In this document: one piece after another, positions 1-22,539 of the stretch
How the letters are laid out: each line of letters starts with the position of its first letter
Position numbering within the stretch: position 1 is the first letter of the stretch
Origin: a virus
Virus genome (UHGV): UHGV-0046269
Direction: 5' to 3' (one strand)
Length of the DNA stretch: 22,539 nucleotides
The notes under the pieces: model-generated
The model's database searches: none
The model's input: only the letters and a program-made list of their open reading frames with translations
Told to the model about the DNA's origin: nothing
Program-made: the position numbers and the translations under genes

Positions 1-49
1 TACAACACTTTTTTCCTGAGATGGTGACGGATATTCCATATGGTGTTTG

Positions 50-1168
50 TCAAATAACCAACTTAACCCATTCCTGACCTCGAGTATCGTTATAGCGATC
101 GGTGGTTGCCTGGACTTTATGTCCTAGTAATGTTTTTGTATCGATACCCTGTGCACGGTACAGCCGTTCTGATAGAGAGCGTTGTTCATGAAATGTTGGC
201 GAAGTTTTTCCTGCTGGTGGAATTATCCCAGCCAGATCCCGTGCTTTGGCAAAGTAGTCGCTCAGGTTGTCTTTACTCATCGGCTTCGGTTGTTTCTGGT
301 GCCGACTATGGATTAGATATGGACTTAATATTCTGTCTCGGCACCCATCAATAACTTCTTTTAACGTTATCCCAATGGCATCACAGCGTAGTGTAAGCGG
401 TAACGCCAGACGCATTCCGGTTTTTCCCTGGGTGATATGCAAGTGTTCGTTCCACACATCTGAAAAACGCATGTGGCAAATGTCATCACGGCGCTGACCA
501 GTAACAATCGCAAGAAGCATTGCGTTACGGATAAAGTGTTTTTCAGGCGTTGCATTGTAAATTTTTTGCCAGTCTTCCATGGTGAGCCTGGCTCTGGTTA
601 CTTTAGGGATCGGTTTACGGGTAGCCTCCGGAGGATTCCATCCAGGAGGAACTTCCCCTGCATGCTGTGCTTCTTTATAAATATCAACCCATAATCCACG
701 ATTTACTCTCGCTGTGCTGACCATGTCTTTATCCAGCCACTCATCCAGTATTAATGCAAAGTCTCTTACTTCCAGTTCTTTCAATGGGTGGTTTCCCAGA
801 CGGGAAACCAGGTATGCAGCCATTCGAGTTTTTTCTTTGTGAGTTGTAGCTGCAATATCTCCATTTTTCAGTCGCGTGTCCTGTATTTTCAGATATCGAT
901 CAACCCATGCCTTTAATCTGATACCCCGACGTTTTGTTGCTGACGGACTTTCATCAATTTTGCGCATGAAATATTCAGCTTCTGCTGCAGCTATTCGCTG
1001 ATTGGCTGTGGAAGCGATTTTTTCTGCCTTACCTTTGTCTGTTCCGAGTCCGTGAAATTTTCCAGTCACAGGATTTTTATACTGGTAGTAAACTCTGCCA
1101 GTTCTGCGATCAAACTTTTCGTAAAGACCGGCTACGTCAGTGCTGTTTTTTCGTGGCCTCGGTGACAT
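50..1168 (-). CDS. int: Phage integrase, tyrosine recombinase (lambda Int-like)
   Basis: 372 aa ORF; N-terminus (YYQYKNPVTGKFHGLGTDKGKA) resembles the lambda Int arm-binding region and the C-terminal half reads as a tyrosine-recombinase catalytic domain; sits at the prophage edge beside an excisionase-like gene. Confidence 0.88.
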   Translation of the reverse strand: MSPRPRKNSTDVAGLYEKFDRRTGRVYYQYKNPVTGKFHGLGTDKGKAEKIASTANQRIAAAEAEYFMRKIDESPSATKRRGIRLKAWVDRYLKIQDTRLKNGDIAATTHKEKTRMAAYLVSRLGNHPLKELEVRDFALILDEWLDKDMVSTARVNRGLWVDIYKEAQHAGEVPPGWNPPEATRKPIPKVTRARLTMEDWQKIYNATPEKHFIRNAMLLAIVTGQRRDDICHMRFSDVWNEHLHITQGKTGMRLALPLTLRCDAIGITLKEVIDGCRDRILSPYLIHSRHQKQPKPMSKDNLSDYFAKARDLAGIIPPAGKTSPTFHEQRSLSERLYRAQGIDTKTLLGHKVQATTDRYNDTRGQEWVKLVI

Positions 1169-1415
1169 GAGTTAAAATCTCCTTCAGTGCATCATCATCG
1201 CCAGTATGAATTTCCGGCGCAATTCCCGTTTCACCAGGCCCAACAAATACTGCTCGGCGATCTATCAGCCAACGCCCACGAATTTTTTGTGGCCTTGGAA
1301 CGATGTATCCTAGTTTTCCGTATTTCACCAGGGTAGTGTTTGTTATTGGGAGACTGAACCGTTTTGGTTTCCACTCGTCGAGCGTTATCAGGTACTGTTC
1401 GCTCATGGCTATCAC
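1137..1415 (-). CDS. xis: Excisionase (Xis-like)
   Basis: 92 aa ORF immediately upstream of int and overlapping its start; YLITLDEW motif resembles the lambda Xis N-terminus (YLTLQEW). True start may be the internal Met (MSEQYL). Confidence 0.65.
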   Translation of the reverse strand: MIAMSEQYLITLDEWKPKRFSLPITNTTLVKYGKLGYIVPRPQKIRGRWLIDRRAVFVGPGETGIAPEIHTGDDDALKEILTHVTEATKKQH

Positions 1416-1467
1416 TCCGGAACGCGCCAGTTGCAGAATATCAACGACAACTGGCGACGGTTGAACA

Positions 1468-3909
1468 TTAAAAATCAGCCTGACTCGGGATCAGTTTTTG
1501 CCAGATAACTGAAACGTATTTTGCCTGGTAACGGGCGTCATCAAGTGCATTATGGCGCTCACCTTCGAATGGAATAGCCGTTCTGGCATCGAAGTCTATG
1601 GCTTTCCCCAGCTCAACGATTGTGCGTACATCGCGATCGTTGTAGTAACGCCACGGGCAGGGGATCCCCTGCCGTTCGTATGAACGGCGCAAAATCGTGT
1701 TGTCGAAGTTGGCTCCATTTCCCCAGACCTGAACAAAAAATTCACCGGAGTTTTCGTCGATAAATTCCCGCAATTGTAACAGTGCATCATCTAACGGGAT
1801 TTCATCGGTCATAATGGCAGATTGCGCTTCGCGTGATTGCTTAAGCCACCATTTAATGGTGTCCCGATCAATGACTCCGCCAGCAGTTTCCAGATCGATA
1901 GTCTTACTAAATTCCGGTCCCATATCTCCGGTTTGCGGATCGAAAAATATTGCACCTATTGAGATGATCGGGGCATCAGGATTTTTTCCCATGGTTTCAA
2001 GGTCGATCATTAGATGGTCACACGTCCTGCTGGTGGATGTGATTTCTTGATGACCGTTCACCTTAATTGAGTGATCTGCCGTCTCGCCAGTTTCATTATC
2101 GCTATCGTGATGCTGATTGCCGCCAGTGTTCTCCTTGTGTGGATGTTCAGCGCCTTCCATTTCCTCCGGATCATCTTCCTGAACTTCAACCTGATACTCT
2201 TCATCGAATGTTTCCTGGTATGTTGCGTCGCCCATCACCGCGCCACAATCAGGGCAGTTGCCGCCGCCGGTCTGACCGCAGGCGGTGCAGACTTTTTCCA
2301 CTTCCTGTTGCGCCACTGGTTCGGATTGTTTCGTTTCTGGCTCGTTTTGTAACGCATTTGGGCTGTTTTGTTCCGCTTTTTGGTCGTTCCGTTCCGATTC
2401 ATGCTGGTTCTGGTTCACAGAATCGCGAGTCTGGATCCCTTTGACCCATTTCGGATCATTAGGGTCGCTAATCCCCTCAACAAATTCACCACGCGATACA
2501 GCAAGTAACTTATCGGCGTCAGGCTGGCTGATATTGGCTGCCTGCATAATTTTGTTTACTTCGTCAGCGGTGACTTTTACTTGGTTAGCGGAACTCACCT
2601 GCGACTGAGCATCCAGCGACTGCGCGTTCTGGCCATGTTCAGTTGTATCCGGTTCCATTGTTTCAGTTGTTGCCTGTTCACCTGCCATTGCGTCAGATGG
2701 TTGTGGTTTTTCTTCTTCTGTTTCACGCTCAGTAACCACCTCGCGGTTAATTTCTTCCAGGATATCTTTTTCCGGCGTATGCCGGGCAGCTGTGAGAGTT
2801 TCCTTGCTGGGGTTCTCGTGATCAGTTTCCGTCAAATAGGCGTTGATATACCCCTGAAGGCGTCCCGGGTAGTGATAAAATTCAGGGTGTGCGCTTCGGA
2901 TAAGTGCAAAAATAGCGGCGCGGGAATAGTCCAGAATACCCGGGGTTGCACGAAGTGCTGCGGACCATTCTTTGAACGGACTTTCTTTGTTCAGGACTAC
3001 TTCTTTTGCGCGACGATAAACGCTGCCCGGAATTTCATAAATATTAAAATCCATCGGAAGTGTGGCTGCTGCAATCTCCACATCCAGTGTGTCGAGGGTG
3101 TGTACTAAATTCGGATTGCGATCGGTTTTGTTCCCACCGCCAGCATTAGCACCGGAAGCCGTGCGGGTGATGCGTGAAACACGATTTCCTTTCATCCACT
3201 CTTTTGTCAGCAAACCCCGATCAGTGTAGTCAGCGTCTAGGTATGCTTCGAAAAAAGCAGTTATTAGTCCCAGGTCTGAATTACCAGGATTAGGGAAAAC
3301 TTTGTCAGTGTCACGAACCAGTTTGTGGAGGTCGCGAATCTCCAGCGAGTCGAGCAGACTGGTTTTATGCGAAATAGCCAGGGCAGTAACAGCCGGTAGT
3401 TCTTCAGCCCGTGCAATGTGTAATGCCTGGAGTTCGTCGCGTGAAACGTGCGTTACTGGTTTTTCGCTGCCGTGTTGAGCAAGCCAACGAATGGGCAGTT
3501 CCTGACCGGAGACAGGCAGAAGCATGCTCTCCTCAATCTCAGTCATGGCTTCGCCGTTGATGTTGGTATTGTCAGTGCTGGCTGGTTTGTCCTGAACAGA
3601 GGGGGAAGGGCCGATAAATGTCATTGTGATGCCATCTTTCCCGCCTTTTTCATAGCGGTTGCAGAATTCAGTATCAAACACGCCTTCTGGCGGAAGGTCG
3701 TCAACAACGGGCAAATTGACGCGGACGGGTTTTTTAAAGTCGTCTTCATCATAATCGTTGTCATCCATTGCGGTAATGCAGCGGGAGATTGCAACAGATA
3801 ATTTTTTTGCTGTAGTCCAGTAAAAACCACCTTTAATTCCTAGGCGTTTTCTTACTTTGTCATTTTTTGCTTCGCAATATAGTGCAAATTCTTCTTTATC
3901 AGTGCTCAT
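1468..3909 (-). CDS. Large phage protein with C-terminal DEDDh 3'-5' exonuclease domain (exodeoxyribonuclease VIII-like in related prophages)
   Basis: 813 aa ORF. C-terminal region carries exonuclease motifs I (MIDLETMG), II (VWGNGANFD) and III (HNALDDARY). A long acidic low-complexity middle region contains a CxxC...CxxC pair ([16 protein letters not shown]). Occupies the position of exo/bet in lambda. Confidence 0.7.
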
Positions 3910-4002
3910 TATTGGTAAACCTCATCACAGATTTAAGGGTGAACAAATCTCTGCCATTGCTGACATATAAGAATGAAACTGGATATTTATTACGGTGCTG
4001 TT

Positions 4003-4194
4003 TTAAAATCCTGCCGGGATTTCGTTATTATCCTGGTGAATAACTTTATCGACCGGATAACAGTTGCCTGGAATTTTCTGTTCGGTTGCTGCTGCCATAC
4101 ATTCCTGCATTGTTCTGTGAACACTGACTGCAATATCAACTGACTCTCCGGAAACAAGAAAAACCGTCAGAATAAGTGCAAATACTGGATTCAT
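4003..4194 (-). CDS. ydfD: YdfD-like small protein with N-terminal hydrophobic segment
   Basis: 63 aa from MNPVFALILTVFLVSG; its ATG overlaps the dicB stop (ATGA); position after dicB matches the Qin prophage operon. The track ORF (4003..4248) has an upstream in-frame Met that I consider less likely. Confidence 0.55.
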   Translation of the reverse strand: MNPVFALILTVFLVSGESVDIAVSVHRTMQECMAAATEQKIPGNCYPVDKVIHQDNNEIPAGF

Positions 4195-4379
4195 TGTGCA
4201 CATCCTTTTGGCATCAGACGTAAACGGGCCAGCATTGAAACAATGCATACTTTATTTAATAACTCCCGTTCGTGTTTTCTTTTGTTAATGGCATCTTCAG
4301 TAAATACAGGATTACTGATAGTGACACCAATTTCAAAACAACCTTCAGACGTATTAACGTTTGGTAATAACGTTTTCAT
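4191..4379 (-). CDS. dicB: Cell division inhibitor DicB
   Basis: 62 aa from the internal Met (MKTLLPNVNTSEGCFEIGVTISNPVFTEDAINKRK...MPKGCAQ) matches my recollection of E. coli DicB nearly residue for residue; lies immediately downstream of dicF as in Qin. Confidence 0.8.
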   Translation of the reverse strand: MKTLLPNVNTSEGCFEIGVTISNPVFTEDAINKRKHERELLNKVCIVSMLARLRLMPKGCAQ

Positions 4380-4548
4380 TATCGCGCCCTCAACAATGAG
4401 TTTTGTGATGCGGTGCCTGGTGCCTCCAGGTGACGTTAACCAGTTAACAATTAACGCCGGATACAGAGAATCCACCCATAACACTGTTTTTGGTTTTAAC
4501 TGTTCCGCGTGCGCTTAGCCGCATTCACCGCATCACAAAATTCACTTT

Positions 4549-4606
4549 AAAAAGGGCGGCAGAGCAGTCACGGAGTAAAACTGATACCGCCAAACGTCAC
4601 CAGAAA
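4549..4606 (-). ncRNA. dicF: DicF small RNA (antisense regulator of ftsZ and other mRNAs) with intrinsic terminator
   Basis: Reverse complement of 4554..4606 reads TTTCTGGTGACGTTTGGCGGTATCAGTTTTACTCCGTGACTGCTCTGCCGCCC, which matches the DicF sequence as I recall it, followed by a T-tract (4549..4553). Located between ydfC and dicB as in Qin. Confidence 0.85.
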
Positions 4607-4947
4607 ATTGATAACAGAGGGCGTTGCAGTGGGGTTGTCACTTAAGCGTATGGTCAACCTGACAACCCGGTGTCCTCAACGGGGGAAGGAATAACCCCGC
4701 CATACTTACCGCCGCGCCATTTCGCGGATTGCCACAACCGGAAGCGCACGGTCGACGAAAATTTAACGACAGGCTATCTATGAACCAGCTACCTCGCCGT
4801 GCGCTTTCGCGTTATGGTCTGACTTTTCAGGGAAATATCCTTTCAGTAAACTGTCAGTGCCGGATGCTCACCCGTGTCCGGCGCACGCACTCCACCTCAC
4901 CCGTGGAGAACTCCTTAATTACCAACCTTAGCTTCGTTGGTTATCTA

Positions 4948-5166
4948 TTAACGCGGGTATGTAATCATTCTGGCAATGCTTAATGCCGCTGCTTTTTCCA
5001 GCCTGGTGATATCCTGCTCCAGAGCGGACAGATTTTCAGCCTGCTTAGCTCTGGCTTCATTAGCCCATTTCAGATCCTGCGCTGCATTAATTTTCTGGCG
5101 CATCCACTCATAAAGTTCATCATCGGTATAGTCTGGCGCGATGATGACGGGTTCTCGTTTCTGCAT
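4948..5166 (-). CDS. ydfC: YdfC-like protein
   Basis: 72 aa ORF (MQKREPVIIAPDYTDDELYEWMRQKINAAQDLKWANEARAKQAENL...) in the expected position upstream of dicF. Confidence 0.7.
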   Translation of the reverse strand: MQKREPVIIAPDYTDDELYEWMRQKINAAQDLKWANEARAKQAENLSALEQDITRLEKAAALSIARMITYPR

Positions 5167-5195
5167 ACTGATTCCTCGCGGTGCTGTTTCGCTTA

Positions 5196-5324
5196 TCAGC
5201 CGTTAGATTTTGCCGAACTGGAAAGCGCCTGTTTAAATTCGTTGAAGCTGTGAGCTTCTTCGCCTTCGGCAAGGCCTTCGAAGTATTCTTCGTAAGCCTT
5301 TTCCATGATTGTGTCAAAATCCAT
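5196..5324 (-). CDS. ydfB: YdfB-like small protein (42 aa)
   Basis: Hand translation of the minus strand from the ATG at 5324: MDFDTIMEKAYEEYFEGLAEGEEAHSFNEFKQALSSSAKSNG, stop at 5196..5198. Below the ORF-track size cutoff. Lies between ydfA and ydfC. Confidence 0.6.
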   Translation of the reverse strand: MDFDTIMEKAYEEYFEGLAEGEEAHSFNEFKQALSSSAKSNG

Positions 5325-5325
5325 A

Positions 5326-5481
5326 TCACTCACCTGAGTTTCTTTCCAGCCAGCGACGGGCACCATTTTCGGTTTTAAACGTTTTGCTTTTTGTATACGT
5401 CATTGCGGTGAAGGTGCCGTCCTGGTTTGGAAACACGCCGTACACCAGAGATTCGTTGTTGCCAAGATCGATAGTATCCAT
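5326..5481 (-). CDS. ydfA: YdfA-like small protein (51 aa)
   Basis: Internal Met of track ORF 5326..5562 gives MDTIDLGNNESLVYGVFPNQDGTFTAMTYTKSKTFKTENGARRWLERNSGE; first gene of the ydfABC-dicF-dicB operon. Confidence 0.65.
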   Translation of the reverse strand: MDTIDLGNNESLVYGVFPNQDGTFTAMTYTKSKTFKTENGARRWLERNSGE

Positions 5482-5773
5482 GCTGACCTCATTTCCCCTT
5501 AACGCCGGGGTAGCGGAACAAAAACCTGCTGCATAGTTATTAAAGTTGAACCCTGCCGTCATGTTCTTACGCCTCGGGCTGGCTACTTAACCCCTGACCA
5601 CTGCCTGGTAACTCGAAGTATTGCCCTGCATTCTGTAGGATGGGGTGAGGGAATGAATGAAGTTTAGAAAAACGAACTTTTCAGGTCAATGTTTTTTTAT
5701 CAAAACATTTTAAGCAGGCAGCTGTTAAGCCATCACCACGATGGCATACAGTTAATCAAATAGATGAGGTTGG
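5482..5773 (-). promoter_or_regulatory. Noncoding region between repressor gene and ydfA; probable early-left promoter/leader for the ydfABC-dicF-dicB operon
   Basis: About 290 bp without an ORF of 60 aa or more, immediately upstream of the first gene of the leftward operon and downstream of the repressor stop. Promoter and any nut-like site are not mapped. Confidence 0.3.
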
Positions 5774-6412
5774 TTAAATATCTTGTTGAATTTTAAAGCA
5801 TACGCCCAATATGCAAGATAGATCATCCAGCATAATTGAAGGGTAGCGAGGATTCGTGGGGACTAAAAGAATATCCGGCCCTTCTATCTCCAGTTTACGA
5901 ATGACAGGTGTTGTGGTCCCTTTGGGTAAGGCAAGGACAATATTTCCTGGTTGTACGGTTCGATCGGGATCAACAAAAACTGTTGAACCATTTGGGATGG
6001 AAACTCCCCCACCAGATGTTGACATACTGTCACTCTCTAGAACAACTGCAAAGGTATTGACCGGGATTTCTCCGACAAGCTGCACACAAGAGGTTATTGA
6101 GGAATTTTTCATATAATCACTCCAGCTTGCTGCCTGCTGAAGTGATAGTAGCGGAACCGTTTTTATCGGCGGTAAAGATAGATCAAGCGAATCACCTGTA
6201 TTTAACTCTCCTCCATTAAGAAGCCAATTTTCGTTTACTTTCAATATTTTTGCCAGTGAACTTATGTAACGCGAGGACGGCGCTCCTCCACCGTTCATCC
6301 ATTGACTTACGGAGCCTTTTGATGCGCCAGTGCCATTGACAAGGTCTTTGCCTTTCAGGTTTAGCGCATGCATACGTTGGGTTATGCGTTCAGATATAGT
6401 TTGCTTGCTCAT
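5774..6412 (-). CDS. CI-like prophage repressor (N-terminal HTH, C-terminal S24 LexA-like peptidase domain)
   Basis: 212 aa. N-terminus has an HTH-like segment (GASKGSVSQWMNGGGAPSSRYISSLAKIL); C-terminal half has the layout of an S24 self-cleaving domain (VLESDSMSTSGGG...VIRKLEIEG). Divergent from a Cro-like gene. Confidence 0.85.
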   Translation of the reverse strand: MSKQTISERITQRMHALNLKGKDLVNGTGASKGSVSQWMNGGGAPSSRYISSLAKILKVNENWLLNGGELNTGDSLDLSLPPIKTVPLLSLQQAASWSDYMKNSSITSCVQLVGEIPVNTFAVVLESDSMSTSGGGVSIPNGSTVFVDPDRTVQPGNIVLALPKGTTTPVIRKLEIEGPDILLVPTNPRYPSIMLDDLSCILGVCFKIQQDI

Positions 6413-6503
6413 GTTTTGATTTTAAAACACAGATGGTTTTGTTTCTTGACTTTCTTTGGTTTTGATTATTAAACTTTTGACGTTCAGTTTTATGGAGCGA
6501 CTC
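6413..6503. promoter_or_regulatory. Immunity-region divergent promoter/operator segment
   Basis: 91 bp between the divergent repressor and cro-like starts. Contains repeated GTTTTGATT motifs (6413..6421, 6459..6467) and a TTGACT (-35-like) with TATTAA-like -10 at suitable spacing for rightward transcription. Confidence 0.5.
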
Positions 6504-6746
6504 ATGAAAAAATCAGAAGTATTAGGCTATTTTGGCGGAGTTGTTAAAACAGCCGCAGCTCTAGGAACGTCAAAAACCACAGTCAGCATGTGGGGGGAAG
6601 AGGTTCCGTGGAAATGGGCGTTGCTAATTCAGGCAGTCACTGCCGGGGCGCTCAAATATGAGTTACACATACCGACGGTTGTCATTCCCGGTTCTGATCA
6701 TAATCCGCCTTCTAACCAAGGGGGGATTCATGAAAATCAAGCATGA
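6504..6746 (+). CDS. Cro/DicC-like HTH regulator
   Basis: 80 aa from MKKSEVLGYFGG; pattern LxYFGxxxKxAxALGxSxxxVSxW resembles DicC and Cro-type HTH proteins; divergent from the repressor. Confidence 0.7.
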   Translation: MKKSEVLGYFGGVVKTAAALGTSKTTVSMWGEEVPWKWALLIQAVTAGALKYELHIPTVVIPGSDHNPPSNQGGIHENQA

Positions 6747-7155
6747 ACACATCCGCATGGCGATGAATGCCTGGGCGCATCCGGACGGCGAAAAAGTACC
6801 GGCTGCGAAAATTACCAAAGCGTATTTCGAGCTGGGAATGACGTTCCCGGAACTGTATGACGACAGCCATCCGGAAGCCCTGGCTCGCAATACCCAGAAA
6901 ATTTTCCGCTGGGTAGAGAAAGACACCCCTGATGCAGTTGAAAAAATTCAGGCGTTGTTACCAGCGATCGAAAAGGCAATGCCACCTTTGCTGGTGGCCA
7001 GAATGCGCAGCCACAGTTCAGCTTATTTTCGGGAGCTGGTGGAGACGCGGGAGCGACTGGTGAGAGACGCTGATGATTTTGTCGCAGTGGCAATCGCCGG
7101 TTTCAATCAGATGAACCGTGGTGGCCCGGCAGGAAATGCTGTGGCAGTACATTGA
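6730..7155 (+). CDS. YdaT-like (CII-like) phage regulatory protein
   Basis: 141 aa from MKIKHEHIRMAMNAWAHPDGEKV; the N-terminal MKIKHEHI and the position after the cro-like gene match YdaT-family proteins of Rac-like prophages as I recall them. Start overlaps the upstream gene by 17 nt. Confidence 0.55.
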   Translation: MKIKHEHIRMAMNAWAHPDGEKVPAAKITKAYFELGMTFPELYDDSHPEALARNTQKIFRWVEKDTPDAVEKIQALLPAIEKAMPPLLVARMRSHSSAYFRELVETRERLVRDADDFVAVAIAGFNQMNRGGPAGNAVAVH

Positions 7156-7226
7156 CTGACAATAGCCATATCGAATCGCTTCCGGCAACTCGTGAGTAAA
7201 AAGATTCGGTATCAGAAGAGGTGAGT

Positions 7227-8297
7227 ATGGCTAACGCCTGGCTCAGATTATGGCATGACATGCCAAATGACCCTAAGTGGCGAACAATTGCCAGGGTGTC
7301 AGGGCAGCCAATTGCAACAGTGATGGCAGTGTATATCCACCTCCTGGTGAGCGCGTCACGAAATGTCACGCGAGGTCACATTGATGTCACGACAGAAGAT
7401 TTGGCAAGTGCGCTCGACGTGACAGAAGAGGTAATTGATTCAATTTTGCAGACGATGCAGGGGCGGGTACTTGATGGTGATTTAATCACTGGATGGGAAA
7501 AACGCCAGGTGCTGAAAGAGGACAACGGCAATATTTCGCAAACCGCAAAATCTCCGGCAGAGCGCAAGAGGGCGCAGCGAGAGAGGGAAAGAAAGCGGGA
7601 ACAAAATGGCGATTGTCACGGCGAGTCACGAAATGTCACGCACATGTCACGACGAGTCACGACAGATAAAGATACAGATAAAGATACAGATCAAGAAGAT
7701 CAAAACACTATGGTCCATGGCGTAAAAAACGCCACGAACCAGGCAGGGGATGTTCAGACCGTCACTCCTGGCCAGCCCGCAGGCACGACACCGGAAGCCG
7801 ATTCAGCGTATGCGCTGAAAGCCGATTCGGGCGCTGTGCAGCAGGTGATGACCGCAAGGCAGGAGCAATCACACCAACTTCAGCAGCCTGAAGCCGATTC
7901 CGCCATTCAGCGGGAAGCCGATCGGGTAGTCCCGGAAAACACCGGGCAGCCTGTGGGACGAGTGGATTATCCTGATGTGTTCGAACAGGTCTGGCGGGAA
8001 TACCCGTTGCGTGCCGGGGCAAACCCGAAGAAATCCGCTTTCAGTGCCTGGAAAGCCAGATTACGCGAGGGGGTGCCACCAGAGGCCATGCTGGATGGCG
8101 TGAGGCGTTACGCAAGATACCTTGCGGCTACCGGGAAAACGGGAACGGAATTTGTTCAGCGAGCGACGACGTTTTTTGGACCGGACCGGAATTTTGAAAA
8201 CCCCTGGCTGCTCCCGGTAAGCGGCACGAACAACCAGCGTTGTGTGAATCATATTTCTGAACCGGATAACGAAATTCCGCCGGGCTTCAGGGGGTAA
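7227..8297 (+). CDS. Phage replication initiation / replisome organizer protein (O-like) containing iteron-like repeats
   Basis: 356 aa from the ATG at 7227 (RBS GAAGAGG upstream); N-terminus MANAWLRLWHDMPNDPKWRTIARVSG is typical of phage replisome-organizer N-terminal domains; the coding sequence contains two GTCACG repeat clusters and an AT-rich tandem repeat. Confidence 0.75.
   Translation: MANAWLRLWHDMPNDPKWRTIARVSGQPIATVMAVYIHLLVSASRNVTRGHIDVTTEDLASALDVTEEVIDSILQTMQGRVLDGDLITGWEKRQVLKEDNGNISQTAKSPAERKRAQRERERKREQNGDCHGESRNVTHMSRRVTTDKDTDKDTDQEDQNTMVHGVKNATNQAGDVQTVTPGQPAGTTPEADSAYALKADSGAVQQVMTARQEQSHQLQQPEADSAIQREADRVVPENTGQPVGRVDYPDVFEQVWREYPLRAGANPKKSAFSAWKARLREGVPPEAMLDGVRRYARYLAATGKTGTEFVQRATTFFGPDRNFENPWLLPVSGTNNQRCVNHISEPDNEIPPGFRG
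7351..7395. repeat. Iteron-like repeat cluster 1 (GTCACG units) inside the replication gene
   Basis: GCGCGTCACGAAATGTCACGCGAGGTCACATTGATGTCACGACAG carries four GTCAC(G/A) units; the 16-mer TCACGAAATGTCACGC recurs in cluster 2. Confidence 0.6.
7613..7710. repeat. Iteron-like repeat cluster 2 plus adjacent AT-rich tandem repeat (candidate replication origin)
   Basis: TTGTCACGGCGAGTCACGAAATGTCACGCACATGTCACGACGAGTCACGACAG (five GTCACG units) followed by GATAAAGATACAGATAAAGATACAGATCAAGAAGATCAA. Resembles the iterons plus AT-rich arrangement of lambda ori inside O. Confidence 0.6.
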
Positions 8298-8337
8298 GTG
8301 TTAATTTCTGGTCATGAGGTAATTTTCAGGAGGGCTT

Positions 8338-8760
8338 GTGGCAAAAGTTTTTACACAAGAAGAGCGGGAAAAAATTAAAGGACAGGTTCTTGAACTCGTA
8401 CGCCAGAGTGGGCGCGAGACGTTACGACAACTGGAAGCTAAAACTGGGGCAACAAGATATCTGATGAGCGTTCTGGCCAGAGAGCTGGTTGCCAGTGGCG
8501 ATGTATACAATTCTGGCTACGGGTTATTCCCGTCTGAACAGGCTCGTAAAGACTGGCAAAATGCCCGCAAAAAATTATCGAGGGCAAAGCTGAAGAAACC
8601 GGTTGTGGTTGATCCGGACCTTATCTGGTCGTTACCTGACGGAGAAATACGTCGCTACGACAGTCGCCTAAACATAATCTGTCGCGAGTGCCGGAAGAGT
8701 GAAGCTATGCAGCGTGTACTGGCTTTCTATCAGGGTAATTTTCAGGAGGCGGTACTGTGA
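8338..8760 (+). CDS. Hypothetical phage protein
   Basis: 140 aa ORF in the track, apparently GTG-initiated; follows the replication gene in the same orientation. No family recognised. Confidence 0.5.
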   Translation: MAKVFTQEEREKIKGQVLELVRQSGRETLRQLEAKTGATRYLMSVLARELVASGDVYNSGYGLFPSEQARKDWQNARKKLSRAKLKKPVVVDPDLIWSLPDGEIRRYDSRLNIICRECRKSEAMQRVLAFYQGNFQEAVL

Positions 8761-8817
8761 GTGAAATTAGCTATCAGGCTTCAATTACCGCTGGCATTCG
8801 CATCAAAGGAGAGGAGC

Positions 8818-9174
8818 ATGGAAATAAAACCAGAGGATGAGTTAAGCAATATCGTTTTATTTCCGGTAAAAGAGGATGACCCTCGTAATCAGGTTAATTT
8901 TCTTTATGAGCCATCGGAAAGACCATATTGTCATCACGCCTCTGTCCGGGTTGACGAAAAAGAGCGTCAGGTCCGCTGTAAAATCTGCGGTGCAGTTGTG
9001 GAGCCATTTGACTGGATGCTCTCTGTGGCGAAAAGAGAAACCAGACTGGCAGATGATGTAAGGCTCTTGCGTCAGGAGGAGCGGGAAAGGCGAAAAAATA
9101 TAGAAAAGCTAATTCAGATTGAGCGTAACGCGAAAGCGCGGATACGCAGGGCGACAAAATCCAGAACTGAATAA
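8818..9174 (+). CDS. Hypothetical protein with putative zinc ribbon (CHH...CKICG)
   Basis: Internal start MEIKPEDEL preceded by AAAGGAGAGGAG RBS; 118 aa; Cys/His cluster YCHHASVRVDEKERQVRCKICG. The track ORF begins upstream at 8761. Confidence 0.5.
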   Translation: MEIKPEDELSNIVLFPVKEDDPRNQVNFLYEPSERPYCHHASVRVDEKERQVRCKICGAVVEPFDWMLSVAKRETRLADDVRLLRQEERERRKNIEKLIQIERNAKARIRRATKSRTE

Positions 9175-9256
9175 TTAAATTTAGCTCTGTTAAAAATTTA
9201 ATCCTTAACCGGAGGGATTTCTGCACCCTCAGAATATCAGGAGGCCGCCCGAAAGG

Positions 9257-9360
9257 NNNNNNNNNNNNNNNNNNNNNNNNNNNNNNNNNNNNNNNNNNNN
9301 NNNNNNNNNNNNNNNNNNNNNNNNNNNNNNNNNNNNNNNNNNNNNNNNNNNNNNNNNNNN
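9257..9360. other. Assembly gap (104 N) splitting a GNRA-type hairpin
   Basis: Run of N. Left flank ends CCGCCCGAAAGG and right flank starts CCGAAAGGGCGG; both are parts of one 16-mer hairpin CCGCCCGAAAGGGCGG with an 8-nt overlap, consistent with a scaffold join. Confidence 0.7.
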
Positions 9361-9379
9361 CCGAAAGGGCGGTAGTTAA

Positions 9380-9562
9380 ATGCGAAAGTTTAAAATAATT
9401 ATTGAAACGGGAATAGCCGGTGGAGATTTCGAGGATGAATTCGAAGTGGATGATGATGCGACGCCTGATGAAATACATGACGAAGCAAAAGATATTTTCT
9501 TTAACTACTGCAATTACTCATATCACGAAATAAAAGACGAAGAGGAAGAACAAAATGGCTGA
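9380..9562 (+). CDS. Small acidic hypothetical protein
   Basis: 60 aa ORF, very acidic (DFEDEFEVDDDATPDEIHDE...DEEEEQNG); its stop overlaps the next ORF start. Confidence 0.4.
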   Translation: MRKFKIIIETGIAGGDFEDEFEVDDDATPDEIHDEAKDIFFNYCNYSYHEIKDEEEEQNG

Positions 9563-9731
9563 TTTTGGTTCAACTAAATACAACGTCAGTTTTGAAGAAT
9601 GGCATGAACTGTTAATGGACTATGCAGAGTTACGTGGTGGCAGTGCTGCTGATGCTGAAGCATGGCGTGATGATTATGAAGCAGAAAAAACTCCGGTCGA
9701 AGCATATTGTGATGAGTGGGGCGATGAATGA
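9555..9731 (+). CDS. Small hypothetical protein (58 aa)
   Basis: Hand translation MADFGSTKYNVSFEEWHELLMDYAELRGGSAADAEAWRDDYEAEKTPVEAYCDEWGDE; start overlaps the previous stop (ATGGCTGA) and its stop overlaps the next ORF start, suggesting a coupled small-gene array. Confidence 0.4.
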   Translation: MADFGSTKYNVSFEEWHELLMDYAELRGGSAADAEAWRDDYEAEKTPVEAYCDEWGDE

Positions 9732-10044
9732 GCGAGGTTAATTATCAGGAAGGGCATGAAACGGCGGGGCAAGCAAAAACAGTGGCATGGCGATATCGCT
9801 ACGTGAAAAAAAAGGCGTTACGGACTTTCAGGGGAAGTAGTGGTCTGGTGACTGGAAATATGTACCGAAAAAAGAGGATTGTAACGACAGGCCGAACTAT
9901 GAAATTCAGGCCTTATTCACTGCCCCGCCAGTCCCGGTTACATCAGAAGAACTGGTTAAAGCTGTGCACTTTTATGAACAACTAAAACGCGAAAATCCAC
10001 CAGCATCCGGAAACCTGATTACAGATTCCCAGATAAGGCAATGA
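9728..10044 (+). pseudogene. Gene interrupted by a frame change at poly-A tracts (frameshifted gene, sequencing error, or programmed -1 frameshift)
   Basis: Track ORF 9728..9985 turns into basic low-complexity sequence after an A8 run (9806..9813). A protein-like reading frame without any start codon runs 9841..10044 in the -1 frame (…EIQALFTAPPVPVTSEELVKAVHFYEQLKRENPPASGNLITDSQIRQ). A heptamer A_AAA_AAG sits in the zero frame at 9868..9874. Confidence 0.3.
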
Positions 10045-10214
10045 GCTACCTGGCGCAGAACGGGCTGATAAGTATGGGGAATGTTTTACGATGAATATTT
10101 AGACTAAAGAGTTTGTAACGCTATGTAAGTGATTTTTTCTGGTTTAGATATTTATATATCCGGCCAAATTGAGGTGTGTTTAAATGTAATTGCACATTGA
10201 TTGTAGGAGGAATA

Positions 10215-10394
10215 ATGAAAAACGCATTGCAGTTTTTGTTTGTTGCGTTCTGGTTGTTCGTATCATGTATGCCCATCATCTTCACAGCAAGGTATATGGA
10301 AAAAGTTGATGTTTTGATATTAATATTTGGATATATAAATGCCCTTTTTTTAGGGGTGTTCATGGCGGTCATGTGCATTGAATACTGGCGGTAA
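10215..10394 (+). CDS. Small hydrophobic membrane protein (two predicted TM segments)
   Basis: 59 aa from MKNALQFLFVAFWLFVSCMPIIF...LFLGVFMAVMCIEYWR, preceded by an AGGAGG RBS; strongly hydrophobic. Confidence 0.45.
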   Translation: MKNALQFLFVAFWLFVSCMPIIFTARYMEKVDVLILIFGYINALFLGVFMAVMCIEYWR

Positions 10395-10652
10395 ATACAG
10401 CGAACGCCATTGGTTTAGTTGGATATTTACTGTGCCGGACAAAAACGGTTTGCGGGGAAATCTTAGTTAAGTAGAATGACTGCGGGTGCTTGAGGCTATC
10501 TGTCTCAGGCATGAACACCAAAAGGCAGATAGAGAAAAGCCCCAGTTAACATTACGCGTCCTGCAAGACGCTTAACATTAATCTGAGGCCATATCTATGC
10601 GACACATAGAGATTAGCCTCTTACGGACCGAAAGGTCAAGGAGAAGCAGGCT

Positions 10653-10808
10653 ATGAAGCAGCAAAAGGCGATGTTAATCGCCCTGATCGTCATCTGTTTA
10701 ACCGTCATAGTGACGGCACTGGTAACGAGGAAAGACCTCTGCGAGGTACGAATCCGAACCGGCCAGACGGAGGTCGCTGTCTTCACAGCTTACGAACCTG
10801 AGGAGTAA
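10653..10808 (+). CDS. hokD: Hok/Gef-family type I toxin (HokD/RelF-like)
   Basis: Hand translation MKQQKAMLIALIVICLTVIVTALVTRKDLCEVRIRTGQTEVAVFTAYEPEE (51 aa) fits the Hok/Gef family. A short upstream ORF (10597..10656) ends with TGA overlapping the hok ATG (mok-like coupling). Confidence 0.85.
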   Translation: MKQQKAMLIALIVICLTVIVTALVTRKDLCEVRIRTGQTEVAVFTAYEPEE

Positions 10809-10876
10809 GAGACCTGGCGGGGGAGAAATCCCTCGCCACCTCTGATGTGTCAGGCATCCTCAATGCACCCGCACTT

Positions 10877-10901
10877 AACCCGCTTCGGCGGGTTTATTTT
10901 A
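10877..10901 (+). terminator. Intrinsic terminator / 3' hairpin of the hok transcript
   Basis: AACCCGC-TTCG-GCGGGTT hairpin followed by TATTTTAT, about 70 nt downstream of the hok stop. Confidence 0.6.
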
Positions 10902-11266
10902 TCTGTAAATATTTTTATAAAAATAATGCCCACACACAGCATAAAACAAAAAGTATCACAGATAAAAAAGGAGCGTAATGTGCAGATTTGTTGTTTTCCA
11001 TATTTACTCACTTTAACATAATCAATATTGATATGGTTGTTGTTTCGGTGGTTTCAAACGAGATGTTATGGTGATCTGGTAAAATTGCATAACATTAAAA
11101 TTTAATTTATCTAATCGCTTTTAATAATAAGCGTTGTGTTTATCCCAACAATCTGTTGTTTGACTTTTATTCCATTAATGTAGGGGCTTTACACTGGAAC
11201 CAGTTTATTTATACTTTATACGCCAGCCTGAACAACTGGCACCTGCTGCGCCAGCAGAGACAACCG

Positions 11267-11545
11267 ATGGCGCACGATACCAAATTACACAATTCTGATG
11301 ATTCTGCCGTCTTTGCCAGCAGGTGCGGACGGCGTTTTCATGCATTCAAATCGGACTGGTTCCAGCATCCACCATGCACTGAAGAGCAGGCTGAATGGAT
11401 AATTCAGTGTTACCGCAGGCGCGGATACGAGGTTAAAAAAGCCCTTAGCCTCGACTACCGTCACTGGATAATCTCAGTCAGATTGCCTTACTCCGAACGC
11501 CCACCGCGTCCGTCCCGCACATTCCAGCAACGCATCTGGAGGTAA
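11267..11545 (+). CDS. Hypothetical protein (Rem-like position upstream of ydfU)
   Basis: 92 aa from the internal Met MAHDTKLHNSDD of track ORF 11156..11545; its stop lies 2 nt before the DUF968 gene start. Family assignment is by position only. Confidence 0.4.
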   Translation: MAHDTKLHNSDDSAVFASRCGRRFHAFKSDWFQHPPCTEEQAEWIIQCYRRRGYEVKKALSLDYRHWIISVRLPYSERPPRPSRTFQQRIWR

Positions 11546-11546
11546 C

Positions 11547-12596
11547 GTGCGGGTATTACTTCGACCTGTTCTGGTACCGGAACTCGGGCTGGTGATCGTT
11601 AAGCCGGGCCGTGAATCCATGCCGGTATTCCACAATACCCGGTTACTGGTGGAGCCGGAACCGAAAAGCATGCGTAATCTGCCGTCCGGGGTCGTTCCTG
11701 CCGCTCGCCAGCCGCTGGTGGAAGACAAAACATTGCTGCCGTTTTTCAGTAACGCACGGGTGATTCGTGCTGCTGGTGGTGCTGGTGCATTGTCTGACTG
11801 GCTGTTGCGCCATATTAAATCCTGCCAGTGGCCACACGGCGATTATCATCACAGCGAAACCGTCATTCACCGTTATGGTACCGGCGCAATGGTGTTGTGC
11901 TGGCACTGCGACAACCAGCTGCGTGACCAGACATCCGAATCACTCGAGCAACTTGCTCATCAAAACCTGTCAGCATGGATGATTGACGTCATCGGTCACG
12001 CAATAAGCGGTACGCAGGAGCGTGAATTATCTCTGGCTGAATTATCCTGGTGGGCGGTCCGCAATCAGGTGGCGGACGCGCTACCGGAAGCGGTATTACG
12101 TCGTTCGCTGGGGTTGCGTGCGGAAAAAATCCGCTCAATGTACCGTGAAAGCGACATCGTACCGGGAGAGCAGACCGCCACCAGCATACTGAAACAGCGC
12201 ACAAAAAATCTTACGCCGCTGCTTCACGCCCACCAGCAACAGAACCCACCACAGGAAAAGACGGTGGTCAGCATTGCCGTTGATCCTGAGTCTCCGGAAT
12301 CTTTCATGAAACGACCTAAACGTCGCCGCTGGGTTAACGAGAAATACACACGCTGGGTGAAGACACAGCCGTGTGCGTGTTGTGGTAAGCCAGCCGACGA
12401 TCCCCATCACCTGATTGGTCATGGTCAGGGCGGAATGGGGACAAAATCTCACGATATTTTCACGCTACCGCTGTGTCGGGAGCATCACAACGAGCTTCAT
12501 GCGGATCCGCTGGCGTTCGAAGAAAAGCATGGTTCTCAGGTTGATTTAATTTTTCGTTTTCTTGATCACGCCTTTGCAACTGGCGTGCTTGGGTAA
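11547..12596 (+). CDS. ydfU: DUF968-family phage protein (YdfU-like) with C-terminal HNH-like Cys/His motif
   Basis: 349 aa, GTG start after a GGAGG RBS. C-terminus CACCGKPADDPHHLIGHGQGGMGTKSHD...CREHHNELH is characteristic of the family. Confidence 0.7.
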   Translation: MRVLLRPVLVPELGLVIVKPGRESMPVFHNTRLLVEPEPKSMRNLPSGVVPAARQPLVEDKTLLPFFSNARVIRAAGGAGALSDWLLRHIKSCQWPHGDYHHSETVIHRYGTGAMVLCWHCDNQLRDQTSESLEQLAHQNLSAWMIDVIGHAISGTQERELSLAELSWWAVRNQVADALPEAVLRRSLGLRAEKIRSMYRESDIVPGEQTATSILKQRTKNLTPLLHAHQQQNPPQEKTVVSIAVDPESPESFMKRPKRRRWVNEKYTRWVKTQPCACCGKPADDPHHLIGHGQGGMGTKSHDIFTLPLCREHHNELHADPLAFEEKHGSQVDLIFRFLDHAFATGVLG

Positions 12597-12608
12597 AAGA
12601 GGTGACTG

Positions 12609-12965
12609 ATGCTCATAGATTTGGTTTTACCTTACCCGCCGACGGTGAACACTTACTGGCGACGCCGTGGCAGCACATATTTTATCTCGGAGGAGGGAAA
12701 GCGTTATCGCCGGGCTGTGGCGCTTATTGTTCGCCAGCAGCAGCTGAAATTAAGCCTGTCCGGAAGGCTGGCGATAAAGGTGATTGCAGAGCCACCGGAT
12801 AAGCGTCGTCGCGACCTGGACAATATCCTGAAAGCACCGCTGGATGCGCTGACGCATGCGGGAGTGTTAATGGACGATGAGCAGTTTGATGAAATCAATA
12901 TCGTTCGTGGTCAGCCAGTATCTGGTGGACGTCTGGGGGTGAAGATTTACCCCATAATGCATTAA
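12609..12965 (+). CDS. rusA: Holliday junction resolvase RusA
   Basis: 118 aa; PYPPTVNTYWRRRG and DKRRRDLDN...DAL motifs correspond to the RusA family (compare DRRRRDLDN in E. coli RusA). Confidence 0.88.
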   Translation: MLIDLVLPYPPTVNTYWRRRGSTYFISEEGKRYRRAVALIVRQQQLKLSLSGRLAIKVIAEPPDKRRRDLDNILKAPLDALTHAGVLMDDEQFDEINIVRGQPVSGGRLGVKIYPIMH

Positions 12966-12979
12966 GAGCAGGTCAAAAA

Positions 12980-13801
12980 ATGAAACTGGAAGATTTACCG
13001 AAATACTACTCCCCAAAATCCCCTGGCCTGACCGATGCATCGGCCTCAACGTCAAAAGATGCGCTGAGTATCACTGATGTGATGGCCGCGCAGGGCATGA
13101 CACAGAATCGGGCTGAGATGGGTTTTTCTGCGTTCCTGGGGAAAATGGGCATCAGTATGAATGACAGGGCGCGGGCAACAGAATTACTGGCAGATTATGC
13201 ACTCAGTCGGTGCGATCGTGTGGCGGCGTTGAGAAAACTTCCGGCAGAAATAAAACCGGTAGTGATGCGCATTATGGCTTCGTACGCTTTTGAGGATTAT
13301 GCCCGCAGCGCAGCGAGTAAAAAGCAGTGCCCTTGTTGCTATGGGGAAAAATTTATTGAAAGCGTAGTTTTTACAAACAAGGTCCAGTATCCGGATGGTA
13401 AGCCGCCGGTATGGGCAAAGTGTACGAAAGGTGTGTATCCGTCTTACTGGGAAGAATGGAAAAAAGTCAGGGAGGTGGTAAAAGTTGCCTGTCCGGAGTG
13501 TGGCGGAAAGGGTGAGGTTTCCACCGCCTGTAAGGATTGCCGTGGGCGTGGTGTCGCCATTCACCGTGAAGAGTCGGTAAAACGTGGTATGCCTGTTATC
13601 AGAGACTGCCAGCGTTGTGGTGGTCGTGGCTATGAAAGACTACCATCAACGGAGGTATTTAATGCTATATGCGAGGTGACAAACCAGATAACACGCGCGT
13701 CATGGGAAAAAACAGTTAAGAAATTCTATGATGCGCTGGTGACCCGGTTTGATATTGAAGAAGCATGGGCTGAGCGGCAGTTAAAAAAGGTAACTAGGTA
13801 A
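12980..13801 (+). CDS. Late-gene antiterminator Q-like protein (QuuQ-like) with multiple CxxC zinc-finger motifs
   Basis: 273 aa; position between rusA and the tRNA/lysis region is the canonical Q slot; contains CPCC, CPECGGKG, CKDCRGRG and CQRCGGRG motifs. Confidence 0.65.
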   Translation: MKLEDLPKYYSPKSPGLTDASASTSKDALSITDVMAAQGMTQNRAEMGFSAFLGKMGISMNDRARATELLADYALSRCDRVAALRKLPAEIKPVVMRIMASYAFEDYARSAASKKQCPCCYGEKFIESVVFTNKVQYPDGKPPVWAKCTKGVYPSYWEEWKKVREVVKVACPECGGKGEVSTACKDCRGRGVAIHREESVKRGMPVIRDCQRCGGRGYERLPSTEVFNAICEVTNQITRASWEKTVKKFYDALVTRFDIEEAWAERQLKKVTR

Positions 13802-13944
13802 CAAGGTTGATTTTTCCGGAATCTGTGGTAAATTCGTCATAACGATGGGCTTTTTATGCCTGACGTTAGAAGAGTTTCTACAACCCGCCGCCGAGCGGGT
13901 TTTTTATTGCGGAATTAATTACGGACCGTTATTATTCTGCTCCC

Positions 13945-14020
13945 GGCCCTTTAGCTCAGTGGTGAGAGCGAGCGACTCATAATCGCCAGGTCGCTGGTTC
14001 AAATCCAGCAAGGGCCACCA
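13945..14020 (+). tRNA. ileZ: tRNA-Ile2 (anticodon CAU, ileX/ileZ-like)
   Basis: 76 nt cloverleaf: acceptor GGCCCTT/AAGGGCC, D-arm GCTC...GAGC, anticodon loop CTCATAA, T-arm GCTGG-TTCAAAT-CCAGC, 3' ACCA. Close to E. coli tRNA-Ile2 as I recall it. Confidence 0.88.
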
Positions 14021-14027
14021 TCACATA

Positions 14028-14104
14028 CCGCCATTAGCTCATCAGGAAAGAGCGCCAGCTTTCGAAGCTGGTTGCGCGGAGTTCGGGTCCCCGATGGTGG
14101 TCCA
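14028..14104 (+). tRNA. argN: tRNA-Arg (anticodon UCG), argN-like
   Basis: 77 nt: acceptor CCGCCAT/ATGGTGG (one G-U), D-arm GCTC...GAGC, anticodon stem CCAGC/GCTGG with loop TTTCGAA (anticodon TCG), T-arm CGGAG-TTCGGGT-CCCCG with one A-C mismatch, 3' TCCA. Confidence 0.6.
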
Positions 14105-14117
14105 TTATCGGTATTCT

Positions 14118-14194
14118 GCGTTGTTAGCTCAGCAGGACAGAGCAATTGCCTTCTAAGCAATCGGTCAGTGGTTCGAATCCAGTACAACGCGCCA
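14118..14194 (+). tRNA. argO: tRNA-Arg (anticodon UCU), argO/argU-like
   Basis: 77 nt: acceptor GCGTTGT/ACAACGC, anticodon loop CTTCTAA (TCT), T-loop GGTTCGAATCC, 3' GCCA. Confidence 0.88.
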
Positions 14195-14304
14195 TATTCA
14201 TTCTTCCAGATTCCTTCCGGCAGAGCCTTATACTGGAATATACCTGGCTCAGGATATTGTTGAAAATATTATATGTTTGTCAAAAATAAAAGTTCTGTTA
14301 AGTA

Positions 14305-14658
14305 TTGATTGAGTGTTTGTTATACGGTCTAATGGTTTTTTCAGCATTAAATATTTATCATTCATATGGTGTGGGTAGAGTGAATATTGATGAGGCGTCG
14401 GGGTGTTTCATCCTTAGGCAGCGTATTGATATAGTCAATGCAGCACGAGCAAAGGCCTTCAGCCGTTTGACAGTTTTGTTTTGTACTCCTGATCGTCTTT
14501 CGGGAAGAGACGTTATTATTCTGAATAGTGATGCTATACAGAGGGTTAGCGATGAGTTCATGGTTGCTAATTCAGAATTATTTGCTCTTGTTCAGGAGTA
14601 CAACAGAATAGCCAGGACCTGTGGTATGGATGAACTTCGGATTACTCATCTGGGGTAG
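14305..14658 (+). CDS. Hypothetical protein in AT-rich cargo island (start uncertain)
   Basis: 117 aa track ORF; a GTG start near 14379 would give about 92 aa (MNIDEASGCFILRQRIDIVNAARAKAF...). AT-rich surroundings; no family recognised. Confidence 0.35.
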   Translation: MIECLLYGLMVFSALNIYHSYGVGRVNIDEASGCFILRQRIDIVNAARAKAFSRLTVLFCTPDRLSGRDVIILNSDAIQRVSDEFMVANSELFALVQEYNRIARTCGMDELRITHLG

Positions 14659-15052
14659 ATACATATCTGGATTATCACCTGTTACGGTAAAAAGTGATTG
14701 CTTACTGTTTTTGTGAATGGCATTGCAGCAGCCGGATAATGTCAGTGCTGGCTGACGGTGTGCTGGTGGCAGGTGTGGTGGTTGTTGCTTTTCCGTTGCT
14801 GAAAAAGAAAACGCCAGACTGTTAGCCGGGTATCAGTTAGCGGGAGAAATTTTTAAATACTTCACAATTCAGGCGGTTGACTGTTGTCTGGTTTGCGGGG
14901 AGTTTGTTAAAAGAAACTGGCATGGTGAATCCCCCTGTGCGGAGGGGCAATCAGCGAGTAGGTATATGGGATAATCGCGGATTCAGGTGCTGGTACTGAA
15001 TTCACCGGGAGGCACCCGGCACCATGCAATGGCACATAGCGCCACTCTCCAA

Positions 15053-15078
15053 CCCCTCTCCGGAGGGGCTGTTTATAT
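15053..15078 (+). terminator. GC-rich hairpin followed by T-rich tract (possible intrinsic terminator)
   Basis: CCCCTC-TCCG-GAGGGG followed by CTGTTTATATTGATTTT; a related hairpin CCCCT-GTGCGG-AGGGG lies about 115 bp upstream (14934..14949). Confidence 0.35.
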
Positions 15079-15105
15079 TGATTTTGTCAGATGTGAGTAA
15101 ACTCC

Positions 15106-15441
15106 TTATGGACTTTGTTGTTTTAGTCCATAAGGACATATTTGCAGAGTGCAACGGTTATTAAAGCATTCATTCAATACGTTATCTGTATTTGTAGGGC
15201 ATTCCTGGCTGTTTTTGATTAAATTCCAGAATGTTTTATTGAATGGTACTACGTTGTAAATGGTTACAGGTAGCACTTTGTTATTGAGCATGATGCCTGT
15301 GTGAGTCAGTGTAAATATACTTTCAGGAGGTAAGAAAGCATCCGATTGATACCAGATTATTAATTTTATTTTACTCCATATGACTGAAAAAGATATTCCG
15401 CATGATGGCTGGATAACTGTATCAATCACAATCCACTTCAT
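15106..15441 (-). CDS. Hypothetical AT-rich orphan protein (moron candidate)
   Basis: 111 aa ORF on the opposite strand to the flanking phage genes, AT-rich composition with AT-rich upstream region (15442..15690); Cys-rich C-terminal part ([26 protein letters not shown]). Confidence 0.4.
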
Positions 15442-15701
15442 TTGGTTTCCTTGTTTATGCCTTGCTGGTGATGTCCTGAAAAGTATAAATGATATTTTTG
15501 AATGTAAACCATAGAGCAGAATTATTTTTCTGATGTTGTTTATTGTTTATTTAAATGCAGGGTGGTTTATATCTCGTCTTGTAGTTTATCCATGCATATC
15601 TGCTTGATAATCAGGTTTTTATTTAAGGTATAGTTTTGTGTTTTTTCTGTATTACATGTCAGGTATTTTAAAGAATTATTTTTCAGATAGTGGAAAGAAC
15701 C

Positions 15702-15890
15702 ATGGCATTTAAACACTATGATGTTGTCAGGGCGGCGCCGCCGTCAGATCTTGCGGAAAAGCTGACACATAAACTGAAAGAGGGCTGGCAGCCGTTTGGT
15801 AGTCCGGTGGCCATAACCCCTTATACCCTGATGCAGGCGATTGCAGCAGAAGGTGATGTGGTGGTCAGTGGTGCAACTGAGCCGGAGTGA
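15702..15890 (+). CDS. Small phage protein preceding the lysis genes (DUF1737-like)
   Basis: 62 aa from MAFKHYDVVRAAPPSDLAEKLTHKLKEGWQPFGSPV; small genes of this type commonly precede holin genes in lambdoid prophages. Family call is from memory. Confidence 0.5.
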   Translation: MAFKHYDVVRAAPPSDLAEKLTHKLKEGWQPFGSPVAITPYTLMQAIAAEGDVVVSGATEPE

Positions 15891-16197
15891 TACTACGTCA
15901 TCGTACTGGCCCGGCATTCCAGGCCATAAAAGACAGTCTGGCAGTGGGACTAAATGCACTGACGCTGACGGATATTACCAAAAATGCAACGTATGGCGTT
16001 GAGATAGAAAGTCTGGCGCTGGAGATAAATGCACCGGCATCATCATAAAAAGTGAGCCAGTCAAATGGAAGGTATCGTTAAACTCACCGGTAGTGTCAGT
16101 GGGTCGTCTGAGACGCTTGCATGAGTTATCAGAGCCATCAGTAGTTAACTGGTGGCTTTTTTATTGTTGTCAGCTTCCGGATAACGGGAGACGGGGT

Positions 16198-16413
16198 ATG
16201 GACCAGATGGAAAAAATCACAACAGGTGTGTCATACACCACGTCAGCGGTGGGAACGGGCTACTGGTTCCTGCAGTTGCTGGACAGGGTTTCCCCGTCTC
16301 AGTGGGCGGCAATAGGCGTGCTGGGAAGTCTGCTGTTTGGGCTGCTGACATATCTGACTAACCTGTATTTCAAAATCAGAGAGGACCGTCGTAAGGCGGC
16401 ACGGGGAGAGTAA
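16198..16413 (+). CDS. S: Phage 21-type pinholin S (dual-start motif Met1/Met4)
   Basis: 71 aa from the internal Met: [71 protein letters not shown], close to phage 21 S as I recall it; two TM segments and a charged C-terminus. The track ORF begins upstream at 16093. Confidence 0.85.
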
Positions 16414-16417
16414 TTCA

Positions 16418-16762
16418 ATGACTCAAAACTATGAACTGATTGTGAAAGGGATCCGCAATTTTGAGAATACAGTTACGGTAACTTTAGCGTTACGGGACAA
16501 AAAACGCTTTGACGGTGAAATTTTAGACCTGGACATCTCGCTGGACCGTGTTGAAGGTGCCGCGCTGGAGTTTTATGAGGCAGCAGCCAGAAGGAGCATC
16601 AGACAGGTCTTCCTGGATGTTGCTGCCGGGTTATGTGAAGGGGATGAGCAGTCACCGGAAAAGCGCCCCATAATTTTAGAGGCGCAGGGTGTGTGGATAA
16701 CCTACAAAGGAAAACTGCCGGGAAGAATTACTGGTTCACTGAAGACTCCGCCGAAATGGTAA
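16418..16762 (+). CDS. Hypothetical protein inserted between holin and endolysin
   Basis: 114 aa ORF starting 5 nt after the holin stop. No lysozyme, spanin or other recognisable motifs. Confidence 0.5.
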   Translation: MTQNYELIVKGIRNFENTVTVTLALRDKKRFDGEILDLDISLDRVEGAALEFYEAAARRSIRQVFLDVAAGLCEGDEQSPEKRPIILEAQGVWITYKGKLPGRITGSLKTPPKW

Positions 16763-17000
16763 TTTCACCAGCATATTTTTCTTCCAGTAATACCGCCAGC
16801 CACTTGAAAGAATTTTGTTGTTGCTGGGACCATTTGGGGTTGAGTGATTCAAGCTGGAGCGATGCCAGTGTTGGTTGCATTTGTTCCTTGGGAATTGAGA
16901 ATGCCAGATATGAAAATGCGACAGTAAGGGCATTTACATCATCCCGAAGCTTGGAAATGCAGTCGAGCAACTCCTGTAGAGAAATGGTGCTATTGTCCAT
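16728..17000 (-). CDS. Hypothetical protein, antisense to the lysis operon
   Basis: 90 aa from MDNSTISLQELLDCISKLRDDVNAL with a GAGAGGA RBS upstream on the minus strand; its 3' end overlaps the 3' end of 16418..16762 by 35 nt. Confidence 0.4.
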   Translation of the reverse strand: MDNSTISLQELLDCISKLRDDVNALTVAFSYLAFSIPKEQMQPTLASLQLESLNPKWSQQQQNSFKWLAVLLEEKYAGEITISAESSVNQ

Positions 17001-17105
17001 AAACAATCCTCTCTATTGTATTTAACTATTCCTTGCCTGATTCAACAGGCCGGGACAGATAAACATATCCAGGGTTCAGAAACCGATAAATCCTGATAAA
17101 TATCC

Positions 17106-17639
17106 ATGAACGCAAAAATCAGATACGGCCTGTCGGCTGCCGTTCTGGCACTGATTGCCGTCGGTGCGCCTGCGCCTGATATTCTCGACCAGTTTCTGGA
17201 TGAAAAAGAAGGTAACCACACAACGGCATACCGCGATGGTTCCGGTATATGGACCATCTGTCGTGGTGCCACAATGGTGGATGGTAAGCCCGTCATACCG
17301 GGAATGAGGCTGTCGAAGGAAAAATGCGACCAGGTTAACGCTATTGAACGTGATAAGGCGCTGGCATGGGTGGAGCGCAATATTAAAGTACCACTGACCG
17401 AACCACAGAAAGCGGGTATAGCGTCATTCTGTCCCTATAACATTGGCCCCGGTAAGTGTTTCCCGTCGACGTTTTATAAGCGGCTGAATGCCGGTGATCG
17501 TAAGGGCGCATGCGAGGCGATTCGCTGGTGGATAAAAGATGGTGGGCGCGATTGCCGCATACGTTCAAATAACTGCTATGGACAGGTTATTCGTCGTGAC
17601 CAGGAAAGCGCATTAGCCTGTTGGGGGATAGATCAGTGA
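17106..17639 (+). CDS. R: SAR endolysin (phage lysozyme, R21-like)
   Basis: 177 aa; N-terminal hydrophobic SAR segment ([16 protein letters not shown]) followed by an E-x8-D-x5-T catalytic triad ([16 protein letters not shown]), as in phage 21 R / P1 Lyz-type lysozymes. Confidence 0.88.
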
Positions 17640-18103
17640 GCAGAGTCGCAGCGATTATTTATACTCTGGTTATCTGCACCATCGTCTGCCTGTCATGGGC
17701 TGTTAATCATTACCGCGATAACGCCATTACCTACAAAGCCCAGCGCGACAAAAATGTCAGAGAACTGAAGCTGGCGAACGCGGCAATTACTGACATGCAG
17801 ATGCGTCAGCGTGATGTTGCTGCGCTCGATGCAAAATACACGAAGGAGTTAGCTGATGCGAAAGCTGAAAATGATGCTCTTCTGCGGAAGCTTGATAATG
17901 GTGGCAGGGTGCTCGTCAAAGGAAAATGCCCTGTGCCATCCTCAGCCGAAACCTCCAGCGCCTCCGGCATGGGCAATGATGCCACCGTCGAACTCTCTCC
18001 AGTTGCTGGACGAAACGTTCTCGATATCCGGGACGGAATTATCCGCGACCAAACAGCACTGAGAACGCTTCAGGAATACATTAGGACGCAATGCCTTCGA
18101 TGA
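17636..18103 (+). CDS. Rz: Spanin inner-membrane subunit Rz
   Basis: About 155 aa from a GTG overlapping the endolysin stop (GTGA); N-terminal TM segment ([19 protein letters not shown]) then a coiled-coil-like region; Rz1 is embedded in the +1 frame. Confidence 0.78.
17856..18062 (+). CDS. Rz1: Spanin outer-membrane lipoprotein Rz1 (embedded in Rz)
   Basis: 68 aa entirely inside Rz in another frame; lipobox LIMVAGCSS and a proline-rich mature region ([16 protein letters not shown]). Confidence 0.75.
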
Positions 18104-18445
18104 TAGCAATAATTTTACTCATCATCCTTCACATCTGGCTCTGTAGACAGGGTGGTGATCACTTCTGGAGTAAATCCAGATTAAACATCTCATTGCTGAT
18201 GCTTGATATTGAGCATCTGGCGCGCAGTAAGGGGCTGCGTTGAGATAAGAGCCAGTTCATTACAAATACCAGGATTTAGCCTCGCATTCGCGGGGCTTTT
18301 TATATCTGAATTTCACAGCGCATCTCACGCGCATATTAACGAGAGCCTTTCAGTAAGCGAGCCTGAGAAATGCCGTTATAGGTGGCGACCTCTCTCGGGC
18401 GGCTTTTCTGTGAGACAGGCTCACTTTCTAAAAGGTAAAGACGCT

Positions 18446-18970
18446 ATGAATAATCATTCAGTTATTCCAGCCTTCGACTTCCGAGAAATGGTGCAAGCCA
18501 AAAACGGAGAGGTCGTTACCACATCCAGAAAAATTGCCAAGTACTTCGGCAAGCGACACGGTGATGTTCTCAGGAAAATCGAGCAGGTTAAGGCTGATTG
18601 CTCGCGTGAGTTTAGCCAACGCAATTTTGCGTCGGCTGATTATATCGATGAGCAGGGCAAGGTTCGCCCGATGTACAGCCTGACGAAAGATGGCTGGATC
18701 ATGGTTGTGATGGGGTTCACCGGGAAAGCTGCTGCGGCAATCAAGGAGAGCTATATCGCAGCATTCAACTGGATGGCAGAGCAACTGAGCCGCCGCATGG
18801 CAATTGGCGAAGAAATGCAGCACCGCTACGCCACCAAAGAAACACGCTCAAAGCTGAAAGGTACGATCGGCAGTCGGTTAATGAACGAACGGAAGAAAGA
18901 GAAGCGTGTCCTGGCTGTCGAGCATGAATACATCTTGCAGGTGACACAGCCTGAACTGCTGATTAATTGA
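18446..18970 (+). CDS. Rha-family phage regulatory protein (antirepressor-like)
   Basis: 174 aa from MNNHSVIPAFDFREMV (RBS AAAGGTAAAG); N-terminal region VVTTSRKIAKYFGKRHGDVLRKIEQ resembles the Rha domain. The track ORF 18203..18970 includes an implausible N-terminal extension. Confidence 0.65.
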   Translation: MNNHSVIPAFDFREMVQAKNGEVVTTSRKIAKYFGKRHGDVLRKIEQVKADCSREFSQRNFASADYIDEQGKVRPMYSLTKDGWIMVVMGFTGKAAAAIKESYIAAFNWMAEQLSRRMAIGEEMQHRYATKETRSKLKGTIGSRLMNERKKEKRVLAVEHEYILQVTQPELLIN

Positions 18971-19272
18971 AGATGTCATTACAAAGCCTATCTACGGGGG
19001 GCTTGATAATGGCTTATACCCTGCACGGGATAACTTAACTGATATCCCTTTTAACGGATAAAGGTATTCAAGCCTGACACATCATGCGCTGTATCGTCGC
19101 CGTATTCCCGCATTAACCATGACCGTAGCCCGACGGGGAATTCCTTCTGCGTGAGTGTGCGGGAATAATCAAAAACGATGCACACCGGGTTATTAACGCG
19201 TCAACTGAACGCGGGGTTGCTCTTCATGTCAGCCAGTCCGGTGCAGGGGTAGAAGAAACCGGACGTTATGGT

Positions 19273-19683
19273 TTAGTGTGGAAACATTTGTGATGTGCTC
19301 TGTATGTTTTCAGTAAAGAGTAATGAATTATCAAAGGTATAGTAATATCTTTTTTGTTCGTGGATATTTGTAACCCACCGAAAAACTCCTGCTTTAGCAA
19401 GGTTTCTTCTGTATTCCTGAAATGTGATCTCTCTGGATTTCAGCTTATTAGAGGTCGTTTCTATAAGATGCCTATCCTTTGAAAATTTGACAGACACAAT
19501 GTTTTTTAGGCCCTTTAATAACACTGTATTATCATTTTTTAATACAATATGAACATTCTCTGTGGCTAAATAGTAAATGTAATGTGAGACATTGTGACGT
19601 TTTAGCTCAGAATAAAACCATTGATAGTTTAAATCGTTTCGAACTTTATCAAATATTTGTTTAAAAATGACTACCTGATCCAT
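19273..19683 (-). CDS. YbcV/YdfO-like protein (DUF1398 family)
   Basis: About 136 aa from [40 protein letters not shown]; AT-rich; sits after the lysis genes like ybcV in DLP12. An alternative start lies 5 codons upstream (19698). Confidence 0.6.
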
Positions 19684-19740
19684 AGATAAACCTTCCATGT
19701 GATATGAGGGGGCGTAGTCTGCACGATTATCTAAATTGCT

Positions 19741-19974
19741 TCAATCTGGTCTGACCTGTTTTCTGAGCAATTCAGTAATGTCACTCTTTTCTTTGTTTGC
19801 TTCAGGAGAAACTCTTTTTTCTGAGCACAGTCTCCGGCGGCAGGCTTCAATGACCCAGGCTGAGAAATTCCCGGACCCTTTTTGATCAAGAGCGATGTTA
19901 ATTTGTTCAATCATTTGGTTAGGAAAGCGGATGTTGCGGGTTGTTGTTCTGCGGGTTTTGTTCTTCGTTGACAT
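19741..19974 (-). CDS. Small ribbon-helix-helix-like DNA-binding protein
   Basis: 77 aa; basic N-terminus then RNIRFPNQMIEQINIALDQKGSGNFSAWVIEACRRRL, consistent with a beta-strand plus helix RHH fold (Arc/CopG-like). Confidence 0.45.
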   Translation of the reverse strand: MSTKNKTRRTTTRNIRFPNQMIEQINIALDQKGSGNFSAWVIEACRRRLCSEKRVSPEANKEKSDITELLRKQVRPD

Positions 19975-20173
19975 GAGGTTGCCCCGTATTCAGTGTCGCT
20001 GATTTGTATTGTCTGAAGTTGTTTTTACGTTAAGTTGATGCAGATCAATTAATACGATACCTGCGTCATAATTGATTATTTGACGTGGTTTGATGGCGTA
20101 GATGCACGTTGTGACATATAGATGATAATTATTATCATTTTGCGGGTCCTTTCCGGCGATCCGACAGGTTACG

Positions 20174-20185
20174 GGGCGGCGACCT
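20174..20185 (+). other. cosN cohesive-end site (lambda-type 12-nt GGGCGGCGACCT)
   Basis: CGACAGGTTACG|GGGCGGCGACCT|CGCGGGTTTTCGCTATTTATGAAAATTTTCCGG matches the junction of lambda's right and left genome ends as I recall them; located upstream of nu1. Confidence 0.85.
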
Positions 20186-20368
20186 CGCGGGTTTTCGCTA
20201 TTTATGAAAATTTTCCGGGAACCATGTCCGGTTTCTCTTCAAGTTAACTATATGAAAAATAAAAAAAGAGGTCTTCTGTGAACCGGGCATGCACAAAAAA
20301 TAGACATGTAAGCCGGACATGACCGGTTTTGTTGTGATTGTGAAGTGAGAGTTTTTGCGAGGTGAGGA
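20186..20368 (+). promoter_or_regulatory. cosB-like region with repeated CCGG(A/G)CATG elements (putative small-terminase binding sites)
   Basis: After the lambda-like first ~33 nt the sequence diverges from lambda and contains CATGTCCGG (20224..20232), CCGGGCATG (20283..20291) and CCGGACATGACCGG (20313..20326) in mixed orientation between cosN and nu1. Confidence 0.45.
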
Positions 20369-20878
20369 GTGGCTACGCAGACTGAAGTTGCCAGGCATTT
20401 AAGTCTGACCGATCGCCAGCTTCGCAGATTGCAGAAATTGCCGGGTGCCCCGATATCGAATAAGCGAGGGCAACTGGATCTGGATGCCTGGCGCGATTTT
20501 TACATATCGTATCTGAGAAGAAGTAAAAACGATGTGCCTGATGGCGATAGCGAAGACGACTATGAGGAGAAATTGCTTATTGCCAGATGGGAACTGACAG
20601 CAGAACAGGCTGTTACACAGCAGTTAAAAAATGAGGTGTCAAAAGGAAAACTTATTGATACCGGGTTCTGTATTTTTGCTCTCAGCAAGCTGGCAATGGC
20701 GTTATCCAGTACGCTTGATTCCATCCCTTTATCCATGCAGCGACAGTTTCCTGATTTAACACCGCGCCATCTTGACCATCTGAAAACCCTTATTGCGAAG
20801 GGGGCAAATCAGTGTGCGCGGGCGGGGGATAAATTACCGGATTTACTCGATGAATATATCAGAGCAACAACTGAATAA
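20369..20878 (+). CDS. nu1: Terminase small subunit (Nu1-like)
   Basis: 169 aa, GTG start after a GAGGTGAGGA RBS; C-terminal half (IFALSKLAMALSSTLDSIPLSMQRQFPDL...LPDLLDEYI) parallels lambda Nu1 (TFVLSRIAGEIASILDGLPLSVQRRFPEL...IPGLLSEYI); N-terminal HTH region differs from lambda. Confidence 0.8.
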   Translation: MATQTEVARHLSLTDRQLRRLQKLPGAPISNKRGQLDLDAWRDFYISYLRRSKNDVPDGDSEDDYEEKLLIARWELTAEQAVTQQLKNEVSKGKLIDTGFCIFALSKLAMALSSTLDSIPLSMQRQFPDLTPRHLDHLKTLIAKGANQCARAGDKLPDLLDEYIRATTE

Positions 20879-20879
20879 T

Positions 20880-22338
20880 ATGATGAGTGCTGTCACAACA
20901 GCATTACAGCCCCTGATAAGGGCATTGCCGGTGACGCCAGTTGAATGGGCTGATCAAAATTATTATCTGCCTAAAGAATCTTCATATGGTGAGGGAGAAT
21001 GGAAAACGCTGCCGTTCCAGATCGCCATCATGAACAGCATGGGGAATGATCAGATCCGGACTGTTAATCTGATTAAATCTGCCCGTGTTGGCTATACAAA
21101 GATGTTGCTGGGGGTGGTCGGGTATTTTATTGAGCATAAATCCCGAAACAGTCTGCTTTTTCAGCCCACGGATTCTGCCGCTGAAGATTTTATGAAGTCT
21201 CACGTGGAGGCGACGATTCGGGATGTTCCCTGCCTGAAAAAACTTTCTCCATGGCTGGGGCGTAAACATCGTGACAATACTCTCACGCTGAAACGCTTTT
21301 CATCGGGTGTGGGCTTCTGGTGCCTGGGCGGCGCTGCCGCCAAAAACTACCGTGAAAAATCCGTGGACGTGGTCTGCTATGACGAACTTTCCTCGTTCGA
21401 ACCGGATGTCGAAAAAGAGGGTTCGCCAACCCTGCTTGGGGATAAACGTATTGAGGGCTCTGTATGGCCCAAATCCATTCGCGGCTCGACGCCTAAAATC
21501 AAAGGCACCTGCCAGATCGAAAAAGCGGCCAACGAGTCGGCGCATTTCATGCGTTTTTATGTGCCCTGCCCACACTGTGGGGAGGAGCAGTATCTGAAAT
21601 TTGGCGATGAATCCACGCCTTTTGGCCTTAAATGGGAGAAGGACAGCCCCGAAAGCGTTTTCTACCTCTGTGAACATCATGGCTGCGTGATCCATCAGTC
21701 TGAGCTTGACCAGAGCAACGGGCGGTGGATCTGTGAAAACACGGGGATGTGGACCCGTGACGGTCTGACGTTTTTCAGCGCCGCGGATAATGAAATTCCG
21801 CCGCCGCGCTCCATCACGTTCCATATCTGGACAGCGTACAGTCCATTCACCACCTGGGTACAGATAGTCTATGACTGGCTGGATGCACTGAAAGATCCCA
21901 ACGGCCTGAAAACCTTTGTGAACACCACGCTGGGCGAGACCTGGGAAGAGGCCGTGGGCGAAAAACTCGATCACCAGGTACTGATGGATAAGGTCGTGCA
22001 TTACACGGCGGCGGTGCCTGCCCGGGTGGTTTATCTGACGGCGGGCATTGACTCGCAGCGAAACCGTTTTGAGATGTATGTCTGGGGATGGGCTCCGGGA
22101 GAGGAAGCCTTTCTGGTGGATAAAATCATCATTATGGGGCGTCCTGATGAGGAAGAGACGCTGTTACGTGTGGATGCGGCGATCAACAAAAAATACCGCC
22201 ATGCGGATGGCACCGAAATGACCATTTCCCGTGTCTGCTGGGACACCGGGGGGATCGATGGTGAAATCGTCTACCAGAGGTCAAAAAAACACGGTGTTTT
22301 CCGTGTGCTGCCGGTAAAAGGCGCGTCTGTCTATGGCA
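20880..22338 (+). CDS. A: Terminase large subunit (gpA-like), 5' portion up to the assembly gap
   Basis: Not in the ORF track because no stop occurs before the gap. Hand translation from the ATG at 20880 is open throughout and parallels lambda gpA (VEWADQNYYLPKESSYGEGEWKTLPFQ..., CPHCGEEQYLKFGD, HIWTAYSPFTTWVQIV, LTAGIDSQ). Starts 2 nt after the nu1 stop. Confidence 0.9.
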
Positions 22339-22348
22339 NNNNNNNNNN
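22339..22348. other. Assembly gap (10 N) at a scaffold join
   Basis: Run of N flanked by two near-identical 168-nt copies of the same terminase segment. Confidence 0.85.
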
Positions 22349-22539
22349 TGGATGCGGCGATCAACAAAAAATACCGCCATGCAGACGGAACCGAAATGAC
22401 CATTTCCCGTGTCTGCTGGGACATCGGGGGGATCGATGGCGAAATCGTTTATCAGAGGTCAAAAAAACACGGTGTTTTCCGGGTGCTGCCGGTAAAAGGC
22501 GCGTCTGTCTATGGCAAGCCGGTGATCACCATGCCGAAA
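22349..22539 (+). CDS. A: Terminase large subunit fragment after the gap (overlapping duplicate, continues past window end)
   Basis: 22349..22516 repeats 22171..22338 with about 8 substitutions, then continues AAGCCGGTGATCACCATGCCGAAA (KPVITMPK), which parallels lambda gpA (KPVASMPRK). Frame relative to the pre-gap part is arbitrary because of the gap. Confidence 0.75.

What the first reader, a model, noticed from the sequence alone, without database searches (positions are those of the whole stretch)
1468..3909. 813-aa multidomain protein with DEDDh exonuclease in the recombination slot
In place of lambda exo/bet there is a single large protein with a C-terminal DEDDh 3'-5' exonuclease domain, a long acidic low-complexity linker, a CxxC...CxxC pair and an uncharacterised N-terminal ~450 aa. 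DEDDh polarity is opposite to the 5'-3' resection by lambda Exo or RecE, so the role of this protein is unclear.
Basis: partly seen in the sequence, partly recalled or inferred. Interest (0 to 1): 0.45.

Follow-up and report, generated by a model that had tools for sequence, protein, structure and literature searches.

The report
RecE scaffold fused to 3'-5' exonuclease
This very common E. coli prophage gene keeps the non-catalytic front part of the recombination nuclease RecE, but carries a T4 DexA-type 3'-5' exonuclease in place of RecE's own nuclease and has no annealing partner; the architecture is clear, but what it does is untested.

Summary
Window 1468-3909 (minus strand) is an intact 813-aa ORF. 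Its C-terminus is a DEDDh exonuclease (Pfam PF16473, E 1e-67) with catalytic residues D636, E638, D736, H786 and D791, and its closest solved structure is T4 DexA.

The "uncharacterised" N-terminal part is not an orphan. Residues 58-615 are 59% identical to residues 50-591 of E. coli K-12 RecE. That is RecE's non-catalytic region, and two reviews say its function is unknown. The CxxC pair and the acidic linkers belong to this RecE-type region.

The protein is therefore a RecE whose 5'-3' PD-(D/E)XK nuclease domain has been replaced by a 3'-5' DEDDh domain.

- **No annealing partner:** all 11 DEDDh-type loci I examined run dicB/ydfD-type small genes, exonuclease, xis, int, with no recT. All 4 PD-(D/E)XK-type loci are followed by recT.
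- **Frequency:** the DEDDh domain DNA is in 4052 of 5426 complete E. coli genomes. K-12's copy (ydfE) is truncated by IS2.
- **N-terminal fold:** it models confidently but has no structural relative.

My best reading is a DNA-end 3'-5' exonuclease expressed on prophage induction, not a two-component recombinase. No experiment has tested it. I rate it a new variant of a known kind, of moderate interest.

The parts
1468..3909 (-). Whole gene: 813-aa fusion of a RecE-type N-terminal region with a DEDDh exonuclease (stop codon included).
   Evidence: The ORF is listed. It is 100% identical to RefSeq WP_000102136.1 'exonuclease' in many E. coli chromosomes and to a gene of phage vB_EcoS-640R1.
3610..3909 (-). 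N-terminal domain 1 (aa 1-100), mixed alpha/beta. It is 73-93% identical to the start of the nuclease-less homologue of Shigella phage POCJ13.
2740..3552 (-). Helical domain (aa 120-390). It holds the core shared by the whole family (about aa 225-365, with TKEWxKGNRVS..[16 protein letters not shown] and LDYSRAAIF). Pfam PF06630 (Exonuc_VIII) covers aa 57-189.
   Evidence: pLDDT is mostly 89-98. Aa 121-270 are 80-93% identical to K-12 RecE and aa 241-360 are 80-97% identical to Gifsy-2 RecE. There is no PDB sequence relative (best E 0.14) and no structural relative.
2569..2727 (-). Acidic disordered linker 1 (aa 395-447).
   Evidence: pLDDT is below 50. Asp+Glu is up to 0.30.
2425..2517 (-). 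Conserved short motif [31 protein letters not shown] (aa 465-495).
   Evidence: The motif is present in 6 of the 7 aligned RecE-family proteins. pLDDT is about 76-82. There is a weak Pfam DUF4072 hit, E 0.61.
2245..2289 (-). CxxC-x7-CxxC zinc-ribbon-like element (aa 541-555).
   Evidence: Found by pattern search. It is also present in K-12 RecE, POCJ13 and Tritos, but not in the Gifsy-2, mEp237 or Klebsiella proteins. pLDDT is about 70.
2035..2232 (-). Acidic disordered linker 2 (aa 560-625). Homology to RecE ends at about aa 615, which is the junction with the DEDDh domain.
   Evidence: pLDDT is below 50. The BLASTP alignment to RecE stops at query residue 615, which is RecE residue 591.
1492..2016 (-). 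DEDDh 3'-5' exonuclease domain (aa 632-806), with catalytic residues D636, E638, D736, H786 and D791.
   Evidence: Pfam PF16473, E 1.2e-67. Foldseek's top hits are DexA 8kel/8ken. PDB sequence search gives DexA at E 1.8e-6.
1137..1415 (-). Context: excisionase gene, immediately downstream.
   Evidence: Pfam Exc. Annotated as excisionase.
50..1168 (-). Context: lambda-type integrase gene.
   Evidence: Pfam Arm-DNA-bind_1 plus Phage_integrase.
4003..4379 (-). Context: ydfD-like gene (DUF1482, about 4003-4194) and dicB (about 4191-4379), immediately upstream in the same operon.
   Evidence: Pfam DUF1482 and DicB. The gene limits are taken from the identical annotated loci.
4554..4605 (-). Context: DicF small RNA, in the same leftward operon.
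   Evidence: Rfam RF00039, 76.7 bits against a gathering score of 48.

Best explanation
The gene encodes a mosaic member of the RecE family. The RecE-type N-terminal region is kept: two folded domains, a conserved [10 protein letters not shown] motif and a zinc ribbon, strung on acidic disordered linkers. RecE's 5'-3' PD-(D/E)XK nuclease domain has been replaced by a DexA/Rv2179c-type DEDDh 3'-5' exonuclease.

It is the last gene of the repressor-controlled leftward early operon (DUF1391 gene, dicF, dicB, ydfD, exonuclease, xis, int). It should therefore be made when the prophage is induced, not in the quiescent lysogen.

Proposed mechanism (inferred):
- The DEDDh domain removes nucleotides from free DNA 3' ends by two-metal catalysis through D636/E638/D736/H786/D791.
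- The N-terminal region delivers it to the same still-unidentified target, either DNA ends or a partner protein, that it serves in RecE.
- With no annealing protein encoded, it works as a stand-alone DNA-end trimming or degrading enzyme during lytic development. It is not the exonuclease half of an exo/annealase recombinase.

Shown here: the architecture, intact catalytic residues, the fold, the operon position, the absence of recT, and the distribution. Inferred: DNA as the substrate, targeting by the N-terminal region, and the timing of expression.

The confidence of 0.5 is for the whole statement. The architectural part alone I put at about 0.9 and the mechanistic part at about 0.45.
For: Architecture:
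- Pfam PF16473 at aa 632-803 and PF06630 at aa 57-189.
- NCBIfam's exodeoxyribonuclease VIII model matches only its positions 1-602 of 877.
- 59% identity to K-12 RecE residues 50-591, and nothing matching RecE's nuclease domain.

Active site and fold:
- All five catalytic residues are conserved.
- T4 DexA is the best PDB match by sequence and by fold.
- dN/dS for the C-terminal 364 codons is 0.13 against Tritos and 0.39 against mEp460.

The nuclease is a swappable unit on this N-terminal region. Among cluster representatives of at least 450 aa that match the N-terminal query (aa 1-630), 15 carry DEDDh, 22 carry PD-(D/E)XK and roughly 40 carry neither. The nuclease-less POCJ13 protein is followed by recT and a separate YqaJ exonuclease. 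All three arrangements tie the N-terminal region to DNA-end nucleases, which favours DNA as the substrate here.

No annealase:
- None is encoded in the window from int to the terminase gene.
- 11 of 11 DEDDh-type loci go straight to xis/int: the 640R1 and CFSAN067215 loci, which are identical to the window gene, Tritos, mEp460, P0251, P0257, P0282 and four further E. coli chromosomes.
- 4 of 4 PD-(D/E)XK-type loci are followed by recT.

Operon position: no sigma-70-like promoter is found on the minus strand between 3910 and about 5660. A stand-alone 189-aa homologue in Salmonella sits in the same slot directly before xis-int.

Against: - No biochemical or genetic data exist for this protein or any close relative.
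- The family also includes an exoribonuclease: the Pfam family is named after M. tuberculosis Rv2179c. The substrate is therefore not settled by homology.
- Expression only on induction is inferred from a simple promoter scan and from knowledge of the K-12 dicB operon. It was not measured.
- The high prevalence (75% of complete E. coli genomes), including in defective prophages, could instead point to a benefit for the host.
Confidence: 0.5

Rival explanations
1. It is a prophage-encoded exclusion or defence nuclease. It degrades the DNA of superinfecting phages, for example 5hmC-modified T-even DNA, as reported for the E. coli DexA homologue EcD (the 'HREX' strategy).
For: - The domain belongs to the DexA family.
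- PMC12153337 reports that plasmid-borne EcD degrades T4 DNA and protects E. coli from T4. It also notes that DexA homologues are most frequent in Escherichia.
- The gene is kept in 75% of complete E. coli genomes, with up to 7 copies.
- A stand-alone homologue lies next to a DndB-like gene.
Against: - The gene is the distal member of a repressor-controlled early operon, with no promoter-like site of its own.
- The DexA residues implicated in 5hmC recognition are not clearly kept: W152 aligns with Y756 and D169 with A770. The alignment in that loop is uncertain.
- PADLOC gives no hit, though that library predates HREX.
- Viable phages carry the gene in their early operon (Tritos, mEp460).
- I could not obtain the EcD sequence, so its closeness to this domain is untested.
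Confidence: 0.2
2. It is a 3'-5' exoribonuclease, acting like Rv2179c or the ISG20-like TONDO proteins. It would trim phage or host RNA 3' ends, for regulation or for defence against RNA phages.
For: - The Pfam family is named after the M. tuberculosis exoribonuclease Rv2179c.
- RNase T and oligoribonuclease are the next-best structural matches.
- Preprint PMC13344964 shows that prophage- and plasmid-borne DEDDh proteins with auxiliary domains block the RNA phages MS2 and Qbeta.
Against: - The nearest solved relative is the DNA exonuclease DexA.
- The N-terminal region is otherwise linked only to DNA nucleases and recT.
- The match to Pfam RNase_T (PF00929) is below its cut-off (21.7 against 24 bits).
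- The TONDO candidates were found with ISG20 as query, and the BLAST-derived ones were limited to proteins under 500 aa.
Confidence: 0.1
3. It is still a recombination exonuclease. It cooperates in trans with an annealase from a co-resident prophage (such as Rac RecT) or with host functions. 3'-5' resection would expose complementary 5' tails for end-to-end joining.
For: - It occupies the recE slot and keeps the RecE N-terminal region, which enhances linear-linear recombination in full-length RecE (Fu et al. 2012, as cited in PMC11611040 and PMC11610958).
- 3'-5' resection can drive joining of linear DNA in E. coli without RecA or RecET: exonuclease III (XthA) in in vivo cloning (PMC6379578).
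- E. coli genomes often hold several such prophages (median 2 and up to 9 places matching the whole gene).
Against: - recT is strictly absent at all 11 DEDDh-type loci and present at all 4 PD-(D/E)XK-type loci. That argues the annealase requirement was lost together with the swap.
- RecE-RecT and Exo-Beta pairs work through specific partner contacts (established knowledge). In RecE these map to the nuclease domain, which is absent here.
Confidence: 0.12
4. It is a non-functional remnant that persists only by hitch-hiking in prophages.
For: - The gene is a patchwork of segments from different RecE-family genes.
- K-12's copy (ydfE) is a pseudogene.
Against: - The 813-aa frame is intact.
- All catalytic residues are conserved across homologues of 57-100% identity.
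- dN/dS is below 1.
- The gene is present in viable phages.
- The architecture is kept in clusters only 41-47% identical.
Confidence: 0.03

Closest known systems
RecE (exodeoxyribonuclease VIII) of the E. coli K-12 Rac prophage
   Same: - Residues 58-615 are 59% identical to RecE 50-591, and above 90% over aa 121-240. This stretch includes Pfam PF06630, the [10 protein letters not shown] motif and the CxxC zinc ribbon.
- The position is the same: the distal end of the leftward early operon, near xis-int.
   Different: - RecE's catalytic PD-(D/E)XK domain (Pfam DUF3799, RecE 615-850) is absent and replaced by a DEDDh domain.
- There is no recT downstream.
- The protein scores below the NCBIfam equivalog cut-off (944 against 1269 bits).
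- The expected polarity is 3'-5' rather than 5'-3'.
Bacteriophage T4 DexA (exonuclease A; PDB 8kel/8ken)
   Same: - It is the best solved-structure match by sequence (E 1.8e-6) and by fold (Foldseek E 1.6e-8).
- All five DEDDh catalytic residues are shared.
   Different: - Identity is only about 28%.
- DexA is a stand-alone 227-aa protein of a lytic phage, with extra loops.
- The DexA residues tied to 5hmC recognition (W152, D169) align with Y756 and A770 here.
EcD / HREX (E. coli DexA homologue, GenBank HAK9828821.1; PMC12153337)
   Same: It is an E. coli DexA-family DEDDh exonuclease. It is the only bacterial member with a reported function (degradation of 5hmC DNA and protection against T4).
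   Different: - Judged from its cloning primers, EcD starts MIDTET, right at the catalytic motif.
- I could not retrieve its sequence, so its identity to this domain, and whether it is itself a fragment of a fusion gene, are unknown.
Mycobacterium tuberculosis Rv2179c (founder of Pfam PF16473)
   Same: Same Pfam family, matched end to end (profile positions 2-177 of 177).
   Different: Rv2179c is a stand-alone chromosomal exoribonuclease. It was not compared directly here, and its function is cited from the Pfam description and my own knowledge.
YdfE of the E. coli K-12 Qin prophage
   Same: - YdfE sits in the same operon slot (dicB, ydfD, ydfE).
- Its first 256 aa are 99% identical to the N-terminus of the 823-aa DEDDh exonuclease of phage Tritos. 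The C-terminal 363 aa of that Tritos protein are 93-100% identical to the window protein.
   Different: - ydfE is a pseudogene cut by IS2E and lacks the DEDDh domain.
- Its N-terminal 256 aa belong to a different N-terminal type from the window's.
Nuclease-less RecE-N proteins (e.g. the Shigella phage POCJ13 682-aa 'exodeoxyribonuclease VIII')
   Same: It shares the N-terminal region, the conserved motif and the zinc ribbon. Aa 1-90 are 73-93% identical.
   Different: It has no nuclease domain at all. It is followed by recT and a separate YqaJ-type exonuclease.

Membership tests
RecE / exodeoxyribonuclease VIII (NCBIfam NF007259 equivalog) | N-terminal RecE region (Pfam PF06630 and the downstream conserved blocks) | tested here: met
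   PF06630 E 1.5e-35. 59% identity to RecE 50-591.
RecE / exodeoxyribonuclease VIII (NCBIfam NF007259 equivalog) | C-terminal PD-(D/E)XK 5'-3' exonuclease domain (Pfam PF12684/DUF3799; RecE about 606-866) | tested here: not met
   There is no PF12684 hit in the window protein, whereas K-12, Gifsy-2, mEp237 and Klebsiella RecE all have one. The BLASTP alignment ends at RecE residue 591.
RecE / exodeoxyribonuclease VIII (NCBIfam NF007259 equivalog) | Whole-protein score above the curated equivalog cut-off | tested here: not met
   944.4 bits against a cut-off of 1269. Only model positions 1-602 of 877 are matched.
RecE / exodeoxyribonuclease VIII (NCBIfam NF007259 equivalog) | Adjacent recT partner gene | tested here: not met
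   The next genes are xis and int. No annealase family appears among the window's early genes.
Two-component phage recombinase (5'-3' exonuclease plus single-strand annealing protein) | Both an exonuclease of 5'-3' polarity and an annealase (RecT/Beta/Erf/Sak) are encoded together | tested here: not met
   The nuclease fold is DEDDh. No annealase is present in the window or in the 11 DEDDh-type loci.
Rv2179c-like / DexA-like DEDDh exonucleases (Pfam PF16473) | Profile match above the gathering threshold over the full domain | tested here: met
   227.4 bits against 27, profile positions 2-177 of 177.
Rv2179c-like / DexA-like DEDDh exonucleases (Pfam PF16473) | Five catalytic residues D-E-D-D-h | tested here: met
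   D636, E638, D736, H786 and D791 align with DexA D7, E9, D119, H186 and D191.
Rv2179c-like / DexA-like DEDDh exonucleases (Pfam PF16473) | DnaQ-like fold | tested here: met
   AlphaFold2 pLDDT is mostly 80-95 over aa 632-806 (lowest 10-aa block 68). The top Foldseek hits are DexA, RNase T and oligoribonuclease.
Rv2179c-like / DexA-like DEDDh exonucleases (Pfam PF16473) | Metal-dependent 3'-5' exonuclease activity | not testable with these tools
   This needs an enzyme assay.
HREX (EcD-type 5hmC-DNA-specific defence exonuclease, PMC12153337) | Residues equivalent to DexA W152 and D169 (5hmC recognition) are kept | tested here: inconclusive
   W152 aligns with Y756 (aromatic kept) and D169 with A770 (acidic residue lost). 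The alignment in these loops is uncertain at 28% identity.
HREX (EcD-type 5hmC-DNA-specific defence exonuclease, PMC12153337) | Loss of the DexA tetramer residue D90 | tested here: inconclusive
   D90 aligns with D708, and a one-residue shift would give A709.
HREX (EcD-type 5hmC-DNA-specific defence exonuclease, PMC12153337) | Close sequence relationship to EcD itself | not tested
   The EcD sequence is not in the paper's text or supplements. Primer-based scans found only chance matches.
HREX (EcD-type 5hmC-DNA-specific defence exonuclease, PMC12153337) | Protection of the host against T4-like phages | not testable with these tools
   This needs plaque or growth assays. The operon context suggests the gene is repressed in lysogens.
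TONDO (ISG20-like DEDDh defence exoribonucleases, PMC13344964) | ISG20-like DEDDh domain (RNase_T/PF00929-type) | tested here: inconclusive
   PF00929 scores 21.7 bits, below its cut-off of 24.

The most novel reading that the evidence does not exclude
The RecE N-terminal region is an autonomous, portable DNA-end (or partner-binding) module. Phages combine it with nucleases of either polarity (PD-(D/E)XK in cis, YqaJ in trans, DEDDh in cis). The DEDDh version then defines a distinct, annealase-independent pathway. One possibility is 3'-5' resection giving 5'-tailed ends that join or recombine without RecT, as exonuclease III does in E. coli in vivo cloning. Another is a new end-directed function in lytic growth. 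If this is right, comparing the three arrangements would make the long-unexplained function of RecE's N-terminal 600 residues directly testable.
Probability: 0.12. Interest if true: 0.7.

Novelty: new variant of a known kind. Interest (0 to 1): 0.45.

Why it matters
RecE/RecT is a workhorse of recombineering, yet two thirds of RecE (its N-terminal ~600 residues) has no known function. This gene shows that the same N-terminal region occurs naturally in three forms: with a nuclease of opposite polarity, with RecE's own nuclease, or with none. The annealase RecT is present only in the latter two. That gives a natural set of domain swaps for asking what the N-terminal region does.

The DEDDh form is among the commonest prophage genes of E. 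coli: 75% of complete genomes, with several copies in O157:H7. It has probably escaped study because the K-12 copy, ydfE, is truncated by IS2. Public records variously name it exodeoxyribonuclease VIII or RecE family, which wrongly implies 5'-3' RecE activity.

If it turns out to be a defence or exclusion nuclease like EcD, it would also bear on phage susceptibility of clinical E. coli.

Tried and rejected
1. **EcD sequence.** I tried to recover EcD (HAK9828821.1), the only characterised bacterial DexA homologue, from its cloning primers. The supplement search gave primers only. Two viral-contig scans and one metagenome scan returned only chance matches with no DEDDh ORF. The relation of EcD to this domain is therefore untested.
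2. **The search for homologous proteins.** Searches with the C-terminal and N-terminal parts returned only hits shorter than about 1.75 times the query. Most were near-identical assembly fragments, which were useless for an architecture survey. The 50%-cluster representative search replaced them.
Alignments built from the representative hits were accepted.
5. **PADLOC defence models:** no hit.
6. **Internal start.** I looked for an internal translation start that would yield a free DEDDh domain at M634. There is no convincing Shine-Dalgarno sequence at a suitable distance, so I dropped the idea.
7. **Literature.** Searches for RecE with DEDDh, Rv2179c with phage, PF16473, ydfE and HREX found no paper describing this fusion.
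Full report
**1. Observation**

The window carries an intact 813-aa ORF at 1468..3909 on the minus strand. Pfam places a full-length Rv2179c-like DEDDh exonuclease domain at aa 632-803 (E 1.2e-67). It also places the family called Exonuc_VIII (PF06630) at aa 57-189. The CxxC pair is at C541/C544 and C552/C555. Two stretches are strongly acidic.

In an AlphaFold2 model built on 91 aligned sequences, aa 395-447, 490-538 and 560-625 have pLDDT below 50. The confident parts are aa 1-100, 120-390 and 632-806. Aligned with T4 DexA, all five catalytic residues are present: D636, E638, D736, H786 and D791. The best solved-structure matches are T4 DexA by sequence (8kel, E 1.8e-6) and by fold (Foldseek E 1.6e-8, target TM 0.65-0.72). 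RNase T and oligoribonuclease follow.

**2. What the N-terminal part is**

It is not an orphan.
- NCBIfam's exodeoxyribonuclease VIII equivalog matches the protein, but only over model positions 1-602 of 877 and below its cut-off (944 against 1269 bits).
- BLASTP against K-12 RecE aligns aa 58-615 with RecE 50-591 at 59% identity, then stops.
- RecE's own nuclease (Pfam DUF3799, PD-(D/E)XK, RecE 615-850) has no counterpart here.

The zinc ribbon, the conserved [31 protein letters not shown] motif and the acidic linkers are shared with RecE. The protein is thus a RecE in which the 5'-3' nuclease domain has been exchanged for a 3'-5' DEDDh domain at about residue 615-630.

Two reviews state that the function of the RecE N-terminal region is unknown or unclear, apart from its enhancing linear-linear recombination in full-length RecE (PMC11611040, PMC11610958).

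**3. Mosaic structure**

Identity in 30-aa windows shows a patchwork:

| Window residues | Closest relative | Identity |
|---|---|---|
| 1-90 | Nuclease-less homologue of Shigella phage POCJ13 | 73-93% |
| 121-270 | K-12 RecE | 80-93% |
| 241-360 | Gifsy-2 RecE | 80-97% |
| 451-813 | 823-aa exonuclease of phage Tritos | 93-100% |

The Tritos-type protein has a different N-terminus. Its first 256 aa are 99% identical to K-12 YdfE, a Qin-prophage pseudogene cut by IS2E. So K-12 once had a DEDDh-type gene and lost its 3' part. This probably explains why the gene has never been studied genetically.

**4. Context**

The window is the left arm and early region of a lambdoid, Qin/DicB-type E. coli prophage. 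The leftward operon reads:
- S24 repressor, 5774-6412
- DUF1391 gene
- DicF RNA, 4554-4605
- dicB
- ydfD-like gene (DUF1482)
- the exonuclease
- xis
- int

These come, and identical annotated loci next to potC are. No sigma-70-like site lies on the minus strand between the exonuclease gene and about 5660. The gene therefore looks like the distal member of the repressor-controlled early operon. This is an inference.

No annealase family (RecT, Beta, Erf or Sak) is found anywhere from int to the terminase gene. RusA, a DUF968/HNH protein, Q, a lysozyme and Nu1 are present.

**5. Comparative survey**

A search of 1.84 billion cluster representatives with aa 1-630 found only 270 relatives at E 0.001 or better. 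The RecE-N family is therefore small. Among the representatives of at least 450 aa, 15 carry the DEDDh domain, 22 carry the PD-(D/E)XK domain and roughly 40 carry neither. Pfam confirmed the absence of any nuclease domain in the 10 I tested.

| Nuclease arrangement | Loci examined | What follows | Calls |
|---|---|---|---|
| PD-(D/E)XK in cis | Rac, Gifsy-2, mEp237, Klebsiella phi5.1 | recT | 10, 43-46 |
| None | POCJ13 | small ORF, recT, separate YqaJ exonuclease | 42, 46 |
| DEDDh in cis | 11 loci (listed below) | directly xis/int, no recT | see below |

The 11 DEDDh-type loci are:
- the 640R1 and CFSAN067215 loci, which are identical to the window gene;
- Tritos and mEp460;
- three clusters only 41-47% identical to the window protein;
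- four further chromosomes, at the ompW, tRNA-Ser and rspB sites.

A stand-alone 189-aa DEDDh homologue in Salmonella (59% identical) occupies the same slot directly before xis-int. The DEDDh domain DNA is present at 80% coverage or more in 4052 of 5426 complete E. coli genomes, with up to 7 copies per genome.

**6. Structure of the N-terminal region**

A separate model of aa 1-395 is confident (mean pLDDT 90.4, pTM 0.65). It shows a small alpha/beta domain and a larger helical domain.
- Foldseek against predicted viral structures gives nothing at E 0.001 or better.
- A sequence-profile search of the PDB gives only chance-level hits.

The fold offers no functional lead.

**7. Mechanism**

*Shown:* an intact DEDDh active site on a RecE-type N-terminal region, in an early operon, without an annealase.

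*Inferred:* the enzyme trims DNA 3' ends. Two things favour DNA. The N-terminal region is otherwise always linked to DNA-end nucleases, in cis or in trans. [quoted passage not shown] The coupled loss of recT argues that this variant is not half of a two-component recombinase.

Opposite polarity does not by itself exclude end-joining. Exonuclease III, which is also 3'-5', drives RecA- and RecET-independent joining of linear DNA in E. coli (PMC6379578). I keep that as the novel case, at low probability.

*Rivals:*
- An exclusion or defence nuclease like EcD/HREX (PMC12153337). Against this are the operon position and the unclear conservation of the 5hmC-recognition residues.
- An exoribonuclease, like Rv2179c or the TONDO proteins (PMC13344964).
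- A recombination exonuclease working with an annealase supplied in trans.
- A decaying remnant. Against this are the intact frame, the conserved catalytic residues, dN/dS of 0.13-0.39 and the gene's presence in viable phages.

**8. Comparison with known families and novelty**

The protein fails three defining features of RecE: the nuclease domain, the equivalog score and the recT partner. It should not be called exodeoxyribonuclease VIII, as several phage records do. It is a bona fide member of the PF16473 DEDDh family. Membership in HREX could not be tested because the EcD sequence was not recoverable. PADLOC has no matching model.

I found no paper describing this fusion. The gene is widely annotated, as 'exonuclease' by PGAP and in PHROG exonuclease families. 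It is built from two known modules, so it is a new variant of a known kind, not a new kind.

**9. Verdict**

Interest is moderate (0.45). The polarity swap on a conserved N-terminal region, the coupled loss of recT, the existence of nuclease-less forms and the very high prevalence make this a useful handle on the unexplained RecE N-terminus. No function is demonstrated, and the components are individually familiar.

Noticed in passing
L012 5079-5999 (E. coli K-12 MG1655, Qin prophage): The K-12 pseudogene ydfE is the first 256 aa of a Tritos-type 823-aa DEDDh exonuclease (99% identical), cut off by IS2E. Strains ZLWT and PEC395 carry the intact gene at the same rspB-adjacent site (L031, L032).
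   Followed up: yes
L008 4001-6049 and 7130-7810 (Shigella phage POCJ13): A 682-aa RecE-N homologue has no nuclease domain at all. It is followed by a small ORF, recT and a separate YqaJ-type exonuclease. Roughly 40 further cluster representatives of at least 450 aa also lack any nuclease domain.
   Followed up: partly
window 1468-3909: The gene is a four-piece mosaic of different RecE-family genes (POCJ13-like, K-12 RecE-like, Gifsy-2-like and Tritos-like segments at 73-100% identity). This implies frequent recombination inside this gene among lambdoid prophages.
   Followed up: yes
window 4554-4605 (-): DicF small RNA (Rfam 76.7 bits) lies in the same leftward operon, upstream of dicB and a ydfD-like lysis gene.
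   Followed up: partly
window 10484-10655 (+): Sok antitoxin RNA of a hok/sok-type toxin-antitoxin locus (Rfam 106.7 bits). The identical annotated loci list hokD nearby.
   Followed up: no
window 13945-14194 (+): Three phage-borne tRNA genes lie just downstream of the Q antiterminator gene: Met (CAT), Arg (TCG) and Arg (TCT).
   Followed up: partly
window 14891-15080 (+): A full-length match to the small RNA STnc100 (Rfam 125.9 bits) lies in the late-promoter region downstream of the tRNAs.
   Followed up: no
L013 3743-5570 (Salmonella enterica prophage): A stand-alone 189-aa DEDDh homologue (59% identical) sits directly before xis-int. It is preceded by a DndB-like gene and by YfdP/YfdQ-type genes, a different early operon with the same terminal slot.
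   Followed up: partly
window 7221-8297 (+): A 358-aa ORF in the replication-gene position has no Pfam match. The identical phage record calls it replication protein O, while RefSeq calls it hypothetical.
   Followed up: no
window aa 241-265 of the ORF (nt 3115-3189): A glycine-rich loop, [16 protein letters not shown], is modelled at high confidence (pLDDT about 94). It is conserved in many but not all family members, and other members replace it with an unrelated basic segment. Its role is unknown.
   Followed up: no

Follow-up and report, generated by a model that had tools for sequence, protein, structure and literature searches.

The early region and the replication initiator gene

The DNA analysed here, referred to as the window, is a stretch of 22,539 nucleotides from the virus genome UHGV-0046269. 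It represents the early part of a lambdoid prophage from E. coli, with the gene order cI (on the minus strand), cro, a cII-like gene and rep, the gene for a replication initiator. Downstream of the initiator gene are DUF977, DUF968, RusA, antiterminator Q, lysozyme, Rha and Nu1 genes. The features of the early region are as follows.

50-1168, minus strand: integrase
1468-3909, minus strand: RecE-like exonuclease
5774-6412, minus strand: S24/HTH repressor, cI-like
6446-6475, plus strand: candidate early rightward promoter between the cI-like and cro genes, whose transcripts would cross the candidate origin (consensus scan only, 9/12 matches)
6504-6746: Cro gene
6730-7155: cII/YdaT-like gene
7227-8297, plus strand: gene for a 356-aa replication initiator, 'phage replisome organizer' type (phrog_3729, NCBI names)

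Along its full length, the product of 7227-8297 is a match to phrog_3729, 'replication initiation protein' (E = 7e-257), and the NCBI name for a protein cluster of 99% identity (P0001) is 'phage replisome organizer'. The RefSeq label of the gene is often 'hypothetical protein'. The sequence-only reading had called it an O-like gene, a description that has to be abandoned, as no lambda-O-type family in Pfam is matched either by the whole protein (E <= 0.01) or by its N-terminal 128 aa (E <= 10). The 1.2-kb region of the initiator gene is present at 96-99.9% identity in seven sequenced Escherichia phages, and the 381-bp repeat region within it is found in 2036 of 5426 complete E. coli genomes. 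No helicase or loader gene is encoded by the window, which includes a gap of 104 Ns at 9257-9360, or by the close relatives L001 and L141. In many of the more distant homologues, a DnaC/IstB-like loader gene is the next gene after rep.

The AlphaFold (AF2) model of the initiator is of poor quality as a whole, with a mean pLDDT of 49, but acceptable over residues 1-90, where pLDDT is 60-89. Helices are predicted at residues 2-11, 16-25, 29-45, 56-63 and 67-77, with a low-confidence loop (46-55) between the third and the fourth, and a beta hairpin at 78-86. After these come a helix at 110-126 and disorder at 127-245; residues 250-312 are predicted as a helical C-terminal domain, beyond which the tail is disordered. 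The N-terminal 128 aa match the Pfam family Phage_rep_org_N (PF09681) along positions 1-119 of the 121 in the model, at 16.6 bits against a cut-off of 23.3 (E = 0.008), and they match TIGR01714 at 15.5 bits against a cut-off of 49.8. A match to Phage_rep_org_N at E < 0.1 is found in 9 of 29 diverse members of the initiator family, the best being 7e-4. On these profile scores, membership of the N-terminal domain in Phage_rep_org_N is marginal. There is also a weak match to HTH_Crp_2. A search of the AF2 model against PDB folds returned winged-helix regulators only, all of them non-significant (E > 1), which lends weak support to a predicted HTH fold; a profile of the N-terminal domain found nothing among PDB sequences.

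At the other end of the protein, a profile of the C-terminal domain matches only the DnaT chains 6aep, 2ru8 and 9zbt in the PDB (E = 0.003-0.1), through the terminal ~22 residues. The DnaT model NF002770 is matched at 19 bits against a cut-off of 201, by the last 24 residues only (positions 156-179 of 179). DnaT has a role in helicase reloading at replication restart (PMC13377028). The possibility that the initiator is itself a DnaT was considered and rejected, since neither the whole-protein DnaT model nor the fold of the C-terminal domain is matched and the resemblance is confined to the tail.

Iterons, A-rich tract and hairpin within the gene

The repeats lie in the first half of the initiator gene, and they are listed here together with the parts of the gene that encode the two recognizable regions of the protein.

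7227-7610, plus strand: coding region of the N-terminal domain, predicted winged-helix-like iteron binder (AF2 model, weak profile matches)
7355-7391, plus strand: iteron cluster 1, with GTCACG at 7355, 7365 and 7386 and GTCACA at 7375 (spacing 10/10/11)
7418-7423, minus strand: single inverted iteron core, CGTGAC on the plus strand, 32 nt after cluster 1
7615-7661, plus strand: iteron cluster 2, with GTCACG at 7615, 7625, 7635, 7646 and 7656 (spacing 10/10/11/10)
7662-7709, plus strand: (AGATAA)n-like, A-rich, purine-strand-biased hexamer array, candidate DNA unwinding element (Tandem Repeats Finder, GC minimum)
7711-7741, no strand assigned: inverted repeat with 13-bp arms and a 5-nt loop, after the A-rich tract
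8223-8294, plus strand: codons of the C-terminal tail, ...VNHISEPDNEIPPGFRG, near-identical to the end of E. coli DnaT (profile matches)

There are 16 copies of GTCACG in the window, counting both strands, and 9 of them are within the 307 bp of 7355-7661, where 0.10 would be expected from the rest of the window (Poisson P = 2.5e-15). The two clusters have the 10/10/11 pitch in common. The sequence-only reading had described four to five GTCACG units in each cluster, a shared 16-mer and a distance of about 270 bp. The shared word is in fact a 17-mer, GTCACGAAATGTCACGC, at 7355 and 7625, and its copies are indeed 270 bp apart. The count of units stands for cluster 2, which has five; cluster 1 is instead made up of three perfect cores and one variant, with one inverted core beyond them. 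The iterons are therefore at least three direct repeats of one short motif on the helical repeat, as an iteron origin would have.

The nine direct cores are distributed over all three reading frames of the gene. When synonymous codons were permuted within the gene (5000 trials), GTCACG occurred 1.8 times on average and 6 times at most, compared with 8 observed on the plus strand. The iterons are constrained at the level of the DNA, not of the peptide. The repeated peptides that had been pointed out previously, SRNVT..VTT (twice) and DKDTDKDTD, are present in the translation; because the direct cores occupy all three frames, these peptides are a by-product of the DNA repeat and not the reverse. 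Among 79 near-identical E. coli copies, 1 of the 25 variable sites falls in a core against ~3 expected, an avoidance that is non-significant. No DnaA boxes are present in or near the candidate origin, and no Rfam family matches there.

Cluster 1 corresponds to codons 43-57, which the AF2 model places in the low-confidence loop between the helices of residues 29-45 and 56-63. Cluster 2 corresponds to codons 130-145 and the A-rich tract to codons 146-160, at the start of the predicted disordered linker. As far as the model is a guide, both clusters are placed where the protein tolerates them, in a variable loop and in a disordered linker.

An AT-rich tandem repeat after cluster 2 had also been noted, and Tandem Repeats Finder identifies it at 7662-7696 with a period of 12, 2.9 copies and 95% matches; the underlying period is 6. 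The GC content of the tract is 35% in a 60-nt profile and 25% in the best 40-nt stretch. Nowhere in the gene is GC lower than in the 40 nt from gene nt 440, straight after the last iteron. Two GATC sites are within the tract, at 7689-7692 and 7698-7701.

Similarity to the replication protein of Stx phage 75/02 starts exactly past the A-rich tract. The 75/02 protein has a different N-terminal module with short repeats of its own, GGGGCTTC, and in its gene a separate purine tract, (CAGGAA)n, precedes the hairpin that the window gene also has. The hairpin at 7711-7741 is present in enteric relatives as well. No compensatory changes were found in it across the relatives compared, and its stability is weakly enriched across the family (median percentile 0.27). 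The hairpin is a possible but uncertain part of the origin.

Conservation across the initiator family

Searches with the protein found full-length relatives of as low as 45% identity, and the N-terminal domain is present in 1013 protein clusters at 50% identity (E <= 1e-10). There are 25 phage records with the domain, and none of the classical model phages is among them. In a plasmid collection, the domain was found only in large E. coli plasmids or mislabelled chromosomes and in two Pseudomonas records of ~51 kb; because the plasmid carriers are all large or mislabelled, they provide no minimal replicon to rely on. At the DNA level, three distant rep genes and 55 species-level loci were compared, from gamma-, beta- and alpha-proteobacteria.

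When the N-terminal halves of the proteins are aligned, stretches of variable length coincide only with the two clusters. Distant proteins have another repeated peptide at both of these places, for example NAGVTQSNA twice in P0096. A de novo count of 6-mers finds GTCACG to be the most frequent word in most rep genes, with GTAACG as an alternative core in some genes and CGAACG/GAACGC in many genes from beta- and alpha-proteobacteria. Each cluster of the homologues consists of 3-5 direct copies, and the positions are those of the window's gene, nt ~117-181 and ~350-500. Whichever the lineage class (GTCACG, GTAACG or CGAACG), the core is identical in both clusters of any one gene, and the class of core tracks the lineage of the N-terminal domain.

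The spacing of the cores is likewise a property of the family, with 136 core-to-core distances of 10 bp and 33 of 11 bp. In 44 of 53 rep genes, one 6-mer forms two or more neighbour pairs in helical phase, which is the case for 0 of 227 size-matched segments of the flanks. At the cluster 1 position, 3-4 phased cores are found in about 44 of the 53 homologues. Many homologues of the GTCACG class also have the inverted core, at gene nt 192 (nt 180 in loci retrieved from residue 5 onwards). The two clusters are 221 to 282 bp apart in the homologues, and this separation is not a constant integral number of helical turns. In the flanks of the homologues (4-5 kb) there are 0-5 scattered cores.

Few or no iterons are present in about 9 of the 53 homologues (L032, L035, L046, L048, L050, L051 and L057, and partly L042 and L047), which indicates that the N-terminal domain can exist without iterons. 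Two of the iteron-poor homologues carry an inserted GIY-YIG-like segment, and others are paralogous copies in one metagenome-assembled beta-proteobacterial genome. The N-terminal domain is the only part of the protein that is always found with the iterons, and the regions encoded after the tract fall into 14 unrelated groups. The iterons travel with the N-terminal domain while the C-terminal regions exchange freely. The initiator gene is in cis to the iterons, and its predicted DNA-binding domain co-varies with them.

The A-rich tract is also conserved. In nearly all of 41 loci analysed, (C/T)AGATAAAGATA(A/C)AGAT starts 2-4 nt past the last iteron; an AT-rich element lies directly beside the iterons, as in iteron origins, and this junction is kept in the 41 loci. 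The sequence (AGATAA)n is maintained for at least 5 hexamers in these loci, with a profile over five units of A.83, G.73, A.84, T.57, A.74 and A.65. The loci divide 31, 5 and 5 over the three frames in which the motif is translated. With cores and A-rich motif alike spread over three frames, no single peptide is conserved. The layout of two phased clusters followed by (AGATAA)n recurs in shifted frames and also in hosts of 60-69% GC, where the tract persists as a local GC minimum. In hosts of at least 55% GC, the ratio of AT-ending to GC-ending Asp, Lys and Glu codons is 151:50 inside the tract and 657:806 outside it (Fisher P = 4e-16). What is constrained in the tract is the DNA itself, in sequence and not in composition alone.

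Origin model, alternatives and known systems

From the arrangement of the sequence, the lambdoid prophage very probably has its vegetative (theta-type) origin of replication at 7355-7741, inside its own initiator gene. This reading is supported by the agreement of helical phasing, constraint at the DNA level, conserved positions, co-variation of the cores and the A-rich tract, and the early operon around the initiator gene supports it further as a lambda-like context.

In the mechanism that we propose, the early rightward transcript, passing through cro and then the cII-like gene, would lead to synthesis of the 356-aa initiator. Its N-terminal winged-helix-like domain would bind the asymmetric GTCACG cores head-to-tail, one protomer per helical turn, at five sites in cluster 2, four in cluster 1 and one that is inverted. 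The arrays would present the bound protomers on one face of the helix. Contacts between protomers within the arrays, and possibly between the arrays ~260 bp apart, might then deform the DNA, perhaps by looping, and this deformation together with negative supercoiling would open the adjoining (AGATAA)n tract. The C-terminal domain and the DnaT-like tail would bring in host DnaB. Since neither a helicase nor a loader is encoded in the window, host DnaC is presumed to be the route. Cluster 1 may also contribute to the nucleoprotein complex.

A more demanding version of the model is possible, if rather doubtful. In this version, the origin would be a conserved three-part machine of alpha-, beta- and gamma-proteobacterial prophages, in which (AGATAA)n is a sequence-specific element and looping by cluster 1 is required. 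Once opened, (AGATAA)n would serve as single-stranded DNA to be recognised by the initiator, or else by the DnaT-like or exchangeable C-terminal module of that protein, by analogy with DnaA-trios or with plasmid Rep proteins on one strand of the unwinding element. Cluster 1 would be needed to loop the ~260 bp onto cluster 2 and so drive the opening.

Are the repeats an origin, or do they serve some other purpose? They might be control sites to which the initiator binds, for autoregulation, as a transcription roadblock or for titration and handcuffing, while replication actually starts elsewhere. The presence of two separate clusters, only one of which adjoins the AT-rich tract, would fit such a role, as would the extra inverted copy at cluster 1 and an inter-cluster distance that is free of helical constraint. 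There are also precedents in P1 incA and SPP1 oriR, in which a second set of iterons has a control role. However, the tight and conserved junction between the last iteron and (AGATAA)n is the signature of an origin and not of an operator, and the 4-5 kb flanks of the homologues contain no second candidate that combines iterons with AT-rich DNA. On balance, we consider control sites with a start elsewhere to be improbable. A milder form, in which cluster 2 and the A-rich tract are the origin and only cluster 1 is regulatory, is more likely than this. It is very unlikely that the sites are bound by some other factor, such as a host protein or the cII/YdaT-like or DUF977 protein, and have a function unrelated to the initiator. 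A YdaT-like gene is indeed upstream of rep in the window and in L003-L005, but rep is followed by different genes in the loci for which neighbours were examined, and the iterons are embedded in the gene for the N-terminal domain in hosts of three proteobacterial classes. The sequence of the core changes with the lineage of that domain, while the C-terminal regions vary freely.

The suggestion that the repeats are a by-product of low-complexity peptides or of slippage-prone DNA, with a role only as a junction for the recombination of modules, is scarcely credible. The repeated peptides in this region would be accounted for, and so would the variation in iteron copy number among relatives, a 162-bp deletion allele, represented by P0019 and L141, that arose between iteron-like repeats, and the boundary with the 75/02 protein at the A-rich tract. 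Against this, the strict 10-11 bp pitch and the bias to AT-ending codons in opposition to the GC content of the host are properties of DNA, and both clusters switch core together. The explanation by peptide repeats was rejected on the frame analysis of the cores and of the A-rich motif.

If 7355-7741 is taken to be the origin, several uses follow. No description of these iterons or of this origin was found in the searchable literature, in which subscription journals are largely not covered. As a kind of element it is a textbook arrangement, here encountered in an initiator family that is large and widespread. The core classes GTCACG, GTAACG and CGAACG would be a ready marker for annotating prophage origins, and as specificity classes they may predict replication incompatibility or cross-activation of co-resident prophages. 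The initiator gene with its origin could be a compact cassette for the construction of vectors, and natural ori-deletion alleles could be indicators of defective prophages. The family is also a natural series on the co-evolution of an initiator with its site, both of which are encoded in the same nucleotides.

Two sets of one short iteron that are separated but served by one initiator are found in bipartite iteron replicons, namely ori and crr of the satellite phage P4 and incC and incA of the P1 plasmid, to which the window is analogous in this respect. In P4 and P1 the iteron sets are kilobases apart or flank rep, and their roles, as a second required cis site or in copy control, have been shown experimentally. 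In the window, by comparison, both sets are within ~300 bp of coding sequence.

There is a close likeness in layout to lambda and the Stx phages, in which an experimentally studied origin lies within the initiator gene in the same arrangement (PMC7466680). In lambda, as in the window, the middle of the initiator gene houses the origin, at the point where the linker joining the C-terminal domain to the DNA-binding N-terminal domain is encoded; iterons come first, then the AT-rich tract and last an inverted repeat, and the early rightward operon lies upstream. The number of iterons differs between relatives in both, adding residues to the protein (PMC7466680). The comparison with lambda ori made in the sequence-only reading can be kept for this layout of iterons, AT-rich tract, inverted repeat and linker-coding DNA, but it does not extend to homology, as the window initiator is not of the O family. 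The lambda iterons are four to six sites of ~19 bp with internal dyad symmetry, bound by O dimers, whereas the window has a head-to-tail array of asymmetric 6-bp cores at intervals of 10-11 bp, with weakly conserved flanks. Unlike lambda, the window has a second conserved cluster ~260 bp upstream, in the region that codes for the DNA-binding domain. It has no P-type loader gene, and its A-rich tract is a sequence-conserved hexamer array.

Phages of Gram-positive bacteria offer further experimentally studied origins of this layout, within replisome organizer genes. SPP1 has two origins, and its oriL is inside gene 38, with direct repeats bound by the initiator and then an AT-rich unwinding element (PMC6316719). 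ORF13 of TP901-1 and Rep2009 of Tuc2009 are likewise initiators that bind direct repeats in their own genes, according to a published summary (PMC8965321). The window family has in common with the Gram-positive replisome organizers the direct repeats in its own gene and, in many homologues, a DnaC/IstB-like loader gene after rep; its N-terminal domain gives a full-length, sub-threshold match to Phage_rep_org_N. It differs from them in its proteobacterial hosts and in having a bipartite architecture contained in one gene, and the sequence relationship is marginal. The window phage itself differs from the Gram-positive organizer phages in having no loader or helicase gene, and a DnaT-like tail instead. 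As far as could be checked, three elements are without counterpart in the lambda and Gram-positive models: the second cluster encoded within the DNA-binding domain, its inverted copy and the conserved hexamer tract.

The initiator tail and its gene neighbourhood

The C-terminal tail of the initiator (..QRCVNHISEPDNEIPPGFRG) is almost the same as the C terminus of Escherichia coli DnaT. The likeness is confined to this tail (window 8223-8294, residues 333-356), and the DnaT domain has no match in the initiator. The tail may mimic DnaT and so reach a host partner in replication restart or helicase loading. A helicase or helicase-loader gene is absent after the initiator both in the window (8338-12600) and in close relatives, where the next gene is a DUF977/Ren-like gene. 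Homologues at 45–48% identity have a DnaC/IstB-like ATPase gene directly 3' of the initiator. Downstream of the 8761-9174 ORF, an intergenic run of 104 N (window 9257-9360) represents an assembly gap or masking; it is bordered by ...GGCCGCCCGAAAGG before and CCGAAAGGGCGG after. RNA features elsewhere in the window are Rfam matches at gathering level.

Genes and RNA features
L003:3960-4706, DnaC/IstB-like ATPase gene directly after the initiator homologue
L004:3964-4731, as in L003
L005:3972-4697, as in L003
Window 4554-4605, minus strand, DicF sRNA
Window 10484-10655, plus strand, sok antitoxin RNA of a hok/sok-type module
Window 13945-14191, plus strand, three tRNA genes just 3' of the antiterminator Q gene (12980-13801)
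Window 14891-15080, plus strand, sRNA STnc100

Loss and absence of the repeats

The allele P0019 carries a 162-bp in-frame deletion (L141:6364-6450), equivalent to approximately 7630-7791 of the window. The deletion lies between the second iteron of cluster 2 and an iteron-like GCACGAC at 7783, and iterons 3-5 of cluster 2, the A-rich tract and the hairpin are lost. This allele is present on at least seven contigs, in a prophage that is otherwise similar, and may be a natural ori-minus allele.

Homologues of the N-terminal domain also occur without the repeats. In two of these (L048:2501-3691 and L057:2501-3805) an inserted GIY-YIG-like segment (YVYYV...GISRNPWAR) occupies the expected position of cluster 2; their genes have neither iterons nor an A-rich tract, and palindromic words of the CTACGTAG type are present. 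Four copies of a homologue of the domain come from one uncultured beta-proteobacterium MAG. The two full-length copies (L050 and L051) are without iterons and A-rich tract, and the other two (L054 and L056) are cut off after about 93 codons.

Minus-strand matches at the candidate origin

The inverted iterons yield a promoter-like match (GTGACA, 16 nt, GACAAT) at window 7639-7612 of the minus strand. On this strand the hairpin (7741-7711) precedes the T-rich complement of the A-rich tract and for this reason receives a terminator-like score in the scan. Each of these matches could be due to chance or tied to antisense transcription at the origin.

Core variation and the possible replication origin of phage 75/02

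Within one close N-domain clade the iteron core is GTCACG in one Erwinia locus (L030:2660-2685 and 2912-2960) and GTAACG in L005 and in the loci from Pantoea and Enterobacter (L026, L028). Mixed or overlapping copies also occur in this clade (GTCACGTCACGTCACG; a GTAACG/GTGACG mix). This split, together with the mixed copies, suggests weak reading or concerted evolution of the third core base.

The replication protein of Shigella Stx phage 75/02 (L002) shares the C-terminal module of the window initiator, whereas its N-terminal module is unrelated. The N-terminal module has its own region of short repeats (L002:2570-2940), with two direct copies of GGGGCTTC and, farther on, GAAGCCCC/GAGCCCC in inverted orientation. 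The region also includes a (CAAGAA/CAGGAA)n purine tract, which is followed by the same hairpin as in the window. This suggests a shared origin plan with a different specificity.

Follow-up and report, generated by a model that had tools for sequence, protein, structure and literature searches.

In E. coli, the slippery heptamer A_AAA_AAG of the dnaX site is accompanied by an upstream SD-like element and a downstream stem-loop. The frameshift sites of IS911 and the IS3 family fuse two conserved open reading frames (ORFs), orfA and orfB, and they also have stimulators (PMC4066793). Provided that stimulators are present, few heptamers in E. coli are as prone to shift as A_AAA_AAG, and Sharma et al. 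(2014) found that heptamers free of stimulators reach only 2.1 to 10 times the background of 0.055% (PMC4066793). A further class is compensatory frameshifting on "savior" indels, for example at the G run of the herpesvirus thymidine kinase gene (reviewed in PMC5009743).

Here we analysed a locus in the UHGV virus genome UHGV-0046269 that carries such a heptamer; the whole stretch of DNA that was analysed, 22,539 nt long, is referred to as the window. The original prediction left three readings of this locus side by side, which were a dnaX-like programmed -1 frameshift, a frameshift pseudogene, and a homopolymer sequencing error. The second of these is the correct one, the damage consisting of a +2 expansion of a homopolymer, a nonsense codon, and a frame-breaking 3' deletion. 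With a probability of about 95%, positions 9728-10094 are the pseudogene remnant of a small prophage gene (PHROG 660) of a mosaic ead/Ea22-like accessory region.

The locus shares some properties with each of the known systems. Its heptamer is identical to that of the dnaX site and has the correct phase with respect to the upstream ATG frame, but the locus has no SD-like element upstream, stable 3' hairpin, Rfam frameshift match, or conserved layout, and its upstream "zero frame" is itself the product of an indel. As in IS911 and the IS3 family, A_AAA_AAG is found in a mobile-element context, but only a single ancestral ORF, free of stimulators, is involved at this locus. As in compensatory frameshifting, a homopolymer indel breaks the gene, whose frame a slippery run might in principle restore to a small extent; unlike the herpesvirus thymidine kinase gene, this locus also has a nonsense codon and a 3' deletion, the restoring path replaces the conserved core, and signs of selection were not found. 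The window shares its core module with the proteins of PHROG 660 and of ead/Ea22-like regions, but its own copy is disrupted. The same locus, 100% identical and with coordinates that correspond to window positions 9728-10044, is the RefSeq/PGAP pseudogene C_RS29890 of strain CFT073 (NC_004431.1 1337376-1337692; "hypothetical protein; frameshifted; internal stop"), and the PGAP note "frameshifted; internal stop" is also present in five other genomes. The locus is ordinary, already annotated as a pseudogene, and implies no new biology. What is new beyond the annotation of C_RS29890 is the mapping of the lesions, a series of A6, A7, and A8 alleles, and an out-of-frame C-terminal remnant that extends to 10094. 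The parts of the locus are as follows.

9728-9985, + strand: ATG ORF of 85 codons, ending at TAA 9983-9985
9728..9805, + strand: intact 5' part of the pseudogene in the ancestral frame, encoding MSEVNYQEGHETAGQAKTVAWRYRYV
9806-9813, + strand: A8 homopolymer tract (lesion 1)
9814..9985, + strand: spurious continuation of the ATG frame past A8, out of frame and R/K-rich
9838-9840, + strand: TAG nonsense codon in the ancestral frame (lesion 2)
9841..10007, + strand: ancestral frame 3' of the TAG, with the conserved core module of the family, WSGDWKYVPKKEDCNDRPNYEIQALFTAPPVPVTSEELVKAVHFYEQLKRENPPAS
9868-9874, + strand: AAAAAAG heptamer, phased CG[A] AAA AAG in the ATG frame and (CCG) AAA AAA G (Pro-Lys-Lys) in the ancestral frame
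10004..10010, + strand: deletion junction CATC/CGG with CGG microhomology (lesion 3, frame-breaking)
10008..10044, + strand: short out-of-frame tail GNLITDSQIRQ, closing the open frame at TGA 10042-10044
10011..10094, + strand: C-terminal module remnant KPDYRFPDKAMSYLAQNGLISMGNVLR in the third frame, ending at TGA 10092-10094

The ATG at 9728 overlaps the stop codon of the upstream small gene as ATGA, and the segment 9728..9805 can be aligned codon for codon with the intact homologues L003, L006, and L010. Past the A8 run, the ATG ORF reads ALRTFRGSSGLVTGNMYRKKRIVTTGRTMKFRPYSLPRQSRLHQKNWLKLCTFMNN and turns basic, as had been predicted, with 13 R/K and no D/E in 56 residues. The start-less -1 frame that had been noticed is also there: with codon starts at 9730+3n, it is open from 9841 to the TGA at 10042-10044, it contains no ATG between 9841 and 10044, and the first start codon of any kind in that interval is the GTG at 9964. 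This frame is open and conserved, as expected of the protein-like frame that had been described, but it is simply the ancestral frame and not the target of a shift. This is because the tract is A6 in intact alleles and A8 in the window, so that the two extra nucleotides put the ancestral frame at -1 relative to the ATG. The alignments thus indicate that the "zero frame" past the A run is out-of-frame junk and that the "-1 frame" is the ancestral frame.

Intact relatives of the gene are common. Phage vB_EcoS-689R5 has an intact 119-aa gene at the equivalent position, E. coli STEC1589 has a 171-aa form, and strain 23AR0303 has an open form of 104 aa whose 3' end is identical in layout to that of the window. 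A protein search returned about 1010 clusters of relatives at E<=1e-3, with lengths that include 119, 148, and 170/171 aa. DNA alignments and frame translations showed that the intact homologues, whether of 119, 171, or other lengths, are all read in a single frame, and against them three lesions could be mapped in the window copy. The first is the A8 tract, a +2 expansion of the A6 seen in all sampled intact alleles. The second is the TAG at 9838, which is shared by A6, A7, and A8 alleles; intact alleles have CAG, CCG, or CTG at this site (Q, P, or L), and protein P0002 implies an ATG (M) there as well. The third is the absence of 61 nt at about 10007/10008 compared with the 171-aa allele, or of 56-57 nt compared with longer TAG alleles. 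As a result of the 61-nt deletion, all that is left of the conserved C-terminal module is KPDYRFPDKAMSYLAQNGLISMGNVLR, in the third frame, where it matches KPDCKLPDKAMDYLKRNGLINEEDILR at the end of the intact L010 allele and the C-termini of P0034/P0240. The tail GNLITDSQIRQ also terminates the 104-aa allele of L006. The heptamer site itself differs as well, with AAA AAA G (Lys-Lys) in the window versus ACA AAA G (Thr-Lys) in intact alleles. Intact single-frame homologues, mapped disabling lesions, and further lesions that vary among the TAG alleles are what characterizes a pseudogene, and all three are found here.

Another difference from the 171-aa allele does not affect the frame. An in-frame segment of 90 nt located between AATCCACCAG repeats in that allele (L010:401-920) is absent from the window at about 10003. 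The segment is flanked by these direct repeats and is missing in window-type alleles, and its loss looks like a repeat-mediated deletion or a module exchange.

The history of the tract was followed in complete genomes. Exact-match searches were done with the diagnostic stretch of 66-68 nt, from the tract to the TAG, against 5,426 complete E. coli genomes, and gave the following numbers.

TAG with A6: 476 exact matches
TAG with A7: 61 exact matches
TAG with A8: 339 exact matches
Intact, L010 type: 167 exact matches
Intact, L003 type: 241 exact matches

The TAG haplotype is present in 918 of the 5,426 genomes in all. In evenly spread samples from the intact-allele searches, all full-length matches but one were 66 nt long, which is the A6 length, with the limit that most rows in the L003-type sample were themselves of the A6+TAG haplotype (93.9% identity). 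Some of the A7 calls could be homopolymer errors of long-read sequencing, though A7 is common to 61 genomes. AAAAAAG was found in every sampled TAG allele, whatever its tract length. In A6 alleles, translation stops at the TAG, short of the heptamer, and in A7 alleles it stops at a TGA at 9849. Translation gets as far as the heptamer in A8 alleles alone, and these are also the only ones that have it in slippery phase. This restriction to the A8 alleles points to neutral drift of the tract after inactivation of the gene. Other TAG alleles have accumulated different damage: L009 is an A6 variant with a GG-to-G deletion, and L002, L007, and L008 have an additional TAG along with further indels in their 3' part. 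The allele series is a clean small example of drift in tract length that follows inactivation: the tract is essentially fixed at A6 while the gene is intact and varies between A6, A7, and A8 in alleles with a nonsense codon.

The A7 and A8 alleles also share a substitution upstream of the tract. At window positions 9776-9780, AAAAC has become AAAAA, which changes Pro to Thr in the ancestral protein (AAAACCAG to AAAAACAG) and serves as a marker of the sub-lineage whose tract became longer.

From these comparisons we infer in which order the events took place and that the gene has no function. The most parsimonious history would have the nonsense mutation first, on an A6 background, and the tract drift after it. 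The ancestor used one frame throughout, starting from the ATG at 9728. A sense codon would then have changed to TAG at 9838 in an A6 allele that also carried the Thr-to-Lys change creating AAAAAAG. Without selection on the frame, A6 would have drifted by replication slippage to A7 and A8, and other indels, such as the GG-to-G deletion of L009, would have arisen. The 3' end would additionally have lost 61 nt, leaving the C-terminal module out of frame. In the resulting allele, A8 takes the ATG frame beyond the TAG and happens to phase AAAAAAG as A_AAA_AAG. There is no sign that ribosomes are programmed to shift at 9868, and any slippage there would be a low, unstimulated background giving a protein without the conserved W-x-GDWKYVP core. 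A8 alleles may synthesize a chimeric product at a low level. The pseudogene reading does have to accept that two coincidences align in a common allele (339 genomes): the ATG frame skips the TAG, and an in-phase A_AAA_AAG leads back to the ancestral frame, which is open for 57 more codons.

A rival reading is adventitious compensatory frameshifting, in which A8 has been retained since it allows a small share of ribosomes to get around the TAG and rejoin the ancestral frame at 9868-9874, so that traces of a protein with some function are made. The geometry of this reading works, as the product would exceed the 104-aa L006-type allele by a single residue and carry a substituted stretch of 18 residues. 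A8 is also a frequent allele (339 genomes), and frameshifting of this kind on indels has been documented as a class (PMC5009743). However, the substituted segment contains the conserved W-x-GDWKYVP motif, stimulators were not found around the heptamer, the C-terminal module has already been lost, and the A6+TAG allele, which is incapable of the bypass, is even more common (476 exact matches). The frequency of A8 can be explained by clonal inheritance of the prophage. We therefore consider such adventitious rescue very unlikely; it is the one reading left that is not trivial. If it did occur, bacteria would offer a rare example of a nonsense codon avoided through an indel plus slippage. There is equally little probability in its more specific form, in which the step from A6 to A8 was a second-site rescue that skips the TAG and, through -1 slippage, makes a "pseudo-pseudogene" yielding traces of a 105-aa protein with an 18-residue patch.

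A programmed -1 frameshift of the dnaX or IS type would also use the heptamer at 9868-9874 and would give a 105-aa product that ends at 10044. The A_AAA_AAG at this position is indeed in phase with the ATG frame, as had been stated, and the -1 frame is open to 10044. The second A_AAA_AAG that had been pointed out, in the A8 run at 9808-9814, is in phase too, and a -1 shift there meets the TAG at 9838-9840. By itself, the heptamer is unremarkable and within the reach of chance: AAAAAAG occurs 13 times in the window versus 7.2 +/- 2.3 times in shuffles, and one-third of all placements are in phase. Its high propensity to shift in E. coli applies to sites with stimulators (PMC4066793), and these were searched for in several ways. 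None of the SD-like motifs GGAG, GAGG, AGGA, AAGG, and GGGG was found in the 30 nt upstream of 9868. The downstream stimulatory structure that had been considered did not appear either, as the folds of 9875-9934, 9875-9974, and 9840-9960 had z values of -0.67, -0.05, and -0.76 compared with shuffles. With the fold of 9815-9874 included, the four z values range from -0.05 to -0.76 against dinucleotide shuffles. Rfam was used both for a gathering-threshold scan of the whole window and for a permissive scan of 9650-10200; neither gave a frameshift element, the latter even at E<=10, where the sole hit, a sub-threshold nematode snoRNA, is a chance match. The lack of stimulators is thus a direct observation, as are the lesions and the allele series.

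The comparison with other alleles also argues against programmed frameshifting. The heptamer and the two-frame layout are not conserved, as the intact homologues are read in a single frame and have ACAAAAG. The alignments indicate that the heptamer is a derived Thr-to-Lys substitution that is older than, or independent of, the A8 state. The allele series already contradicts a programmed event, since the phase is right in A8 alleles only, and A6 and A7 alleles have the heptamer but never reach it in phase. Moreover, the zero frame at 9814-9867 consists of junk in place of the conserved core. The predicted product of a shift at 9868 is MSEVNYQEGHETAGQAKTVAWRYRYVKKK-ALRTFRGSSGLVTGNMYR-KKEDCNDRPNYEIQ…, with the junction NMYRKK/EDCNDRPNYEIQ… and the junction peptide NMYRKKEDCNDRPNYEIQALFTAPPVPVTSEELVK. 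In this product, 18 junk residues would stand in place of GVTDFQGK-WSGDWKYVP, which lies within the most conserved block of the family. Motifs free of stimulators reached no more than 2.1 to 10 times the 0.055% background (PMC4066793). The dnaX-like mechanism offered in the original prediction is thus not supported, given the homologues, the derived nature of the heptamer, the lack of stimulators, and the loss of the conserved core, and we regard it as highly improbable. The locus is a reminder for caution: when an open -1 frame follows an A_AAA_AAG that is in phase, the arrangement mimics recoding, yet a homopolymer indel in a dead gene can produce it trivially.

The two remaining readings have next to no probability. 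A sequencing or assembly error would mean that the real tract is A6 (or A9) and that the gene is continuous. A runs are error-prone on some sequencing platforms, and the window comes from a scaffolded draft with N runs at 9257-9360 and 22339-22348. However, A8 is present in 339 complete genomes that are identical over the diagnostic stretch 9786-9853, and many more genomes are identical over 801 nt, including the CFT073 reference and three later CFT073 assemblies, so that four independent assemblies of this strain agree. An A6 or A9 frame would still meet the TAG at 9838, and the error that had been suspected is refuted. A phase-variable (contingency) gene, in which the length of the A tract toggles expression via slipped-strand mispairing or transcriptional slippage, would fit the polymorphism of the tract among close alleles (A6, A7, and A8), but it is extremely unlikely, as no tract length restores an ORF (A6 and A9 lead to the TAG at 9838, A7 to the TGA at 9849, and A8 through junk to the TAA at 9983), almost all intact alleles have the A6-length stretch, and A6-A8 is short for an efficient switch.

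The family to which the pseudogene belongs could be identified at the protein level. The repaired window protein matches PHROG 660, a group of unknown function, with an E value of 5.5e-28, and an intact homologue matches it with an E value of 2.9e-45. The core module of the family, AWRYRYVKKGVTD.QG..W.GDWKYVPTKEDCNDRPNYEIQALF, had no hit in Pfam or NCBIfam, and a sequence search of the PDB gave only hits to designed proteins or insignificant ones and no credible relative. The same module, AWRYRYVKKGVTD…GDWKYVPTKEDCNDRPNYEIQALF, is also present in proteins with Ead_Ea22 or DUF551 domains. An exhaustive HMMER search resolved the protein into a mosaic of three modules, which span approximately residues 15-74, 60-115, and 108-171. 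These modules are found again in numerous arrangements, among them fusions to Ead_Ea22 and DUF551 domains. Mosaicism of this kind typifies the accessory genes of this region of the prophage.

Another allele of the family, P0149, has an independent frameshift further 3' and is predicted as a 122-aa protein. Its tail (…HQSRLHQKNWLKLCTFMNN; also …SRLHQKNWLKLCTFMNN) is the out-of-frame tail of the spurious ORF of the window, in the window frame of 9930-9985. As the frameshift in P0149 is independent, frameshifted copies of the gene must arise repeatedly and enter protein databases.

The pseudogene lies in a lambdoid/Rac-like E. coli prophage. Positions 9380-10180 of the window are 100% identical to E. 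coli CFT073 and to many other complete E. coli genomes, and the identity to CFT073 remains 100% over 9361-13180. Upstream are replication-region genes, a gene of the YdaT family, and a DUF977 gene, and downstream are hokD/sok, a DUF968 gene, rusA, and an antiterminator. The run of 104 N at 9257-9360 marks a scaffold join rather than masked sequence, and a copy of the 8 nt CCGAAAGG is present on either side of it, inside a GC-rich hairpin (GGCCGCCCGAAAGGGCGG in CFT073). Upstream of this run the identity to CFT073 is 96.2%, versus 100% downstream of it, and the two contigs that flank it may therefore derive from different prophage copies or mark a mosaic boundary. The second run, at 22339-22348, consists of 10 N. 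Other features located in the window are listed here.

4554-4605, - strand: DicF sRNA
10215-10394, + strand: small hydrophobic ORF of 59 aa, MKNALQFLFVAFWLFVSCMPIIFTARYMEKVDVLILIFGYINALFLGVFMAVMCIEYWR, with a strong SD, AGGAGG, at 10205-10210
10484-10808, + strand: hok/sok-type type I toxin-antitoxin, with Rfam sok at 10484-10655 (106.7 bits)
10653-10808, + strand: HokD ORF
13945-14191, + strand: cluster of three tRNAs
14891-15080, + strand: STnc100 sRNA

The 59-aa ORF at 10215-10394 has no annotation in the RefSeq entry of CFT073 and no PHROG hit. It may encode an unannotated small membrane protein upstream of hokD.

What the first reader, a model, noticed from the sequence alone, without database searches (positions are those of the whole stretch)
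10560..10905. hok-like type I toxin locus with mok-like overlapping leader ORF and 3' hairpin
A 51-aa Hok/Gef-family toxin is preceded by a short ORF whose stop overlaps the hok ATG (ATGA) and followed by a stable hairpin terminator. A Sok-like antisense RNA is expected on the minus strand across the leader (roughly 10560..10640), but I could not delimit it by eye.
Basis: partly seen in the sequence, partly recalled or inferred. Interest (0 to 1): 0.45.

Follow-up and report, generated by a model that had tools for sequence, protein, structure and literature searches.

The report
Prophage hok/sok toxin-antitoxin locus (hokD type)

Summary
Window 10653-10808 encodes a 51-aa Hok/Gef toxin (Pfam PF01848, E 1e-23). 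It is identical to E. coli K-12 HokD/RelF and 100% identical at DNA level to the annotated hokD of CFT073-type strains. A 19-codon ORF (10597-10656) ends in a UGA that overlaps the hok AUG. A terminator hairpin lies at 10877-10894.

The locus is larger than reported. The hok mRNA most likely starts at 10484, 76 nt upstream of the reported start. Its 5' end pairs with a 3' element at 10858-10870, the tac/fbi hallmark of hok mRNAs.

By homology to the annotated, experimentally validated sokW of phage 933W/Sp5, the Sok RNA maps to 10603->10535 on the minus strand. Its promoter is TTGACC-18-TAATCT at 10639->10610. It has a 13-14 nt 5' tail, a long hairpin and a U-tail.

Unlike K-12 hokD, which lost everything upstream of the hok SD, this copy keeps all regulatory parts.

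One mildly unusual feature is the leader ORF frame. Most identical-Hok loci have it in frame with hok, and R1/Rac have a long out-of-frame mok. Here it stops exactly on the hok start. That is compatible with published evidence that mok needs translating only up to the hok initiation region.

Verdict: already known; low interest.

The parts
10450..10477 (+). Predicted hok mRNA promoter: -35 TTGCGG (10450-10455), 16-nt spacer, -10 TAGAAT (10472-10477)
   Evidence: Relaxed hexamer scan. The -10 TAGAAT is conserved in nearly all of 69 distinct related loci, while sequence upstream of -35 diverges into mosaic groups. It aligns with TATGAT of the R1-type locus. The strict consensus scan did not call it. 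Transcription was not tested.
10484..10899 (+). Predicted full-length hok mRNA (about 416 nt), from GGGUGCUUGAGG to the terminator U-run
   Evidence: The Rfam RF01794 match starts at 10484. The terminator is at 10877-10894. MFE is -173.1 kcal/mol, z = -8.15. The ends are inferred by homology, not mapped.
10484..10495 (+). tac-like 5' element GGGUGCUUGAGG. It pairs with the 3' fbi-like element in the full-length RNA. It refolds into a local 5' hairpin (about 10484-10519) when the 3' end is removed in silico.
   Evidence: The MFE of the full-length RNA pairs nt 1-12 with 10858-10870. With the RNA truncated at 10856, the 5' end forms a local hairpin with GUCUCAGGCAU. The element is invariant in 46 distinct leaders and occurs once in the window.
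10538..10590 (.). Long hairpin present in both strands: the target-region hairpin in the hok leader and the body/terminator hairpin of Sok. It is 16 nt longer than the Rfam consensus.
   Evidence: Folds. The Rfam alignment shows a 16-nt insertion in this stem-loop. The stem is identical to 933W sokW, with a single difference in the loop. A few compensatory changes occur in a short-hairpin subtype.
10535..10603 (-). Predicted Sok antisense RNA (69 nt): GUCGCAUAGAUAUGGCCUCAGAUUAAUGUUAAGCGUCUUGCAGGACGCGUAAUGUUAACUGGGGCUUUU. It has a 13-14 nt single-stranded 5' tail, a long hairpin and a U-tail. The 3' end could run to about 10527.
   Evidence: Coordinates transferred from the annotated sokW misc_RNA of phage 933W (AF125520). 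Fold is -32.2 kcal/mol, z = -6.19. sokW RNA was detected by northern blot and shown to be antitoxic in Sp5 (PMC8621323). It was not measured for this allele.
10610..10639 (-). Predicted sok promoter: -35 TTGACC (10639->10634), 18-nt spacer, -10 TAATCT (10615->10610). The TSS falls 7 nt downstream at 10603.
   Evidence: Relaxed scan. It is positionally homologous to R1 TTGCGC-17-TATCCT and 933W TTGCCT-17-TAACCT (alignments). The strict scan found nothing.
10585..10588 (+). Shine-Dalgarno GAGG of the leader (mok-like) ORF, 8 nt before its ATG. It lies inside the Sok-complementary region.
   Evidence: Read from the sequence. Invariant in 46 distinct leaders.
10597..10656 (+). mok-like leader ORF of 19 codons (MRHIEISLLRTERSRRSRL). 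Its UGA overlaps the hok AUG (AUGA). It is translated through the paired hok SD region.
   Evidence: The ATG aligns with annotated mokW and mok starts. The same arrangement occurs in 11 of 80 identical-Hok IMG/VR loci. The 86-nt region is >=99% identical in 777 E. coli records.
10590..10609 (.). Hypervariable patch around the invariant leader ATG. It forms the mok-start hairpin in the mRNA and is the complement of the Sok 5' tail.
   Evidence: Mean pairwise difference is 0.26-0.32 per column here, against about 0.03 in the rest of the leader, among 42 distinct leaders. Variants are listed.
10614..10650 (+). Conserved AGCCUCUUAC box, GAAA-tetraloop hairpin and hok SD (GGAG 10640-10643). In the consensus fold the box pairs with the segment from the hok SD to the hok AUG, sequestering the hok initiation region.
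   Evidence: RNAalifold consensus pairs at columns 152-160 with 177-187. The small hairpin GACC-GAAA-GGUC covaries with UGCC-GAAA-GGCA (933W) and GCGC-UUU-GCGC (R1).
10653..10808 (+). hok (hokD-type) toxin gene, 51 aa
   Evidence: PF01848 E 1.2e-23. Identical to K-12 HokD. Annotated hokD in CFT073 and others. 46/51 identical to HokW. 42% identical to R1 Hok.
10815..10838 (+). 3'-UTR hairpin (10 bp, GAAA loop) between the hok stop and the fbi-like element
   Evidence: MFE structure. Conserved in relatives.
10858..10870 (+). fbi-like element CCUCAAUGCACCC, complementary to the mRNA 5' end (6 + 6 bp with one bulged nucleotide)
   Evidence: Pairs with 10484-10495 in the MFE. Conserved in nearly all of the 69 distinct loci as CCTCAA[C/T]GCACCC (three have one further substitution), and the common C/T variable base is the bulge.
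10877..10900 (+). Intrinsic terminator of hok mRNA: AACCCGC-UUCG-GCGGGUU followed by UAUUUU
   Evidence: Terminator scan. Conserved in K-12 hokD and most relatives.

Best explanation
The locus at about 10450-10900 is a complete hok/sok-family type I toxin-antitoxin cassette of the hokD/hokW subgroup. It sits in the early/nin-like region of a lambdoid prophage integrated next to potABCD, between the replication genes and the DUF968-RusA-Q genes.

Proposed mechanism, taken from the R1 and hokW paradigms and mapped onto this sequence:
1. A stable, about 416-nt hok mRNA (10484-10899) is made constitutively. It is translationally inert because its 5' end (tac, 10484-10495) pairs with a 3' element (fbi, 10858-10870).
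2. Slow 3' trimming removes fbi. The 5' end then snaps into a local hairpin, and the leader exposes the SD and AUG of a 19-codon leader ORF (10597-10656).
3. Ribosomes translating that ORF melt the stem that sequesters the hok SD and start codon. They terminate on the UGA overlapping the hok AUG, which allows Hok synthesis by coupling or reinitiation.
4. An unstable, about 69-nt antisense Sok RNA (10603->10535) is made from a promoter inside the leader ORF. Its single-stranded 5' tail pairs with the leader ORF's start region. This blocks leader translation, and so hok translation, and marks the duplex for RNase III.
5. When Sok synthesis stops (prophage loss, prophage induction, or transcription shut-off), the stored mRNA yields Hok. 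Hok inserts into the inner membrane and kills or lyses the cell.

Shown here: homology and presence of every sequence element, and the predicted folds. Inferred: transcription, 3' processing, coupling, toxicity in this host, and biological role.
For: - Toxin: PF01848 E 1.2e-23 and PHROG 251. The protein is identical to K-12 HokD. HokD was used as a toxic positive control in the Hok survey preprint.
- Leader: the full-length RF01794 match at 10484-10655 scores 106.7 bits against a gathering score of 59.
- End-pairing: tac and fbi pair in the MFE, z = -8.15. Truncation refolds the 5' end into a hairpin. Both elements are conserved across 69 distinct loci.
- Leader ORF start: it is homologous to annotated mokW and mok starts.
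- Sequestered hok TIR: present in the consensus fold.
- Sok: the promoter TTGACC-18-TAATCT is positionally homologous to the R1 and 933W sok promoters. The predicted RNA is identical to annotated 933W sokW in the hairpin stem (one difference in the loop) and U-tail. It folds as 5' tail plus hairpin, z = -6.19.
- Experimental support from a 91%-identical locus: hokW-sokW of Sp5 behaves as a type I TA. sokW RNA (71 nt) and hokW mRNA were detected by northern blot, and sok promoter mutations unmask toxicity (PMC8621323).
- Short leader ORF is sufficient in principle: in R1, mok must be translated only up to the hok initiation region, and 19 mok codons lie upstream of hok (PMC9841398).
- Prevalence: the locus is 100% identical over 551 nt in CFT073 and many B2 strains, where it is annotated hokD. 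The leader-ORF region is >=99% identical in 777 E. coli records, which argues against a private decay mutation.
Against: - No expression data exist for this allele.
- The strict sigma-70 scan found no promoter on either strand. Both promoters are called only by relaxed matching plus homology.
[quoted passage not shown] Sequence integrity therefore does not guarantee activity.
- The leader ORF differs in frame from the majority arrangement, which is in frame with hok in 66 of 80 loci. Coupling through an AUGA overlap has not been tested for any hok locus that I found.
- The ucb/dcb elements of the R1 folding pathway were not delineated here.
Confidence: 0.9

Rival explanations
1. The locus is a structurally intact but functionally silent relic, like the K-12 chromosomal hok loci. 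Hok is never produced at killing levels from the native locus, and the cassette is simply carried along with the prophage.
For: - The literature summarised in the Hok survey preprint reports that native chromosomal hokA, hokB and hokC loci neither mediated post-segregational killing nor responded to rifampicin.
- K-12 hokD itself is a truncated copy without leader, mok or sok.
- Relative to its closest relatives, the leader ORF here has a 2-nt deletion and a 1-nt insertion that change its frame.
Against: - Every regulatory element is present and conserved.
- The same leader is found in 777 E. coli records and 11 of 80 IMG/VR prophage contigs.
- The 91%-identical hokW-sokW is active in its native prophage (PMC8621323).
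- The toxin protein is unchanged.
Confidence: 0.12
2. The 19-codon ORF is not a functional mok equivalent. The frame change has uncoupled hok from leader translation. Hok is then either translated directly from its own SD (with Sok acting only through RNase III cleavage or mRNA decay) or not translated at all.
For: - The frame differs from both the majority in-frame arrangement and the R1/Rac-type long overlapping mok.
- The peptide sequence is not conserved.
- hok has its own reasonable SD, GGAG, 9 nt upstream.
Against: - The leader ATG and its SD are invariant, although the flanking bases are the most variable in the locus. This indicates selection on initiation itself.
- The ORF still runs across the whole stem that sequesters the hok initiation region and ends exactly on the hok AUG.
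- In R1, stops placed after the hok start do not affect hok translation, and only translation up to the hok TIR is needed (PMC9841398).
- Frame drift through all three frames among >90%-identical loci fits a model in which translation matters and the peptide does not.
Confidence: 0.1
3. Same molecular mechanism, but the biological role is not prophage stabilisation. The cassette instead assists host lysis and phage release on induction, as proposed for hokW-sokW, or acts as an abortive-infection defence against other phages.
For: - In Sp5, sokW RNA disappears after mitomycin C treatment, HokW appears in a RecA-dependent way, and deleting the locus halves phage release (PMC8621323).
- R1 hok/sok was reported to protect against T4, although a 2026 note re-evaluates this (title).
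Against: - Nothing in the sequence distinguishes between these roles.
- The locus here lies in the early/nin region rather than at the position it occupies in 933W.
- It was not established whether this prophage is inducible.
Confidence: 0.4

Closest known systems
hokW/mokW/sokW of Stx2 phages 933W and Sp5 (VT2-Sakai), GenBank AF125520; functionally characterised in PMC8621323
   Same: - 91% DNA identity over about 440 nt.
- Same promoter positions, tac/fbi elements, long Sok hairpin (one loop base differs) and U-tail.
- Hok is 46/51 identical.
- Also carried by a lambdoid prophage.
   Different: - mokW is in frame with hokW (57 nt from ATG to ATG), giving a 70-aa extended Hok. Here the distance is 56 nt and the leader ORF stops on the hok AUG.
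- The Sok 5' tail differs: GUCGCAUAGAUAUG here against GUUCAGCAUGGAUUGA.
- The Hok C-terminus differs: FTAYEPEE here against FVDYESEK.
- 933W lacks the same terminator sequence.
- The position within the prophage differs.
hokD (relF) of E. coli K-12, Qin prophage, downstream of relBE
   Same: - Identical 51-aa protein.
- Near-identical DNA from the hok SD through the 3' UTR, fbi-like element and terminator.
- Same downstream neighbours of DUF968/YdfU type and a Q antiterminator.
   Different: In K-12, homology begins only at CAGGAGAAGCAGGCTATG. The promoter, tac, Sok target, mok start and sok gene are replaced by the end of relE. The window carries the intact ancestral-type cassette and no relBE.
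hok/sok (parB) of plasmid R1 and IncF plasmids
   Same: - Same architecture and order of elements.
- Conserved GG-GCUUGAGGCU 5' end, AGCCUCUUAC box, CAAGGAGAAG-AGGC-AUGAA hok initiation region and sok promoter position.
- 19 mok codons lie upstream of hok in both.
   Different: - Hok is only 42% identical.
- R1 mok continues for about 70 codons across hok in another frame.
- The Sok hairpin is shorter in R1 (16-nt insertion here).
- R1 has an extra about 15-nt segment in the 5' hairpin region.
- Plasmid context rather than prophage.
mok/hok of Escherichia phage Rac from strain 442/2 (MN652886)
   Same: About 95% DNA identity, with the same leader and the same rem-like downstream gene.
   Different: The ATG-to-ATG distance is 58 nt, so mok is a 68-aa ORF overlapping hok out of frame, as in R1.

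Membership tests
[quoted passage not shown] | Small (about 50 aa) Hok/Gef-family membrane toxin | tested here: met
   PF01848 at 82.9 bits against a cut-off of 22. PHROG 251. Identical to K-12 HokD. The NCBIfam Hok subfamily model scored below its cut-off (48.5 against 73), because that model is built on R1-like Hok.
[quoted passage not shown] | Conserved structured hok mRNA leader (Rfam RF01794 region) | tested here: met
   Full-length match at 10484-10655, 106.7 bits against a gathering score of 59, E 1e-23. The model matches the hok-sense strand.
[quoted passage not shown] | 5'-3' end pairing (tac/fbi) that closes the full-length mRNA | tested here: met
   12 bp between 10484-10495 and 10858-10870 in the MFE, z = -8.15. 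Both elements are conserved in relatives. This is an in silico result only.
[quoted passage not shown] | Leader ORF (mok) with its own SD, starting inside the Sok target and read across the hok initiation region | tested here: met
   ORF 10597-10656 with SD at 10585-10588. Its start is homologous to annotated mokW and mok starts. It is a variant: it ends on the hok AUG instead of overlapping hok extensively.
[quoted passage not shown] | cis-encoded antisense Sok RNA: promoter within the leader, single-stranded 5' tail, terminator hairpin | tested here: met
   Promoter TTGACC-18-TAATCT. The fold shows a tail, a hairpin and a U-tail, z = -6.19. The hairpin is near-identical to annotated sokW. 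Met at sequence level only.
[quoted passage not shown] | Sok and hok transcripts are actually made; Sok is unstable and hok mRNA is stable and 3'-processed | not testable with these tools
   Needs northern blot, RACE or a rifampicin chase. Shown only for the 91%-identical hokW-sokW.
[quoted passage not shown] | Translational coupling of hok to the leader ORF, and toxicity relieved by Sok | not testable with these tools
   Inferred from R1 mutagenesis and the hokW-sokW assays.
hokD/hokW prophage subgroup | More than 90% DNA identity across leader, CDS and 3' UTR to hokW (933W) and hokD, with lambdoid prophage context | tested here: met
   91-97% identity to 102 phage records. 100% identity to CFT073 hokD in a prophage carrying integrase, DicF/dicB, RusA, Q, holin and terminase.

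The most novel reading that the evidence does not exclude
The 20-nt patch around the leader ATG (10590-10609), which is the complement of the Sok 5' tail, may act as a specificity code. It varies about ten times more than the rest of the cassette, while the ATG and SD stay fixed. It could sort the many co-resident prophage hok/sok copies in E. coli into groups that do not cross-react. Indels generated by this diversification would push the leader ORF through all three frames, which is tolerated because only translation up to the hok start matters. On this reading, the window allele is a natural termination-reinitiation (AUGA) variant of mok-hok coupling.
Probability: 0.45. Interest if true: 0.3.

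Novelty: already known. Interest (0 to 1): 0.1.

Why it matters
This finding adds little. Its practical value is in annotation. RefSeq annotates only the hokD CDS here, so the coordinates for the Sok RNA, the leader ORF, the promoters and the tac/fbi elements fill that gap. They also mark this copy as the intact counterpart of the truncated K-12 hokD.

The comparison across relatives offers a small natural experiment. The leader ORF occurs in three different frames, and there is a hypervariable Sok-tail patch. Both are consistent with the published conclusion that mok translation matters and the Mok peptide does not.

Tried and rejected
- **Strict promoter scan.** The strict sigma-70 consensus scan over 10350-11000 returned no promoter on either strand. 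Promoters were therefore assigned by a relaxed scan combined with positional homology to the R1 and 933W loci. They remain predictions.
- **Rfam strand.** The Rfam 'sok' hit is on the + strand and ends on the hok AUG. I considered whether this meant a sense-strand sRNA and rejected the idea. The model spans the hok leader, which is the strand it was built on. The true Sok is the reverse complement of part of it.
- **Covariation.** An RNAalifold run on 46 distinct leaders gave only 4 pairs with double changes and a covariation term of -0.62 kcal/mol. The relatives are too close for this to be a strong structural test, so I rely on the Rfam model score instead.
- **ucb/dcb and U-turn motif.** I did not delineate the ucb/dcb boxes or a YUNR U-turn motif in the target loop.
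- **Second hok copy.** A search for a second hok locus in the window, using the tac motif, found only a 2-mismatch chance hit at 7465.
- **Flanking ORFs.** Pfam, PHROG and NCBIfam searches of the flanking small ORFs gave nothing for the 59-aa upstream ORF.
- **Searches not run.** The large protein-database, structure-prediction and metagenome searches were not used, because the identity of the locus was already unambiguous.

Full report
**Observation**

The region was read directly and its ORFs were listed. A 51-aa ORF at 10653-10808 (+) encodes MKQQKAMLIALIVICLTVIVTALVTRKDLCEVRIRTGQTEVAVFTAYEPEE.
- It matches Pfam HOK_GEF (PF01848) at E 1.2e-23, 82.9 bits against a cut-off of 22.
- It matches PHROG 251 'MokW-like host killing' at E 2.8e-33.

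Immediately upstream, ATG 10597 opens a 19-codon frame (MRHIEISLLRTERSRRSRL) whose TGA at 10654-10656 overlaps the hok ATG as ATGA. This ORF is preceded by GAGG at 10585-10588.

The only terminator-like site in 10350-11000 is AACCCGC-TTCG-GCGGGTT at 10877-10894, followed by a T run.

**Identity and context**

The 551-nt stretch 10400-10950 is 100% identical to E. coli CFT073, clone D i2/i14 and many other strains. In all of them the CDS is annotated hokD, and 4939 of 5426 complete E. coli genomes have some match.

In CFT073 the locus lies in a lambdoid prophage integrated beside potC/potD. That prophage carries:
- integrase, excisionase, exonuclease, dicB and ydfABC;
- a repressor/cro-like pair and replication genes;
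- hokD, followed by DUF968, RusA and a Q antiterminator;
- tRNAs, holin, lysozyme and terminase.

Rfam also finds DicF, STnc100 and three tRNAs in the window.

The protein is identical to K-12 HokD (RelF). In K-12, however, DNA homology starts only at CAGGAGAAGCAGGCTATG, just upstream of the hok SD. Everything further upstream is the end of relE. The window therefore holds the intact form of a cassette that K-12 carries in truncated form.

**The locus is larger than the reported interval**

The Rfam model RF01794 ('sok antitoxin, CssrC') matches 10484-10655 on the + strand from its first to its last position, at 106.7 bits (gathering score 59, E 1e-23). The match ends on the hok AUG and begins at GGGUGCUUGAGGCU, the conserved 5' end of hok mRNAs. 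The model therefore describes the hok leader in sense orientation.

A -10 TAGAAT (10472-10477) with -35 TTGCGG (10450-10455) sits at the right distance for a start at about 10484. The -10 and the +1 region are conserved in nearly all of 69 distinct related loci, while sequence upstream of -35 breaks into unrelated mosaic groups. This marks the left edge of the module.

Folding 10484-10899 gives -173.1 kcal/mol, z = -8.15. The first 12 nt pair with CCUCAAUGCACCC at 10858-10870. This is the tac/fbi end-pairing that characterises hok mRNAs; the element names come from the R1 literature and are my own knowledge. The common variable base of the fbi-like element among relatives (C or T) is the bulged one.

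Removing the 3' end in silico (10484-10856) makes the 5' end refold into a local hairpin. This is the kind of rearrangement described for R1.

**Sok**

Phage 933W (AF125520) is 91% identical over the locus and has annotated mokW, hokW and a 71-nt sokW misc_RNA. Transferring those coordinates through a pairwise alignment puts Sok at 10603->10535 on the minus strand. It is 69 nt: GUCGCAUAGAUAUGGCCUCAGAUUAAUGUUAAGCGUCUUGCAGGACGCGUAAUGUUAACUGGGGCUUUU.

A relaxed hexamer scan independently finds TTGACC (10639->10634), an 18-nt spacer and TAATCT (10615->10610). This places the start 7 nt downstream at 10603. These hexamers align with TTGCCT-17-TAACCT in 933W and TTGCGC-17-TATCCT in the R1-type locus.

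The RNA folds as a 13-14 nt free 5' tail, a long hairpin and a U-tail, at -32.2 kcal/mol and z = -6.19. The stem is identical to sokW; the only difference within the hairpin is one base in the loop, and the 5' tail differs.

It misses the 3' arm and the tail.

For the 91%-identical Sp5 locus (PMC8621323):
- sokW RNA and hokW mRNA were detected by northern blot;
- HokW was toxic;
- sok promoter mutations unmasked toxicity, and sokW supplied in trans partly rescued it.

**The leader ORF**

Its ATG aligns with the annotated mokW start (933W), the mok start (phage Rac from strain 442/2) and the R1-type mok start. The frame differs between these loci:

| Locus | ATG-to-ATG distance | Consequence |
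|---|---|---|
| Window | 56 nt | Leader ORF stops on the hok AUG |
| 933W and most relatives | 57 nt | Upstream ATG is in frame with hok (70-aa 'MokW' = 19 aa + Hok) |
| Rac | 58 nt | R1-like 68-aa out-of-frame mok |

Among 80 IMG/VR contigs encoding the identical Hok, 66 are in frame, 11 have the window arrangement and 3 lack the leader. The 86-nt stretch around the leader ORF is >=99% identical in 777 E. coli records. This is therefore a common allele, not a private lesion.

In the consensus fold, the conserved AGCCUCUU box pairs with the segment between the hok SD and the hok AUG. A ribosome reading the 19 codons would melt exactly that stem and then terminate on the hok start.

Saturation mutagenesis of R1 hok/sok concluded that mok must be translated up to the hok initiation region and not beyond. 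It also noted that 19 mok codons precede hok (PMC9841398). I infer that coupling is retained here, probably by termination-reinitiation. This has not been shown.

**Variation**

Among 42 distinct leaders of the long-hairpin type, mean pairwise difference per column is about 0.03 across most of the leader. It is 0.26-0.32 in 10590-10609, while the ATG and SD are invariant. This patch is the mok-start hairpin in the mRNA and the complement of the Sok 5' tail.

Published work cited (Thisted et al. 1994) assigns initial Sok-hok recognition to that tail. The pattern would fit diversification of antitoxin specificity among co-resident copies; Faridani et al. count 5 hok genes in CFT073 and 13 in O157. 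This is inference only.

**Comparison with known systems and verdict**

The locus meets every family criterion that can be tested on sequence: toxin family, leader RNA model, end-pairing, leader ORF with SD, and antisense promoter plus hairpin. It belongs to the hokD/hokW prophage subgroup. Transcription, processing, coupling, toxicity in situ and biological role could not be tested.

Possible roles are prophage stabilisation, lysis assistance (as proposed for hokW-sokW) or phage defence. These remain open.

The main caveat is that earlier work found native chromosomal hokA, hokB and hokC loci inactive in killing assays (summarised).

The finding is correct but ordinary. hokD is already annotated at this position, CFT073's hok loci were counted in 2006, and a closely related prophage allele has been characterised experimentally. 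Novelty: already known. Interest: low.

Noticed in passing
window 10597-10656; L004:456-668; L005:438-644; IMG/VR loci L007-L086: The leader (mok) ORF occupies all three frames relative to hok among loci that are more than 90% identical. It is in frame with hok in 66 of 80 identical-Hok contigs and in 933W. It is a long out-of-frame ORF in phage Rac 442/2. It stops on the hok AUG in the window and in 11 of 80 contigs.
   Followed up: yes
window 10590-10609: A hypervariable patch surrounds the invariant leader ATG and corresponds to the complement of the Sok 5' tail. Per-column pairwise difference is 0.26-0.32 here, against about 0.03 in the rest of the leader. It may determine Sok specificity.
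   Followed up: partly
window 10215-10394 (+): A 59-aa ORF, MKNALQFLFVAFWLFVSCMPIIFTARYMEKVDVLILIFGYINALFLGVFMAVMCIEYWR, has two hydrophobic segments and an AGGAGG Shine-Dalgarno. It ends 56 nt before the hok promoter -35. It is conserved at 91-100% aa identity in 15 of 80 IMG/VR loci and is present in CFT073, but it is not annotated there. It has no Pfam, PHROG or NCBIfam match.
   Followed up: partly
window 10484-10655 (+): Rfam RF01794, named 'sok antitoxin', matches the hok-sense strand and ends on the hok AUG. It models the hok leader rather than the antisense RNA, so strand calls taken from this family would put Sok on the wrong strand.
   Followed up: yes
window 4554-4605 (-), 14891-15080 (+), 13945-14191 (+): DicF sRNA (76.7 bits), STnc100 sRNA (125.9 bits) and three tRNA genes are typical lambdoid prophage cargo. 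They confirm the Qin/Rac-like prophage context.
   Followed up: no
window 10791-10793 (Tyr47 codon TAC in GCTTACGAAC): The Tyr codon near the Hok C-terminus sits in a TACG context. According to the Hok survey preprint, hokC, hokD and hokE mRNAs undergo TadA A-to-I editing that recodes this Tyr to Cys. The motif is present here. Local structure was not examined.
   Followed up: no
window about 13300-13900, compared with L001:14653-15111: The offset between window and CFT073 coordinates changes by about 711 nt between hokD and the tRNA cluster. This matches the IS200C copy annotated in CFT073, so the window appears to come from a close relative that lacks this insertion.
   Followed up: no
L024, L037, L065 (IMG/VR): A subtype with the identical Hok protein has a much shorter, unrelated Sok/target hairpin (CCCCACCCGACTATAAATCGAAGTGAGGCC) and lacks one base of the AGCCTCTTAC box. 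The antisense hairpin module appears to be exchangeable.
   Followed up: no

Follow-up and report, generated by a model that had tools for sequence, protein, structure and literature searches.

The anti-adaptor gene iraL at the AsxR/AgvB position between Q and the lysis genes of a lambdoid prophage

The window (the whole stretch of DNA analysed here, 22,539 nucleotides of the virus genome UHGV-0046269) holds a set of small genes and RNA elements between the antiterminator gene Q and the lysis genes. Their order is Q, pR'/tR', ileZ/argN/argO, slot A, STnc100, slot B, nanS-p and S R Rz, the two slots being the stretches on either side of STnc100. The following features were identified, with the basis of each given in brackets:

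12980..13801, plus strand: Q antiterminator, 273 aa, with a zinc-ribbon/DnaJ-like insert (PF03589 Antiterm, 183 bits)
13807..13834, plus strand: putative late promoter pR', TTGATT, 16 nt, TGgTAAATT (read by eye)
13882..13908, plus strand: tR'-like intrinsic terminator, 7-bp GC stem plus T-run (terminator scan)
13945-14020, plus strand: tRNA Ile2, anticodon CAT (ARAGORN: Met; PGAP: Ile)
14028-14104, plus strand: tRNA Arg TCG (ARAGORN, Rfam tRNA, PGAP)
14118-14194, plus strand: tRNA Arg TCT (ARAGORN, Rfam tRNA, PGAP)
14380..14658, plus strand: phrog_2873 small protein, 92 aa from GTG 14380, the frame being open from TTG 14305 (PHROG match)
14694..14825, plus strand: DUF3927 small membrane protein, 43 aa (PF13064; PGAP WP_000562553.1)
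14891..15080, plus strand: STnc100/PasD-family prophage sRNA with a 3' intrinsic terminator (Rfam RF02076)
15103..15136, minus strand: perfect 12-bp hairpin across the iraL stop codon (RNA fold)
15106..15441, minus strand: iraL (c1429 / C_RS06710, WP_000871291.1), IraM-family RssB anti-adaptor, 111 aa (100% DNA identity to CFT073)
15442..15574, minus strand: iraL 5' UTR (33 nt), transcription start site 15474(-) and promoter region (5'-RACE match; PMC4045071)
15575..15701, no strand: very AT-rich spacer from the iraL promoter to the nanS-p start (composition)
15702..16048, plus strand: internally deleted nanS-p (SASA sialate O-acetylesterase) pseudogene (PF08410, PGAP, JLK-2012 alignment)
16198..16413, plus strand: class II holin S (PF04971, 110.6 bits; PGAP coordinates transferred from the related locus L004)

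The Q gene carries the PGAP label 'antitermination protein' (WP_000762890.1). The pR' candidate scores 8/12, which is below the threshold of the promoter scan; its place after Q and before a terminator matches the annotated pR'/tR' layout of the Stx phage 933W, suggesting that it is the late promoter. In the pR' leader, weak Rfam matches to Trp_leader (25 bits) and isrK (18 bits) were seen, both under the gathering scores. The sequence-only reading had pointed to Q followed by an Ile2/Arg/Arg tRNA trio as the arrangement found upstream of stx, and this arrangement is present: the trio is 92.3% identical to ileZ-argN-argO of 933W, which is located immediately 5' of stx2AB. At the other end, the lysis cassette begins with holin S, which bounds the cargo region on its downstream side. 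The nanS-p gene located in front of it consists of two stumps, a DUF1737 N-terminal part (15702-15890; PF08410 62 bits, 'incomplete, missing C-terminus' according to PGAP) and a C-terminal part (15887-16048). Alignment with yjhS of phage JLK-2012 places the 5' end of that gene at 15709-15921 and its 3' end at 15906-16048; ~1.49 kb is absent, and the two frames are not in register.

The interval 14200-15690 had been described as an AT-rich island of about 1.5 kb, which is correct in part. A windowed GC run gave a GC content of 0.392 compared to 0.471 for the whole window, ~2.1 SD under windows of the same size, but the interval is not the lowest (9091-10581 has 0.386) and its composition is uneven. 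The positions 14195-14379 have a GC content of 0.319, and 15081-15700 is with 0.324 the most AT-rich 620-bp window in the 22.5 kb (0.274 for 15475-15700), whereas the middle of the interval is not AT-rich (DUF3927 0.49, STnc100 0.55). Homology to the Stx-phage backbone picks up again at 15701.

Both open reading frames proposed for this interval (14305..14658 on the plus strand and 15106..15441 on the minus strand) exist, but neither is an orphan, since homology searches assigned the first to phrog_2873 and identified the second as the characterised gene iraL. No difference from the CFT073 sequence was found in iraL or its promoter. The encoded protein matches NCBIfam NF007393 over residues 1-110 of 111 (162 bits, cutoff 121), is 62% identical to IraM of K-12 over 107 aa, matches the IraM entry PDB 8twd with E=9e-32 and is named 'anti-adapter protein IraM' by PGAP. 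It had been called Cys-rich, which holds only mildly (5 cysteines in 111 residues). IraL of CFT073 binds RssB's N-terminal domain in a bacterial two-hybrid system, the half-life of the stress sigma factor RpoS is ~5 min in the wild type and ~2.5 min in the iraL deletion mutant, and the gene is more frequent in UPEC, prostatitis and Shigella isolates (PMC4045071).

The published 32-nt 5'-RACE sequence of iraL has one exact match in the window, 15443-15474(-). The published start thus maps to 15474(-), and iraL has a separate sigma-70 promoter that is antisense to the late transcript made under Q control. Putative -10 (TACTTT, 15480-15485) and -35 (TTTACA, 15503-15508) hexamers were read by eye, and a promoter fragment from -100 to +33 suffices for complementation (PMC4045071). 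From the letters alone, expression of the cargo from the Q-dependent late promoter had been expected. For iraL this does not hold, since the gene is a minus-strand one with a mapped start of its own; late read-through would be antisense to it. The iraL transcript likely ends or is terminated at the hairpin across the stop codon; the RNA fold of 15040-15145(-) has -36.8 kcal/mol and a z of -5.3, with 0 of 200 shuffles as stable. With its published promoter, its terminator-like 3' hairpin and a GC content far from that of the window (0.324 and 0.471), the iraL unit fits a classical lambdoid moron. The AT-rich stretch is real cargo, chiefly iraL, and already known. The proposal of a moron site with regulatory cargo is borne out, as the region 3' of Q, pR' and the tRNAs is a recognised moron region and carries iraL.

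Between the two reading frames lies STnc100, which matches the full RF02076 model (1-206 of 206) with 125.9 bits compared to a gathering score of 47, and which ends in a terminator hairpin (15053-15068) plus U-tract. The paired GC-rich hairpins noticed earlier are present; those at 14931-14947, 15006-15020 and 15053-15068 are helices of this one sRNA. Since the single-sequence fold is no better than that of shuffles (z = -1.26), the assignment to a known prophage sRNA family is based on the covariance model and on the published detection of homologues. A PGAP pseudo-CDS at 14910-15035(-) overlaps STnc100 and is probably spurious. The location of STnc100 between the moron CDS and nanS-p, 3' of pR', is common to 933W, 75/02, PPwrbA_EH2201, JLK-2012 and 640R1 and has also been reported (PMC12370729; bioRxiv 10.64898/2026.05.13.724894).

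Comparison with Stx phages by blastn and Rfam shows how the two slots are used there. In 933W the tRNAs are followed by stx2AB, STnc100 (3278-3483), AsxR (3485-3537, minus strand) and nanS-p, and the order in Shigella phage 75/02 is stx1AB, STnc100, AgvB (minus strand) and nanS-p; PPwrbA_EH2201 has the tRNAs, 57 bp, the STnc100 segment and then nanS-p. Because STnc100 lies just 3' of stxB in Stx phages, the true equivalent of the stx slot is 14195-14890 (slot A). Slot B is 15081-15700 and contains iraL, which runs on the minus strand and converges with STnc100; by alignment, this is the position of AsxR in 933W and of AgvB in 75/02. The earlier placement of the whole interval in the stx slot is therefore right for 14195-14890, but iraL lies beyond STnc100, in the AsxR/AgvB slot. 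A stx-type position combined with the late strand is found for phrog_2873 and DUF3927 alone (14380-14825, plus strand), not for iraL.

The window and 933W/Sp5, in which the order is stx2AB, STnc100 (EcOnc27), AsxR and nanS-p (PMC4104026), have a common backbone. The tRNA trio (92%), STnc100, the nanS-p 5' end (84%) and the holin (93%) are shared in the same order, and both have a minus-strand regulatory element that is expressed in the lysogen and convergent with STnc100. Unlike 933W/Sp5, the window lacks stx and has phrog_2873 and DUF3927 in slot A, its Q protein is of another type, its nanS-p is internally deleted, and slot B contains a protein gene (iraL, 620 bp) where 933W/Sp5 has an anti-sRNA of 53-60 nt. 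The iraL region and AsxR/AgvB are alike in position and orientation but have no sequence similarity, and the covariance models of AsxR and AgvB (RF02703/RF02702) gave no match at E<=1 in 13700-16200. The iraL 3' hairpin was also considered as a remnant of the terminator of AsxR or AgvB; this was rejected, as there is no alignable similarity.

The closest known relative is the iraL locus of UPEC strain CFT073 ('potB genomic island', PMC4045071), which is identical in DNA over 13800-16100 including the CDS, the start site and the upstream regulatory region, and which has the same neighbours (Q, tRNAs, DUF3927, DUF1737 stump and holin). CFT073 differs in having IS200C directly after tR' and before the tRNAs, which the window does not have. 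The same positions are also 100% identical in many other UPEC genomes. The iraL paper gives the context as a genomic island only and does not say where iraL lies with respect to STnc100 or to the slots of stx and of the anti-sRNAs (PMC4045071). The iraL cassette was found in 1428-1446 of 5426 complete E. coli genomes, and in 1381 of them it is contiguous with STnc100 and DUF1737/SASA, showing that the position of iraL is fixed. The phrog_2873 segment is present at >=95% identity in 1186 genomes (~22% of complete E. coli), and the pieces of the locus occur in about 16-27% of the complete genomes.

Two non-Stx lambdoid phages cover the locus between them. Phage mEp460_ev081 matches 12901-15028 with 98% (Q, tRNAs, phrog_2873, DUF3927 and most of STnc100), and vB_EcoS-640R1 matches 14862-16757 with 97% (STnc100, an iraL-type anti-adapter gene, DUF1737 and holin); the latter has two STnc100 copies and one tRNA only. 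As neither phage has the full combination, the window is a recombinant of both module sets with the junction inside STnc100. The sequence-only reading had set a cargo island against ordinary late-leader sequence of non-Stx lambdoid phages. The interval does align piecewise to such phages, 14195-15028 to mEp460 (99% identical) and 14862-15700 to vB_EcoS-640R1 (96%), which speaks in part against the first of these; the second piece also contains the anti-adapter gene.

The plus-strand frame in slot A matches phrog_2873 over residues 1-92 with E=5.5e-57. That 14305-14658 is noncoding, serving as an untranslated late leader or a regulatory RNA, could be argued from the longest form starting with TTG, from the absence of Pfam and NCBIfam matches for the 117-aa ORF, from a terminator-like hairpin at 14494-14512 within the ORF and from PGAP annotating nothing at 14203-14690 in the genomes sampled. 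We regard this as highly improbable, since dN/dS compared to 58-63% identical homologues is 0.29 and 0.24 in this frame and ~0.9-1.4 in the other two, changes at third positions dominate (54 compared to 36 and 33), and the segment has no Rfam match. Moreover, distant homologues of 91-95 aa retain conserved motifs down to 21-40% identity; they start at the position equivalent to 14380, and GTG 14380 is probably the start. The purifying selection between lineages and the phrog_2873 membership indicate that the ORF is a real gene. For the 117-aa ORF, AF2 gave a pLDDT of 71.5; residues 1-23 are below 50, whereas 28-60 and 75-106 form a confident two-helix core, so that the product is predicted to be a helical hairpin. 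A Foldseek search of this model against PDB gave generic coiled coils and no match at E<=0.001, and a profile search against PDB sequences gave nothing better than E=0.06. In a tblastn search of 50,697 phage records with the phrog_2873 protein and its distant homologue P0023, only mEp460 was found.

The neighbouring DUF3927 gene starts with GTG and matches PF13064 with 95.6 bits (gathering 25); since the match covers only profile positions 7-53 of 53, the protein is N-terminally shortened by 6-7 residues (the usual length is 50 aa). A family member in phage JLK-2012 is named 'TciB-like'; a literature search for tciA/tciB returned Trypanosoma genotype papers only. In relatives, DUF3927 is located 3' of a TerB-like gene and overlaps its end. 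This gene is absent from the window, where 99 bp stand for ~700 bp of the related locus L009. Judged by this comparison, phrog_2873 and DUF3927 look like a reduced form of a cassette of other enterobacterial prophages, consisting of an AraC-like regulator, phrog_2873, the TerB-like gene and DUF3927. Both genes would be co-transcribed with the late operon.

The weak Shine-Dalgarno sequence of phrog_2873 in the window (AGGAG in L009), the lack of any PGAP call for it in about 1186 genomes and the shortened DUF3927 make it possible that the two genes are a decaying remnant and not working cargo. A wider version of this explanation takes everything besides iraL and STnc100 as decaying prophage debris, with both ORFs as non-functional remnants of a broken cassette; it gains from the absence of the TerB-like gene between them and from the adjoining nanS-p, which is clearly a deletion pseudogene. 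However, the phrog_2873 frame is intact and has variants with in-frame indels (P0008, P0015), and the segment has been kept in the 1186 genomes. The purifying selection also speaks for a gene in use, although it was measured between lineages and is no proof of function for this copy. On balance, we consider debris a doubtful explanation, but one to be taken seriously. The original proposal, that the whole 1.5 kb is a stx-like cargo of possible virulence, defence or regulatory function which the Q-dependent late promoter expresses once the prophage is induced, has the location 3' of Q, a pR'-like promoter, tR' and a 933W-type tRNA trio in its favour, as well as the plus-strand orientation of phrog_2873 and DUF3927. 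It is very unlikely nevertheless, because the main gene iraL has the opposite orientation and its own start, is active in uninduced log-phase cells (PMC4045071) and lies outside the stx slot. In addition, no PADLOC defence model matched phrog_2873, DUF3927, IraL or the TerB-like and AraC-like neighbours in L009.

Very probably, the interval is a variable moron region of a lambdoid prophage, of the potB-island type of UPEC CFT073, in which four known modules are placed on a Stx-phage-like backbone. This adds little to existing knowledge, as iraL, STnc100, DUF3927 and the Q-tRNA-moron architecture have all been described and the sequence is identical to that of a reference UPEC genome. What goes beyond the published context of iraL is its exact placement in the slot of the convergent sRNAs AsxR and AgvB. 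Likewise, ~1,200 complete E. coli genomes carry the conserved phrog_2873 gene (92 aa, under purifying selection) without an annotation in RefSeq.

In the lysogen, iraL would be transcribed from its own sigma-70 promoter, and IraL would bind the adaptor RssB at its N-terminal domain, block the delivery of RpoS to ClpXP and keep RpoS stable in logarithmic growth, steps that have been demonstrated in experiments with the identical CFT073 sequence. Upon induction, Q-modified RNA polymerase would read past tR', over the tRNAs and slot A and past the terminator of STnc100, and would cross iraL in antisense on its way to the lysis genes. Since slot B cargo is convergent with the late operon, such read-through would turn iraL off by antisense or polymerase collision. 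We infer this silencing from the arrangement; if true, prophage induction would be coupled to the loss of RpoS stabilisation. In EHEC phages slot B contains AsxR or AgvB, in prophages of UPEC and Shigella it contains iraL. This stretch from the STnc100 terminator to nanS-p may be dedicated to minus-strand host-reprogramming cargo expressed in the lysogen. Taken together, the two readings, slot B as a dedicated lysogen-cargo site with a switch and phrog_2873 as an overlooked gene whose product may act jointly with those of the TerB-like gene and DUF3927, are a tentative proposal and on the whole unlikely.

A further relative is found in K-12, where iraM (ycgW) adjoins the e14 prophage. IraM (PDB 8twd) and IraL belong to a common family and are both RssB anti-adaptors, but IraM is induced by stress and binds both RssB domains, whereas IraL binds the N-terminal domain only and acts in log phase (PMC4045071). 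In the 8 kb inspected, neither STnc100 nor tRNAs nor lysis genes adjoin K-12 iraM; all of these are present in the window. The pair iraM-ycgX (DUF1398) nevertheless parallels iraL and a DUF1398 gene at 19273-19698 of the window, with ~70% nucleotide identity. The K-12 pair looks like this prophage segment after loss of the lysis genes, a relationship that likewise goes beyond the published accounts consulted here.

The window is a lambdoid prophage, in which integrase, CI-like repressor, DicF, hok/sok, Q, lysis genes and Nu1 terminase follow in this order. Its relevant features are, in window positions:

50-1168, minus strand: integrase, at one end of the prophage layout
4554-4605, minus strand: DicF sRNA copy in the early region (RF00039, 76.7 bits)
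10484-10655, plus strand: sok (Rfam, 106.7 bits)
10653-10808, plus strand: Hok-like 51-aa ORF
12980-13801: Q antiterminator (PF03589, 183 bits)
13807-13834: candidate promoter TTGATT-16-TGgTAAATT directly after Q, read by eye and below the scan threshold
13882-13901 plus T-run: intrinsic terminator tR' (terminator scan)
13945-14194: three tRNAs, downstream of tR'
14694-14825: DUF3927 gene, shortened to 43 aa, GTG start (PF13064, 95.6 bits)
14891-15080, plus strand: full-length STnc100 (RF02076, 125.9 bits; gathering score 47)
15702-15890: DUF1737 ORF, one end of the nanS-p esterase
15887-16048: 53-aa ORF, the other end of nanS-p
16198 onwards: holin

The minus-strand ORF at 15106-15441 is iraL. 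It is named 'anti-adapter protein IraM' by PGAP (WP_000871291.1) and matched by NCBIfam NF007393 (162 bits, cutoff 121), and its product matches PDB 8twd (E=9e-32) and is 62% identical to K-12 IraM. The name iraL was given by Hryckowian et al. (PMC4045071) to the CFT073 gene c1429, which was recovered in a genomic-library screen; the log-phase half-life of RpoS was ~5 min in the wild type and ~2.5 min in the iraL deletion mutant, and a fragment from -100 to +33 complemented the deletion. The start was mapped by 5'-RACE, with sigma-70-like hexamers upstream. Since the published 32-nt 5'-end sequence has a single exact match in the window (15443-15474, minus strand), the transcription start site is 15474(-); by eye, we read a -10 hexamer TACTTT at 15480-15485 and a -35 hexamer TTTACA at 15503-15508. 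A perfect 12-bp hairpin across the iraL stop codon (15103-15136, fold z = -5.3) is a plausible 3' end of the transcript. In later work, iraL expression was higher when fur was mutated and upon a shift to 37 °C.

With its own mapped start on the minus strand, iraL is self-promoted, lysogen-expressed and antisense to the late operon, and thus the Q-dependent expression proposed in the sequence-only reading does not apply to the main gene of the region. The proposed moron site with regulatory cargo was borne out. In experiments with the identical CFT073 sequence, iraL was transcribed from its sigma-70 promoter and IraL bound RssB's N-terminal domain, allowing RpoS to escape ClpXP and resulting in higher RpoS in log phase. 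Upon induction, Q-modified polymerase from pR' would pass tR', the tRNAs, phrog_2873/DUF3927 and the STnc100 terminator and then cross iraL antisense into the lysis genes; such read-through would oppose iraL expression.

The locus is already known and its interest is therefore low. Among 5,426 complete E. coli genomes, megablast with 13800-16100 returned 859 with matches spanning at least 80% of the query; identity is 100% in many genomes, including CFT073, SK1144, clone D i2/i14 and ZH063. The sole difference to CFT073 across this query is an IS200C in CFT073, right after the tR' T-run (2610-3315 of the CFT073 locus; insertion point at window 13903-13909), which comes between pR'/tR' on one side and the tRNAs and late genes on the other. 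This element is missing from the window, which therefore derives from another strain, perhaps a close relative.

The succession of Q and a tRNA trio as in Stx phages, noticed from sequence, holds: the trio (the tRNA with a CAT anticodon is called Ile by PGAP) shares 92.3% identity with ileZ-argN-argO in the Stx2 phage 933W, in which stx2AB comes immediately after these tRNAs. The pR'-tR' leader (13834-13905, plus strand) has a sub-threshold Rfam match to isrK, the Gifsy-1 late-leader sRNA (18 bits, gathering score 50), behind which there may be only the common promoter-terminator layout.

The presumed equivalence to the stx position stands for 14195-14890 and fails for iraL, which lies beyond STnc100. 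Downstream of Q, 933W carries tRNAs, stx2AB, STnc100 (3278-3483), AsxR (3485-3537, minus) and nanS-p, the Shigella 75/02 Stx phage stx1AB, STnc100, AgvB (minus) and nanS-p, and PPwrbA_EH2201 tRNAs, 57 bp, an STnc100 segment and nanS-p. The STnc100 position is common to all three; STnc100 sits 75 nt downstream of stx2 (PMC12370729) and is related to PasD, located upstream of a sialate esterase (Zhu et al.). Because STnc100 bounds the stx slot in related phages, the equivalent slot here is 14195-14890, and iraL is in the following slot, 15081-15700, where Stx phages carry minus-strand anti-sRNAs. In that slot, Rfam and sequence comparison found no similarity to AsxR/AgvB left. STnc100, iraL and DUF1737/SASA are contiguous in 1381 of the 1428-1446 genomes with the iraL cassette, and the position of iraL is essentially fixed. 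The residual interest lies in iraL replacing an anti-sRNA at the equivalent slot and in the phrog_2873 gene, which lacks annotation.

The paired GC-rich hairpins noticed earlier are present and can be described more sharply: the three hairpins are the helices and terminator of STnc100 (Rfam). On the strand opposite STnc100 (14910-15035, minus), PGAP places a partial pseudogene labelled 'hypothetical protein', and phage vB_EcoS-640R1 is annotated with a 70-aa minus-strand ORF at the matching site; these calls over a structured sRNA are most likely annotation artefacts. 640R1 also has a tandem STnc100 pair (3061-3254, 138 bits; 3530-3718, 132.5 bits) upstream of its iraL-type gene.

The AT-rich character of the ~1.5 kb was confirmed in sum (GC of 14200-15690 0.392, window 0.471; ~2.1 SD low for this size), but it is uneven: the blocks 14195-14379 (GC 0.319) and 15081-15700 (0.324; no other 620-bp stretch of the 22.5 kb is as low) flank DNA of normal to high GC (0.49-0.55). 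A second AT-rich stretch, 9091-10581 (GC 0.386, slightly below the interval), holds, besides small acidic ORFs, the region of the hok/sok-type toxin-antitoxin module (10484-10808) that the prophage carries. Masked bases (N) lie at ~9250-9365, where the ORF 8894-9478(-) is translated with ~35 X residues.

Contrary to what had been proposed, neither ORF is an orphan; the observation is confirmed and the interpretation was partly right. The 117-aa plus-strand ORF, left out by PGAP and without match in Pfam and NCBIfam searches, matches phrog_2873 (E=5.5e-57). A protein search returned close copies and full-length homologues at 55% identity, and an exhaustive profile search relatives of 91-95 aa (21-40% identical), whose starts all align with the window GTG 14380; the homologue in prophage locus L009 has a GTG there, with AGGAG ahead. 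Nei-Gojobori dN/dS of the 92-codon core is 0.29 against prophage locus L008 and 0.24 against L009; the remaining two frames give 0.9-1.4 and the upstream extension 0.60. These data show that the ORF is a real protein-coding gene. The AlphaFold model (mean pLDDT 71.5) has two long helices, at residues 28-60 and 75-106, and a disordered N-terminal extension; fold and PDB searches were uninformative.

Other prophages carry the cassette (AraC-like regulator) - phrog_2873 - TerB-like (141-165 aa) - DUF3927 (50 aa) - holin. The TerB-like gene is missing from the window, where 99 bp stand for ~700 bp, and DUF3927 is shortened, which points to a reduced cassette of putative function. In some prophages, a 241-242-aa regulator of the AraC family (HTH_18) directly precedes the phrog_2873 homologue (L008 164-889; L009 and a further locus, L010, 3142-3870). 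In L009 and L010 this regulator is preceded by an N6_N4 methyltransferase and a DUF2335 gene, between Q and holin; these extra genes show the high variability of this cargo region.

Downstream, the window nanS-p is an esterase gene minus ~1.49 kb of internal DNA. Phage mEp460 is 98% identical to 12901-15028 and 640R1, which also has the anti-adapter gene, 97% to 14862-16757; both matches overlap within STnc100, which probably serves as recombination linker joining the module sets. In K-12 (1211.7-1213.2 kb), iraM and the adjoining ycgX (DUF1398) are ~70% identical to window iraL and the DUF1398 gene (19273-19698), with aligned parts at 15122-15444 and 19556-19757 and alike in relative orientation; K-12 iraM-ycgX looks like the same prophage segment minus a 3.8-kb lysis cassette.

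Follow-up and report, generated by a model that had tools for sequence, protein, structure and literature searches.

A lambdoid E. coli prophage with two apparently separable accessory genes, ydfR and a moron-like opposite-strand gene, between the holin and endolysin of its lysis cassette

The described systems closest to the locus analyzed here are the lysis cassette of phage 21, the accessory (moron) genes of lambdoid phages and the ydfR gene of E. coli K-12. In phage 21, the endolysin gene R directly follows the holin gene S. Lambda bor is a lambdoid moron that lies on the opposite strand just after Rz and is expressed in the lysogen. In the Qin prophage of K-12, ydfR sits between essQ, an S21-type holin gene, and the lysozyme gene rrrQ. 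A 2026 study using two-hybrid assays and co-purification reported binding of K-12 YdfR to the N-terminal, catalytic half of RNase E (residues 1-597/598), for which the first 72 residues of YdfR are enough, as well as its co-purification with RNA; overproduction of the protein altered few transcripts and caused no growth defect (PMC13232886).

The DNA examined here, referred to as the window, is a 22,539-nucleotide stretch of the viral genome UHGV-0046269. Its holin, endolysin and spanin families, as well as their order, match those of phage 21, but the window has two additional genes between S and R. An earlier sequence-only reading had proposed these two genes, which are convergent, as an undescribed lysis-timing, toxin/antitoxin-like or defence/counter-defence module. 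Positions 16100-17700 match a lambdoid prophage of E. coli CFT073 with 100% identity, as they do many other E. coli genomes, and extra genes between S and R are themselves a common arrangement among E. coli prophages. The RefSeq gene order in CFT073 is class II holin, YdfR family protein, an opposite-strand hypothetical protein, lysozyme and lysis protein Rz, with both intervening genes called at coordinates matching those in the window. We consider it fairly probable (about 0.68) that this lambdoid E. coli prophage carries an ordinary lysis cassette of the S21 type in which two independent accessory genes meet at a mosaic joint, rather than a coupled two-gene system.

The cassette begins with an S21-type class II holin (pinholin) gene at 16198..16413 on the + strand, encoding 71 aa with a Met1/Met4 dual start (Pfam Phage_holin_2_1, E 9e-33; annotated as class II holin in CFT073). 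Its TAA stop codon occupies 16411-16413, and the ATG of the 114-aa ydfR gene (16418..16762, + strand), preceded by GGAGAG 7 nt upstream, follows at 16418. The close spacing noted in the sequence-only reading was confirmed, with a spacer of 4 nt. The second additional gene, designated ORF90, is encoded on the - strand at 16728..17000 and was supported by PHROG 2411 membership, by its dN/dS and by a RefSeq entry (WP_000370546.1). Read from 17000 to 16728, it specifies 90 aa counted from its ATG; starting at an upstream TTG would make it 92 aa. A Shine-Dalgarno sequence, GAGAGGA, lies 6-12 nt upstream of the ATG (17006..17012, - strand), as the proposal of a dedicated ribosome-binding site had anticipated. 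The 35-nt convergent overlap of the 3' ends was likewise borne out, both by the coordinates (16728..16762) and by RefSeq; it consists of the last 11 codons and the stop of ORF90, antisense to the last 11 codons and the stop of ydfR. Downstream, the + strand carries a SAR-type endolysin gene R (17106..17639, 177 aa; Pfam Phage_lysozyme, E 1e-24), whose product begins with a Gly/Ala-rich hydrophobic segment, the Rz i-spanin gene (17621..18103; Pfam Phage_lysis, E 7e-31; phrog_13) and, embedded in Rz and taken from the ORF list, an Rz1-like lipoprotein ORF with a lipobox (17856-18062).

Neither of the two additional proteins resembles a lysis protein, in agreement with the sequence-only reading. 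No membrane segment was found in either, the maximum Kyte-Doolittle values over 19-residue windows being 0.85 for YdfR and 0.88 for ORF90, compared with 1.70 for the holin and 1.87 for the endolysin. Additionally, no PHROG or Pfam family of the lysis category matched YdfR or ORF90. The homology searches that had been suggested for both proteins were productive at the profile level, where each was assigned to a family (PF07041/phrog_406 and phrog_2411), and were uninformative at the level of structure.

The 114-aa protein belongs to the YdfR/DUF1327 family. It matched Pfam PF07041 with an E value of 8e-41 and 138.6 bits, against a cut-off of 25, its residues 1-112 aligning to profile positions 1-92 of 93, and it matched phrog_406 over its full length (E 2e-66). 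This gene is very widespread: ydfR DNA was detected in 4349 of 5426 complete E. coli genomes (80%), at 8608 places and up to 10 times per genome. It is also found between a class II holin and a lysozyme gene in CFT073, REL606, O55:H7 and several phages. As for the question whether S and R are adjacent in related prophages, ydfR separates them elsewhere as well, in K-12 Qin and in phage vB_EcoS-733R4 among others. Of the claim to an undescribed system, therefore, the part concerning this gene did not survive, since it belongs to a known family, occurs in 80% of complete E. coli genomes and has the same place in K-12 Qin; the part concerning ORF90 as a genuine gene did, as described below. The sequence-only reading had also set out in advance two observations that would speak against it. 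The first, that 16418..16762 is a common conserved lysis accessory gene, was made; the second, that the minus-strand ORF has no coding conservation, was not.

The closest studied relative, YdfR of K-12 Qin, shares the PF07041/PHROG 406 family and the position between an S21-type holin gene and a lysozyme gene. The two proteins are 78% identical over residues 1-74, and this shared N-terminal part contains the region reported to bind RNase E. They differ beyond it: K-12 YdfR has 103 aa and an unrelated C-terminal third, and its gene directly overlaps rrrQ with no opposite-strand gene behind it, whereas the protein in the window has 114 aa, a conserved SPEKRPIILEAQ...GSLKTPP segment and a KW end that derives from the ORF90 junction. 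In the AF2 model, residues 1-76 form three beta strands and a helix, and residues 73-114 have pLDDT values below 50; a structure search with YdfR returned no significant fold match. Values of dN/dS for ydfR ranged from 0.24 to 0.9, and the gene, like ORF90, is under purifying selection. Being so close to the holin gene, ydfR would presumably be co-transcribed with the late lysis genes as a widespread late-operon gene. By homology to the K-12 protein, its most likely role would be to bind RNase E or RNA and thereby adjust mRNA decay during lytic growth. The RNase E observation comes from one study, made on another allele, the overproduction of which changed few transcripts and the C-terminal third of which is unrelated to the one in the window.

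The evidence that ORF90 is a genuine gene comes from family membership and from the pattern of substitution. The protein matched phrog_2411 with an E value of 4.3e-59, residues 1-90 aligning to profile positions 1-90 of 90. Selection was assessed on 24 distinct alleles from E. coli genomes, phages and viral contigs by the Nei-Gojobori method, using the 79 codons outside the overlap and the window allele as the reference. Against diverged alleles, dN/dS was 0.20-0.37, with a significant excess of synonymous changes in three comparisons (p = 1.3e-5, 4e-4 and 0.004). Four of the other five frames at this position gave dN/dS values of at least 1.05. The GAGGA motif and the ATG of ORF90 were kept in five cassette alleles and in an allele linked to iha, discussed below.

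The alternative to be weighed here is that the minus-strand ORF is no gene at all but a frame left open by chance, with some other constrained sequence on the opposite strand. What lends it some substance is the fifth frame, a + strand frame sharing wobble positions with ORF90, which is open in the window over 110 aa (16693-17025) and has an apparent dN/dS of 0.28. It may also be noted that ORF90 is interrupted by a nonsense mutation in 3 of about 90 loci from viral contigs, and that the constraint on ORF90, similar to that on ydfR, is relaxed relative to the endolysin (dN/dS of 0.3 compared with 0.05). In six diverged alleles, however, the + strand frame is interrupted by 1-4 stops, while ORF90 remains open in these and in the other diverged alleles. 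The substitutions are also milder in the ORF90 frame (mean BLOSUM62 score of -0.03, versus -0.63 in the wobble-sharing frame), codon position 2 is less variable than position 1, and the Shine-Dalgarno sequence and start codon are conserved. Finally, homologues of similar length with 26-39% identity exist in other genera, where they are under strong purifying selection. A chance open frame is effectively refuted by these observations, and ORF90, judged from its sequence evolution, is a genuine gene of a protein family under selection. The 110-aa + strand ORF was itself rejected as a real gene on account of its stops in diverged alleles.

The ORF90 protein is acidic (pI 4.4, net charge -5.5) and soluble. 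Its AF2 model has a pLDDT of 77.6, with helices at residues 8-34, 38-52 and 59-76 and a disordered tail at residues 81-90. Searches of Pfam, NCBIfam, PADLOC and PDB sequences gave no match, and comparison with solved and viral structures, by fold as well as by sequence, returned nothing informative or significant. No account of ORF90 turned up in the literature under its protein accession, its locus tag or DUF1327, and the literature on morons and lysis cassettes added nothing specific. PHROG 2411 carries no functional annotation; Pfam and NCBIfam have no model for it, and no structure of a member has been solved.

The family is small, as a profile search of 1.84 billion representative proteins yielded 18 matches. 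The distant matches, at 26-39% identity, share a common core, ELL..I..L...VN.L.VAFSYLAFS...E, and are encoded by single genes: in a lambdoid phage beside the terminase genes, in a 6.4-Mb genome and in several Serratia species. The Serratia homologues occupy a fixed chromosomal site between dinI and bssS. These proteins, together with Logan-assembly and other distant members, matched phrog_2411 with E values from about 1e-10 (4.5e-10 for Serratia) to 1e-19. The Serratia members thus resemble ORF90 in their full-length profile match and common core, but differ from it in being single genes far from lysis cassettes and in being much more strongly constrained (dN/dS 0.04-0.10). No LexA box was seen by eye upstream of ORF90 or of its Serratia homologue. 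Modelled as a soluble, acidic, three-helix protein, the ORF90 product would most likely work by binding another protein, and the conserved Serratia relatives suggest that its target may be cellular rather than lysis-specific.

The distribution of the two genes was informative about whether they belong together. Phage vB_EcoS-733R4 has the order S-ydfR-R with no ORF90, and its alignment to the window delimits an inserted segment with bounds at about 16760 and about 17048. This mosaic segment of about 290 bp (16763..17048), which holds most of ORF90, its ribosome-binding site and the upstream spacer, is also absent from K-12 Qin. Its GC content is 42%, as opposed to 0.48-0.54 in the flanking genes. 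Across the 5426 E. coli genomes, the segment occurred in 1221 (1355 places) and ydfR in 4349 (8608 places), so that about 84% of ydfR copies are without ORF90. Diverged ORF90 copies also exist without ydfR, beside iha and on an IncF plasmid. The iha-linked form, present in 59 genomes, retains scraps of the cassette flanks, including a piece of the 3' end of ydfR; its 59 copies carry little weight as independent evidence of selection because they are at least 99% identical to one another.

Further rearrangements around the same joint were found in other phages. In phiSTEC1575-Stx2k, which like Chlobot is an inducible phage with both genes, another kind of lysis cassette comes after the S-ydfR-ORF90 block. 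In PhiR5_1, the ORF90 slot is taken by an unrelated 86-aa minus-strand gene of PHROG 2572, which overlaps the 3' end of a long form of ydfR. This family, found in PhiR5_1 and in Stx-type prophages, resembles ORF90 in slot, orientation, approximate size and 3' overlap with ydfR, but has no detectable homology to it. The possibility that phrog_2411 and phrog_2572 are homologues was ruled out, as BLASTP found nothing and hhalign gave a probability of 0.8%. The presence or absence of the segment, the replacement in its slot and the stand-alone relatives of ORF90 together indicate that the two genes are separable: judged from these comparisons, ydfR is a late-operon accessory gene and ORF90 a moron-like insert. 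The idea of ydfR and ORF90 as a conserved pair found no support in this distribution.

The family alignment of YdfR also locates the joint itself. The protein ends in one of several ways, with KW (114 aa), with ESQP (116 aa) or with an extension to 176-211 aa. The ending ...TPPKW is found only where ORF90 follows, while elsewhere the protein ends in ...TPPESQP or in long extensions, which places a recombination joint after ...GSLKTPP, at codon 112/113. On the other strand, the ORF90 reading frame continues beyond the inserted segment and ends within the antisense of the conserved 3' part of ydfR. The part of ORF90 encoded by the overlap is its disordered (pLDDT < 50) and variable tail. Because the last ORF90 codons are the antisense of a ydfR sequence that is also present, unchanged, in cassettes without ORF90, the 35-nt overlap looks like a by-product of insertion, which fits better than a designed regulatory overlap.

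As a moron-like gene, ORF90 lies on a low-GC segment (about 290 bp) that separates the conserved 3' end of ydfR from the sequence preceding R. Two features by which morons are recognized were found here, namely presence and absence between collinear phages and a base composition differing from that of the surroundings. Like lambda bor and other lambdoid morons, ORF90 is a small, opposite-strand gene of the late region whose GC content is lower and which has translation signals of its own, and in phage 733R4 bor itself is on the minus strand directly after Rz. It departs from lambda bor in that bor encodes a lipoprotein, whereas ORF90 encodes a cytoplasmic, acidic, helical protein, lies inside the cassette, overlaps ydfR and has only candidate promoter and terminator sequences.

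With respect to those candidates, a possible weak sigma-70 promoter for ORF90, TTGAAT-N19-TACAAT, was read by eye at 17015..17045 (- strand). Its -10-like hexamer is partly conserved (TACAAT, GACAAT or TATAAT), but the N19 spacer is long and poor and the predicted leader short, at about 8 nt; a consensus scan of 15900-17700 found no sigma-70 promoter. A candidate terminator, GCGCCUC-N9-GGGGCGC followed by UUUU, was identified at 16659..16685 (- strand) by minimum-free-energy folding, which lies inside ydfR codons 82-90, 42 nt beyond the ORF90 stop. The consensus scan, limited to loops of at most 8 nt, missed this hairpin with its N9 loop. The hairpin is weak (z = -1.9), although the iha-linked remnant keeps an equivalent 9-bp hairpin. 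It is also present in cassettes without ORF90, because its sequence encodes conserved YdfR residues. An Rfam search over 15500-18500 found no RNA family at E <= 1. ORF90, with its own Shine-Dalgarno sequence and ATG, would then probably be transcribed from a weak promoter of its own (putative) and might use the hairpin inside ydfR as a terminator. We infer that its expression in the lysogen could be independent of the Q-dependent late operon, and that oncoming late transcription running into ORF90 might shut it off after induction.

Two other explanations for the arrangement were considered. In one, ydfR and ORF90 form a functional pair in which convergent transcription or antisense pairing over the overlap, or an interaction between ORF90 and YdfR, sets lysis timing or acts as a toxin-antitoxin or counter-defence switch. 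The constancy of the junction is what argues for it: in 88 of 88 cassette-type loci examined, ORF90 stands directly after the 114-aa ydfR with the identical 35-nt overlap, while ydfR itself varies from 71% to 96% identity, and both the overlap of an unrelated minus-strand gene with long ydfR and the piece of ydfR retained beside iha point the same way. Recombination through conserved flanks, however, explains the constant adjacency equally well, although it may leave some room for a functional link. Moreover, most ydfR copies, such as those of K-12 Qin and phage 733R4, are without ORF90, its distant homologues are single genes with no ydfR nearby, and the overlap covers only the disordered, variable tail. 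No family in PADLOC-DB 2.0 matched YdfR or ORF90 at E <= 1, no Rfam family was found and K-12 YdfR is not toxic on overproduction (PMC13232886). The toxin/antitoxin-like or defence/counter-defence module that had been envisaged is accordingly unlikely, because an obligate pairing, a PADLOC match and toxicity of K-12 YdfR are all lacking, and a functional pair of any of these kinds appears distinctly improbable. Convergent transcription may have some regulatory effect, and nothing found here requires one.

In the other explanation, a more specific version of the moron interpretation, ORF90 would be a defence, superinfection-exclusion or anti-defence factor expressed in the lysogen. Its small size, acidity and helical structure, shared with many phage inhibitor proteins, are consistent with such a role, as are its moron position and orientation, its lower GC content and its variable presence among related prophages. 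Against this stand the searches, which gave no PADLOC model match and no informative structural neighbour, and the fact that its most conserved homologues are chromosomal, at the fixed dinI/bssS site in Serratia, which suggests a role in the cell more than one against phages; we regard this reading as unlikely. The strongly conserved relatives beside dinI in Serratia also give grounds for a more speculative proposal, in which ORF90 would be a small effector, made in the lysogen and directed at a conserved target of enterobacteria, and would form a switch with the convergent, RNase E-binding YdfR. ORF90 or its antisense transcript would hold back YdfR activity or leaky expression of the lysis operon until, on induction, late transcription silenced it; such a switch is a long shot. 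The reading we favor is that of two independent accessory genes at a mosaic joint of an ordinary cassette.

Altogether, these observations turn a supposed undescribed system into a very common prophage gene, ydfR, with a moron-like insert behind it, and the value of the result is in this respect mainly negative. Both genes are already annotated, by Pfam or PHROGs and by RefSeq, in thousands of genomes, both are present in strains commonly used in the laboratory (CFT073 and the B strains REL606 and BL21), and accessory or moron genes in lambdoid late regions are an already known kind. ORF90 nevertheless represents a real small protein family under selection, with a strongly conserved chromosomal branch in Serratia. 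YdfR, recently reported to bind RNase E, has its place among the late lysis genes in 80% of E. coli genomes, and the ydfR-R joint is a recurrent landing site of small opposite-strand genes, used by at least two unrelated families.

Opposite ORF90, the 90-aa minus-strand gene between ydfR and the SAR lysozyme gene R, the plus strand of the window carries a 110-aa 'shadow' ORF (16693-17025) that uses the same wobble positions. Its dN/dS of 0.28 is misleadingly low because these wobble positions are common to ORF90, and the candidate was rejected as a gene since diverged alleles carry stops in its frame.

Relatives of ORF90 were also found outside lysis cassettes. In several Serratia species, a homologue of 92-93 aa (positions 3971-4252 of comparison locus L100; also in loci L096, L099 and L101-L104) is a single chromosomal gene with dinI on one side and bssS on the other. 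The dN/dS values of this homologue were 0.04-0.10, and its helical core is kept while the Pro-rich tail is variable. Diverged copies, with 74-75% nucleotide identity, were identified amongst IS remnants in E. coli F11 (locus L006, 2446-2718) and in plasmid pCeylon31IncF (locus L005, 2460-2738). One of this pair adjoins iha, an adhesin/siderophore receptor gene, and this iha-linked copy was present in 59 genomes with a mutual identity of at least 99%; the other is carried by an IncF plasmid and has an autotransporter gene as its neighbour.

In E. coli B REL606 (locus L004; NC_012967.1, 1416625-1418524) and the BL21-derived Rosetta2(DE3), the same holin-ydfR-ORF90-lysozyme-Rz block as in the window lies within a rearranged Rac remnant, with ydaF/trkG on either side and remote from any Q gene; its ORF90 segment matches the window at 100% identity. 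In phage phiSTEC1575-Stx2k (locus L091, 1936-3954), what comes after the S21-holin-ydfR-ORF90 block is not the SAR lysozyme but a further lysis set of different composition, with two holins and an M15 peptidase, and this phage therefore has two holin types. In E. coli WGS1363, ORF90 and the lysozyme gene are separated by an inserted IS3-family element, ISEc52 (locus L090, 2840-4009), which lies approximately 100 nt upstream of where ORF90 starts.

A strong terminator-like hairpin on the plus strand of the window (16131-16159), consisting of a 12-bp stem and then a T run, is separated by about 40 nt from the downstream holin start and would prevent expression of the lysis genes in the absence of antitermination. 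According to the annotation, the region from the Q antiterminator gene to the holin (12269-15887) is densely filled with cargo: Q itself (12269-13090) is followed by the IS200C tnpA (13341-13799), then by tRNA-Ile and two tRNA-Arg genes (13945-14194), the minus-strand gene iraM (15106-15441) and a truncated DUF1737 pseudogene (15702-15887). This Q-proximal IS200 may influence the function of the late promoter. At the other end of the cassette, a plus-strand 68-aa ORF with a lipobox (...VAGC) lies out of frame inside Rz (17856-18062) and in this matches expectation for an Rz1 outer-membrane spanin; it is absent from the RefSeq annotation of the matching CFT073 region.

In phage PhiR5_1, YdfR has a 211-aa form, and the slot that follows its gene is taken by a minus-strand 86-aa gene of family phrog_2572 (locus L003, 3371-3631), whose 'DUF1823' label falls under Pfam's threshold. 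This gene is unrelated to ORF90 and also overlaps the 3' end of ydfR; thus, the joint between ydfR and R seems to be a place where small genes on the opposite strand have landed repeatedly.
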